Shown here: one piece after another, positions 1-64,000 of the stretch
How the letters are laid out: every line of letters starts with the position of its first letter
How positions within the stretch are numbered: the first letter of the stretch is position 1
NCBI GenBank assembly: GCA_965112735.1
Contig: OZ218965.1
Span: 1,860,001 to 1,924,000, forward strand
Source of the DNA: Phaeosaccion multiseriatum
Lineage: Eukaryota; Protista; Ochrophyta, other classes
Direction of reading: 5' to 3'
DNA length: 64,000 bases
Program-made: the position numbers and the translations under genes
Notes under the pieces: model-generated
The model's database searches: none
What the model was told of the DNA's origin: nothing
The model's input: the letters and a program-made list of their open reading frames with translations, nothing else

Positions 1-3000
1 ACTCGCGCAGACGTCCATACACTCGCTCTGACAGGTGAGGGTACCACTCCTTGATCAACTGCACTCCTGCCATCAGAGTCCCACCGGACGTGTCACTCTG
101 GCTACCGAGTCGCAAGGCACCATCCGCATCCAGTACCCACCCATCACCGCGTAGGTCAGTCAATGATGTGCCCACCGCCGCCGACGATGAACCTGCCTCG
201 GACCGTAGTGGCGGTTCCTCCGACGCCACTGACGATGCCGCCCCTGGCGCAGGCCTGCTGGTGGAATCATCAGCCCCCGCCACGTGGTGGACCTGCAGCT
301 GGCCTGTACGAGGCGGTCGGGGCTCCTGCAACTGTGTCTGACGGCGTCGCGCTACCGCCGCCGGAGCCACCTGCTGCTGTACCGCATTGGACCGCTGAAC
401 CTGCTGAGCTGCCGACGAATCCGCTCGCTTAAAGAGCTCTTCCCGCTGGGCCTTGTGCCGTCGCTGCAATGCCCACTGGCGTTGCTGCCGTGCCTGCTGC
501 TGTGCCGCTTGTAACCGCTTGGCCTGCTGCGTTGCCAACCAGGCTGCTGTCTCCTCCTTCGAGTCCACTCGTGGTGTGTCAGCTCGTCTGGCCGGCACTC
601 GCACTGTCCCCCCAGGAGGGCGCCAAGGGCACGCGACGCTCCCGCGGCACCTGTCGTTGCCCCAAGTCGCTCCCCCAAGCGAGACGAAGCCCTCGGTGAT
701 GCCAGGCGCAGGAGCCGTCAGCGCACAGCTCCCGTCGCAGCGGCAAAACTTGTCGTCGCACTTGCTCATGGCGCTCCAACACTGCTTGCCGATGAACCTG
801 GTCCCACAGCACAGGAGACTCCACAAGCATTGATGCCACTCTCCGACGTTGCCGCTGCAACCGCCCAGCACCCACTCGACTCTGACGACACTGACTCCCC
901 TTCTTGCCGCTGCGCTGCAAATGCTGAAACCGGGCCTTCACTGCCGGCTGAGGCACCAGAGTCGATGGCACCCCCACCTCAGTCCGTGGGTGCGTCAGGG
1001 CCTGCACCTGCACAGCTTGCAGCGGAAGCGCCGTAGCCCCCAGCTCAGCCTCCTCTGGTACCACCGAGCAGCGAACTACAGGCCCCTGCGGTGGGCACCA
1101 GACCGGCTCAGCTCCTGCTTCAGCTTCAGCCGGCTGCTGCGACGCCTCCTCCTCCACCACAGACTCAACCGCCTCCCGCGCCTTGGACCATGGCAGCCTG
1201 CGCTTCACCACACGCCTCACCATCCCGCCAAGAGCACCAAGCCAGGAGGAGGGGGCCGCTGCAGTCTCCGGCATGGTATCTGAAGAAGCCGGCTCAGCGA
1301 GCATGAGCGCGGCCACCTCAGCGCTCGCCTCCGAGTCGAGCAAGCAAGAAGCGGTGCCGATGACCTGCCCAGGAACGACCACAATGACCTGATTGTGGTG
1401 ATTCTGCACTGTGATTCGGTAACTCTGCCCCCCAGCATACACACCATCTTTGTGCGCCACTAGAACCTGCTCGTGCTCCAGCCACCATAGAACGTCCGCC
1501 TCTGCCGCCAAGTGTCCGTGAGCGCCCAGCTCCACCACCGCCTGGACACCCTCAACGATACCCGTAAGCTCGAGGAGAAGGGACCCCGTCTGTCCAGGTC
1601 CCAAGCTCAAAGCCTCCACAGCACGTACCCCCCCAACAGCAGCGTTGCCGTCCACCACTGCCAGCACTTGCACAGCCAAGGCATCGGACGGACGAGCATC
1701 CGACGTGGCCTCCTCCGAAGGAGTCGGAAGTACGTAGAGCTGCTTCGCACGATGATCGACGACTGCCCCTACTTGGGTGAAGAAATCCTGCCCCAAGAAG
1801 ATGGGCCGCGCCAAGTGGTCCACCACATGAAAGGGTAGCACCGGCTGGCACGTCGGCGTGAGTCCCACCTGAAGCCAAACAAGCCCTCTGGACATAGTCT
1901 TGGCACGATTGTCAGCGTAAGACACCTGCACCCCCTTCTGCGTGGCGAGCTCTGACCGCTCCACCGTGCCATCCGCCACCAGTTGATTGAAGCAGGCTGT
2001 CGAGATGCAGCCCGCTCCTGTGCACCCACTGTCCATCAAGGCTGTAAAGGCGCTCTTCTCCACGGCGTCGGCGGCACTGGCATCCCGTGGAGCGGTAGCA
2101 GCCAAGCAATGCCGAGCGTCACTGACCTTCACTGGCGAGCGCACCGTAACCTCAATCGTGTGGCCCCGCCCTGCTGGGACTGCCGTACGACCCGTGGCAG
2201 CCACCGCTTCGGCAATCTCAGCTCTCCGCACTGCTGTCTGCAAGGCGGCCACCCCCCCCGGAGCGTCCTCCATCCGCACACGGTAGAGAGCCAAGGCAGC
2301 GCGTTGCACACACCCCTCACACATATCACACTCACTGTCAACAGCCGACGCACAGGCACAAGCTCCCGGACTGGGGGGCTCCTTGAGCAGAGCGACTCCC
2401 GCGCCAGGCTCCAAGGCTACTGCATGACAAGCACGCACAAACGGATCAAGGGCAAGCGTGTGCAGCCCCGCCTCCTCCGTCAACACCGCCGTGAAAGCAG
2501 CCTCCTGCTGATGCTGCTGTGCTGCTGCTGTCGCACGAGCACGCTGCCTCCGCTGCTTCCTCCGTACCCGCCGTCGAAGAGCTACTGCGCGCCTCGCTGC
2601 ATCCTGCTGCTCCTGTGCCGCCTGCTCGTCACCCTTGCGCAGCGCTGCCTTCGCCTGCTGGGCACGCCGTCTCAACCACTTTGCTGCCACCCTCTGCTCA
2701 GTCCTGCTCCGCCCCTCCGCCGGAGGCACCGCTGGAGACGTCAGCGGCAGGGTCCGAAGGCTCTGCTCCTGCTGCTGAAGCTGAACCTCCTCCTGCTGCT
2801 GAAGCTGAACCTGCCACGCCCACTGTTCATGTTCCCCCGTGGGAGTGAATGGCGGAAGAGATGCTGCCCCGAGCGGTAAGGCCCGCACGAGGCCCATGGC
2901 CTTGGCCTGGCGAGGCGTCACCAGGGAGCACAGCTGCTGAGGCTGAAGCTCATCGCTTGACGGTGGGCTGGCTTTTGCAACCTGGACGGCAGCCTCGACA

Positions 3001-4097
3001 GCATGACCCTGCTGCTGCTCCAATTGCTCCTGCTGCCCCCCCGCCACCTGCGGCTGCTGCTGCAGCAGCTGCTGCTGCTGTCCCAGCCGCTGTTGCCGCT
3101 CCTTCGCCGCACGCAGTGCGCGCTGTTCCGGGAAGGCACACGCACGCACCCGCTCCAAACCCCTTGCATCCATCCAGACAGACTCGTGTTGCGCAACGGT
3201 TGCCGCCTCGCACTCAACCTCCCCCACTGCCGACGGTGGCACCTGCTGCTCCGGACACTCACCCGCAACGACTGCATCCTCCTGGCGCAGAGGCAGCGGC
3301 AGCGCGACGTCAGGTCCGCTCGACGGCTCGACGGCAGAGCCGGGCTGCGGTGCTTCGACTAAGCACACGGAGCGTACCACTGGACACGGCTGCTGCTGCT
3401 GCTGCTGCTGCTGCTCCGGCGGCGGCAGCTGCTCGACTGCGGAAGCCGCTGGCGCAGCCTCCTGGTGCGCGCCCTCCACGACTACCTCTACTGCACGCTG
3501 CGCCTGCTGCTGTACCGCCGTCATCGCCGTGTGCTCACCAGCAACGACTGCATCCGGGCCGTCAGTGCCCCGCGACTGCTCGACCACAGAGCGTACCACA
3601 GGACCCGGCTGCTGCGCTAGCTGCCGCTCCGGCTGCTGGCGCTGCGGCTGCGGCAGCTGCCGCTCCGACGCTGGCAGCTGCTCGACCGCGGACGGCGCAG
3701 GCACAGCCTCTCTGTGCGCACCCTCCACGACTGCCTCTACGACACGGCGCTGCTGCTGCTGCTGCTGCTGCTGCAGCTGCTGCTGCTGCAGCTGCTGCTG
3801 CTGTTGCTGTTGCCGTTGTAGCCGAGCACGTTTGAGTCTGTCGCCACACCACATGTCACTCCGATAAACTCTGATGGCAGGTGACTCCTGCTCTACACGA
3901 CTAGCCTGACCGCTCCTACGCTGAGCGTCGGCATGGGGCAAAGGTGGGTCTGACAAACAAGATAGGTGCGAAGTACATTCATTATCTTCTACACTGCTCT
4001 TGCCCGCCCTCCCCCCCTGTTCCCCCACGCCGACGCTATCCTCACGCGCTGCGGTCGTGGGCCCCAGGGCTGCTGGCCAAGCAGCCCCGGGGCACCG
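1..4097 (-). CDS. pol: Retrotransposon Pol polyprotein N-terminal part (Gln-rich spacer, aspartic protease, long linker), partial
   Basis: Open and in frame with gag from 4097 to 579; DSG protease motif; after a 1-nt shift at the G6 run 608-613 the frame (TVRVPARRADTP...LIKEWYPHLSERVYGRLRE) stays open to the window edge. Confidence 0.8.
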
Positions 4098-4398
4098 TCA
4101 GCCTTCGAACTTGAACCCGTCCTGCGCCGCCAGAGTGCCCGCCACCATTGCTGCTACGGCTTCAGACATGTCGGACTCCTGGTGCTGCGCTCTGACCGCC
4201 TGCCGCCGCTGCACGCGACTCACAATGCCGAGCAGCTCCTCACGCGTAGCGGGGATGGCGTTGCATTCTATCCATCCATGGCCGGCGCGGCGACAAGTCA
4301 TGCAGTTAAATGGGGCATTGCCGTTGCCACGCTGCTTCACCGAGCCGTGGAACAGCAAGGGCCGCTGCTGGGTGGGCGTGAGCCGCGGCTGCTGCGCC

Positions 4399-4433
<35 letters not shown>

Positions 4434-6286
4434 TGCATTCACCCCCACCTCCTGTGACGGCTGATGGTCCAGATGCTGCTCCACCGAATTCACGGCCACT
4501 TCCAGATGCTGCTCCACCGCATTCACGGCCACTCCCCCGCGCGGAGTGCGCAGACCACCACCACCACCACCACGGGCCCGCGTAGCCCCACCAGTAGAAG
4601 AGAGCGTAAGTGGGCTACCAGCCTGGAGCACCCGAGTCGCGGAAGGAAATGCCTTCTGGAAGGCGGCGTAGAAATCACTCCACGAGGGAGTCGCCGACTC
4701 CCAGCGCAGCCAGAAGTTGGTCATGCCGTCAGTTAATGGCAACGAGCCGTGACGAAGCCGAATCTCGACCTCTGGCCGCAGCACCGCCAGCAGGCCCGTA
4801 ACCAAGGCTTGCTCATCCGTGGCCTGCCCCGTCACCTGCGCCAGACACAGAGAGAGTTCCGCCAGCTTGGTGAGCAGCCTGGCGAGCGCCTGGTTCACCT
4901 CGGCAGGAACGGTGGACGCTTCCAGAGGCTTGGCCTCCCGCACCAACGTCTGGACAAGCTGCTGGAGGCCGTCTCGCGCAACAGGAACGCCGAAGAGACG
5001 CAACAGACACCTCGCGAGCAATTGGAACTGTGCACTCTCCGTCTCCCACTCCAATGTGACGTGCTGGTCGCCCTCCATCCACGACGCACCCTTCTGAGCC
5101 TCCGCCAGGACAGTGGCCCGATCCACTGCACCCAAGTCGGCCAGCACTCGCTGCTCCATCACCCGCCCTTGGCCCGGAAGCACGGACCCAGTAGAAGTCA
5201 AGATCTCCTGTCCTTGCAGAATGCTCACCCAGTTGTACATGCGTGCGAGCACCACAGCACGAGGATGAGGCTGTCCAGCCGCATCGAATAGAGAGGGAAG
5301 TTTCTGCTCCTGGAGCACACGGATAGCACCCACGGGCAGCGTGATCGTCTGCACCGTATGACGGGCGGGCGCCTGCAGCACATCCAGGGCCTGCTGCCGT
5401 GCCCGCTCCCGCTCCCGTTCCATGTCCCGCTGTAGCATATCCTTAACCTGCTGCTGCAGCACCTCTACCCCCCCCGGTGCGGCATCCTTAACCTGCTGGA
5501 GCTGCGCCGCTAACAGCTCCCGCTGCAACGTCTCCACCTCCAACTGGGCAGCACCCTCAGGCGGCCGCTTCGGCGGCGGCTGCGCCGCCATCTGTCGCTG
5601 CAGCTCCGCCGCCACCTGCTGCTGCAGCTCCACCGCAAACTCCCGCTGCTGCTCCGCCCCCGCGAGAGCCGCAGCACCTCCAGTTCCCGCTGGAGGGCCG
5701 CCGTCTCCGCCTTGCTCTCCCGCAGTTGGGCCGCCATGAGCTGCGCAGCTTGGTGCTGCGTCAGCATCTCAAGCCCCTCCTGGAGAACCCGCGTGTCCTC
5801 CTGCTCCGGTGTCTTCTCTCCCTCCGCTGGCTGATCCACCACCCGAGCCCCGCCAGACGCACCAACAAGAGGGACCAAGGGCGTGCCAACCACATCCCAC
5901 ACCGTGCTCTCCTCCTGGCCCACCGACTCTGCATCCCCCGAGTGGAAGGAAACCTCCGACGCCGCCACCGTCAGCGGCCTCACCCCAGCAGCAGGAGGGG
6001 AAGCGGCAGCAGCCGTAATCGCAGACCCCTCAAAAAAAGAGGGCGACTCCAGGGACTCCTCCCCCCGACGCAACGCCGCCCGCACACGGTCCACAGCCCC
6101 AGGGCTGGCAGTGACCTCCGCAGGAGGAGCAGCAGCTTCCGATACCACAGACCCCACGTCCGCAGCACCACCATCAGCTCCACCGCCCTCAGCGTCACTC
6201 GTAGCGCCCTCCGCCGATGAAAGACTCAGGAAGTCCCCCTCCTCAGCCCTGGCCACCCTAGCAGCGTGGAACCGCAGGAAGTCCAT
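4098..6286 (-). CDS. gag: Retrotransposon Gag (one 1-nt frameshift at the G-run 5657-5661)
   Basis: ORFs 6307-5510 and 5633-4098 join across a G5 run (...RLSR/AEQQREFAVELQ...); coiled-coil N-terminal region; C-terminal CCHC zinc knuckle; TGA at 4100-4098. Confidence 0.8.
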
Positions 6287-6405
6287 CCCCGCCTCAGCCA
6301 GTGCCACCCTAGCAAGCCCAAAGCTGTCTACGGCCTAAAGCTGGGCAGCTGGAAGCAAAGCTCAAGCCAACACAATAAATCAGCCTCAAAGCTGGATCTC
6401 AGACC

Positions 6406-6624
6406 TGTGTCTTTCGGGTCTTCCGGGTTGTCGAAACTACCGACAGCTAGCCTCAAAGCCAAGCTAGAGCAGAGCAGAAGCTGAAGCAAGCACCCGGAAG
6501 CCAGCCCACACGCAGGCTGCGCTTCCTTTCTTTTATTACTGATTTACCGTCTAGTTGGCCCGTTTTCCGGCCGTTACACTACTGATTGGGTCCCCAAGGG
6601 ACCCCAACTAGGCCACTTCTAACA
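6406..6624 (-). repeat. Putative 5' LTR (~219 bp, TGTTAG...GACACA on the minus strand)
   Basis: Starts TGT exactly where host repeat sequence (cattctacagggcatg, compare ~8488) is interrupted; contains AATAAA on the minus strand at ~6532-6537. The inner boundary is inferred because the second LTR is not in the window. Confidence 0.55.
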
Positions 6625-8990
6625 CATTCTACAGGGCATGGGCGCTGCGAAAGGATGCAAACTGCGATGTGCAGGGGAAGAGCACATGGGGTGGTGCGAT
6701 GCATGTATGGGCAGGGGGGGGAGTGAGTTCAAGGCCAATCAGCCCACACCGGAAAGTAAGAGAAGTGAGGAAGCCTTCAGCTAGGCTAGCCGACAACAAG
6801 TGAAGAATGCAAGCAAGTAGGGGTGGCTGAAGGAGGGAACGGGACAGCCCATACACGAATCGAGTAAATACAAGCAACATCTCGGGGGCGGGCAGAGTGG
6901 CTAGGGCTAATCCATTTCTCGCTCCCCCTCATCCCCTCGAGATCCAAGAAGTGGCCAGCCAGCAGTAGTGCTCTTTGCATGGGGTGAAGTGGAAAGGGCT
7001 TCACGTCACCGACTCACCGAACACGCAAGGAGACCGCCGCACCCCACGAGGCAGTTCTGCAAGGCGAGCAAAGAGCGGCAAGCAATACGGATGGAATGCT
7101 CGAAAGTCACGAACCAGTGCCCAAGCAACGCCCACGCCAAGGCACTTCGGGGTACTACAGCACGCTGGCAGGCGAGTGGTCACAGTCAGACCAAGCGATG
7201 GGCTGACAATGAACCCGCCCCGCACAACACCACCCGCGCCGAAGCCAACCACGCTTCACTGTTCATCAAGCACCAGGCTTCGTTCACAACAAGTCAAGCT
7301 CTACGTACATTAAAGTTGGCGCCCTGACACAGCCACACGAGCGAGGGTACAGAGGCCCCCAGGCATGTAACGGCAGAAACAATTGGCACCACAAGCCATC
7401 GCCGAAGAGAAGCAGTCCAAGCGGGGAGGTGCAACAGGCAGGTACAGGTAGCAACGACAGAGCCAAGGGGACGAGGTAGCGGGAGGGGGGGGGGCAAGAG
7501 CAGCCACACGTGAGAGGAGGTCACGGGAGCACAGACAATCGAAGTTCTCCTTCGAAGCAGCATGCAAATTATTCTACAGGGCATGGGCGCTGCGATGTGC
7601 AGGGGAAGAGCACATGGGTGGTGCGATGCATGTATGGGCAGGGGGGGGAGTGAGTTCAAGGCCAAACAGCCCACACCGGAAAGTAAGAGAAGTGAGGAAG
7701 CCTTTAGCTAGGCTAGCCGACAACAAGTGAAGAATGCAAGCAACTAGGGTAGAAGGAGGGAACGGGACAGCCCACACACGAGTCGAGCAAGTACAAGCAA
7801 CATGTGGGGGGGGGGGGCAGAGTTGTTAGGGCTAATCTATTTTACTCGTCTCCCCATCCCCTCGAGATCCAAGAACTGGCCAGCCAGCAGTAGTGCTCTT
7901 TGGATGGGGCGAGCTGGAAAGGGCTTCACGTCACCGACTCACATCACACGCGTCATCGATGCAAAGCACGTCGTCGCAGTCCTGCAAGGCGGGCAAAGAG
8001 CAGCAAGCAATAGGGATGAAGTGTTCGAAAGTCATGATCAAGCCACGCCCACGCAAATGCACTTCGGGGTTCTTCAGCACACTGGCAGGCGAGTGGTCAC
8101 AGTCAGACCAAGCGATGGGCTGACAATGAACCCGCCCCGCACAACACCACCTGCGCCGAAGCCAACCACGCGTCACTGTTCATCAAGCACCAGGCTTTCG
8201 TTCACAACAAGTCAAGCTCTACGTACCTTGAAGGTGGAGTCCTGATACAGCCACACGAGCGAGGGTACAGAGGCCCCCAGGCATGTAACGGCAGAAACAA
8301 TTGGCACCACAAGCCATCGCCGAAGAGCAGCAGTCCAAGCGGGGAGGTGCAACAGGCAGGTACAGGTAGCAACGACAGAGCCAAGGGGACGAGGTAGCGG
8401 GAGGGGGGGGGGGCAAGAGCAGCCACACGTGAGAGGAGGTCACGGGGAGCACAGACAATCGAAGTTCTCCTTCGAAGCAGCATGCACATTCTACAGGGCA
8501 TGGGCGCTGCGGAAGGATGCAAACTGCGATGTGCAGGGGAAGAGCACATGGAGTGGTGCGATGGATGCAGAGGGCAGGGGGGGGAGTGAGTTCAAGGTCA
8601 ATCAGCCCACACCGGAAAGGAAGAGAAATGAGGAAGCCTCGAGCTAGGCTACTAGCTAGGCTAGCCGACAACAAGTGAAGAATGCAAGCAACTAGGGGTG
8701 GCTGAAGGAGGGAACGGGACAGCCCACACACGAGTCGAGCAAGTACAAGCAACATCTCGTGGGGTGGGGGGCAGAGTTGCTAGGGCTAAACCATTTCTCG
8801 CTCACCCTCATCCCCTCCTCGAGATCCAAGAACTGGCCAACCAACAGAAGTGCTCTTTGCATGGAGCGAGCTGGAAAGGGCTTCACGTCACCGACTCACC
8901 TGACACGACTTGCGCAGGTGTGCACCAATGATGCAATCTACGTTGCAGTTCTGCAAGGCGAGCAAAGAGAAGCAAGCAATAGGGATGAGG
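6625..8990. repeat. Tandem duplication, ~920-945-bp unit, ~2.5 copies, each full unit carrying two micro-exons
   Basis: Anchor ctacagggcatgggcgctgcg recurs at ~6629, ~7574 and ~8491; long near-identical stretches between the copies. Confidence 0.95.
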
Positions 8991-11900
8991 GGACACGTTG
9001 GAGGGGTTCCAGTGACGCTTTCCACGACGTTCGATGGGCATCAGTCTGGTCAAGTCAAAGTACCTAAAAAGAAGTCAAGGACTTTCGACAAACGACTCGG
9101 ACGAAGAGGGGCGGTGCAGACATCAACAGTTGCGATGACCATACACAAGTCTGTGTTCACAAGAGCAGAAGAGAGCAGTGACAAGGGTGAAGGTCTGATG
9201 CTTAGACTTACGATAAATGTCTTGGACTGGGAGAGCCGGGAAGGACGAGAAGCGTTGTCCACGTCCGCAGCACCCACGGACGGGGGGGGGGGACGGAGAT
9301 TGCCCAGTCCCGGCGGTGCAAGGGTGGGGGCGAAGGGGGGCGAGGGTCCCACCAGCCAGCAAGGAGGAGTGAGACGAGCCATGAAGTCAAGGGACAGCAG
9401 CCAGTGTTAGGAAGGGGACGAGGAGATAAGAAAGCGGAGCCGGAGGAGCCCGTGCATGGCCAAGGGCAGGGCAAGGAAGGGGGTGGGGGGGCAGGGAAAT
9501 CGAATAGAGGAGTAACGCACAGAGGAAGCACAGATGAGTGAGTCGCTCGCCCGTTATGCCACTACCCCACCCTTGACTCACGCACAAGCAAGCCGCTCCT
9601 CACAGACAGGTTTCAATCCCACCACTCTTCACTGCCTGCCTGAAGAAGCGCAGAGCAGGAAGATCAAGACCAGCAGCTGCCTAGGGAGGAGCAGCAAGGC
9701 AGGGGCACACGGGCACCCCCTCCTACGTAGCGCAGACATGCTGCGCTCGGACGCACCCGACATGCTCCATTGGAAGCGTCGTCGCAAATGACGGGGGAGG
9801 TGCAGTCGTAGCAAGTATCACTGTCGAGTCCTGATATGGTTCCTCCTGCCTCATAACATAATTCAGCAAAGGCTGATGTGATGACCATCATGGCACATCA
9901 CGCCCAGTGGCAGTGAGAGCGGCAGAAAGGTAAGAGGGGAGCGAGCTTAGATGCCAGCAAACAAGGTGCGTGGGCGAGCAGGGGCGAAACCGCAATAGAC
10001 GCTGGAGGCCACGCAACCTAAGCCAGTAGAGTATTACACATCATCAGCCAGGGCAATACATCCCTTCCTCACCACAGTTAGGGACAATAGCCTGGTCCGC
10101 GTTGGCCGCAAAAGGGCAGCTGGAAGGAGCAGAGGAAGCAAAGAGGCCAGAGAGAAGGGAGGTGTAGTCAGCGCGAGCTCCTCCACGGAAGCAGGAAGAC
10201 ATCAGCCAGGCAGGGCACTTGGCCACACACAGGAGGGAGCCGGCCAAGTCACAAACCCGCACGCACGGGAAAACATGACAAGCAGGGGGCGACGATGCCA
10301 TGACAGAGAGACGCTGGGGGGGCACATTCACGCAAACTCGCTCCTTACTTGTCACAAGCGTCTCCAACTCCGTCTTCCTCGGCATCCTCTTGGTTGGGGT
10401 TGTCTACGTCAGGGCAGCTGCGAGGACCAAGGAGCAACAAGCACAGGGGGACAATGTAGTCGCTCAGTGTGTCGACCCTCTACAGGGAGACGCTAGGGGG
10501 TACACGCACGCGATCAGCACGCACACACACATCCACACCATATTCATTCCCACTCCAGTCGGTCCACAGGTTTGAGCACTCACTTGTCGAGATGGTTCGT
10601 AATACCGTCCCCGTCGATGTCTGCAAGCACGAGACGCCGTGGCAGGAGGAGACGGGGAGCGACCCAGCAGCAAAAGACGAAGAAAAGTGGGTCAGACTAG
10701 GAGAGCACTTCCAGTAAAAGAATTTGAGAGGAGGAGGAAGAGGAGGAACGCGAGCGCACAAGACGAGGGGCAACGCGCTGCAGATGTAGAGTCTAAGTTT
10801 GGACGTGCACAATGGAGTGCTTCTCCCCGGGCCCTGCCCTTTCTCACCACACGCGTCTCCTATTCCGTCATTATTGCTGTCTTGTTGGTCGGGGTTGGCT
10901 GTGTCCGGGCAGCTGCGAGGAGTCAGCACGAGGGGGGGAGGAAGTTGTGTAGTCAGTGTGGACCCTCTTCGACACACGGGGGCGTTGCGCACGCACACAC
11001 ATTTGTTGCAGTCGCACTTGCATGTCAAGTGGAGCAGAGAGGAGGGCATTGACTAGGCCAAAACCAAAGACTAGCTAGACACAGAGAGGCGCTGGGGGGG
11101 GCACACGCACGCACGCACGCACGCACGGCGGACAGTCATGAAAAGCAGGGCTACTACCGCAGGCCACAGAGAAATGCGCTGCTGGGGGTGCGCACCCAGG
11201 CCACGCAGCACACACCCACACGCACAAGCAACACGCGATCCACTCCCGTCAAATCGGTCCGAAATGTATAGAATGAATTAAACCACTCACTTGTCCCAAG
11301 GGTCGAAAACGCTGTCCCCGTCGGTGTCTGCAATCAGCAGGGCCGCCACCGCCGCACGAGGCGCACGCCATGGCAGGAGGGGGTGGGGAGCGGCCCAGCA
11401 GAGCATACACAAGGCAAGCGCATGAGAGAAACGATTGTCAGACTGGGGGGGGCAATGAGTAGGGCAGCCACGACAAAAGAATCCGAAGAGCTCACTGGCT
11501 GTGCGGCCATGAAAAGTAAGCAGCGCGTATCGAGGAGCGACGAGATGAAGGTGCGCAAGTCATCCTGAGCTCCGTCCCTTTCCTCACCATCTCACTCGTC
11601 CTTACCTTTACACACTCGAGTGAGTGTTGGGCTAAAAGTGTTGCAGGGATGCACACGGGCGGGGTTCAAGAAGGGAAAGGATGTTTACCGAACAGCAACA
11701 CGAGAGCATCAACGCACAAAGACAGGAGCAAAGGGAGGGGAAGAGGGATGTGAGCGCGAGGGTGTGGGATTGGCGCTCCTTGCCTTCTTGGTCAACTCAG
11801 CACGGGCAGGAGAGTAAATGCACTCCTCAAAGGCACTCTGCCTGCGATTACCCACTTACCAAACTCCTTGCCCCGTGGCCACGCAGCATGAAGCACCATT

Positions 11901-14531
11901 CCCTAGAGTCTATTGGCCACAGCCGAGAGTGATACAAGGAAACGTGGGAGACAGGCGCGGATGGATGGTCAGTCATCGTATCACACAGCACGTCATCTGG
12001 GGCGTAGCTATAAGCGTGTCTCTTGTACTTCCCCTTGCATGGACTGGCCCACTTCCCTTTACACACACACACCTCGAGACTACTGCAGGCCGTTTGAGCG
12101 GTGCAGATGGCGGCCGAATTGTCATGAAAGTCGGTAGACTGTGTGGGGGTTGACGATGCGAGTCAGCAAGAGGCCAGGGGCACAGAGGGGATGTAAGGAG
12201 AGGAGCAAGGCTTGAGGCATGGGCCGTTCAGCGGCGGTGCGACAGAAGTAAGCCACAGAAATAGCCAGTTAGGAGAGCGAACGTGGGCTGAGACGAATAA
12301 AGCACAAAACAGGAGTAAGGTTGGCGCAAGTTGCGATCGAATTGCCTTCAAAGCAAGTCCGCAGACTGGTTCGAGGGGAGCAGGGTGTGTGCTCAAGAGA
12401 AAAGAGGGCGGGTGTGCGAGGTCAGCAGAGGGGCACAGGGGGGAGGTCTGGGGTGTGTACTGCCAGTGGTACGACACAAGTAAGATACGCAATTGGCCAA
12501 GCAGGCCGCAAGAGCGGACTGAGAACTCACGCGACAGGAGCTCTCCCCTGAGCAGGTGGCGGTCGAAGTGTCTTGGAAAATGGCACTCTGTGTGGAGCAG
12601 GCAGGGTGTGTGTTGATGAGAAAAGAGGGCAGAAGACCAGCAGAGCGAGGGGCACAGGGGCACAATATCATCCGCCCGTCCACTTTTGATTCGTCAGGGC
12701 CCAGCAGGTGCACGCAAAGACAGAGGGAGAGGGCCGAGGGTACAAGGCTTGCTCGCAAGGAGGCGAGAAACGCACAGGAGCGAGGAGCGGAAGTGACAAA
12801 CAGAAAGGAGGCCAACACACACAGCGAGGAGACCAACCGAACATCGACATGCAGAGCAAGCATGAGAAAATGGGGTGGGAAGGAGGGGGCGCGAGAAGGT
12901 GGAGAGGCACCGCAACGCCCCGTCCCCGTTCATGCGTGTGTAACGTCAACCCCCTCATACCAAAACCGACTCACCTCGCACCTACCGCTTTCCGTGCAGT
13001 CAACAGCGCAGTTCTTCAGGGTGGGCAGCATTGTGAGGTGGGGACAAGCGAGAGAGAGAGGGGCGGAGTGAGCAGAGTCGACATGATGCATCAGTATGAA
13101 CGCAGCCGAAGGAGGGGGGGGGAGAAGGGGGACCCGACCCTGGCCGACAGCGACGGCGCAGGCTTAGACTGGCACGAAGGTCAGGTAGGTGCTAAAGCTG
13201 TCGCAAAGAATGCAGAACAGCTGCACACTACTATAATGAAAGGCGAATCAAGGCCACACTCAGAACCACTTCTCAGCCCCTGCCTGGCGTGTGAGTCCAA
13301 ACGGCGGATGGAACGAGCGATAGCAAACACTCACCCTGAATGTGGTGCCCTGGGACGTCGAAGAAGCAATGCAGCCATCAGGAAAAAATGCGAAGAGCGT
13401 GGCAGTGAATAGCAGCAGCGTCAGCCGAAGGAGGGTGGCGAGGGAGCCAACCACAGGCCGCCGTGAGGACGAGCAGTAGACAGGGGGCACAGGGGGCACG
13501 TTCGCGGTGTGGCCCAGCCAACCAATCGTTGCGGATGTTTTGGTGAGTCGTGACCGTGGCATGAGGGAAGGCGAGCGGTTTGTGGCAGGGAAGAAGGGAG
13601 GCAGCAAAGCGCAACGCGATCAAGTGGGGCGACGGAATAAAAGTCAGTCATGTGCCCACTTCCTCGAAAGAGAGATTGGTACGGTGAAGGCGTTGACACC
13701 GCCTAGCCCCTCTTCCGAGGAGGCGGACAGCAACTCTAGCCTACACGCAGATAGATGCAGGGGGTACAGGAAGAGTGGCAGGCAACAGGCTGTTGGTGTA
13801 GAGAGAGAGCCTGACTGGCTGTAGTGGCAAAGAGCGCAGGAAGTGCATTGGGCGGGGCGAGTCAAGCACTTGCTTGGTGAGAAGCGCTGGTGAAAGGCGC
13901 AACCGCACCCACCTGGCAGGCCGCGTGTCCCCTACACGGAAGTGGATTGAGGGGGGTCACAGAAGGGCAGGTGCACGTGTCGGAGGATGTGTCGTATGCT
14001 CCACCGCTGAGCCTGCAGATCCCCTCCATGATAATGCCTGTAAGTCATGGTAGGTCCAGGGGAAGGAGGTGAGCAAAAGGCGAGGAGCGGCAAAGGAGAC
14101 AAGAAGCATAAGCGTCCAGCCAATGGGCATGCCGATTACAGAGCAGCAGGGGCACAGGGCTGAGATTGAGTCTGAGGCACACGCTGTCCAGGTGTCTACG
14201 CAACCCGGCCGGGAGGGGCGGAGGCTAGGCAGGCAGCTTAGCTACGGCCGGGGGGTTGAGGCGAAGCTCTGAAGGAGCGACTGGAGCAGCTACTACATGT
14301 GTTATGGAAGGCGATGGCGAGGGTGTCTAGTCTAGCTACTGGACGGCGCGCAGCGGATCACGGCCGCACCAGCCACGCCCCACGCAGCAGCCAGCCCCTT
14401 TGGAACTTACAGGAAAGGTCCCCTGGAGAGAGACATGCGAGAGCTGCGGGTGGTGTTGCTGCGAGGAGGAGGCACAGCACCAGACTGAGGGCCCACCTCC
14501 CGAAGCTGTTCTGCTTCACGGGGGAGAGCAT
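7018..14531 (-). CDS. Secreted Cys-rich repeat protein with thrombospondin type-3 repeats, micro-exon gene (at least 20 exons; 3' end lies beyond the retrotransposon)
   Basis: GT-AG, phase-consistent exons: 14531-14411, 14037-13913, 13349-13335, 13013-12975, 12587-12531, 12138-12073, 11909-11860, 11631-11606, 11327-11291, 10912-10848, 10620-10584, 10417-10349, 10119-10073, 9845-9757, 9226-9212, 8950-8900, 8241-8227, 7981-7943, 7323-7309, 7056-7018. Signal peptide WALSLVLCLLLAATPPAALA; TSP3 motifs DTDGDSVFDPWDNCPDTANPDQQDSNNDGIGDACD and DNCPDVDNPNQEDAEEDGVGDACDNCP; repeats of xxxFx-[ND]CxVxC(x5-9)C. Confidence 0.8.
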
Positions 14532-15521
14532 GGCTGTAGTCTCGCAGACTCTCCAAATGCCCGCTGCGACGAAAGGCAGGCAAGCAAGAAACAGGGGCCA
14601 AGCAGCCATAACAAGCCGTCATGAAGGCTCCGCAACTTGATAAATCTGCCACATCTCTCAACTGAATCAAGCAGAAGCCTGCAGAGCAGTGGATTCGCAC
14701 AGCAGACAGGAGGTTGCGGCGAGACGAAGCAGCCTAAAAATGCGCGAGGAGGAGAGGAGGCAGTCAATCTCAATCGGGGAAGAAAACATTCCGTCGATTC
14801 GGATACACCACTCTCTGCCTGGATACAATCTTAGACCAGCCAAGGTTATTGCTTGGGCAGTCCTTCTCCCCCTTTCTTCCTCACCACACACCCGCCCGTG
14901 CCTCTCCCGGTTTGTCCGCCTCTCCTCAAACGATTTACCTGGCCCTGTTGCCACTGTTGCAGGGAAAGTGCGCTGCATACAGGGAGGGAGGTTGGATGTA
15001 CGCGCCCCCCTGGGCCCGCACCCCCCCGAGCAGCCCCCCCGACAAGATCCGAAAAGTTCTTTTAAATTCTTACTTAAAGTTAAAAGACGGGAAGAGGAAG
15101 AAGAAGAAGAGAAAAGATGAGGAAGCTTTGTTAAAGACTGGCAAGGACCGATGCAATACGAAGCGGCAGCGGTCAATGGACAGCGTGCAGCAATGGTGGG
15201 GTTATCGAGACGCCAGTGGCCGTGGACAAACAGGGAGCAAGCAATGGAGAAGAAAGGGAAGAAGGGCGGCATTTGATCATGCAACCTGAACCTCGAGTTT
15301 CGTATTGGCTGTTGCCTTCGTCCTATTCTGGGTCTGTGACGGCATAAAATCCCCCGCCTCAATTGCGGATTTAGCGGTTTGTGCTCCTGCTGCTGTCGCT
15401 CCTTGTTATTGGAGGCGAGGCTGCCTCTCCCTGCTGAAGTGGGAGCGGGCCATGGAGGCGTGGACCCAGTTTCTCGCCTGCTGTCGGTGGTCTCCGGCGC
15501 CGAGGGGCGGGGAGTTGCAGA

Positions 15522-15700
15522 GCAGCGGCAGCCGGAGCGGCCGGGAGCATTGGGAGGAAAGGGGGTTAGCAAGGCAATGGCAGTCACCACCAGCTGAGCA
15601 ACCTGCACCAAAGCAGCGGCAGCCGGAGCGGGAGCATTGGAGGAAAGGGGGTTAGCAAGGCAATGGCAGTCACTACCAGCTGAGCAAGCAACCTGCACCA
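15522..15700. repeat. Two-copy ~88-bp tandem repeat
   Basis: gcagcggcagccggagcgg...gaggaaagggggttagcaaggcaatggcagtcac...cagctgagcaa...cctgcacca occurs twice. Confidence 0.85.
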
Positions 15701-16270
15701 CGCCGCTCACAAGAGAGCGGAGCAGGGAAGACGGGGAAATATGGCAGCAGCTGCGAAGGATGGATGTTGGGATATCTCCCTCTCTGGAGACTAGCGTGGT
15801 ACTTGCAAGGGTTGTGGGAAAGCGTCTTATTAGCTACACCATGTTAAAGAGGAGGGAAGGGGAGGGAACGGCGATATAGAGATCGATATCCAGTGTCGAC
15901 ATCGATTTATCTCAGCACTGAGTCCGAGCGCCGGGGGTTACGCTTCTCCGAGACCTTCTAAGAAATGATTTCGGCCGCCCGCGAGGTTTGTCTGGCTCCT
16001 GGCTTGCTTCTTCGAATGATTCTAAAGACCTTACAGTTGTAGCTGTGAGAGAAAGGGGAAAGACACCAAAAAAAAGGGGGTTCCAATCGACCCCTGACAC
16101 GCTATCGCCCACGTTCTCGATAGCGCGCCGGCTGGCGCCGGCGTCGGTCCCTGACATGGTTCTGAGACAGGCCAGCCCAGAAGCAGGAAGCAGCCTTGGC
16201 CCTCATCATTGCCTTGCTTTCCCCCAGAACCTGGAACCTGCCTTCGGCCCCTGACAAGGTTCTGAGGCGA

Positions 16271-16365
16271 CCCTGGCCAGAACCTGGAACCTGGCCGGCT
16301 GACCCTGGCCAGAACCTGGAACCTGGCCGGCTGACGCCGGCCAGAACCTGGAACCCAGGTTCTAC
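16271..16365. repeat. Minisatellite, ~31-bp unit, ~3 copies
   Basis: cctggccagaacctggaacctggccggctga repeated; a related copy at ~16225. Confidence 0.85.
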
Positions 16366-16518
16366 CAGGTGCAGGGGGACCTTATCATTGCCTTATTACA
16401 TGGCCTTTTCTCTATTGCTTTAGGCAAGGGTACTTACGAAAACGAGTCGTTACTGTGATTTCGCGGTTGAGTGGCACTTTTACAACGCCAAATGACGATT
16501 TTTTTGACGACGTTTGAC

Positions 16519-17033
16519 GACGTTTGACGACGCTTTCGGCCCTGGAAGAGGTTATCAGATTACTGATTACGGCCGGCGCAGCCGGCCTGATTACTGATTA
16601 CTGTCGGCGCCAGCCGGCCTGATTACTGATTATGGCGCCAGCCGGGCCTGATTACTGATTATGGCCGGCGCCAGCCGGGTCTGATTACTGATTATGACCG
16701 GCGCCAGCCGGCCTGATTACTGATTATGACGGACGCTAGCCGGCCTGATTACTGATTATTGGCGCCAGCCGGCCTGATCACTGATTATGGTCGGCGAATA
16801 CTGTAACCTCTTCCAGGGCCGAGACGCTTTAGCCCCCTATTTGACGCCCTTGACGCCTTTTGACGCCCTTTGACGCCCTTTGACGCACTTTGACGCCCTT
16901 TTATCTTAATTCGCCTTAATTTCGTCTAAAAAAAATCACGTAAAAAAAAAATCACGGAAAAGGGCGTAAAAGGGCGTCAAAAGGCGTCAAAGGGCGTCAA
17001 ATAGGGGGCTAAAATAAAGCGTCGTCAAACGTC
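16519..17033. mobile_element. Foldback-like element with inverted arms of (TTTGACGCCC)n, left arm interrupted by the MITE
   Basis: Left arm gacgtttgacgacgcttt|agccccctatttgacgccc... is the reverse complement of ...gggcgtcaaatagggggctaaaataaagcgtcgtcaaacgtc (ends 17033). Confidence 0.65.
16536..16822. mobile_element. MITE-like insertion: 19-bp perfect TIRs, 7-bp TSD, internal minisatellite
   Basis: TCGGCCCTGGAAGAGGTTA (16536-16554) and TAACCTCTTCCAGGGCCGA (16804-16822); flanking direct repeat GACGCTT (16529-16535, 16823-16829); interior is 7 full plus 1 partial copies of gattactgattat..ggcgccagccggcct. Confidence 0.8.
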
Positions 17034-17206
17034 CCCAACTGTGAAGTTTCATGAATCACCAACTTTGCTGAGGGGCCAGCTGTGGGACGATAATAAACCC
17101 AACCCCAAACGGAATTAGAGAAGCAGAAAGAGGCGCAGGGGAAGGGAGGGGAGGGGGGGAGAGACTGCGAGAGAGGTGCACGAAGGATCTATTGCTTTCC
17201 AACGCC

Positions 17207-20200
17207 ATGATACACTTCCCCTCCGACGAGGCTTGCACGCATCTCAGCGCCGCTGCTGCCGATGGTTCTTCCGCTAGCTTCAAGGGAAGTGTGGCCCTTG
17301 CCGTCTTCGTGGGGAGCCAAGCTGGCCACCTCGTGAAAGCAATATGTGCGCCGGAAGGTAATGGTACTGAGAGGAGATAAAGGAAAATATTCAGACTCTT
17401 TCGTGTCCTTAACCTTAACCATTATCCGTAACCCCTCCCTCCCTAATCCTCAGACGTCGAGCCCGTCAACGCTTTCCTCGCTAGTGGTGGCGACACGGAG
17501 GGCGGTGTCCTGCTCCCTTCTCCCATCTCTCACAGCCCGCACGAGGACGGTGGCGACGCCTGCGTTTACGCCGTCCTTGCCCCCTCCTTGCTCACGCGCA
17601 CCGCGGACAAGAGCTCAGAGGCGGCCATCTTTGTGTCTTCCTTGGCTGCGGGGTCGGTGATCGTCTTCTGCGGAGACGGGAGTCCCAGCCGTGATCAGCT
17701 GCCGTGCTTCGCTTCCCTGGAGGTCCGTTTGTAACATGCACAGCAGCAAGTGCCAAAAGCGAGGCGGAAGGGGACAGAAACGTAGGGGTTTCTCACTCAC
17801 CCACTCCTCGACTATGCTCTCTCAATCCGCTCAGGCCATCTCTGAACTCATCAGCCCCCCCCCTGCCGGAGCGGAGGCCACCTCTTCAGCTGCGCCAGGC
17901 CAGGCAGGCAATGCGACCGCCGCCTCGCAGCTCCCCCCTCTGCTGTGGGTCTTCCCTTCTCTGTTCCAGGGGGAGGAGAGTGCCCAAGGAGGAGGGGCGG
18001 GGAAGGGAAAGGGTAAGGCAAAGACAAAGGCCAAGAAACCCAAGAGCGGCAGGTACGCAGGATAAGTGGGGAGAACAGGGATACAAGTAGGCAGGGTTGC
18101 TGTGGGTGTGATAGAAGGGTGAGGCGACGCGATCATTGACGGAGGTACCGGCGTCTGCAGTCGCGCAAAAGGGTAGTGGAGGGGACAGCGTATGGAAGGC
18201 CTTCGAAAGGGAGGGAGGCATCCTCTCTCTCTCTGTCTCTCTCTCGTGTGGATGGACTGATGGCAGATCCCTTCTCCTTTTTCTACTTTGCCTCACCCGT
18301 ATGCGCTGAGAAGGCAGCTGATGGACTCTGTGCTGCAGCACGAGACAGCCCTAGAGGTGGACGATGCCCTGGAGAGCCGTGAGCATGCTCGGGCTGTGCT
18401 GGCGAGTTTGGTGAGTGCTTGCCTTGCATGGGTCCTTACGTGGGTGCGTGGGTGGGGGGATACATACGTACGTAAGTGCTTGCATGGGTGGGTGTGTGAG
18501 TGCATGGGTGGGTGGGTAAGTGAGTATGCGAGTGAGTGAGTGAGGTGGTGAGTGTGCGAGTGAGTGAGTGAGCGTGTGAGCAGTGAGTGAGGTAGTGAGT
18601 GTGCGAGTGAGTGAGTGAGCGTGTGAGTGTGTGAGTGTGTGAGTGATGAGTGCGTGCGTGGGGTGGGAAGCTGTAGTGAGTCAATGGCTGTGTGGGACTG
18701 AGGGAGGAAATTATGTCAGAGGGGGACGGGAAGGATTGAGAACCAATTGTGGGTGAGCGAGTCCGTCATATGTGAGTCATAGGAGCCAAAGGTCTACCCT
18801 ACCCCGCCCTCCCTCTCCCCCTCTGTATACACACGCAAACACACTCACTCCCTCCCTCCCTCACTCCCTCCCTCCCTCCCTCACTCACTCACTCACTCAC
18901 TCTCTTCCTCTCCTTCAGATGAAGCGCCGCGACGCCCTGGCCCTGACCACATCTACTGACAGCCCCCTGCAGTGGACGGCGGAGTCCCTCTCATCAACCG
19001 AAGTGAGCGCCTCTCTGACCAAGCTCAAGGACAAGGTCCACGCCACTGCTGCGCCCCTCACCTTCAGCGGCAAGATGTGCACAGGAGGCATGCTTGCCGC
19101 CTACCTGCGGGCCTGCGCGATGGGGCTCAAGGGCGGGGGGAAGGTGAGCTGCCTCTCTCTCTCTCCCTCTCTCTCTCTCTCCTCTTGTCTGCTGCTCTCT
19201 CTCTCTCCCTCTTTCTCTCTCTCCTCTTGTCTCCTTCTCTCCCTCTCTCCATCTCTCTCTCTCTCCCCTCTCTCTCTTCTGTCTCCCGCTCTCTCTCTTG
19301 TCTCCTTCTCTCCCTCTCTCCATCTCTCTCTCCCGCTCTCTCTTCTGTCTCCTGCTCTCTCTTCTGTCTCCCGCTCTCTCTCTCTCCCTCTCTCTCTCCT
19401 CTCTCACCCTCTCTCCATCTCTCCCTCTCTTTGCGCGTCTCTCTCTCTCCGTCTCTTGTCCCCGCTTGCCCCTCCTGACCCGGGCACCATGCAGCTCCCT
19501 GTGTTGGCTGCCCAGGCATGCTCTCTCGAGGCCCACTTCGCCAGCGCCTTGTCCTTCAGCAAGGCCCTCCTGCGAAGGCTGCTCGAGGAAAGGATCAGAG
19601 CACCAGCGGGGATAAGGACCGGCACCACAGGCACCGCTGCTGCAGAGGAAGGTGATGACTCCTCCGCCATGACGGCAACAACAGCGACAACGGCCTCTCG
19701 TAGCGACCCAAGCGACGGCACGGAAGGCACCGGAGGAGGAGACATCGTCGTGGTGCTGCCGGTGGACACGCTTCGTTTAGAGGCCGCCCTTGCATTGTGC
19801 GTGGGAGAGGCGGAGGGGGCGTTTCTCGAGGCTTGTCAGAGCGTAGTCAGCAGCAGCGGCGGCAGCGGAGGGGGGGAAGGAGGAGGGGATGACAGTGGAC
19901 GGGATGGCAGTGGACTGGACGTGGGGCGGATCAAGGCGGAGGCTCTGACGGCCCTGACAGAAGCCGCCGCTCCCGTGGTGCAACTCAAGCGCGCGGAGAA
20001 CTCGGCGGCCACCACCGCTCTGTGCCAAGCCGCTCTCGCCAAGTGCGTGCCGGCCTTCCTGTCTGCGTTAGAGACGACGTGGGCCCAGGCCAGCACCAGC
20101 ACCAACACCAACAGCAGCAACAGTAACAGCGGCGAATACGACAAGGGCAGCGAAGGAAGTGAACGTAGCAGCACGGGTGGTGGAGGAGGCGAGGAGAGCG

Positions 20201-20715
20201 AGGCAGGTGACGGGGGGCGGGGCTTAGACCTGTGGGCAGAGCGCTACCTCGCGGCCATCCGATCTCTCTCCACGGCGTACTCAGCCGCGACGGGGGGCGT
20301 GGGGAGGGCAAGGTGGGAGGTGCTCGGGGAATACCTGGCGGGCGAGGCGAGGGAATTGTTTGAGTCAAGGGTGGTGCAGGGTATCCAAGGCGGTCGGGCG
20401 GCGAGAGAAGCGCTGGCGGGGAGGGCGGCGGCAATGGAGGAGAGGAGGAAGGAGGTGGACAAGGTCAGGAAGGAGAGGGAGGAGGATGTGCAGAGGCAGA
20501 AGGAGGAGCTCGAAGCTGAGGCACAGGCACAGGTGAGTAGAGCGGGGAGGAGGAGGAGGAGGAGGAGGAGGAGACCCAACGAATTTTTTCGGTCCTCTCT
20601 TCTCAGCGTCTCTGTCTCTCACGCTCTCCTCCCCCAACCCCCTTCGCCCCACCCTCTCCATATCTCCTCCCTCTCTCTCTCTCTCCCTCTATGTCTCTGG
20701 CTCTCTCTCTCTCTT

Positions 20716-20759
<44 letters not shown>

Positions 20760-20786
20760 TCTCTCTCTCTCTCTGTCTCTCTCTTT

Positions 20787-20820
<34 letters not shown>

Positions 20821-22493
20821 TTCTCCCTCTCTCTCTCGTTACCTTCCTGCTGCCCCGCACATGCTGCCCCGCATATGCTGCGGTTGATGCACCAACGGCT
20901 CTTCACATCAGACGGAGGCCTCAGAGCACGAGCGGCAAGAAGCTCTCGCCCAAGAGGCACTGCTGCTCAGCGACATTGCCAAGGTCAGGGCCTCTGCCGA
21001 AAGACATGTCAAGCACATCGCAGGGGAGGCGGAGACAGCGTCAGGCAACACCGAGAAGCAGATGAAGGAGGTGATGTGCCGCAGGAGGGGGCAAGAGGGA
21101 GGGGAAGGGGAAGAAGGGGAAGAAGGGCATGAGGAGGATGGGGGAGGGGTGGAGAGGGGATCTCCACGGAGTTGTGCATGCCGCTGCTGGATGGGCATGG
21201 GTGAGCATGGGTAGCATGCGGGTAGAGAGCGAGAGAGTTTGTGGAAGCGTGTGTAAAGTCAAAGCCCTGCTCATTAGCTTCACTCGTGCCACCCCGTCCT
21301 CTCTCTCTCTCTCTCTGTGTGCGTGTGTGTGTATCCGTCTGTGTCGGCCGATTGGCCCCCCACAGCTCGAGTCCGTTCAGCAGCACATGCTAGAGGCGTA
21401 TGGGCAGGTGCACGCCAACGCGGAAGCTCTCGCTGCGGAGCTCCAAGCTACCAAGAAGGCAGCAGATGCAGCCAAGCAGGAGGAGGCAAGGAGGGAGGCG
21501 CAGGCTTTGGAGGCAGAGAAGCGGCGTCTGTCAGACCAGGTGGGCGGGGGGGGGGGGGGAGAGGGACGATGATCGCACAAGAGGGACGAAGGGGACGAAG
21601 GGGAAGGAGGGGTGAGGATGGCAGCAGTAGGGATGGCCGAGACCCCTCTCCACACCCTCTTCTCTCTTTCTCACTCCCCCAACATACACACACACTCACT
21701 TTATCCTCTATTTTTGTCGCGTCCGCCCCCCCCCCCCCCCCGGCCCTCTCCCTCTCCCTCTCCTTTTCCCTCCCTCTCCTTCTGTCTCATTCTGCCCCTC
21801 TGTCGCAGGTGGGGTGGATGATTGACCAAGGCTCTGTCGTAACGGCTTCAAACAACATCAGAGTGCGTCGCCAGGTGAGAGAACAGGCCGTACAACCACA
21901 TCGCACAGCACATGAGAGGCCATCGATGTGTCACAGAGCGTCCGAAAGCCCCTCTTGCTGTCATAAATGTATTCCTTCAGAGAGTCTCCAGCGATGAGCG
22001 ATGCCCCCCCCTCCTCCTAACCTCCGTACTTTCTTCCCTCCTCCTCCTCCTCCTCCTCCTCCTCCTCCTCCTCCTCCTCCTCCTCCTCCTCCTCCTCCTC
22101 CAGAGCTCCTTCTCGTCCGCAGGGCTGAGGGTGGAAGTATCAGGGCTGAGCGGCGAGGCCCCCCGGGAGAAGATGCGAGGGGTGGTGTCAGGACTCACGG
22201 ACTCACTGCTTGATGGCGTTTCGGAGTCCGCAGAGAGGCAGGCCCTGAGGGATAGGGTGGCCCGGAGGATGAATCCGTACAGTAAGAACAAGTTCATTGA
22301 CCTCGTGTATAGAGAGGCAGACAGAGGCAGGGACGCCAGGAGGGAGACCGAGGAGACTCAGAAGGCTAAGGCTAAGGAGACCGAGCATACAACGGCAATG
22401 GCACCGATGGAGACGAGGACAGAGGCAAGCGAGGGACAGACGGAGAGGGAGGCCAAGACCGGTACAAGCGGCAGCGATGCAGTGGTGCAATAA
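17207..22493 (+). CDS. Guanylate-binding protein (GBP)/atlastin-like protein with degenerate GTPase motifs and a C-terminal coiled coil (multi-exon; boundaries approximate)
   Basis: Exon translations SVALAVFVGSQAGHLVKAI, DTEG, AAIFVSSLAAGSVIVF, LPPLLWVF and APLTFSGKMCTGGMLAAYLRAC appear in the order of GBP-family motifs; E/K/A/R-rich helical tail; stop at 22491-22493. Confidence 0.6.
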
Positions 22494-22784
22494 GTGGTGT
22501 GGGAGGGCACTTGCTATGGTGTGTCTCTCTCTCACTTGGACTTTGCCTCCGTTTTTGTACCCCACTCGCACTCGCACGCACACAGATACACACACATACG
22601 CACAGTTTCGGTTTCTTAGATATCTCCTGTAAGTCAATAAACACTCCCCGGTCGTGTGAGGGAGATGAAAGAATACAAGTGCATGCGACAAAACTTCATA
22701 ACAGGATAAAAGTGAACGTGAGGGCGTGCCTGCGCATGAATGCGCTTGATGGGGAGGGAGGGAGGGAGGTAGGGTGCTCATGAA

Positions 22785-23039
<255 letters not shown>

Positions 23040-23674
23040 GGAGGGAGGGAGGAAAGGGGGGTGCACGTGACTCTCGAAGGAAGCGGAGATGGCAGTGGAT
23101 GGTGCAGTGGTGCAGTGGTGCAGGGGTGCAGGGGTGCAGTTGCATCTGAGCTTGTTGTTTGTCTGTGTTCCGCGGTTCTCTCGTATGGAATCAGGCTGCT
23201 GGTGCTGCTGGAGCTGGTGGTGCTGCTGCTACCGAACATGCCCCTTCCCCTTCAACACATGCATAATTAGCTTGTTAAGCATGTTCCCTACTTTCGAGGA
23301 GACAGAGAGAAGCAAACCAACTTACTTCTTGGGTCCTTCATCGAGCAACGGCAAGTGTGTTCGGGCGGGCGCCAAGTCCCAACAACAACAACAACAATAA
23401 TAACAAGAAGCTGCTGTGTACGAATGTGTATATATATACAGATGCACACCCTCTGTTCACCTGACCGCTGCTACAGCTCAGCACTGCCCTCCATCCACTG
23501 CCATCTACCTGCCATCCACTGCCATCCCCTCGCACTAGCTCACTATGTCCTACTGCCAACCTCCCCCCACCTCCCCCACTACCCACTAAGCCTCCCTCCT
23601 TCTGCTACAACTCAGCACTGCCCTCCATCCACTGCCATCTACCTGCCACCCACTGCCATCCCCTCGCCTCCCCC

Positions 23675-24253
23675 CTACGCCTCCTGCTGCTGCAGCTTGC
23701 CGACTGCCCAGTTGAGATGTGCCCTGAACTGCCTCGCCGCGGGGAAGGGCATATCCCTTGGCACACCCACCCGATCTCTCAAGTACTCCGCACACGCAGA
23801 GAGGGCCTGCGCAGAGCCGGGTTGGGCAGCGGCCGCTGTGGAGAGGTAAGAGTCTCCGGCCGCCGTGGAGCCTGAGTACGTGGGCAGGGCAGAGGCATAC
23901 GGGCAGGGCAGGGCAGGGCAGGGCAGGAGTCACCGCACCAAGGAGGGAGGAAGGGATTGAGAAGGGGAGGGAGGAAGGGATTGAGAATGAGAGGGAGGGA
24001 GGGAGGGAGGGAGGGAGGGAGGGAGGGAGGGAGGGCGAGGGAGAGGGTGAGATGGAGGCATATGGGAAAGAACGACATCCGACCCTACAACCCGACAGAA
24101 CCGATCGGCCTTCCTTCCATCCGCTGCCATCCCCTGCCCATCGCCTCGCATGTCCCCTCCAAACGCACCCTCCTACTCCTCCTGCCCCCCTCCCCTCCTG
24201 CTCCTTCTTTCCCCTCACCCCCCCCCAAACGCGCCCATCCCCTCCAGCGACAC

Positions 24254-24294
<41 letters not shown>

Positions 24295-25486
24295 CACACA
24301 CACCTGTGAGCATAGCGTTCGCCACATGCCTCAGCAGCACATCAACGTCGGGCAGCGCAGCTTCGTTGGGCTTGGCCAAAGGGTCCGCCAGAGGTGCCCT
24401 CCCAGGCCAATTGCCCCAGCCGCTACCCTTGCCCACGCCCCGCCCAGCGAAGCGAGTCACCGCCTGCGGTAGGTACAGATAGATAGAGAGGTACGTAAGT
24501 AGGTACAGATCGATAAGAGAGGTAGGTAGGAAGGTAGGTAGATACAGATAGATAGAGAGGTACGTAGGAAGGTAAGAAGGTAGGAAGGTAGGTAGGAAGG
24601 GTAGGTAGGTAGGTGGGTAGGAAGGTAGGTAGGTACAGATAGACAGAGAGGTGCGTAGGAAGGGTAGGAAGGTAGGTAGGTAGGTTGGTAGGTAGGAAGG
24701 TGGGAAGGTAGGAAGGTAGGTAGGTAGGAAGGAGGTTGGTCGGTAGGTGGGTAGGCAGGTTGGTAGAGAGGTAGGTAGGTGGGTGGGTAGGTAGAGAGGT
24801 AGGTAGGTAGCAGGCAGGTAGGCAGGTAGGTACGTAAGTAGGTAGGTATGGTAGTACACAGGAAGGTGGGTAGAGGTGGAGGGAAAGAGTGACTGAGTGA
24901 GAATCAGTGAATGAGTCTAACCCTAAGACTCCCCCCCCCCTCCGTCCGTCCCTCACCGAGGCATTGGAGATGAGTTTGTAAGCCGCCTGCTGTCGTGCCC
25001 ACTCCTCCCCAGGGTCGTTCTCCGGCAGGCACGGCTCCAAGCTACCCCTCCCATTGGGCAGTCGAGACTCGGAGAGAGGAGGTAGAGGAAGGTTCCAGGA
25101 CCCATCTTTGCCTCCGATTGTCGCCTTGGCGGCCGCTTGGGCAGAACTGCCGCTGGAGAAGCCGTTGCCGTACTGAATCAAGGGGGAGAGAGGCAGGGGG
25201 AGAAAATGGCAGTGGATGGAGAAGTTAGGAGGAGGCTACGACACGGCGATGAGTTTTGGGAAAGCTCGAGGACACACAGACGCAGGCAGCTTGGCCTCAG
25301 AAGCCAGCAGTGGATGGGAGGGGTGGGGGGGCAGGGATGGCAGTAGACGGGGTGTGGTCATGACCGGGTGGACTGGCTAATGCGCGCTTGTGTGCGGGGA
25401 TTGCGCGGATGTCCTGCATTGACCTGCGGGGGAATGTCCATCACTGGTGAGCGACGGAGGGAGGTGAGGGTGGGTGGAGGCATATG

Positions 25487-25521
<35 letters not shown>

Positions 25522-28500
25522 AGGGAGGGAGAGAGGGAGGGAAGGAAGGGGAGGGAGGGGGGAGGGAGGGAGGGAGGGAGGGAGGGAGGGAGGGATCAGT
25601 TTGGGTTGAGGGGAGGAGGGTGAAAGGGACACAGGGTACCAGTGTAGAGGGTAGAAAGCAGAGGGGAGGGGCATACGGAGACCTAAGCAGAGGGGAGAGG
25701 GAGACGAAGGCAGGTCTCCGTATGCCCCTCCCCTCCTCGTACCACCCACTTCACTCACCCAGTCACTCACTCACTCACTCACTCACTCAATCTCTCACTC
25801 ACTCACTCACCCACTCACCCACTCACCCACTCCCTCACTCCCTCACTCCCTCACTCCCTCACTCCCCTTCATCCACCCAACCACCCACTCACTCTCCCCC
25901 CCTTACCGTGCGTGTAAAAGTCCGACTTCGACGCCATATATGTGTCTCGCTGTTCGAGGGCCTCGAACCACCTGCTCATTGATCATCAAGTGTGTAAGAG
26001 AGGAAGTAATAAGTATGGCTTGCTTATGTTAACGGATGGGGGAGGGCTCGACTTGAAAGAAGTAATCGATCGCTGGCCAGAGTGAGACATGAGAGAGAGA
26101 GAGAGAGAGTGAACGAGAGAGTGAGAGAGATCAGCGAGAGAGAGAAACAAACCTGTTGATGGCGGGCCAGCGGGGGTTTCCCCTCAGCTTCATGCCCTTC
26201 CAATACGCCACACTCGCAGCCATACGTTCCAGGTGCGGCTGGGGATGGCAGTGGATGGGGGGGGGGAGAGAGAATTAGTAACAGGAGGGAAGGGGGGGAC
26301 GAAGCTTCGTCAGACGAGCCGTAGCCACAGAGAGAGAGAGGGCGAGAGACAGAGAGAGAGGGAGAGGGAGAGAAGGAGAGAGATCGAGAGGGAGGGGGAG
26401 AGAGAGGACAGGGATATAGGGAGAGATGGAGAGTTCAGAGTGGCATGACTTACCACGTAGGTCAGGTCAACAAGCCCAGGCCCGTCCTCCTCTCCGCAGC
26501 TCATGAACCAGGGACCAGGGGTAGCCTACATACATGTATACACAGAGAGGGGGGTAGGGGGGTTGGTGATACAGTAATACGCCAACCTGGGGCTGGAGTG
26601 AGGTGGGGGTGCTCTCTGTACCACATGTATCCACTTGGGGGCGGTGGGGGGGAGGGAATTCATTGCCATAATGCCATTCATTGACTTACTCGAATGGCCC
26701 TGTCCACCTCGTCTAGCGTCTCCTCAAAGCCCTTCTCTGCTTGCCCGCCAGAGGGGCTGCGCGGTACGCAGGGGTGGAAGAAGGGAGGGAAGGGGATGGA
26801 AGAAGGGAGTAAGTCAATGAACGCACCGCATCACATTACATCACTCACTCATTTCTTCTTTGAAGGGGAATACGAATGCGCTCCCCTCCCTCTCCTCTCC
26901 TCCCCTCACACCCCACCCCTTCCCTCTCTCACCGAAAGACCAAACCGCACCACCATCCGAAGAGTTCTCTCTCAAGCTTGAGCATTGAAGTCGCCATGTC
27001 GAACTCGCGTGTGCCTCTGTTAGGCATGATGGGCGTGAGTGTGTGGGAAGGGAGGAGGGGAGGGAGGAGGGGAGGGAGGAGGGAGGGAGGAGGGGAGGGA
27101 GGGAGGGCGACGGGGAGAGGGGGAGGGAGGGGGTTGAGGGTGGTCCACATGTTCAGACGACAGAACAGACGGAGGAGGAGGGGGGTGGTGTCAGGCTTCA
27201 CGGCCCTACGATACGGCGAGAGAGAGAGAGTAGGCTTGAAATAGCGTGGCGCCCCACGCTCCAAGTCGAAAAGGCCAAACCCTTGGTCTTGGGGGGTGTC
27301 GTTCTCTTGCCCTCTTTGTCTCTGCTCAGCGCACCCACCTGTCTGGCATCATCGCTTTGTGCTCGGGGAAGGCCTCTTCCAGTGTCTAGAGAGAGATGGA
27401 GGAGGGGAGAGAGAGAGGGGGGGAGAGAGAGGAGGAGGGAGAGAGGAGGAAGGAGAGAGAGAGAGTGAGAGAGATGGGAAGGAAGAGCCAGGAAGAGAGG
27501 GAGAGAGGAAGGGGAGAGGAAGAGAGACATAGAGCCATCAGGACTGCATCGAGAGACAGTCAATGTAACGCCTCCACCCCGATCCCTTGTATCACTTCTC
27601 ATACCTTCATGATGACGAGGCTCTCTGTGATGTAACGCTCGTCCAACTTCAGCACGGGGAGCAGTCCCGATGGCACCTGACGGAGCGCAGAGCACAGGCG
27701 GAGAGGGAGGCACGAGAACATTGCATTTGTTTATCAGAGGGACGGACGAGAGTTGAATGGGGGGAGGGGAGGAGGGGTGGGTCTATCGAGGAGGAGGAGG
27801 AGGAGAAGAAGAAGAGAAGAAGAAGAAGAAGAAGAAGAAGAAGAAGAAGAAGAAGAAGAAGAAGAAGAAGAAGAAGAAGAAGAAGAAGAAGAACAAAAAC
27901 AACAATTACAACAAGAAGATTTACCTCACCTTCTGCAAGAACCAGTTTGGCTTCTCGCCGTAACTTCGCATGTTGATCTTCTCAATCTTGTAAGGGATCT
28001 TCTTCTCTGCAGACGACGGTGAGGGTGAGGGTGAGGGTGAGCATCAGCGTGAGGGTGAGGCCGAGCAAGCCGCATAGGGTGGCTGGTGCGTCAGTCGGGG
28101 GCGCTGACTGCTTGCTGCTTCCTTCGAACTATGACAAGGGGGAGAAGAGACACGCTGTGGGGAAAGGCGAGGGGACGAAGGAAGGACGGCGGAGCACAGG
28201 GGAGAATGGGCTCCTTCCGTCCACGCTGAGGGAGTCACAAATGTCGATATCCATCACAACAGAGGGCTGGGTTGGAAGGGGGAGGAAGACGGACATTCTA
28301 AGGAGGAGCTGTGACTTTGGCCGAAGAGACGACGAAGCCGAAGGACCAAATTTGCAGCCCTGTGTGAGGGAGTGATTCACCGAGTGTTTGACTGCCTGTC
28401 TACCTCCCTGTCTGCCTGCCTGCCTGTCTGTCTGCCTGTCTGTCTGCCTGTCTGCCTACCCGCCTGTCTGCCCTGCCCTGCCCTGCCTGCCATACCCTGC

Positions 28501-29632
28501 CCTGCCTGCCATACCCTGCCCTGCCCTGCCTGTGTAGCTGTGCGGCTGTGTGGCTGTGTGGCTGTGTGGCTGTGTGGCTCACGGAGACACCGACTCACCC
28601 TCTAATGTCATCCACACCTTCTGGCAGTACGGGCACCACGCTGCGTGAAGGGAGGGGCGGGGGGTGCAAGTGACAAAGGGGGGGGGGGGGGGGGGGGCAA
28701 TATAGTTGGTACCTTACTCTTCACTCTTCGGTGGTGAAGACTGGTCTGCGATCAGTCTCGAAAGGACGGGCGCGTCGACAGATCAAGTGAGTGCTGCCAC
28801 TCGAACCCCGCATTGCTTTGTATCGCGTGTTCGGTCCACGTTTCCCCCTCTAGTCAGTCAGGCAGTCAGTCAGATAGTCAGTCAGTCAGTCAGTCAATCA
28901 GTCAGTCAGTGATCAGTCAGTCAGTCAGTCAGTCAGTCAGTCAGTCAGTACTTGGTGTCAGTCAAGCCTCGCTGCCTTACCTGCTGTGTCTCTGCGCGTG
29001 TTGACAAGCCAAGTGGGGCAGTGGGGCAGTGGGGCAGTGGGCAGTGGCCAAGGAGAGGGAATATACACCCAGAGGAAAGGGCACGAGGAGGGGCAGGGTC
29101 AGGGGGGTGCGCATTAGGATGATGCCCTCTAAGAAGTGCGCAAATAGATCATAAGTTGACCAGCACCAGAGGCATTGGGGTGTCTGCACCTGAATAGGGT
29201 GACTCGGGGCTCCTCCGTGGTGCCAAAGAGGCGCACCTTGGTGTCCGTGTGGGCCGGCCCTGTTCCTGCCTGCGAATGGGCCTTCAGACCTGCCTCATAC
29301 CTTCCCGCCTCTGTGGCGCTGACTTGCTCCATCAGCTCCTCCCAGGATGGAGGCGCCCCCTCTCCAGCTGCACCTCCTCCACCGCCACTGAACACAGGAG
29401 TCCACTCCCCCCCTGCCCCCCCTGTAGCTGCCGCTGCCCCCCCTCCTCCTCCTGACATAACTCCAGACGCCATTTTACCAATATCGTTCAACAGGTTCAT
29501 GCTCCAATTCTTCCCTCGCAGGCTGGCAGAGGGCTGCTGGGCAAAGCGAACCTTGAGGGAAGGGGAGAAAGCGCTCGTGGTTGCAGTGAAAGAAGCAGCA
29601 GCCAATAGCAAGATCCTCACCCTTGACTCCAT
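23675..29632 (-). CDS. Plastid-targeted glutathione S-transferase family protein (CPYC active site), multi-exon
   Basis: MESRVRILLLAAASFTATTSAF-SP bipartite presequence; exons read VTLFR, HAAWCPYCQKVWMTLE, EKKIPYKIEKINMRSYGEKP, VPSGLLPVLKLD...TESLVIM, LVDLTYV, HLERMAASVAYWKG, KSDFYTH-VMDIPPQ-YG, YLRDRVGVPRDM...AARQFRAHLNW; stop at 23677-23675. Confidence 0.92.
24468..24850. repeat. Degenerate (GGTA)n intronic microsatellite
   Basis: Direct reading. Confidence 0.9.
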
Positions 29633-29897
29633 CCTTTGTTTTGGAGAGAGCCAGGATTTATAAAGGACAAGCTGACGAGGCACGATGTAGTACGCAGCTG
29701 TGACTTTTGGAGCACCAACACTCTATGTTGGCTGTTGATTCGCTAGACGGTGAGGATGCAAGCACCAGCTCACCCTCCTGCTGCATTGCTTGTAGGAGAG
29801 TAGCAGCAGGAGCTGGTGCTCGCACTGCTGCTGGCCAACCAGCAAGCACGCAGCAGTACCACATTTTTCTTCAGCACCACTTTTTTGTTGTTCAGCC

Positions 29898-32265
29898 ATG
29901 TCGTCCGTCTATGTACTGTCTGTGTTGACTCTCCTTCTGCTCGCTCTTGGCGGAGCCACGTCGGAGGAGAAAGTGATTCAGCTGGAGTTCGATTCAGGGG
30001 AGATCGTGTACGCGTCAGAGCGCGACATACCGGCGTACTCGGCCTTCAACGAGGGAGTGCACGCTTCTGGCCAGGGCGACGCAGTGCTGGCCATGGCACA
30101 CTACTGGCGGGCCCTGGAGCTGCAGCCGGCACTTCATGACGCCGCCATCAACCTCGGCGTCCTTCTTGACCGCGCCGACAGAGACGAGGACGCCAAGGCC
30201 CTGTTTGAGGTGCGAGGCGGAATCAAAAAGGCGTCCCTCTTTGCGCCCCTGACATCTCTTTGCTGTATTACTTGCATTCCCCCCCCTTGTGTCTGGTCAA
30301 TGAACTGAACCCTCCCTCATGTGACCGCTGCCGCTGCTTCTTCTCTGGCTCATTCCGTGCTGCTCTTTCCCCATTGCTCTTTTGCCTTTCTTCTCCCTCC
30401 TCTCTGACCCCATTTCCTCCTTCTCCTTTGCGGTAATTGCATTTGCAGGGTGTGTACTCCTCAGACACGGCGACGGGTGAGGCTAAGGCGAAGGCGTGCA
30501 ACAACCTCGGCAAGATGCTCAACGACGCGGCAGGGGGGGTGGACATTGGCCTTCTCAACGAGGCTATTGCCTGGTTTGAAAGGTCCGTGGGAGGGGAGGG
30601 TGGAGGGGGAAGGGGAGGGGACTGACTGGAGAGAGAGAGAGGGAGAGAGAGAGGAGAGAGAGAGGAGAGAGGTAGATAGAGAGAGGGAGGGAGAGAGTAA
30701 AGGGGATACGGTAGAGCTTTCCCTAACGCCTACGCAACGTCCATGACATATCCTCCTCCTGCTGCTTCTTCCTCGGTGCGCTCCCCTTGGCACTGCAACA
30801 GGGGCTTTGAGCAAGACCCGGGCGACATCTCCCTCCTGTACAACGCCGCCCTCGCCCAGACACACCTAGAGGACCCTTATCCCGCCCGGACCAACTTGCT
30901 GAGAGTGTTAGAGAAGGACCCGGGTAACGACGGAGCGCTGTTCAGCTTGGGCAATCTCCACTTCCAGCAGTTCGAGTGGGAGGAGGCGTGGAGGGCCTAC
31001 CAGGGGGTGCTGCAGCTGCCCGAGGCCACCAAGAGACATCTCGTGCTCTCCACCTTTATGAGCGGACAGGTATGGAGCCGACTGGAGCGGGAGGAGGGGA
31101 GGGAGGAGAGAGAGGGAGGGAGGAGAGAGAGGGAAGGAAGGGAGAAGGGGGTGGGTCAGGTAGGCCGTGGATATTCGACTGCTTTGTTGATGCTCCTCCT
31201 CCTCCTCCTCCTCCTCCTCCTCCTCCTCCTCCTCCTCCTCCTCCTCCTCCTCCTCCTCCTCCTCCTCCTCCTCCTCCTCCTCCTCCGCCAAGGTCCTGCG
31301 CTATGGCTACAATAACTTTGAGAGAGCGATGGGCTTCTACATGGCGTCGTACGAACTCGACAATACTTACCTCCTGGGGATGGAGATGGCCATGGAGGTG
31401 AGGAAGTTGGTGATACAGAGGGAAGGAGGGAGGGGGGGAGTAAGGCCTGAATAACTTTGTGAATGTGTGTATCTAAACGTGTGCCTACCTGGATCGTATG
31501 TGTGCGTGTGCGTGTGTTTGCGTGCGTGTGCGTGCGTGTCCCGTGTGTGCACAGACGGGCCGGTCCATTGCGGAGTGGGGCAAGTACGCAGAGACCGAGG
31601 CCTCTATGGGCAGTCACATGGGCAAGCTGCTGGGGCAGGGCACAGACGGCCTCGGGAGGAAGGTCAGTCATTTCATGGTCATGGTCAGGCATATGGGCAG
31701 AGAGGAGGCACAATCATACGGGTAGGGAGGAAGGGCAGGGAACAGGCATATGGGGCAGCAGAGGCAAGGGCAGGGGAGGAAGACTCTTGACGCGAATGCA
31801 CCAGACCTTCCTTCAAGTAAGGGCTTGCTTGGTTCCCTTGACTTACTTGCTCACCTCCCTCTCCCCACCCTTCCTGGCGTTCTCCCTCCCGTCCCCTCCC
31901 CCCTCCCCTTCACCCTCCCTCCAGAAGCCGCCGCCCCCTGCCTCTGACATGGGCATACTCCCCTATGAAACACTGCTCTCCGCAGAGTTCTCCACCCCTT
32001 TGCGAGCAGCACTGGCCAGCGTCACCTCCCTCGCCATGGACGGTGTAGAGAGGCTTCCTCCACATCCTGACTTACCACCCTCCCACACGTTGTCGAGGGC
32101 TTGGGTCAAAGAGGTGTCCATTCGCTTTGATGCGTTGGAGAGGGAGGGCGAAGGGGGGGAAGGGAGGGAGGACGGAGGCCATGCTCGGAGTTGCTATTCA
32201 TTCCGCAGTAACAGCAACCGCAACGGCAGAATCATCGGCAGCAGCAGGGGTGACGATGATGATAA

Positions 32266-32299
<34 letters not shown>

Positions 32300-35243
32300 G
32301 GTGGTGATGCTCATGCTGATGGAGGTTTTGATCTCCATCCCGACGCTCCTCCTCGGCGCTCGGGGACGGGGTTGGGGGGTGCCCTGGGACCCAACCTTGA
32401 CCAGGCCCACATGGACATTGTGATGAGTGTGATGAAGCGCCGCTTAGATCAGGGCCTCCCGCTACCCCCACCCCTTCGTGTGGTGTACTGGTCCTATGAT
32501 ATTCGAGGGCACCCAATGGGCTTCCTCACCAAGGGGCTACTGTGTGGACATGGGGACGGCAGCTCCGATCGAGTGCTCTCTTTGGTGGCTGCGTATGGGG
32601 AGGCGGGGGAGAGGGAGGAGAGGGAGAGGAAGGAGAGGGAGAGGAAGGCAGCGGTGGGGCTGGGGGCGACAGGGGGGGTAGGGAATGAGGGGGCGTCTCC
32701 TTCCGTGAGGGAGAGCGTGCGTGCGTGCGTGGGCACCGGGGCGTTCCTGGACTTGGGGGGCCTGGCACCCCAAGAGTCGGCAGCAGCGGTGTACGGGGCG
32801 AGGCCTCACATATTTGTGGACCTCATGGGACACACCACGCATTCCAAGTGAGTCCAGGGCAGAGAGAGGGCTAGGTGTCAGGTGTCAGGTGTCAGGTGTC
32901 AGGTTTCAGGTATCAGGTATCAGGTGTCAGGTATCGGGTGTCAGGTATCAGGTGTCAGGTGTGAGGTGTGAGGTGTGAGGTGTGAGGTGTCAGGTATCAG
33001 GTGTCAGGTGTCAGGTGTCAGGTGTCAGGTGTCAGGTATCAGGTGTGCGGTGTCAGGTATCAGGTGTGAGGTGTCAGGTATCAGGTGTCAGGTGGCAGGT
33101 GTCAGGTGTCAGGTGTCAGGTGTCAGGTGTCAGGTATCAGGTGTCAGGTGTCAGCTATCAGGTGTCAGGTGTCAGGTATCAGGTGTGAGGTGTCAGGTAT
33201 CAGGTGTCAGGTGGCAGGTGTCAGGTATCAGGTGTGAGGTGTCAGGTATCAGGTGTCAGGTATCAGGTGTCAGGTATCAGGTGTCAGGTATCAGGTGTGA
33301 GGTGTCAGGTGTCAGGTGGCAGGTGTCAGGTGTCAGGTGTCAGGTGTCAGGTATCAGGTGTCAGGTGTCAGGTATCAGGTGTCAGGTGTCAGGTATCAGG
33401 TGTGAGGTGTCAGGTATCAGGTGTCAGGTGGCAGGTGTCAGGTATCAGGTGTGAGGTGTCAGGTATCAGGTGTCAGGTATCAGGTGTCAGGTATCAGGTG
33501 TCAGGTGTCAGGTATCAGGTGTCAGGTGTCAGGTATCAGGTGTCAGGTGTCAGGTGTCAGGTGTCAGGTATCAGGTGTCAGGTGTCAGGTGTCAGGTGTC
33601 AGGTATCAGGTGTCAGGTATCAGGTGTGAGGTGTCAGGTATCAGGTGTCAGGTATCAGGTGTGAGGTGTCAGGTATCAGGTGTCAGGTATCAGGTGTCAG
33701 GTATCAGGTGTCAGGTGTCAGGTGTCAGGTTGAGTTGTGAGGTGTCAGGTGTCAGGTGTGAGGTGTGAGGTGTCAGGTGTGAGGTGTGAGGTGTCAGGTA
33801 TCAGGTGTCAGGTATCAGGTATCAGGTATCAGGTATCAGGTGTCAGGTATCAGGTGTCAGGTGTCAGGTGTCAGGTGTCAGGTATCAGGTGTGAGGTGTC
33901 AGGTATCAGGTGTCAGGTATCAGGTGTCAGGTGTCAGGTGTCAGGTATCAGGTGTGAGGTGTCAGGTATCAGGTGTCAGGTATCAGGTGTCAGGTGTCAG
34001 GTGTCAGGTATCAGGTGTCAGGTGTCAGGTGTCAGGTATCAGGTGTGAGGTGTCAGGTGTCAAGTGTCAGGTATCAGGTGTGAGGTGTCAGGTATCAGGT
34101 GTCAGGCATCAGGTGTCAGGTATCAGGTGTGAGGTGTCAGGTATCAGGTGTCAGGTATCAGGTGTCAGGTATCAGGTGTGAGGTGTCAGGTATCAGGTGT
34201 CAGGTATCAGGTGTCAGGTATCAGGTGTCAGGTGTCAGGTGTCAGGTTGAGTTGTGAGGTGTGAGGTGTCAGGTGTGAGGTGTCAGGTGTCAGGTGTGAG
34301 GTGTGAGGTGTCAGGTATCAGGTGTCAGGTATCAGGTATCAGGTATCAGGTGTCAGGTATCAGGTGTCAGGTGTCAGGTATCAGGTGTCAGGTGTCAGGT
34401 GTCAGGTATCAGGTATCAGGTGTCAGGTATCAGGTGTCAGGTGTCAGGTGTCAGGTATCAGGTGTCAGGTGTGAGGTGTGAGGTGTGAGGTGTCAGGTGT
34501 CAGGTGTCAGGTGTCAGGTATCAGGTATCAGGTATCAGGTGTCAGGTGTCAGGTGTCAGGTATCAGGTGTCAGGTGTCAGGTATCAGGTGTCAGGTATCA
34601 GGTGTCAGATGTTCTCTCCTCTCATCCCCTCCCCTCTCGTCCCCCCCTCGCCCTCCCCTCCCTCTCCTGTGCTCTCATATGGAACAGGCCTGCAGTGGTC
34701 GCCATGCACACAGCCCCTATAGTGGTGAACTACTTGGGCTACCCAGGAACCATGGGGGGTAGCTTCGTTGACTACGCCGTCGTCGACAGGTGTGACTTCA
34801 AGCCACACACACATACACACACACGCACGCACGTGTCCACACACACACACTCACGAACTCACGCGCTCTGACTGCTGTCCGATGTCCCGACGTCCCGATG
34901 TCCCGATGTCCCGATGTCCGTTCAGAGTGTCTGCCCCCCCGGAGCTGGCCTCCTTGGGCTTCACGGAGAAGCTCGTGTACTTGCCGCACACGTATCAAGC
35001 CAACGATTACCCCCTCCACAGCGCCATGTGCGGGGGGCGCAGTCGGTCAGTGGAGAGAGGGCAGTGACGTTCAGTTACAGTTACATCTACAGTTACATTT
35101 TCTGTCGTTAGCAATCGGTCAGTGGAGAGGGTTCAGGAGGAGGAGGAGACGTAGGCAGTAGGAAAGGGGTGAAGATCTGAAAGGTAGGGACTAGAAACTT
35201 CCCGTCTTACCGAAAGACACGTTCTCTTCTTCTTCTTCTCCTC

Positions 35244-35278
<35 letters not shown>

Positions 35279-38200
35279 CCCCCGTATTACACGCAGCGTA
35301 CTGTCCTCTGGGTCCCTTCTTGATGCCCATCTGGAAGCATACGAGCGCTTTGATGTGAGTGGTGCTCTGTCCAAGGCGTGGGGCGAGCGATACTCATCCC
35401 AGGGGGGCGGCAACAGTGACGTCAGTAGTAACGGCAGGGATAACGGCCGGGGCCACCCCCACCCCATCGTGTGCAACTTCAACAACATCGAGAAGCTCGA
35501 GCCCAACGCCTTCACCTCCTTCCTAAACGTCCTAGACAGGTGTGTGTGCGTGTGTGTGTGTATGTACGTGTGTGCGAGTGCGGCGTGGGTGCGCATGTGG
35601 GGCAGCCTGTGCTTGTTGTGGCCGCACTCCCTCCCTACTCACCCTCGCCTCGTCATTTCATTGGTAGTGTTTCACCAACAACTAACTGCCTATGTCCACA
35701 TCCCCTGATACATCACCCACTGCTGCTGTTCATCAACTGTATCACCAACTGTATCATCAACTGTATCACCAACTGTATCACCAACTGTATCACCAACTGT
35801 ATCACCAACTGTATTACCAACTGCATATCACCAACTGCTCCTCTCTCCCCTCAGGGTGCCCGGCAGCATGCTCCTTCTGTTTGAATCCCGTGGAGGGGAG
35901 GCCCTACGACAACGTCTCGAGGGCGAGACGAAGGCACGCGGCATACACCCCAGCAGGGTCAGCCTCGCGCCCAAGTGGCCCAAGGACGTACATCTAGAGG
36001 TACGGCTGGAACTCAAACTGAGCGCTGGAAGCTGGAACTCAAACTGAGCGCTGGAAGCTGGAGCTCAAGCTTACAACCAGCAACTCAAACTCTTCCTCTC
36101 TGCCGCTCTGCCCTATCCACTCCACGTACTCGCTCTACCTTCTCCACCTGTCTACCCTCCCTCCCTCTCTCCTCCCTACTCTCTCCTCTCTCCTCTCTCG
36201 TCTCTCCTCTGTCACCTCTCTGCCCTCTCTTCCACTGCCTCCCCCCCCCCCTCCCCCTACTCCTTGCCGGCTACACGCACGCCACATACCCCCTATACCT
36301 GCCTATGTCCCTCCCACCCTCCCCCCAACCCTTCTCAGCGAGTGAGTTGCGTGTGCGACATCTTCCTAGACACGTTTGTGTATGGGGCGCACACCACGGG
36401 GGCAGACGCGCTGTGGGGAGGGGTTCCTCTACTCGTGCTGCAGGGCTTCGGTAAAGGTACGCTAGCTAGGAAAGGGGTGGGGTAAGAAGGGGGTGGGGGA
36501 GAGGATGGGCGAGAGGAAAGTTAAAAGACACTGGAGCACCGGCCCCCATGCCTTGGCCCGTTCGGTGCACGAGTGTTGGTGATTCTTTCACAGATGGAGG
36601 CGGACCTCACGTTCCTGCTCCTGCTGGAGTCAGTCTCGCGATGTTGTCGCCTGCCATCCACTGCCATCACCCACACTCCCCTGCCATACCCCTACCACCC
36701 CCTACCCATCCACTGCCATCCCCTGACCCTAACCTTCTGACCACCCCCCTACCATCTGCTGCCATCCACCCCGTAGACGTGCTCCCCACAGGCTCCATGC
36801 CTGGCCGAGTTGGGTCCTCCCTCCTTGGTGCACTTGGGCTTGAGGACACGGCCTCGAGTAGCGTTCAAGAGCTCGAAAATATGGCGGTGCGACTCCTCAA
36901 CTCAGGAGGGCTGCTAGAAGGGCTCAGGGCGGAGGTGAGGGGGCGGTTACAGAATGGTAGGGGGTGGATCGAGGTGGTTACAGGGCGGTTACAGCGTGAG
37001 GAGGGGATGGCAGGGGATGACAGGGGATGGCAGGGGATGGCAGGGGATGGCAGGGGATGGAAGGGGATGGAAGGGGATGGCAGGGGATGGAAGGGGATGG
37101 CAGGGGAGGGCAGAGGATGGCGGGGGATGGCAGGGGATGGCAGGGGAGGGCAGGGGAGGGCAGGGGATGGATAGGGGGTGCCTAGAGGGTAGTGACAGGG
37201 CGGAGTGAGGGGAAGGAAGGGGGTGGGCGAAGAGAGCTCAGTGCAATGTCCCTCACGCTACGCTCACACTACGGCCCCATACCTTACGCGGGCCTGTCGG
37301 TCTCTTCTCGCCCCTTCTCGCCCTTCTCCTTGTCGCCTTTTATTGGTCCATTCTTGTGCCTCCTAACGCTCAACAAAACCGACCCCCTCCGTGCCTGCTG
37401 GCCTACCCATATACCTGCCCATATACCTGCCCATATGCCTGCCCATATGCCTGCCCCGGGTCTCTTGCTCCTGCTCCTCCCCCTGTGCGCGGTGCATGCA
37501 GATCCTTTCCCGGGCGGCAAGCCGGCCCCTGTTCGACACCGGCCTCATAACCCGCAACCTGGAGGCTGCCTATCAGGTAAGTGTGTGTGCGTGCGTGTGT
37601 GCGTGCGTGAGTGCGTGCGTGAGTGGGTGCGTGCGTACGTGCCACGATTTCCCAGCCCCCTCGGCTGCTTCGCTTTTTCGCTTGCCTGCTTGCTTCGCTT
37701 GCTTGGTTCGCTTGCATGTTTAGTTCGCTTGCTTTTTTGGCTTGCTTACTTCGCCTGTTGTCCTCTGCTGCTGGCGATGGAGCGATGGATGTGCTGCCAA
37801 CGGGACTGATTGCTTGTGCGCGCGTGTCTGCTCTCCCTTGCTCTGCTCTGCTCTGCTCTGGTCTGGTCTGTATCACCAACTGCTCTGCTTTCCCTTCAGA
37901 TGATGTGGGAAGCCTACGACGCGACCGGAGCGGGTGGAAACGTGCCCCCCGGGAAGCCCCCCCCTGGGAAGATCCCCCGGGCGGTAGGGGCAGCCGGCGC
38001 CGGCCACCTCATTGTCCGCCCCACGCAGAGTCCCATTGTGAACGAGCTTGCCAGCCACGGCCGCTTGGTGCAGGCAGGGGTTGAGGCTGTCACGGAGGCC
38101 GACATCAAGTGCAAAGCTTTCGATGCGGCAGTGGCAGCAGCAGCAGCAGCAGAGGAGGAGGAGGGTGGTAAGGGGCGTGGGGCGGGAGGGCGAGGCGGCG

Positions 38201-41200
38201 TGGGGGTCGAGCTTGGCGACGAACAGCAGCAGCAGTTGGTGGTACAGCAGCTCGAGAGAGCGAAGGGCAATGCCGTGCGGAATGCTGACGCTGTGCTGGA
38301 GCGCATCCTGTGCCGATGGCCCACAGATGTCGACGCTCTGCAGCTCAAGGGTGTGTTGAGGTGGAGCGACGGAGGGAGGAGGGCCGTCGGCACGACTGCT
38401 GCTCAGCCCCAGGACAAGCATCAGGCTCAGGATCAAGAGCAGGGTCGGTTAGGGGAACCCTCCTCCTCCGGTCTGTTTTATATGCGCTCCGCGGCGCTGC
38501 TGCAGCTCGACGCGGCCTTTCTGTGGCTCAACGTTGCCGAAGCCATGGGGGGGCAGGAAGGCGCCAAGGTGGGTGGATGGGTGGATGGGTGGATGGGTGG
38601 GTGGGTGGGTAGGTGAGTGGGCGGAGAATGGAATAGTTGGTGGTACAAGGGTACAGCAAGTTCAGATCCCTTGCATCTGTTTGCGTGTGCGTTGCCTGTA
38701 TCCCCCGCGGCCTCAGCCCCCACCCCTCACCCTCCACCCCTCACCTCTCCCCTCCCCCTCCCTGCACCTGCACCAGACCGCCTACCTCGCTGCGATGGAG
38801 TCGAACCCGCTGGACCCGCTGCCTGTGCTCGCTCTGACACGGCTGCTGGAGGCCCTCGGTCAGCCCGAGCGGCTCATTGGCCTCTTCAACACAGTGTGGG
38901 GCCCATCGTCGTCCTCCTCCTCCTCCTCCTCCTCCTCCTCCTCCTCCTCCTCCTCCTCCTCCTCCTCCTCCTCCTCCTCCTCCTCCTCCTCCTCTGGCGT
39001 GGTGTGGGCCAGCGGTAGTCAGTGGACAGACCGAGATCGAAGCGCTTTGTTGACCGCAGCAAGCACAGCCCTCAGCACCGTCACAAATGGCAGCAGAGGT
39101 GGACTTGGGCAAGCAGCGGCAGCCATGTGGAGGGCCGTAGAGCTGCACCCCAGCGCGCAAGGGATGTTCAACTTGGGATTGGCGTTACAGAATGTGGGCC
39201 GCTTTGACGAGTCTCTGGCCGTAATGTGGAGTGGGGTGCTGCTGGGGAGGGAGGCGGAAGCGGTGTCTAGAGAGGAGCTGCCAGCGTGGTGAGTGAGTGC
39301 TGATCAAGAGAAGGATAGAGGGAGAGAGGGAGGGAGAGAGCGAGGGGTAGAGAGAGAGACACAAGGGAGAGAAGGAGAGGGAGAGGGAAGGAGAGAGCGA
39401 GGGGTAGAGAGAGAGAGAGAGAGAGGGAGAGAGGGAGAGAAGGAGAGGGAGAGGGAGGGGTAGAGAGAGAGAGAGAGAGGGAGAGAAGGAGAGGGAGAGG
39501 GAAGGAGAGAGCGAGGGGTAGAGAGAGAGGGAGAAGGAGAGGGAGAGAGAGGTAGAGAGCGAGCGACAAAGAGACACAAGGGCCTTGCCCTCTTCCTCTC
39601 TCCGTACCGCTTTGTTCCATTCTGTAACGCTTTGTTCCATTCCGTACCGCTCCCTGCCGTGTGCCGTGAATGGGCCTGGAGGAGGAGTAAGGAGGGACGA
39701 ATGAGGAGGGAGGAGGAAGGCGGAAGGAAGGGACTGGCAGGCAGAATGGGAGAAAGTGACCCAGTCCCCCGTTTGTGTCTATCAGACTGGGAGCTCCGCC
39801 CCCTCCCACTTCGTGGCTGACCCGAGCGGGACCACCCACGTGCCCTTACACCTTTCCTTCGGTGCCCATTATGCTCCCAACCACTACTGAACTGAAGTTC
39901 AAACTGCCCCCCCCCCCCCCTCCTCCTCTTACCCTCTCCTCAGGGTGCCTCGTCCGGCGGGCCGCAGAAGCGTGGCCATATACTGTCACGAGTACGGCTC
40001 GTCTTGGTTTCCGCGCTGGGGCCCGTCCTCAGTTGGCAGGGGGCTCGGCGGCTCGCAAGAGGCCGTGGTGTTCCTGGCTCGAGAGCTCGTGCGGCTGGGC
40101 TGGTGGGTCGAGGTACGTGGGTGCGTGGGTGTGTGGGTGCGTGGGTGTGTGGTGTGTGGGTGCGTGGGTACGTGGGTGCGTGGGTGCGTGGGTACGTGGG
40201 TGCTTGTGTGTGTGTGTGTGGGTGCATTGGTAGGTGGATACGTGGGTGGGTGCGTGGGTGCGTGCGAGGGTGGGTGCATGAGTGGGTGGAGCTATGAGTC
40301 GGGAGGTCGAATCAAATGGCGGAGTGCAAGGGTTTGAGCTGAGGGGGGGGAGGCTTCGGTCTTCGGCCCACGGTGAAGCGATGGACAATCTCAGTACTGC
40401 TTGCTCTCCATGTGCACTCACTCAAGACGCCCTCTCTACCACGGGAGAGGGCCCTCCGGCAGATTCGTTTGACGCACTTAGTTACGCACGCACACGCCCA
40501 CACGCACACACACACACGCCCACACGAACGCACACACACACAGGTATACACAGACCCTCTCCCCTCGGACCAAGGGCTAGACGAGGGAGGGGTGGCCTGG
40601 TACCCTCACACCTCCTTCGACCCTGACACACCCACCGATGTGTTTGTGGCATGGCGCTTCTACGCCAGCAGTATCCTCGGCCGTTACTCGCCAAGGCGAT
40701 TCCTGTGGCTGCAAGACGTACCCGCACACCCCTACCCGGAGACCCTCTTGATCCACGTGCAGGGGCTCTTTGTGCTGAGCGGTTTCCACGCGTCTCTCTA
40801 CAGTGAGGCAGTGAGAGGGCGTGCCCTCGTCACTCCGAACGGGGTGGACCCTGCTTTCCTTGTGTCGGGGCCGAATTGGCCGGATCGCTTCATATACAGC
40901 AGCGCTCCGAACAGAGGGTTAGAGCCAGGTGAGGAAGGAAGGAAGGAAGGAAGGAAGGAAGGAGGGAGGGAGGGAGGGACAGAGGGACGGAGGGAGGGCC
41001 AGGAGGAGGCCAGAAAGCCAGGAAGGAAAATAGGTCAGTCAGTTAATTAGTCAGGCAATCAGTCAGTCAAATCAGTCAGTCACTCACGTATTCGCTCAGT
41101 CAGTGAGTCAGTGAGTTAGTCAGTCGGTTTTGAAAGGTACACAAAGATGATGGAGCTTGGAGATGGAAGGCAGGGCTCTGCATGCCGCACACATCCGCTG

Positions 41201-42706
41201 CCATCCTTCCCCTCAAGTGACTTTCAACTTCCCACTACACCCCCCACTTCTCTCTCTCCCTCTCGTGCAGTGCTCATGGTATGGCCCAGGATCAAGCAAG
41301 CGATCCCCAGCGCCACTCTGGAGGTGAGGTACTTCGCCTGATGAGCAAGCGTACTGCACTCCTCCCCTCTTCTCCTCTGCGACTCTCCCTGTGTGGCGCA
41401 CTTGCACTTCTCCTCCTCCTCTCTCTCTCTCTTCCTCATACCCGCATCCAACCCCAATGCAAGAGCCGCCCGCCCCTGTGTTGGTTCCTTCTTGCGCCTT
41501 GCCCCAGCCTCGCTTCCAATGGTCGTCAAGGAGGTCTGTCTGCATGGCCTAATAAAAGCACGCCCCCTTCCCGTTTGCTCACTGACGCAACTACGGAGTG
41601 GACCTCTCTCTTTCGCTCGCTCGCCGGCTCTTTCTGTCTTTCTTCTCCATCACTCATTTCCCTCTCTCTCTCTCCCTCTCTTTCTCCATCTCTCTCCCTT
41701 TCCATACCTGTCTCCCTCCCCATCTCTCTCTCTCTTCATGTCTCCCCTCTCGTCTCCACCCGTCCCTCTCCCTCCCTCCCCCTCCCTCTCCCCCTCCCCC
41801 CTCCACGTAGGTGTACTACGGTTTCACCAAGAGCTTTGTCGAGTGGTACAGTTCAGCCTCTACCAACTACGACGCGTGGGAGACCCACATGATGAATCTC
41901 CTGCAACAGCCGGGGGTAGTGATGAAGGGCATGGTCGATCACGAGTCGCTGGCCGCCGCCTTTGCCAGCGTGGGCTTCATCCTCTACCCGACCACCTTCC
42001 CGGAGACTGGTTGCGTCACTTTGATGAAAGGTGCGGGCAGATGTTACCGCAGCACGCTGTAGTGTATGATGCTGCCTCTGCACGGAAGGGGGGCGCGGGA
42101 GACGAGGGAGAGGATGGGAGGGGATGGGAGGGGGTTGCAGAGCGACGGGGAGGGGGAGGAGAGCTCTATTCCTGCAGATGGTGCCAGATGGTGCCTACTC
42201 TGGCTCTCCTTCATTGACATAACCCCTCAGCCCCAGCTGGTTGGTCTTGGTCCCTCTGACTCCTTCCCTGACCCCCTCTGACTCCTTCCCTGACCCCCTC
42301 TGATTCCCCCCTCCCGACAACAGCACAATGCATGGGCGCTGTCCCCATCACCAGCCGTTTCGCCGCCTCCACTCTCCCAGAGCTGACCACGGAGTTTGAC
42401 CTCGGCCCTGAGGAGGCATGGACAGGTCCCCCCGCCGAACGGCTGCTCGACGAGCGATGGCTCAGTCTGTATGCAGATACGGTCATTGATGTGGCTACGA
42501 GAGACGCGCGGGAGAGGGAAGAGGCGGCCCGGCAGGCGGGGCAGGGGGGAGGTTCTGGGGAAGGTTCTGGGGAAGGTTCTGGGGAAGGTTCTGGGGAAGG
42601 TTCTGTGCACGCCCTTAGGCAGAGGATGGTGTTGGCGTCTCGGGAGCGCTTTACGTGGGACAAGGTGGCCAGGCTATGGGACAGTCACTTTATCGACAAC
42701 AGCTGA
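29898..42706 (+). CDS. Signal peptide + TPR + GT41 (O-GlcNAc transferase-like) + TPR + GT4-type glycosyltransferase fusion, multi-exon
   Basis: GT41 motifs LRVVYWSYDIRGHP, IFVDLMGHT, NYLGYPGTMG, FTEKLVYLP, CNFNNIEKL, DIFLDTFVYGAHTTGADALWGGVP, PLFDT; GT-B/GT4 motifs GLGGSQEAVVFLAREL, FIYSSAPNRGLE, YPTTFPETGCVTLMKAQCMGAVPITS, FTWDKVARLW. Linking exons 37900-38568, 38777-39288 and 39944 onward are in phase with no stop. Confidence 0.85.
32873..34608 (+). repeat. 7-bp satellite (GGTGTCA/GGTATCA/GGTGTGA)n, ~248 units, intronic
   Basis: Direct reading; lies within the intron 32848-~34687 of the glycosyltransferase gene. Confidence 0.98.
37003..37170 (+). repeat. 10-bp minisatellite (GGCAGGGGAT)n, intronic
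   Basis: Direct reading, about 16-17 units. Confidence 0.9.
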
Positions 42707-43766
42707 TCAACGGCTGTGGGACAGTCACTTCATCGACAACAGCTGATCAACGGCTGGGCAAGGAGAAGAGGGGCTGAGTTTTGAAGGAGCGAGGACAGGC
42801 AGAAGCGACGGGGGTGACTGCCTCAAAGGAGGAAGGCCTCGTCGTTCACTTCATCACGCTCTCCTCACTCACCCGACTATCGCGATTACGCCAGCAGAGT
42901 GGCACCGTCTTCCACACCAGGGACGGGTCCAATGTCCTGACACCTTCCCCGTGAAGGGGGGTCAGGACGAAAAGAAGAGCCAGACTGGCCCAAGCCCAAG
43001 CGATGCCGTCCACAGGACAGACACGTGGATGGGGATGGGAGGCTCGGCAATGGGCTGCACGGGATGGAGCGACGCACATTGCCTGTCTCAGCCGCACGCA
43101 CCACGCCATCCCCGAGGGGTTAGAGAACCCTTTCTTTGCCCCCTCCTTTTGGCCACAACCAAGGGAGGGGAGACTCGGCTTAGTGCTTGGTGGTGCAGCA
43201 ACGTGAAATGGTGTATGGAGCGGCACGGCGAACAGGGAGCGCAAGGGAGGGCGGAGGAGAAGCCGTATAGCATAGCCGGTTGGTTGCAGGCGTCGCCAAG
43301 AGTGGGCTGGGGCAGGAGCGTATCGACAAGAGCGAGTCTGCTTGCTGAGTGAGGCCAGCAGCACATACCGTTGGCACCGAGCGAGGGAGGGAGCTTGCTC
43401 CGCTCAGTTGCTATATCATACTTCAGTACAAGAGGGTGGCAGGGCAGCTGCCTCATAGCTTGAGTATGTGTAGTTCTTGCAGTCAATGGCATTATTCTTT
43501 GGCTACGATAAATTCTAATTCATGGAAGTGTGTCATTCTCACCCTCCTCAATGGGCTGAGATGACGCGGTCGGAGCAAGTCCACCGCTCTATACATCTAT
43601 ACCCTTGCTCCTACTCGCTTGACTGCTCGACTGCTTGACTGCTCGACTGCTTGACTCGCCATACGACCCTCTCGAAGAGGAGAAAGTCCTCGTTCGATGT
43701 GGAAGGTCACAGGGGGCGAAGGGCTAGCGGGTCAGGCGGAAGGGATGTCCATGGGGGCTGGGCTGT

Positions 43767-45623
43767 TCAAGCGAAGCACGCGGCCTGCTCCTCGGGGCTC
43801 AGGGAATCGGGGCACCTGTGGGTGCGTGTGAGGAGGGGCAGGACAAGGTAGAGTGGATGTGAGCAAGGTATTCGCACGAGGTCGGTGGATGAAGGCGGGC
43901 AGGCAGGCAGAGCAAGGACAGCCACACGATTGGTTGACTCACCACACGAGGTCGTCGCTGGGGAACTCCTTCATGAAGATGTCGGCACCTTCACAGTTGT
44001 AGATGCATCCTCTGCAGTCCTGGCACAGGCCGAACATGTTGCAGTGGTCTCCAGCCCCGCCCTCTTCCGGTGAGCACGCCTCCACGTCACAGTACAACTG
44101 CTTCTGCTTGATCTCCTGGTAGGCCTCCTGCTCTGGGCTGAGGTCGAGGCACGCGTCGCAGCAAGAGTCCGGAGCGAGGGGTGCCGGAGTCACGTCGGGG
44201 GCGATCGGGGCCAGGTCAGGCGTCAGGGGTGCCTTCGGAGCCAGCGTCGGGGCACCCTCAGGAGTGGGCGACGGCGTTCGTGGGGGGGTGTTGGGGTTGA
44301 CGACCACGGGGCAGGCATTGTAGGTCGTTGCTCCAGATGTGTAGCCACATGCCCGGCAGTTCGGCTCTCCTCCGAAGCCACAGCCAAGGCCTGGGCAGCT
44401 TTCGTCCGTGAAGCAAGGGGCGGCGCTGGAGCAGAACCGCGAGCAGTACTCGCCCGCCGGAGGGGTTGGTGCCGTGACCGGGGGGGAAGTGGGCATCGGT
44501 GTGGTCATCGGGGTGGGGGTGGGAGTGACCACGGGGCAGGCATTGTAGGTCGTTGCTCCAGATGTGTAGCCACATGCTCTGCAGTTGGGCACTCCTCCGA
44601 AGCCGCAGCCAAGGCCTGGGCAGTTCTCGTCCATGAAGCAAGGGGTGGCGCTGGAGCAGAACCGCGAGCAGTACTCGCCAGCCGGAGGGGTTGGTGCCGT
44701 GACCGGGGGGGAAGTGGGCATCGGTGTGGTCATCGGGGTGGGGGTGGGAGTGACCACGGGGCAGGCATTGTAGGTCGTTGCTCCAGACGTGTAGCCACAT
44801 GCCCGGCAGTTGGGCACTCCTCCGAAGCCGCAGCCAAGGCCTGGACAGCTTTCGTCCGTGAAGCAAGGGGCGGCGCTGGAGCAGAACCGCGAGCAGTACT
44901 CCCCCGCCGTAGGGGTCGGTGCCGTCACTGGGGGGGAAGTGGGCGCGGGGGTGGGTGTACACGCACGGTATGTGACGCCCCCTGCGGTGTATCCACAGGC
45001 CCTGCAGTTAGCTACTCCTCCGAAGTTGCATCCCAACCCTGTGCGCACGCGTTTGGGCCAGAGAGCAGCAGGAAGGGGGATTGAGTTGATCCGCAGTGAT
45101 TCTGTCGGATTGCTCGTGATGGATAGCGCGATACGAGGAATCGCGGTATGAGGGCCGACTACGTACCGCCATTTGCACACGAAGCATCGAGCTCACACGG
45201 TTGAGAGCTCGAACAGCTTGCCGCACAGTAAGCTGTGTCAGAAGCAATTGGAGACTCTGCGCTAGAAAGGGCTGGGCAAAGGGGAAGGGATGTGAAGCGA
45301 CTGTGGTCTCGGTTGGTGCGCGGGGTACGGGGAAACCGATATTTTGGGAGAGAATAGCAGCAACAGTGCTCCGGAGGAGACGGAGAGAGACAGAGAGAGA
45401 CGGGGGGGGAGGTGCCGTTGGAGGATGGGAGGGAAGCAGAGAGACGTACAGAGGGGGAGAGGGACAGGGAGCGGGAAAGAGAAGGGAGAGCAAAGGACAA
45501 AGAGAGAGAGAGTTCGCGCTCCCCCGGCTCCGAACGATACCGCCACTCGCACACACCACAAGCAAGCCGCTCACCGAGAAGAGTCCCCGTGACGAGGCAG
45601 GAGAGAAGGGCCATGGTACTCAT
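43767..45623 (-). CDS. Secreted Cys-rich repeat protein with Pro/Thr linkers
   Basis: Hydrophobic N-terminus MSTMALLSCLVTGTLL; three near-identical units YCSRFCSSAAPCFTDESCPGLGCGFGGVPNCRACGYTSGATTYNACP plus a diverged first unit split by an intron; Cys-rich C-terminal domain; last exon ends CPDSLSPEEQAACFA* (stop 43769-43767). Confidence 0.8.
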
Positions 45624-47073
45624 ATGTGTGTTGGTAAGTGAGAGTCCTTTTTCCCGCCCCCCCTCGGGATGTTCGATGACATATGGAGGCGGAAACATGA
45701 GAATCCTCTGCCGAAGTAGCGCCAACGCCTGAAAAAAAACAGACGGGCGTTTCTGACGCCCCCCCCCCGTCCGACACACACAAGCCCTTCATTTCATTTA
45801 GTCGCAATCCCTGTATCTCTCTCCTGTACTCGTGTATTGTTTGGTGACCTTTTCCACTCCATCAGCAGCAATGGTGTGGCCCTTTCAAGCCGAAGTCAGT
45901 GACCAATCACAAGGCCATATCAATTAAACGGCGTACTTTCAATTAACGGTACTCTAAGAATTAGGTGGTGGTGTCCTCGGGGCGTCGCACTCTTCGCTCC
46001 CTTACACTGCCATTCAAAAGGGCGCGAAACACAGACCAAAAAAAAAATGAATTTCGGCTCCTTCGGTCCCTGACACTCGATATCGATTCGAATTATGGTG
46101 TTCGATATTCAATTGTACTTGTAAGGTCACATGAACTTAAGTCTGTCATTGTCCCTGGACCAGAAGGGAGAAATAAGCAGGGGCTCTTGGTCCCCTCCTT
46201 GGCCCCGGAGCAGTGCCAGAGAGGGGCAACGTGAACTCTCTCTCTCTCTTCTCTTAATCCCCCCGTACTGTTGACGCCGGGCCTTGCCTCGTCAGTGAGA
46301 GCTTCTCTCTCTGCAGAAGGAATCAGGTCCGTCTCACTTAAGGTATCTGGAGTCGGCACTCTGGTGACCTCCACAGCAGCCCTCCAGAGCAGCACATCCA
46401 CGGCAAAGCTTTCGTCTTCGCCGTCCGGTCTTCCTTCGCTCTTTCTCTCTTGGCGGGGGGGGGGGGGGGTAGGGAGCCACTGTCAAAGTCAAGGTCATGG
46501 CTCCCGTGTGCGGCCGTCCAGTCCCACCCTCCAGACTTCATCCCCTCGTTCCTCGCGTCTCCGATTCATGCATATGGGCATAGGCATATAATATGCATGG
46601 GCGGGTCAGTGACGCACTGAGAAGCGCACACGACACCCAACAATGGGCGTTCATTTGCGTTCTAGTTGGCGTCGTTCTGCTTCTGAAGCTGCCCGAGGTG
46701 CGTCCAACGGCCGCCCACCGTGCGGTGGTTGGCCGGCCCTCTCTGCTACCAGGGACGTCACATGCCGCTTCATGCCGCTACCGCCTGCAGCTGCTCCCTC
46801 AAGAGCCACATGGCCGCCCTTGCTGGACTCAAGCGAGCCACTCGTGGAGTTTGAACAGGAGAGCGTCCAAAGGCCAAGCTGCTAGGATCGTTCCAAATCG
46901 CTGCCTTCGTCTCCTGAGGAGGTGAATGCCCACTCCGCCACCCAACTCCTTTCAGCTCAGCTCGCAGCCTCAACAGACCCTCCATCCATTTGAGAGCGAC
47001 TTCGGCATCCCTCCCTCTCCCCGAAGGAAGCTCCGCCGTTACAAGCTTGCGAGCGTTACACATCGTTGAGAAC

Positions 47074-48616
47074 TCACGCCGGCCTCGTTCGGCGCCGAAA
47101 CAGCCTCAGCTCAAACGAGTCTCCGAATTCGTCGCTCTCCCTCGCTTCGACCTGCGCCCCTCTCTCCTCCTCGACTCCGTCCAGCGATGGCTCATCGGCA
47201 CTGCCTTTCAAGCCCGACACGACGGCCTCGTCCTCATCCCTCCGTTCCCCTCCTCCACTCCCCCCTCCTCGTTGCTCGTCCACCAGAGAGGCATCTTCAA
47301 ACCCCTCTGCCCGCAAACGGTCTAAAAACGCCCTCCCCTGGTCGCCTGCCCACCTCTTCTCATGGCAGCTGACCACGAGGGTGGTTTCGGAGCACACCGC
47401 CGAAAGCGTCTGCACCAATTCGAGCGATGCCCCGTCCGCGTCCCCGTATAAGAGGTCCGAGCAGAGCACCACGTCTGTCCGGGACACGACCGCTTCGGGA
47501 TAGGAGGGTACGTGCTTCTCTCCCCAGAGCAGGCGCATCGTGCGCGTCTTGTTCGTGAGGTCGGGGTTGAGGGCCAAGGTGGAGTCAGCTCCGTCGACGA
47601 TCATGTCGGTGAGGAGCACCTGCATTGACGTGCGTCGTTGTGTGTATGACGGACAACAAGGGTCGTTGGGGGAGGGTGTTGAGGGGGTTGACGAGACGAG
47701 ACGGGGGGCATACTTGTTGCCTTTGCTCCTTTCATCTCTTCCTTGTCTTTGTTCCCTTGAGATGGAAGGGCAGCGTCGCCCTTCCCTCTCACACTAGCAA
47801 GGCCCTACTGCATCCGCCTAAGCCGTACACACACTCCTCTGCTCACCTCCGCCGCGCCACAGTAACCCGCCGCTAAGCCCGGCAGGCCCACTCTGTCCGG
47901 GATAGGACGGACAATAAGAGTGACGCATTTTGAGGGACAAGAGAGCAGAGGGAGGCAGAGCTGAACTTAGCGCACATCACCGCTGCCAACACGCTGCTGA
48001 GACTCACTCAGGCATGGCAAAGCAAAAAGAGTATACCCTTCACACAACCTACCCGCAGCCCAGCTCAAGTACCCTCTTGCCCCTGACCAGGTGCTGCTGA
48101 GCGTCAATGTACTTGGCGAGCAGGATGGAGCAGTACCAAGCAGTTAGCTGCTGGCCGACGCCCTGCTCGTAATTGATCCTCTGAGAGTTGGCCCAGAGTC
48201 CCTGGCCACCGTCCCTCCGACTTGCGCTTTGCTGGCCCTCTCTCTCCCGCTCACGGCGCCGCTGCCCGATCCGGATGGCGCGCTGTGGACCAACAAGAAG
48301 AGAGAGCCACGTTGAGTTGGGCAGACGGACGGCAACTAATCGCTCTCAGTCTCAGTCTCCTCCATCCCTCGTACTCCCCCACCCTCCTTTCTTCTGGTGC
48401 CCTCTCTCCATCTGTACCCACCTCTCTCTTCTCCAACACCGCTTCCTCGTCCTCTCCAAACAGATCGTCGTCCACTTTCCCCAACCAGGCTTCGCTATCC
48501 GAGGCGCTGCTGCTGCTACTACCTTCGCTGCTGCTACTGCCTTCGCTGCTGCTCCTCCCACGCTCACCTCTCGCCGTCATCCTCTGCTGCTGCCCATGGT
48601 GAGCAAAAGCTCCCAT
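47074..48616 (-). CDS. METTL21/EEF1AKMT-like (Methyltransf_16) protein methyltransferase; start uncertain
   Basis: WYCSILLAKYI...VRGKRVLELGCG (motif I, ~48140-48052), VLLTD, LLWG, VVLCSDLLY. Confidence 0.85.
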
Positions 48617-48911
48617 CGAGCAGCGTGTCAAGATTTCGAGTACAGTAAGTCAGGGGAGGGGATCGGGAGGGGGGGGCAAGGCCAGGAAGGCCGACCAAGG
48701 AGCAGAGAAAGAGAGAGGAATGAAAGATGAGAGGGTATAAGTGAAGCGTGGAGGGGTGGGGATCAGCGGTGGAAGGACTTGGGGTGGGAGTGGAGGAGTG
48801 TGGAGGGACAAGGGAGGAAGGAAGGGGTGGAGAGGGGAGGCCTAAGATCTGTCGGCAAGTCTCCAGAGCCAGGAAGGCGCTGCCTCTTCTTCTTTCAGTA
48901 GCCTATTCGGG

Positions 48912-51461
48912 ATGATTTCTTTCTCAAGGAAGCGGGTGCTGGCTGCAGCGGCACGGCAGGTGCGGGGGAGCGGCAGCACCACCACAATGACCACAGCAAA
49001 ATGCACGGCTCCGATTGCCGGCACCTTCTTCAGCCGCAGCAGCAGCAGCAGTGGCCACAGCGGAGGGGTTGCGGAGCCCAGAGATAAAGCGTCAGAGACT
49101 GCGAAGCCTGTCGTGGACGATGGACTCGCATCCGCGGCTTTGGCTTTGGAGAAGACGACACAGAACGAAGGTCCACGGAGAGGTGAGAGCAAAGGCCACA
49201 GTAGAAATCAAGATGGACGGGGCCCCCCCGGGCCGAGAAAGAGAGAACGGGTGACTATCAAGGGCAGGACCCGCCAGCACGCACTGATTGCGAAGCTGAA
49301 GGAGCTGGGGCAGCAGGGCAGGGCCAAGGAGGTGTCGGTGGAGCTGGACAAGGCGCGAAAGGACCGAGTGCCCCTGACGCTGCACATCTTCAGCGCGAGC
49401 ATGGCTGCCCTGGCCAGAAGTGGTATGTACAAGGAGGCGCTGCGCCTGCTGGTCTACATGAAGGAGGAGAAGTTTACCCCAGATCGCGCCATTTACAGCT
49501 CCCTCATGGCCGCGGCTTCCCGGGCAGGACAGTACAAGCTGGCACTGAGACTCATGGCCCAGGCGAAGCGGGACTACTCCATCACGCCGGACGCCATCAT
49601 GTACGGCACGGCTATCTCCGCCTGCGCTAAAGCAGACGACCCCTATAAGGCCATGGAGCTGCTCGGGGAAATGCGAGAGAAGGGCGTGGAGGCCAATGCC
49701 ATTGCCTACTGCGCCGCGATTGACGCGTGCGCGAGACAGGGACACGCGGGGTCGGCGCAGCGTGTGCTGGCCATGATGAAGGAGGATGGAGTCGCCCCCA
49801 CCGTGGTGGCTTTCGCAGGCATCATCAGGGCCTACGCCAAGAACAAGGGGCGCTACACGGAGGCTCTCGCACTGCTGAAGAACATGGAGGAAGAGCACGG
49901 GGTGGAGCCAAACGTGTATTGCTACGGGGCCGCCGTCACCTCCCTCGCTCGCTCTATCAAGAAGCGGCCGGCGCCCTCCCCTCTGGCGTCCCCTCCCCCC
50001 CCTCCTCCGCCACCGCCGCCGCCACCGTTGTCAGGTGATGATGGTGCAGAGGCGGTTATGGAGATGGCCGCGAGCAGCCCTGCCTCAGCCGAGGAGATGG
50101 CCTCCCCGCCGCGGGGAGAGGGTGCGAGGGCCGAGGAAGCGCAGGAGGGGAAGCCGTTGGCCCGGTTCGTGGGCGGTGTGAGGGGCTGGTTCGGGTCCTT
50201 TGGCTGGCCAGGCAGTTCGAAGGAAGAAGCAGCAGCAACTACAGCAGCGTCGGGGGGAGAGCAAGGCCACTGGGAAGGCGGCAGCAGCAGCAGTAGCGCG
50301 AGCGGCGAGACACAAGCAGCAGCAGCAGCAGCAGCAGCAGCCGCCGGCGAGGACCGTGTGTGTGAGGGTAGACAAGGCGAGACTGAGGGGCAGAGCGCAA
50401 GCGGCGGTGGTGGGGGTGGGGGGGCATGGGCGGGTGAGGGCAACACTGCTGCCCGGGGGGACGGTGCACAGGAAGGCAGCATCAGCGCAGCAGCAACAGC
50501 AGAAGTTGATGAAACAGCAGCAGCAGCAGCAGCAGCAGCAGTAGCCGAGGCAGACGCGGCGGAGGAGTTGCTTGGAACGAAGGTGGACACCACATTCTCC
50601 CTCCTGCGGGAAATGAAGGAGAAGGGCGTCCCCTGCAGCGCGCCCGTGTACAACGCCGCGCTGGACGTGTGCATTCGAGCGGGCAAGAGCAAGGCGGCCA
50701 TGAGCATTTTCTTCAGAATGGTCCGGGAAGGGTTCGCTCCCCACCCGGCCCAGGCCCTCTTGCTGAGTGCAGGCATGTGTGTCGATGATATCCCCTCCAA
50801 GAGAGAGGAGCTCACCGCGGCCCTGTTTGTGGCGGCTGCAGCCAAGGACTCCAAGCTCGCGCTGGACATTGTCAAGAGGATGGAGGAGGAGGAGGACCTG
50901 CCTCTCGATTTTGAGGCCTACATGGGTGCCGTGGACGGCTTTGGCTCGAGAGAGAGACCCGGTGGGGGTCGAAACGGGGGTGGCGAGAAGGGTGGTGGAA
51001 AGAGCAGCAGGAAGAGTGAGGGAAGCAGCACAAGTAGCAGTACTAGTAGTGGCGAGGAAGGGGCGGCAGCGGCTGCGGACGTGCTGTTCGCCCAGGGCGT
51101 GTCCAAGGGCGTGATTCACTACTGGGACAAGGGCAAGGTGGGGCGCGTGATGGATGTGAGAGGTATGCCACCCAACCTCTGCCTCGCCGCCATGAGGCAT
51201 GCCAAGAAGGTGAGGGGGAAAGGGTGGCTGGAGGCGTATGGAACGGGGGCGTGGCGGGAGGAAACGACGTGCCAGAGGGCGCTGGAAGTTTCTCTCCCCT
51301 CTATCTTCGTCTCACTTTTTTCATCCCTTCTCACTTTCTTTCTCACCGGTTTCTGCCCTCTCTTTCTCATTCTCTCCCTCCCTCCGTCCCGCTTTGTTAT
51401 CCCCCCTTTCTCCCCCCGTCTCTTTCCCCCCATCTTCTGTCTCTCTCTCTGTGTCACTCTC

Positions 51462-51495
<34 letters not shown>

Positions 51496-51898
51496 CCTCT
51501 CTCTCCCTGTCTCTCTCTCTCTCTCTCTCTCTCTTTTCCTGACGCGCAACAAACCCCTTCTCAACACCACAAAATAGGTCCGCAACGCCGCCCAAATGTC
51601 GGGCCCGCTTGACATCATCGTAGGGGTGGCCAAGGGCGGGCCGGCCAGGGCGGCCTGGCTCAGAGATGCGATAATGGATGCCACCCCACACACCTTCAAG
51701 GGCTACCGCGGCTTGGCAAACCGAGACAATGAGGGGATCATGCTTGTGAGAAGGGCTGATTCCAAGGCCAAGCCCAAGTCCAGGACCCCACCCAGGCCCA
51801 AGTTCAAGACTGGCAAGAGGGGCGTGCGGGTGGCCGTGGCGGTGCCGGGCGAAGAGGAGGGGGAGAGGAAGGAGGGGGGGGGAGGCGGGAGGAGGTGA
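48912..51898 (+). CDS. Pentatricopeptide-repeat protein with a C-terminal Smr-like domain, probably organelle-targeted
   Basis: Tandem 35-aa PPR motifs (PDRAIYSSLMAAASRAGQYKLALRLM, PDAIMYGTAISACAK, PNVYCYGAAV...); Smr-like MDVRGM...LDIIVGVAKGG across an intron at ~51210-51578; Arg/Ala/Ser-rich N-terminus. Confidence 0.88.
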
Positions 51899-52515
51899 GC
51901 CCCTGGCGCGGCTGGGCGGGGCAGAGCGGATTCCGCCACCGCCAGGTGGAAAAGGGTTTCTTCTTCCATCCTTCTTTCGTCTTTTTGGGACTTGTGGACT
52001 CCACATCGCGACACACGGCCTTTCGTTTCGAGCGGTCGTTGTCCTCATGGCTGCCGCCGTTCAGGTTGAGCTAAATAGAGCTAGGCCATTGCTGTAGGAA
52101 GCGCAGCAGCACCTGCAGCAGCACCTCCAGTAGCAGGAGCAGCAGCGCAGCTCCAAACACAGCAGCAGCGCGTTTCTGGGTCCGTTGGAAGATCGGGGCC
52201 GGGCTGGATCACAAGTGGCAGAGAGGGGAGCTCAAGGGGTCCCTTTGAAATGTTATATCGTACTTCTACAATGATACATTTTGCTCTAAATCTAAGGAAT
52301 ACTACTCTACGAAGTAAGGAATCAACGAGGGAGAGTTGAGAGGGAAGAAGAAAAAAGGGGCGGGAAAAATCGGCTTCACAGCTGGCATTTCCGTGATTCC
52401 AAATCTTCAAGTCAATAGAGCGAGTCATGATACCCCGAATGAGGCTTGAATATTGTACAACAGTGCCACAACCACAAGAGAAGGGAAGAAAAAAAATAGT
52501 TACGACAACATAAAG

Positions 52516-55500
52516 ATGAAGATGGAGATGCTGCCTGTGTGCGCGGTGCTTTGCGCCCTGCTTCCGGCACGTCTCGTCCACGGACAAACACGTAAGAGAG
52601 TGGTGAGGACGGAAAAGGGCGGGAGTGGTGCGGAGGAGCGGCCAGCGCCGCAGCAGCAGCGATGGCCCGTGATCCGCTACCTTCCTGTTGTTCTGAATGA
52701 CTGGCTCCCATGCCTGACCCTGCTCTTCTTTTATTTCTTCTGCCTTCTTGCTTGTTGGCTTGCCTCGCTCGGCCTGCCTCCACCACTCTATGTTTCGCTC
52801 CGTGCTGGTTACTGGCTGCTCTACTACACCTGCTCCCACAGCACCAGCTCCAACACCGGTACGTATGGGAATGGTCGTGCGTGTACTCGAGTACACAGAG
52901 ACTTCTTCATGCGGCTTTCCTCTTGCTTGTAGTGTGTTGCTTGTTCTCAGCGGGCCCGGGTACCCTCCCAGTTTTTATAGAGTGTCCGTCTTTGCTAACT
53001 TCAACACCTGCACCTGTGCCCCACCTCGTCTCTCACCCATCCCTCCCGGCAGGCGCTTTCGTCGTGTCAAGCAGATGCCGACGCCTTCCTGAGCATGACT
53101 GACCAGGAGCTGTTCGACACTCACGACTCCGACAGCAGGATTGGCGAGCACTGCTATGTCGCGTTCGTACCAAACCGCCAGGGTGCTTGCAACTACTATG
53201 CCCGCGCTAAGCCGAGCCCCACCACCGGCTATAACGGCTGGCCCCGCACCACAGCCGACGCAGGGACGGGCTGTGTGTATGAGGGTGAGGGGGGCCGGAC
53301 CAGGTGCTTCTTCCAGGACGCAAATCACGATCTCACTGATGCGGAACGCAGCTCCATGTGCACGCAGGACGTCGTGGCCAATGCGGCGGCTCAACTGCGT
53401 CATGCCATCACGAATGGAGCTTGCTGTGACGCGACTCAGGTATGTATGTATGTAAGTATGTATGTATGTATGTATGTATGTATGTATGTATGTATGTATG
53501 TATGTATGTATGTATGTATGTATGTATGTATGTATGTATGTATGTATGTATGTATGTATGTATGTATGTATGTATGTATGTATGTATGTATGTATGTATG
53601 TATGTATGTATGTATGTATGTATGTATGTATGTATGTATGTATGTATGTATGTATGTATGTATGTATGTATGTATGTATGTATGTATGTATGTATGTATG
53701 TATGTGTGTGCATGTACGGGCAGGGATGGTCTATGGGTGTACATACGTAGACGGATGGTGGGCAGCTCATCTGCGGCACCAGCGCACCCCCCGCACCCAC
53801 CCACCCACCCACCCACCCAGTCGCCGCGTCTGTTGGAGATGTTCCATCTGGACTCTTGTGTACCCGCCTCTAATGCCCTCTCGCCCGTCCTCCCCTCCTC
53901 TCTCATATTCCTACCCTCACTGCCGGCCACAGGAACTCACGCTAGACCCCACTCCTGCCCCTACACCTGCCCCGACATCACCCGCTCCAACACCGGTACG
54001 TACCGGAGTGCTTAACCTTGTAGAGAGTCCCTCTTTGCTCACTTCAACACCTGCACCTGTGCCCCACCTCCTCTTCCGCCCGTCCTTGCCTTCAGGCGCC
54101 TTCGTGTCAAGCAGAAGCAGACGCCTTCCTGAGCATGCCCGACCAGGAGCTGTTCGACACGCACGACTCCGACAGCAGGATTGGCGAGCACTGCTACGTC
54201 GCGTTCGTACCAAACCGCCAGGGTGCTTGCAACTACTATGCCCGCGCTAAGCCGAGCCCCACCACTGGCTATAACGGCTGGCCCCGCACCACAGGCGACG
54301 CAGGGACGGGCTGTGTGTATGAGGGTGACGGGGGCCGGACCAGGTGCTTCTTCCAGGACGCAAATCACGATCTCACTGATGCGGAACGCAGCTCCATGTG
54401 CACGCAGGACGTCGTGGCCAACGCAGCGGCTCAACTGCGTCATGCCATCACGAATGGAGCTTGCTGTGACGCGACGGAGGTATGTATGTATGCATGTATG
54501 TGTGTGCATGTACGGGCAGGGATGGTCTATGGGTGCACATACGTAGACGGATGGGGGTGGGCAGCTCATCATGGCACCAGGCCACCCTCTCCACCCACCC
54601 AGCCTCCGCATCTGTTGGGGATGTTCCATCTGGACTCTTGTGTACCCGCCTCTAATACCCTCTCGCCCATCCTCCCCTCCTCTTTCTGCTTCCTACCCTC
54701 ACTGCCGACCACAGGAACCCACGGCAGACCCCACGCCGGCCCCTACAATGGTGTCCACCACGCTAGACCCCACTCCGGCCCCTACAATGGTTTCCACCAC
54801 GCTAGACCCCACTCCTGCCCCTACACCTGTCCCGACAACACCGGCTCCAACACTGGTACGTACCGAGTGCTTAACCTTGTTGCTCTCAGAATGTCTCTGT
54901 TGACCCTGTTGACTCACTTCAACACCTGTACCTGGCTGTGCCCCATCTCCTCCCCCGCCCGTCCTTCTCTTCAGGCGCGTTCATGTGAAGCAGATGCAGA
55001 CGCCTTCCTGAGTATGCCCGACCAGGAGCTGTTCGACACGCACGACTCCGACAACAGGATTGGCGACTACTGCTATGTCGCGTTCGTACCAAACCGCCAG
55101 GGTGCTTGCAACTACTATGCCCGCGCTAAGCCGAGCCCCACCACTGGCTATAACGGCTGGCCCCGCACCACAGCCGACGCAGGGACGGGCTGTGTGTATG
55201 AGGGTGAGGGGGGGCGGACCAGGTGCTTCTTCCAGGACGCAAATCACGATCTCACCGAGGCGGAACGCAGCTCCATGTGCACGCAGGACGTCGTGGCCAA
55301 TGCGGCGGCTCAACTGCGTCATGCCATCATGAATGGAGCTTGCTGTGACTCGACTCAGGTATGTATGTGTCTGTGTGGCCTTCGCCAAGGTGGATGGCAA
55401 TCTATCGGTGTACATGCGTAGACGGATGGGTGGTGGGTGGGTCTGACTTCGGCAGCACACAACGCGAGCCCCAGTTGGGCAGAGTGTGTAACGCTCTCCT

Positions 55501-56366
55501 TGCTTCTTGTCCCGTGACTTACAAGACTGCTCCCGTTCACTACCATGTCCCTCCCTTCTCCTTCCTTTCAGGTTCCCACCCCAGCGCCTGTCCCACCCAC
55601 CCCCCCCCCTACCCCCCCCCCCACCGAGGAGATCAACTGCCCCTCGCTGGGATGGCCGGGCAGTTGCAGCGCCTTCACCGACCGTGCCTCGTGCGATTGC
55701 TGGGCCACCTCCACCTTTAAGTGCTACTGGGCGTTCGGCGTCTGCGGTTCTGGCGACTTCATTCTGAGCCCCCATCCTACACCCGCGCCCACCCCTCCTC
55801 CCACCACCGGTGAGGAGGTGAACTGCGCCGCGCTGGGATGGCCGGGCAGCTGCAGTGTCTTCACCGACGCTGCCTCGTGCAACTGCTGGACCAAGTCCGC
55901 CTTCGCGTGCTCGTGGTCGGGCGGCAGCTGCGGCACTGGCGGTGGCCCTACTCCTACTCCTCCTCCACTGGCCACCAGGCCCCCGACGTGCGGGCCCACG
56001 CCAGGGACCCCGCCTCCTGTCGGAGAGGTGAACTGTGCCGCGCTGGGATGGGCGGGCAGCTGCGGCGCCTTCACCGACGCTGCCTCGTGCAACTGCTGGA
56101 CCTCTTCCGCCTTCGCGTGCTCGTGGTCCGGCAGCAGCTGCGGCACTGGTGGTGGTGGCGGCGGCCCTACTCCTACTCCTCCTCCACTGGCCACCACGCC
56201 CCCGACGTGCGGGACGCCCCCTCCTGTGACTTCCCCCGAGGTGGACTGCACGCGGCTGGGCTGGGGCGGATCGTGCGGCGGTTACACCTCCGAAGGCGAG
56301 TGCGAGTGCTGGGCATCTTCGTCCTTCGCATGCGGCTGGAGCAGCGCCGATCAGCAGTGCCACTGA
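52516..56366 (+). CDS. Secreted Cys-rich modular protein, paralog 1 (3x ~125-aa domain A, Pro/Thr linkers, 4x ~38-aa domain B)
   Basis: Signal peptide MLPVCAVLCALLPARLVHG; single-exon domain A at ~53053-53439, ~54096-54479 and ~54975-55358; terminal exon ~55572-56366 with repeats of NCAALGWPGSCxxFTDAASCNCWxxSxFACSWSGxSC. Confidence 0.82.
53440..53704 (+). repeat. (GTAT)n microsatellite starting at a splice donor
   Basis: About 65 units directly after CAG|GT; shorter versions at the homologous introns (54480, 59140, 60033). Confidence 0.97.
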
Positions 56367-58281
56367 AGAGGTATCGCCGAGCAGCCAGGGCCAGCTGTTG
56401 CCATCAAGGGTAGTTCTTACTCGGCGGACGGCTTGTGCTCGTCTCTTACTTGCACGACTTGGAGGGGGCTGCAGCCAGGAGGGAAGGAAGGGTGTGATTG
56501 GACCGGACTGATGGCTGCACACGTTTGGGGGGTTGAGTTGTGGGGCGATTCCTGCCCAAGCTGGCGGGGCGCCGACGAGAGGGAGAGTGTGTGGAGTGGC
56601 TGGGCGCGTGTGTGCGTGCGTGCCGTGTACAATAGTTGGAAAAGCAAGATGATTTCGTATCTGTCCACGTGGTAAGATTAATGCATTTGAAGTACACATC
56701 TTCCGGTCTTGCGTCTTCCTCCTAACCCATCTAGTTTGGAGCTAGTGAACGGCCCACGCCTTGGTTCTCAAGCCACGTCTCATATGTATGCTCACTTCGT
56801 ATACGCCTGCTGCTATTCTTGCAACAACAGTGGGAAGAGACCTTCACAAACGGAGGGGTGGAGGGCACCTTATCTCCTCCGTCACTCTGCCTGCTGCTCC
56901 TCTTCCTCGCTGTGGCCTCCTCTCGCCGACTCTACGCTGCCGCCTTCGCTTCGTCCGTCAGCCCCGCCTCTTTCTACCCCCTCCTCTTTCTTGGTCCCTT
57001 GCTGCCCCTTCTCGGCGTTCTGCAGCCTCTGTGGCTTGAACCTCCTCCGCGCTGCTCAGGAGGGGAACTTCCATTCCTGCTTCGCTTTGTGCCGGCTGCT
57101 CCGCAGCTCCGGCAGAGCTGCTTCCCTGAGCTACCATCCCTGCGCGAGAGCAGCGCGATGGCGCTGACGAAGAGCCTGCATCATCCCCCGGGAGAGCTTC
57201 AGCTCTGAGAAACTCCATAGCCACGCAGATCGCTAGTACCCCCTTTGCCCCTGCATTGACCATGGGCACAACAAAGAGAGCAGGACCGGCAGGAGTTGAT
57301 CACGACTTGACATGAGCCCGATAGCGATGCCGAAGTTGCCGGCCCCCGAGGAGGTCTCTGCTCAGCTCACAAGCCGCTCTGAAGGCTGAACAGTCCTGCT
57401 TGCACCAGCAGTCTCCTTCACGCACTGCGAGCTTCAGGGGAGGGTGCCAACAGCCGAGGCAGCGACTCAGAAAGAGCACCTGCTGAAACATTGCGTTGGC
57501 AGGTTGTGGATCTGATGCTGCTCGCCGTGCTCTTCGTGCTCTCCCTGCCCTCCGTGCCCTCCCTCCTCTCGCTCCTCCTGTGGCGTGGAGGGGACAGACG
57601 GAGCTACAGGCGACTCGCCCCGCGCCCCCCGGCCCCGATCCTGAGCTCCCCCGCCCCCCTCCTCCTTTGCACCTTAGCCGCCCTCGCTCTCTTCCTCTCT
57701 CCCGTCCTCTCGTTCGGCATCCTGTTCCCCCTCACACTCTATGTGTCCTCTATCCTGGCCTCAACTTATCACAGTCCGACTTACTCACGCCATCGCGCGC
57801 CTCGCTCCAAAGGAGTCCAGGAGAGCGCCTGCAGCAAAGTGTGACATCTGAACCAGGGCAAGGATTGGAGGGTTAGTTCATGCCCCCTATTCTATCTTCA
57901 GACCTCTATCCGGACACTTACCTTTTAGTATTTAGGGATCCGGCAGGTTAATTTTAATTTGAAGGGAACCGCCTTCGGAAAGCCAGCCGTCCTGTTGCAA
58001 GTTGGTCATACGAGTCACAGTTGGGCATACAGCACCATTTCTCTTCTTATGTTCTTTGATCACCATTTACAACAGCAATTGTTAGACGTTACAGATCTGT
58101 TACAAGTAGTTGGTATGTTAGTCACGCAAGCATGGCCCAAGGCTGCCAATAAGGGTGGTCGGTACGATAGAAAGCTTGAAGGTGTGACTTACCGCGCTTG
58201 CACGCGATTGAACTGGCACCATGTACAGTGGCACAACCCAGACACAACACAAAGAAACAGAACGGAATCGCACAGGACAAC

Positions 58282-60902
58282 ATGAAGATGAAGATGGAGA
58301 TGCTGCCGGTGTGCGCGGTCCTGTGCGCCCTGCTTCCAGCACGTCTCGTCCAGGGACAAACACGTAAGAGATGGTTGCAAGCACTCAAGAAGACGGGTAG
58401 CGAGAGTGGGGAGGAGCAGCGCCACAGCAGCAGCGATGGTCCATGGCCCGCTACCTTCCTGATGTCATGAATGACTGGGCTCCCATGCCTGACCTGACGC
58501 TGCCCTTGTTTTATTTCTTGCCGCCACGCTATGCTACCGTGGTTCCTGCTGCCCTCTGCACCTGTTCCGACAACACCAGCTCCAACACCGGTACGTATGG
58601 GAATGGTCGTGGTACACAGAGACTTCTTCATGCGGCTTTCTTCATGTAGTTGTGTGCTCTCAGTGTGTGCAGTCTTATCTCCCTCAGAGGGTCCCTCTTT
58701 GCTCACTTCAACACACTTACCTTACCTCCTCCTCTCTCGCCCGTCCTACCGTCAGGCGCTTTCGTCGTGTCAAGCAGACGCAAACGCCTTCCTGAGCATG
58801 ACTGACCAGCAACTGTTCGACATGCAAGACTCCGACAACCGGATTGGCGACTACTGCTACAACCGACAAATCTCTAGCAGCTCTGCTGTCTGCAACTACT
58901 ATGTCCTGGCGGTACCGAGCGCCACTCATTCCGGCTGGCCCCGCACCACCCCAGCCGATGCAGGGACGGGCTGTGTGTATGAGGGTGAGGGGGGCCCGAC
59001 CAGGTGTTTCTTCCAGGACTTCAGTTACGATCTCACCGGGGCGGAACGCAGCTCCATGTGCACGCAGGACGTCGTGGCCAATGCAGCCGCTCAACTGCGT
59101 CATGCCATCACGAATGGAGCTTGCTGTGACGCGACTCAGGTATGCATGCATGTATGTATGTATGTATGTATGTATGTATGTATGTATGTATGTATGTATG
59201 TATGTATACATATGTATGTATGTGTGTGCACGGGCAGGGATGGCAATCTATGGGTGTGCATACGTAGACGGATGGCGGGCAGCTCATCAGCGGCACAAAC
59301 CCCACCCTCTCCACCCACCCATCCACCCACCCAGTCTCCGCGTCTGTTGGGGATGTTCCATCTGGACTCTTGTGTACCCTCCTCTAATACACTCTCGCTC
59401 CCTCCTCTTTCTGCTTCTTACCCTCACTGCCGGCCACAGGAACCCACGCCAGACCCCACTCCTGCCCCTACAACGGTGTCCACCACGCTAGACCCCACTC
59501 CGGCCCCTACACCTGTCCCGACAACACCCGCTCCCACACCGGTACGTCCCGAAGTGCCTAACCTTCTTGTCTCTCTCAGAGAGTCCCTCTTTGCTCACTT
59601 CAACACCTGCACCTGTGCCCCACCCCTTCTTCCGCCCGTCTTCCCCTTCAGGCGCCTTCGTGTCAAGCAGATGCAGACGCCTTCCTGAGCATGACTGACC
59701 AGGAGCTGTTCGACATGCAAGACTCCGACAACAGGATTGGCGAATACTGCTACAACCGACAAATCTCTAGCAGCTCTGCTGCCTGCAACTACTATGTCCT
59801 GGCGGTACCGAGCGCCACTCATTCCGGCTGGCCCCGCACCACCCCAGGCGACGCAGGGACGGGCTGTGTGTATGAGGGTGACGGGGGCCCGACCAGGTGC
59901 TTCTTCCAGGACTTCAGTTACGATCTCACCGGGGCGGAACGCAGCTCCATGTGCACGCAGGACGTCGTGGCCAATGCAGCCGCTCAACTGCGTCATGCCA
60001 TCACGAATGGAGCTTGCTGTGACGCGACGGAGGTATGTATGTATGTATGGATGTGCATGCGTAGACGGATGGTGGGCACCTCATCATGGCACCAGGCCAC
60101 CCTCTCCACCCACCCAGTCTCCGCGTCTGTTGGGAATGTTCTGTTCCATCTGGGCTCTTGTGTACCCGCCTCTAATACACTCTCGCCCATCCTCCCCTCC
60201 TCTTTCTGCTTCCTACCCTCACTGCCGGCCACAGGAACCCACGCCAGTCCCCACCCAGACCCCTGTACCCACGCTGGTCCCCACTCCGACCCCTGTACCC
60301 ACGCTGGTCCCCACTCCGCCCCCTACCAAGGAGATCAACTGCCCCTCGCTGGGATGGCCGGCAGGTGCAGCGCATTCACCGACCGTGCTTCGTGCAACTG
60401 CTGGACCTCTTCTTCCTTCGCGTGCTCGTGTTCCGGGAACAGCTGCGGCACTGGTGGTGGTGGCGGTGGCCCTACTCCTACTCCTCCTCCACTGGCCACC
60501 AGGCCCCCGACGATGGCGCCCACGCCAGGGACCCCGCCTCCTGTCGGAGAGGTGAACTGTGCCGCGCTGGGATGGCCGGGCAGCTGCGGCGCCTTCACCG
60601 ACGCTGCCTCGTGCAGCTGCTGGACCAAGTCCGCCTTCGCGTGCTCGTGGTCCGGCAGCAGCTGCGGCACTGGTGGTGGTGGCGGCGGCCCTACTCCTAC
60701 TCCCCCTCCATTGGCCACCAGGCCCCCGACGTACGCGCCCACACCAGGGACCCCCCCTCCTGTGACTTCCCCCGAGGTGGACTGCACGCGGCTGGGCTGG
60801 GGCGGATCGTGCGGCGGCTACACCTCCGAAGGCGAGTGCGAGTGCTGGGCCTCTTCGTCCTTCGCATGCGGCTGGAGCATCGCAGATCAGCAGTGCCACT
60901 GA
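58282..60902 (+). CDS. Secreted Cys-rich modular protein, paralog 2 (2x domain A, 3x domain B; 1-nt deletion at ~60360, possible pseudogene or assembly error)
   Basis: Same signal exon and exon layout as paralog 1; tggccggcagg here versus tggccgggcagt in paralog 1 shifts the frame in the last exon. Confidence 0.75.
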
Positions 60903-63426
60903 AGAGAGTGATCGCCGAGCAGCGAGGGCCAGTTGTTGCCATCAAGGGTAGTTCTTACTCGGCGGACGGCTTGTGCTCGTCTCTTACTTGCACGACTTGG
61001 AGGGGGCTGCAGCCAGGAGGGAAGGAAGGGTGTGATTGGACCGGACTGATGGCTGCACACGTTTGGGGGGTTGAGTTGTGGGGCGATTCCTGCCCAAGCT
61101 GGCGGGGCGCCGACGAGAGGGAGAGTGTGTGGAGTGGCTGGGCGCGTGTGTGTGTGCGCGCCGTGTACAAAAGTTGGACAAGCAAGATGATTTCGTATCT
61201 GTCCACGTGGAAAGATTAATGAAGTTGAGGTACACATCTTCCGGTCTTGCCTCTCCCTCCGAACCCGTCTAGTTTGGAGCTAGTGAGCGGCCCAGCGCCT
61301 TAGTTCTCAAGCCACATCTCACATATTCTGCTCGTACACACCTGCTGCTATTCTTGCGACAACAGTGGGAAGAGACCTTCACAAACGAAGGGTTGGAGGG
61401 CACCTTATCTCCTCCGTCACTCTGCCTGCTGTTCCTCCTCCTCGCTGTGGCCCCGTCTCGCCGACTCTACGCTGCCGCCTTCTCTTCGTCCGTCGGCCCC
61501 GCCTCTTTCTACCCCCTCCTCTTCTTGGTCTCTTGCTGCCCCTTGTCGGTGTTCCACAGCCACTATGGCTTGCACTCGCTCCTCCGCGCTGCTCAGGAGG
61601 GGAACTTCCATCCCTGTGGCAGCGCTTGGTCCCGGCTGCTCTGCGGCTCCTGCAGAGCTGCTCCCCTGAGCTGCCATCCCTGCGCTCGATGAAGGCCCCT
61701 GCTCATCCGTGTCTTCTGCTCCTGCTCTGCGCAGAGAGCAGCGCGATGGCGCTGACGAAGAGCCTGCATCATCCCCCGGGAGAGCTTCAGCTCTGAGAAA
61801 CTCCATAGCCACGCAGATCCCTAGTACCCTCTTTGCCCCTGCATTGCTTTATCATGGGCACACCAAGCAACGAGAGCAGGACCGGCATGAGGGAAGGTCG
61901 GCCACAGACCGGCCTATAAGCCTATGCTCTAGCTAGGCCGGACTTCTCTTCACATCTAGGCTTGACCAGGGGGGGGCGAGCTCTGTGTCCCCTACCGAAC
62001 CCCTCACTCGACCAATTGTCGTATCTTGGCCTGTGAGAAGCCACTGCGAGCTCAGGGAAAGAAGAGGGAGCGAGGGAGGGAGGGAGTGAGCGGGTGCGTG
62101 CGTGGGTGGATGCGTGGGTGGGAACGTGCGTGCGTGCGTGTGTGCGTGCGTGAGTGAGTGAGTGAGTGACGAATGAATGAATGAGTGCGCGTGCGTGCGT
62201 GAGTGAGTGAACGAGTGGGTTAGCTAGGGTGTGAGTGAGTGAGTGAGTGAGCGTGTGCGTGCGTTTGTGGGTGGATGCCACACTGTCACACTGGTGGAGT
62301 GTTTGCATGATAAGTGGGTGCCTGAGAAGTGGGGAGTGAGGACGAGGAGGAGTGTCAAAGCTACACCCTCCTGCGCTGTCACTCGCTGCCTGGCTGGACC
62401 ACGCCTTGCACACTTTGTCTCAAGATGCTGCCCTTGCTCTACCTTATGAGGGCCTGCTGTCCAAGTGATGTTATGATGCTGAGAAACGAAGTTTTCAAAG
62501 GGTTGTTAGAGAGAGAGAGGCCCTAGCCAAAGGAAGGGCCCAGCAGAGGAAACTTGGGGTCCCCTAGCTAGGCCAGGACCCAACAGAGGTAGGTTAGGGG
62601 TTTTGAGCTCCCCCTAGGCCTAGCTAGGCCAGGGACCTGCGTCTCTAAACCTAGACCAATAGGCCGGTCTGGAACCGAGGAGGGGAATCGGAGGGCTACC
62701 ATGATCGTGTAAGTTGGGCGTATGTTTGGTTTCACAGCTGGCACTTCTCTTCTCTGATTCGTTCGATGTTTGCACGGCTAAGTATGTTCTTTACAGGGCC
62801 TAGGCCAGGAGCCTGCGGCTCCTCTAGGCCGGCCGAATTTAGACCTAGGCCAATATTGGGAGATTCTTCTCTGTCAGTCTCTTCAAGCACTGTCAGTTGA
62901 TTACTAATATTAAGTCAATAAATAATTCTTCTCGTGTTTCAAATTTCTTCTCTCTGGTTCGTTGACTCCTTCTTAACTCTAGTACCTCTTCTCGTCCTCT
63001 CCATCCCACTGCTAAATACGGCCTAGGCCATGGGCCTGCGCCACATAGGCCGGTCTGTGGCCGAGGAGGGGTACCAATCGTGTAAGAAGTTGGGTTAGTT
63101 TCACAGCTGGTACAGTACTTGCTTCTCGCGATTCGAGAATATACTGAAATGGTTCTTTGCACGGATAGCTACGTTCTTTGCAACGGCATCACCATGTTAT
63201 ATTGTATATGCACCCCAATTCAGTAAAATGTATGCGAACTACCTACTCGGCCCATTCTGTATTCTGGCGGGTTGTTATGCTGGGCACGCAATTATGGAGG
63301 GGGGTGCTTGCTCGAAGCTCGAGGAACACAAATTAGGCTTGAATGCAGTGGTGGTACAATCACAAACACAAGAACAAGAAGGAAATATTTGCAAAAAGCA
63401 CGACAGGATATCTACGACAAGCCAAC

Positions 63427-64000
63427 ATGAAGATGAAGATGCACCTGCTGCCTGTGTGCGCGGTGCTTTGCGCCCTGCTTCCGGCACGTCTCGTCCAGGG
63501 ACAAACATGTAAGAGAGCGAGGAGGATGCAAAAGGCAGGGTGGGAGTGGGCAGCCACTGGTTGGGGAGGAGCAGGCAGCCAGCGCCGCAGCAGCAGCGAT
63601 GGCCCGTGGCCCGCTACCCTCCTGGCTGCTGTTCTGAATGACCGGCCTCCCAGCCATGGCTGGCTCATGATGCCTGAGACCTGACGCTGGCCTTCCTTCT
63701 TGTATTTGCTTGCCGCCACGCTTTGTTCCTTGGCCCTTGCTGCCTTGCCGTGGTTCTTCTGTTGTTCTTCCGACAACACCAGCTTCAACACCGGTGCGTA
63801 GCTAAGGCCTGGGAATGGTTGTGCGTGTACTCGAGTACACATACTAGTCCGGCTGCTCCAGTCATGCGGCTTTCTTTTTGCAACGACGACGTATTCTCTT
63901 CTCTCTTTAGTGTATACCCTTCTGAAAAAAACAGTCTGATCTTTCTCAGGCACAGTGTCCCTCTTTGCTCCCTTCAACACCTTGATCTTACCTCCTCCTC
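63427..64000 (+). CDS. Secreted Cys-rich modular protein, paralog 3 (5' end only)
   Basis: MKMKMHLLPVCAVLCALLPARLVQGQT|gtaag first exon; following introns and Pro/Thr exon are homologous to paralogs 1 and 2; runs off the window. Confidence 0.7.

Follow-up and report, generated by a model that had tools for sequence, protein, structure and literature searches.

The window, a 64,000-nt stretch of DNA from Phaeosaccion multiseriatum, includes part of a gene with a tandem array of ~930-bp units, each with one 15-nt and one 36-51-nt GT-AG exon in phase 0-0, in which the loop-coding bases of the exons are 4-8 times more divergent than the flanking near-identical introns. This array probably arose by recent tandem amplification, with its units converting one another and its Cys-loop codons under diversifying selection. 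The unit with both its exons would have been amplified to at least 8 copies, most likely via unequal crossing-over and not long ago on an evolutionary scale (introns diverge by 3-6%); patches would still be exchanged between units by gene conversion, which would keep introns, splice sites, and scaffold codons alike. Between the fixed Cys codons, loop codons would be held different and rapidly replaced, a turnover ascribed to diversifying selection acting on residues exposed at a putative binding or recognition surface. Selection, and not a mutational process, would account for the exon excess.

Gene model and predicted protein

The gene lies on the minus strand (C16:1874531-1845841) and was modeled by hand on GT-AG borders as 38 exons with an intact ORF of 868 aa; the acceptor of exon 14 was picked to preserve the reading frame. 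The exons are presumably spliced as drawn; the four runs containing the locus, none recorded as RNA, have DNA-like, even coverage over introns without spliced joints. The intact ORF, exon indels in multiples of three, and splice sites kept in paralogs support the view that the segments behave as coding exons. An earlier note on this DNA proposed that all array exons are phase 0-0, and this holds in the 38-exon model without an internal stop. The features are listed in Table 1.

Table 1. Features of the micro-exon gene (window positions unless C16 is given)
Feature	Position	Strand	Basis or remark
Exon 1, start codon and predicted signal peptide (MLSPVKQNSFGRWALSLVLCLLLAATPPAALA...)	14411..14531	-	read from sequence
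Exon 2, Cys-rich	13913..14037	-	5' part strongly unlike contig-3 paralog
Exon 3, older 15-nt micro-exon GTTFR, array-short-exon type	13335..13349	-	introns non-homologous
Exon 4, older 39-nt long-type exon NCAVDCTESGRCE	12975..13013	-	
Exon 5, unsplit 57-nt, 19-residue Cys repeat SAIFQDTSTATCSGESSCR	12531..12587	-	
Exon 6, unsplit Cys repeat, 66 nt	12073..12138	-	
Exon 7	11860..11909	-	
Exon 8	11606..11631	-	
Exons 9-13, thrombospondin type-3 calcium-binding repeats	10073..11327	-	Pfam TSP_3
Exons 9-13 individually	11327-11291, 10912-10848, 10620-10584, 10417-10349, 10119-10073	-	
Exon 14, Cys-rich linker preceding array	9757..9872	-	conserved in paralogs, 9-nt indel
Short exon S0 (SKTFI)	9212..9226	-	read from sequence, exon model
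Long exon L1, 51 nt, NCNVDCIIGAHLRKSCQ	8900..8950	-	exact translation
Intron A, unit 1, 658 nt	8242..8899	-	unit alignment, genome search
Fossil 57-nt repeat exon in unit-1 intron A (extent approximate)	8467..8523	-	homology to live exons
Short exon S1 (DSTFK)	8227..8241	-	exact translation
Intron B, unit 1, 245 nt	7982..8226	-	unit alignment, genome search
Long exon L2 DCDDVLCIDDACD	7943..7981	-	exact translation
Intron A, unit 2	7324..7942	-	unit alignment, genome search
Short exon S2 (GANFN)	7309..7323	-	exact translation
Intron B, unit 2	7057..7308	-	unit alignment, genome search
Long exon L3 NCLVGCGGLLACS	7018..7056	-	exact translation
Intron A of unit 3, 5' part, cut by retrotransposon	6625..7017	-	
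Gypsy LTR retrotransposon, 12.45 kb, C16:1866624-1854173	1..6624 (window part)	-	same orientation as gene
Remainder of unit-3 intron A, units 3-7 (exons 21-30), exons 31-38	C16:1854172-1845841		outside window

The encoded domains are, in order, a signal peptide, Cys repeats of 18-19 residues, thrombospondin type-3 (TSP type-3) repeats, the array, and a C-terminal VWD-like domain. Since exon 5 is an unsplit Cys repeat, the short and long exon types jointly make up one repeat. When spliced, exons 9-13 match Pfam TSP_3 (PF02412) in three stretches with 69.5 bits (cut-off 25; E = 1.9e-19), while single exons reach only 15.8-21.1 bits; TSP_3 is the sole family found in a Pfam search of the gene.

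The C-terminal domain is VWD-like by fold only, according to an AlphaFold model made from an alignment (A1) of its family that includes the last exon of the gene. The sequence modeled is that of a relative, P0001, which is 32% identical over A1 (phmmer match with 35% identity, E = 1.7e-25); the named relatives of the domain are diatoms, so that the lineage is probably stramenopile, like that of the brown algae. The model (pLDDT 80.1, pTM 0.80) was compared with 48,161 chains, and the best 19 matches are all VWD domains, among them those of MUC5B, VWF, FCGBP, MUC2, RGMB, vitellogenin, and Cypridina luciferase (Z 8.7-11.4, 124-155 residues aligned, rmsd 2.6-4.0), with the next, unrelated match at Z 4.7. 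Pfam has no family for the last exon, the penultimate exon, or the relatives P0001-P0003. The GDPH autocleavage motif is absent: the Asp-Pro bond is kept in G-D-P-M here and G-D-P-x in relatives, but the His is missing.

The protein is probably secreted, as judged from its predicted signal peptide. The earlier suggestion of an algal surface or recognition protein stands insofar as signal peptide, TSP type-3 repeats, and VWD-like fold support a secreted, extracellular-matrix-type protein; its recognition role is conjectural, and the protein may bind variable ligands.

Organization of the array

The array, which the earlier note took to have about three units, has at least 8; it is broken by a retrotransposon that cuts the third in-window unit at 6624, and it picks up again upstream of the window. 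The six exons first read (SKTFI, NCNVDCIIGAHLRKSCQ, DSTFK, DCDDVLCIDDACD, GANFN, and NCLVGCGGLLACS) are exact in translation, on the minus strand, and all AG/GT-bordered. The donor side of the intron had been called essentially invariant, and a 28-nt motif there, exact at 8899, 7942, and 7017, is indeed unchanged in six of the seven array copies, with one mismatch in the seventh. A DNA unitig spans 8878-9050, across L1, with 0 mismatches.

Long exons had been said to keep little besides three Cys codons; the Cys codons are kept, but so are an N/D preceding the first Cys, a Val, and an Ala preceding the last. The 18-residue array repeat reads x-A-N-F-N followed by N/D-C-x-V-x-C-loop-A-C-x, split over two symmetric exons; for this repeat, "loop" and "surface" are terms suggested by the Cys pattern. 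The short exons of units 2-7 (GANFN, YANFN, YTNFN, HAIFN) are far closer to each other than is the pair at 8241-8227 and 7323-7309 first compared.

The retrotransposon, a Gypsy element in the intron following exon 20, has 196-bp LTRs (TG..CA; 5' LTR at 6624-6429), carries ORFs of 556, 1172, and 2176 aa, and shows an AATG target-site duplication. An AATAAA lies in the LTR, read depth over the LTR is 30-60 times higher, and the gene copy split by the element may now be truncated or silenced. A full-length, sense-oriented element inside the gene would agree with the array being a decaying or never-expressed duplication, possibly a pseudogene since the insertion, whose exons are chance open segments, of which GC-rich DNA has many. 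Such a history is improbable. The LTRs are identical over 197 of 197 aligned bases, which marks the element as very young and hence too young to have shaped the exon/intron pattern; neutral decay would give equal exon and intron divergence, in place of the four- to eightfold excess; and none of the 16 array exons has lost its AG/GT borders, its multiple-of-three length, or its stop-free frame. A 310-codon C-terminal ORF is under purifying selection in three paralogs. A true dead exon, furthermore, looks different: the fossil repeat exon in intron A has an in-frame TAG at 8493-8491, its equivalents lie at ~7574-7590 (cut by a 17-nt deletion) and 6625-6661, and it evolves like the intron around it (pi = 0.036). 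Its homologs are live exons of the contig-6 paralog together with exons 31-32.

Divergence of exons and introns

Formal alignment of 7 units, a comparison that could have refuted the claim that exon divergence exceeds local intron divergence, upholds it. Introns have a nucleotide diversity (pi) of 0.048, whereas the 15-nt exon reaches 0.187 and the long exon 0.367; only 1.8% of 15-column intron windows reach 0.187, and none of 851 reaches the long-exon value (maximum 0.164 at equal size). Variable columns number 25 of 42 in the long exon versus 103 of 933 in introns (Fisher p = 4e-13), and the short exon also differs from introns (Fisher p = 0.004). The short exons at 8241-8227 and 7323-7309 differ at 5 of 15 bases, as first counted by eye; the count of ~2 substitutions and one indel in the adjacent 150 nt needs correction to 2 substitutions and no indel upstream, and 3 substitutions and one indel downstream. 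Length differences among exons are all multiples of three, versus 7 of 25 intron gap runs. The youngest unit pair differs over 57 nt of exon by 6 replacement changes and no silent one, and over 866 nt of introns by 33 changes.

Many loop codons differ at 2-3 bases. Point substitution alone would need a very large acceleration to explain such changes.

Paralogs lie on contigs 3 and 6, and comparison with those on contig 3 extends the contrast beyond the array. Whole genes, including all introns, are 85-89% identical; splice sites are kept in three paralogs, and the contig-3 paralogs keep reading frame as well. Relative to the latter, N-terminal exons have d of 0.138 and 0.170 and introns 0.064 and 0.069 (p = 4e-11), with exon 2 at 0.221 and the next intron at 0.068. 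L1 differs from its paralogs by d = 0.36-0.39 and a 12-nt indel, while the TSP_3 exons 9-13 (d = 0.043-0.135) are not hypervariable. Between paralogs, 70 of 263 codons are replaced; pN is 0.150, synonymous change at unchanged residues 0.086, and intron divergence 0.064. Within exons, pN does not differ significantly from NG86 pS (0.150 vs 0.108, p = 0.18; 0.29 vs 0.27 in the array), so the case for selection takes introns, together with silent sites where the residue is unchanged, as its neutral reference. In the C-terminal 310 codons of the same gene pair, pN is 0.015-0.027 and pS 0.034-0.074, with intron d of 0.05-0.06.

The same contrast could result from concerted evolution only, with old, diverged exons set among introns homogenized by gene conversion and unequal crossing-over; exon cores would interrupt or escape the tracts, for which purifying selection against homogenized exons or a heterology block would suffice. 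The units do form a strong recombination mosaic, with an Rm of at least 21 and incompatibility in 54% of informative site pairs, and non-adjacent units have short stretches of exon in common, such as GTGCTTTGC in L2 and L6. Loop codons look saturated, and the silent rate of N-terminal exons is above that of C-terminal exons (p = 0.007), which leaves room for older exon divergence or multi-base events. Concerted evolution as sole cause is nevertheless unlikely. Unit number varies from 8 here to 1-2 in paralogs, and amplification must therefore have been recent, with new units that began with identical exons. The three Cys codons are TGC, TGC, and TGT in 13 of 13 young long exons, sharing an unpreferred third codon that is TGC in older copies such as exon 4. 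The replacement-only change of the youngest pair and the near-intron rate of silent change at unchanged residues also argue against it, and tracts would need to end no more than 6-15 nt from Cys codons in every unit. The earlier note had offered positive selection or intron-biased gene conversion; both probably act jointly, since faster, mostly amino-acid-changing exon divergence coexists with conversion among units.

Diversifying selection can also be set against a dedicated device, whether an exon-targeted mutator, copying from silent donor cassettes, or regulated combinatorial or mutually exclusive splicing. Cassettes that are all phase 0-0 and extreme, multi-base loop changes would be in keeping with such a device, which is nonetheless very improbable: scaffold codons show no acceleration at their silent sites, and the fossil exon, which on this reading would be transcribed but unspliced, is not hypervariable. 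Donor cassettes find no support, since L1, L2, and L3 are each unique in the genome when up to 3 mismatches are allowed. The upstream intron and the units show no docking/selector complementarity; a Dscam-type cluster was rejected, as the 3 short inverted pairs in 6624-9760 include none that recurs in every unit.

The near-identity of the introns raises the thought that they are themselves the functional or mobile part, as introner-type mobile introns or as hosts of a small RNA such as a box C/D snoRNA, for which intron B has a TGATGA ... CTGA arrangement. This is barely credible. In a whole-genome search, copies of unit-1 intron A (86-100% identical) occur in 3 loci only, and introns A and B are confined to this gene and its contig-3 and contig-6 paralogs; introners were rejected on this ground, and intron likeness reflects segmental duplication, because the paralogous genes are alike throughout. 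A box C/D snoRNA was likewise rejected: box C has mutated, reading TGGTGA in units 4 and 6, box D is missing in the contig-6 paralog, and a search of Rfam yielded nothing at E up to 5. ORFs within the introns match no Pfam family, and non-triplet indels between units disrupt their frames.

Comparison with known systems

Arthropod Dscam-hv genes have tandem duplicated alternative exons for variable extracellular parts, with mutually exclusive splicing directed by docking/selector RNA pairing. Dscam cassettes are alternatives for one position, whereas the cassettes of this gene add up as repeats in a solenoid-like array. The micro-exon genes (MEGs) of Schistosoma encode secreted products, mostly from very short symmetric exons that allow in-frame skipping, and their variation at the RNA level through alternative splicing is documented. 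Symmetric 15-nt exons of this kind are present in the gene model; there is no homology to MEGs, however, and the protein described here has large conventional domains.

Conotoxin genes are alike in their fixed Cys framework with quick, mostly non-synonymous change in between, in coding divergence above that of neighboring sequence, and in LTR elements in adjacent introns (PMC10561478). In contrast, they are small, three-exon, single-domain genes that diversify among gene copies rather than through intragenic cassettes; they have no sequence or architectural kinship to the gene considered here, which has no sign of a toxin.

The candidate receptors of Ectocarpus, of the LRR-ROCO and NB-ARC-TPR types, have one repeat per exon (Zambounis et al., 2012, PMC3341825; ROCO follow-up, PMC11378527). 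They have in common with this gene repeats on symmetric phase-0 exons in tandem exon-plus-intron units, recent exon duplication or shuffling, dead repeat exons within introns, positive selection on exposed repeat residues (probable here), and cassette numbers that differ among paralogs (PMC3341825). The differences lie in the repeat, which here is an orphan Cys loop of 18-19 residues on two micro-exons (15 nt and 36-51 nt) instead of an LRR or TPR on one 72-nt exon, and in the protein, which is predicted to be secreted, with TSP3 and VWD-like domains; by Pfam, the gene has no LRR or TPR repeats joined to a ROC-COR, kinase, or NB-ARC signaling domain. The gene is not a member of the brown-algal exon-shuffled receptors but works similarly, with the tandem phase-0 exon cassettes and, probably, the positively selected residues that characterize them.

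Extent of the array and its copies

Each unit of the array spans about 930 bp (intron A, a 15-nt short exon, intron B and a long exon of 36-51 nt, all exons in phase 0). Direct-repeat analysis places the units 917-969 bp apart, and the donor-side intron sequence described as essentially invariant in the earlier note recurs as exact copies of a 28-nt motif. Motif scans that included the flanks found seven 15-nt exons and eight long exons with intron borders identical in type, so the array comprises at least eight units; the tandem units described earlier are thus real, and the count of three gives way to the higher number. Searched against the whole genome, intron A (619 nt) and intron B (252 nt) have copies in three places only. 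Coordinates of these and the other features are collected in the table.

Coordinates of features of the locus and its paralogs. Positions are those of the window unless a contig is named; C16 is the contig of the window, which spans C16:1860001-1924000.
Feature	Position	Strand	Remark
Tandem units	6623 to about 9000	-	
Long exons L1, L2, L3	8900-8950, 7943-7981, 7018-7056	-	
28-nt donor-side motif	8899, 7942, 7017		exact copies
Intron A/B copies	the array within the window		
Intron A/B copies	C16:1849113-1854172		same contig, 6-11 kb ahead of window start
Intron A/B copies	contig 3, 5176044-5186502 and 5217666-5223664; contig 6		paralogous loci; weaker match on contig 6
Dead 57-nt (fossil) exon, unit 1	about 8467-8523	-	in intron A
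Second dead repeat exon	about 12290-12355	-	in intron between exons 5 and 6
17-nt block GTGCTTGATGAACAGTG	8165-8181, 7248-7264	-	in intron B
Insertion in paralog	contig 3, 5210001-5230000, against window 12531-12587	- (paralog)	253 nt
Gypsy LTR retrotransposon	C16:1866624-1854173		window 1-6624 and beyond
Last exon	L035:5844-6608	-	L035, flanking segment on C16
Short tandem repeat cluster	16269-17001		about 2 kb upstream of start codon
32-bp unit, 7.6 copies	16558-16796		
32-bp unit	16269-16355		
10-bp TTTGACG-type units			in the same cluster
(GT)n microsatellite	C16:1847699-1847749		in intron between exons 35 and 36

In kilobase-scale alignments the gene as a whole, exons and introns alike, matches its contig-3 copies at 85-89% identity; the introns are therefore alike through segmental and tandem duplication in the recent past, not through special conservation. 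In one contig-3 paralog the insertion listed in the table is an extra tandem 57-nt exon 5 with its intron, and entire modules (TSP3 to L1; post-array exons) occur there in two to three copies, so that paralogs vary in the number of both cassettes and modules. The long (GT)n microsatellite is present at the contig-6 locus also.

Four sequencing runs from one sample, none of them recorded as RNA, were examined over 6200-12100 and gave DNA-like unitigs in which introns are evenly covered and the gene has no spliced joints; these unitigs confirm the assembled sequence, including exon-intron borders (e.g. 8878-9050). They also carry many single-base alternatives at about half depth, several of which match other units or paralogs: 7322-7323 takes the TAC of units 3 and 4, for instance, and 9224 the contig-3 form. 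Given such matches, the alternatives are mostly cross-mapping, and heterozygosity is not demonstrated.

Evidence for coding exons

Comparative evidence argues that the array segments are coding. A manual model of 38 exons, all with GT-AG borders, runs from an ATG and typical signal peptide to a stop codon and encodes 868 aa, 70 of them Cys, without an internal stop. Older copies of the exon pair, with unrelated introns, lie upstream (GTTFR followed by NCAVDCTESGRCE), and unsplit 57-nt versions of the repeat are also present (SAIFQDTSTATCSGESSCR; exons 31 and 32); short and long exon therefore form one repeat of 18-19 residues. Exons 9-13, when spliced, match Pfam TSP_3 at 69.5 bits (cut-off 25; E = 1.9e-19), each exon alone falling under the cut-off. 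In alignments with the contig-3 paralogs AG and GT are kept at every exon, and exon indels are all 3, 9 or 12 nt; among the 25 gap runs within introns of the unit alignment, only 7 have a length divisible by 3.

A fossil repeat exon within intron A serves as a comparison. Exons 31-32 and a live 57-nt repeat exon of the contig-6 paralog are homologues of the intron A sequence following CATCGCAG; this fossil has an in-frame TAG and no donor site in each unit of the array, and in unit 2 a 17-nt deletion as well. Its diversity (0.036) is the same as that of the intron, so hypervariability belongs to the live exons, not to exon-derived sequence generally. The second dead repeat exon resembles the exon-6 type in degenerate form (TCTGCGGACTTGCTTTGA...) and is interrupted by an in-frame stop. 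Genes of this kind, here with 15-nt exons, would escape standard ORF tracks and gene callers.

Diversity within the array

Seven units (intron A, short exon, intron B and the following long exon) were aligned after removal of a retrotransposon. Nucleotide diversity (pi) is 0.044 in intron A, 0.058 in intron B and 0.048 over all 933 intron columns, against 0.187 in the 15-nt exon and 0.367 in the long exon. All 851 intron windows of 42 columns lie below the long exon (maximum pi 0.164), and 1.8% of 15-column intron windows are as high as the short exon. The long exon varies at 25/42 columns and the short exon at 6/15, compared with 103/933 for introns (Fisher p = 4e-13 and 0.004, respectively). 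The earlier note had counted by eye 5 differences in 15 bases between two short exons beside nearly unchanged intron; a recount agrees, with 2 substitutions in the 150 nt upstream and 3 substitutions plus 1 indel in the 150 nt downstream, and its claim that exon divergence exceeds local intron divergence is upheld in the formal alignment.

Across the array the scaffold codons for Phe, three Cys, Val and Ala are fixed, and pairwise pN reaches 0.5-0.7 at seven or eight codons; any one cassette offers few sites. In the youngest unit pair, the 57 exon nt contain 6 replacement changes and no silent one, compared with 33/866 in its introns (p = 0.03). The four-gamete test fails for 801 of the 1485 informative site pairs among units (Rm at least 21); this recombination mosaic indicates that gene conversion is active and helps to hold introns and scaffold codons alike. 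Selection on the loops may favour novelty or may act against homogenisation.

Rates between paralogs

Compared with the contig-3 copy C3b over 15 exons, exons differ at 109/791 sites (0.138) and introns at 271/4216 (0.064; p = 4e-11); for the second contig-3 copy, C3a, the values over 8 exons are 0.170 and 0.069. The exon excess is centred on the short and long Cys-loop exons (0.27-0.44) and a few others, and TSP3 exons diverge at or under the intron rate (0.043). Over 263 aligned codons pN is 0.150 and NG86 pS 0.108, a within-exon contrast that alone is not significant; replacements affect 70 of these codons, 23 of which differ at two or three bases. At codons whose amino acid is kept, silent change (11 in 128 sites, or 0.086) is near the intron rate, and from this agreement of introns and silent sites the neutral level is about 0.05-0.09. 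Replacement change in the N-terminal part is thus about twice neutral, and in loop codons far higher. In these gene pairs, pN over the C-terminal 310 codons is 0.015-0.027 and pS 0.034-0.074, with the adjoining intron at 0.05-0.06; judged from these rates, the C-terminal domain is constrained.

The third Cys codon is TGC in older copies, and all 13 young long exons, contig 3 included, use TGC, TGC, TGT. This shared usage argues for a recent common origin of the young cassettes and speaks weakly against exon-wide hypermutation; a test on scaffold codons (P = 0.03-0.09) is suggestive only. The sequence comparisons point to three causes that probably produce the pattern jointly: amplification in the recent past, conversion that still continues, and diversifying selection acting on the loop residues.

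The ALTERNATIVES examined were mobile introns, intronic small RNAs, intron proteins, donor cassettes, docking/selector pairing and pseudogene decay. Introners or other mobile introns are ruled out, intron copies being confined to paralogs and the genes being segmental duplicates. A snoRNA or other known intronic RNA is rejected: a search of Rfam found no match, and the box-C-like TGATGA is mutated in two units. For a protein encoded in the intron, Pfam likewise had no match, and the frames are broken between units. Copying from silent donor cassettes is rejected because L1-L3 are unique in the genome at up to 3 mismatches, and a search for docking and selector pairing of the Dscam type found none. 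Pseudogene decay would give equal exon and intron rates, and the observed rates are unequal.

Even the contig-6 paralog, diverged by roughly 30% and with an intron B that otherwise aligns poorly, keeps the 17-nt block of intron B. One base of the block is mutated in units 4 and 6; the block could be a branch site or splicing element.

A retrotransposon in the array

The array is broken at 6624 by a 12,452-bp Gypsy LTR retrotransposon in gene-sense orientation, with 196-bp TG..CA LTRs (matching at 197/197 aligned bases), the target-site duplication AATG and long intact ORFs of 556, 1172 and 2176 aa. The insertion point lies exactly within the fossil exon of unit-3 intron A. DNA reads cover the LTR 30-60 times as deeply as the gene. 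The LTR contains AATAAA, which could end host transcripts, and with so young an element in sense orientation this gene copy may have been disabled very recently.

The predicted protein

In the model, a signal peptide is followed in order by Cys repeats, thrombospondin type-3 calcium-binding repeats, a Cys-rich linker, the array (eight split and two unsplit repeats), Cys-rich exons and a C-terminal domain of roughly 310 residues. Such a predicted set of domains is typical of secreted proteins of the matrix or of adhesion. Searches of Pfam and PDB with four to five array repeats in spliced form gave no credible hit (best PDB E-value 0.033), and the Cys repeat is therefore called an orphan.

A search of 1.84 billion representatives with the last exon (255 aa) recovered 81 relatives at E up to 1e-3, with identities of 25-43%. 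These are diatom and metagenome proteins (the three with organism names being diatom transcriptome proteins from Stephanopyxis, Proboscia and Thalassionema), and the match falls mostly at the C-terminus, after varied N-terminal parts that include subtilase, CBM (CBM4_9) and gametolysin M11 peptidase domains. The Cys repeat was found in none of the 81, so no expressed array homologue was found among them.

The C-terminal family has no match in Pfam; its conserved motifs include NTFAACSRKWYD, HVEYRQ and, at the start, G-D-P-x. An alignment of the family that included the last exon gave a model, built on a relative 32% identical to that exon, with pLDDT 80 and pTM 0.80. Foldseek against PDB returned weak rows only for this model (RGMB and VWF at the top, E about 0.03); an exhaustive VIA-align structural search placed 19 VWD domains first (Z 8.7-11.4), followed by Z 4.7. 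On the structural model, the domain is predicted to be a VWD-like family without prior annotation. Its G-D-P-M start resembles the GDPH site of mucins and RGMs, without the His.

Comparison with known systems

It is rare for exons to evolve several times faster than the introns of their own gene, and such exons usually signal an arms race, self/non-self recognition or mate recognition. The locus has internal controls (near-neutral introns, an intron-like dead exon, a constrained C-terminal domain and three paralogs), so the acceleration can be assigned to a few loop codons within an invariant cysteine framework. Tiny symmetric exons are also found in schistosome micro-exon genes. The locus suggests that tandem amplification of exon cassettes with loop diversification may be a general route by which this alga evolves secreted binding proteins. 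That it belongs to a genome-wide variable-receptor system, with secreted Cys-loop, LNR and LRR families built from symmetric micro-exon cassettes, diversified in the germline and further by combinatorial regulated splicing or somatic rearrangement, is considered very improbable; if true, each cell or strain would have its own surface repertoire, an algal analogue of Dscam or lamprey variable lymphocyte receptors.

Conotoxins, like the present gene, combine a fixed Cys framework with fast-changing loops (PMC10561478). In the LRR-ROCO and NB-ARC-TPR genes of Ectocarpus each repeat occupies one symmetric exon, exons have been recently duplicated and shuffled, dead repeat exons lie in introns and exposed residues are positively selected (PMC3341825). 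This is the closest described system; its logic is common to the present gene but its fold and signalling domains are not, and the present gene would provisionally extend the proposal for brown-algal LRR/TPR receptors to an orphan Cys-repeat/TSP3/VWD architecture.
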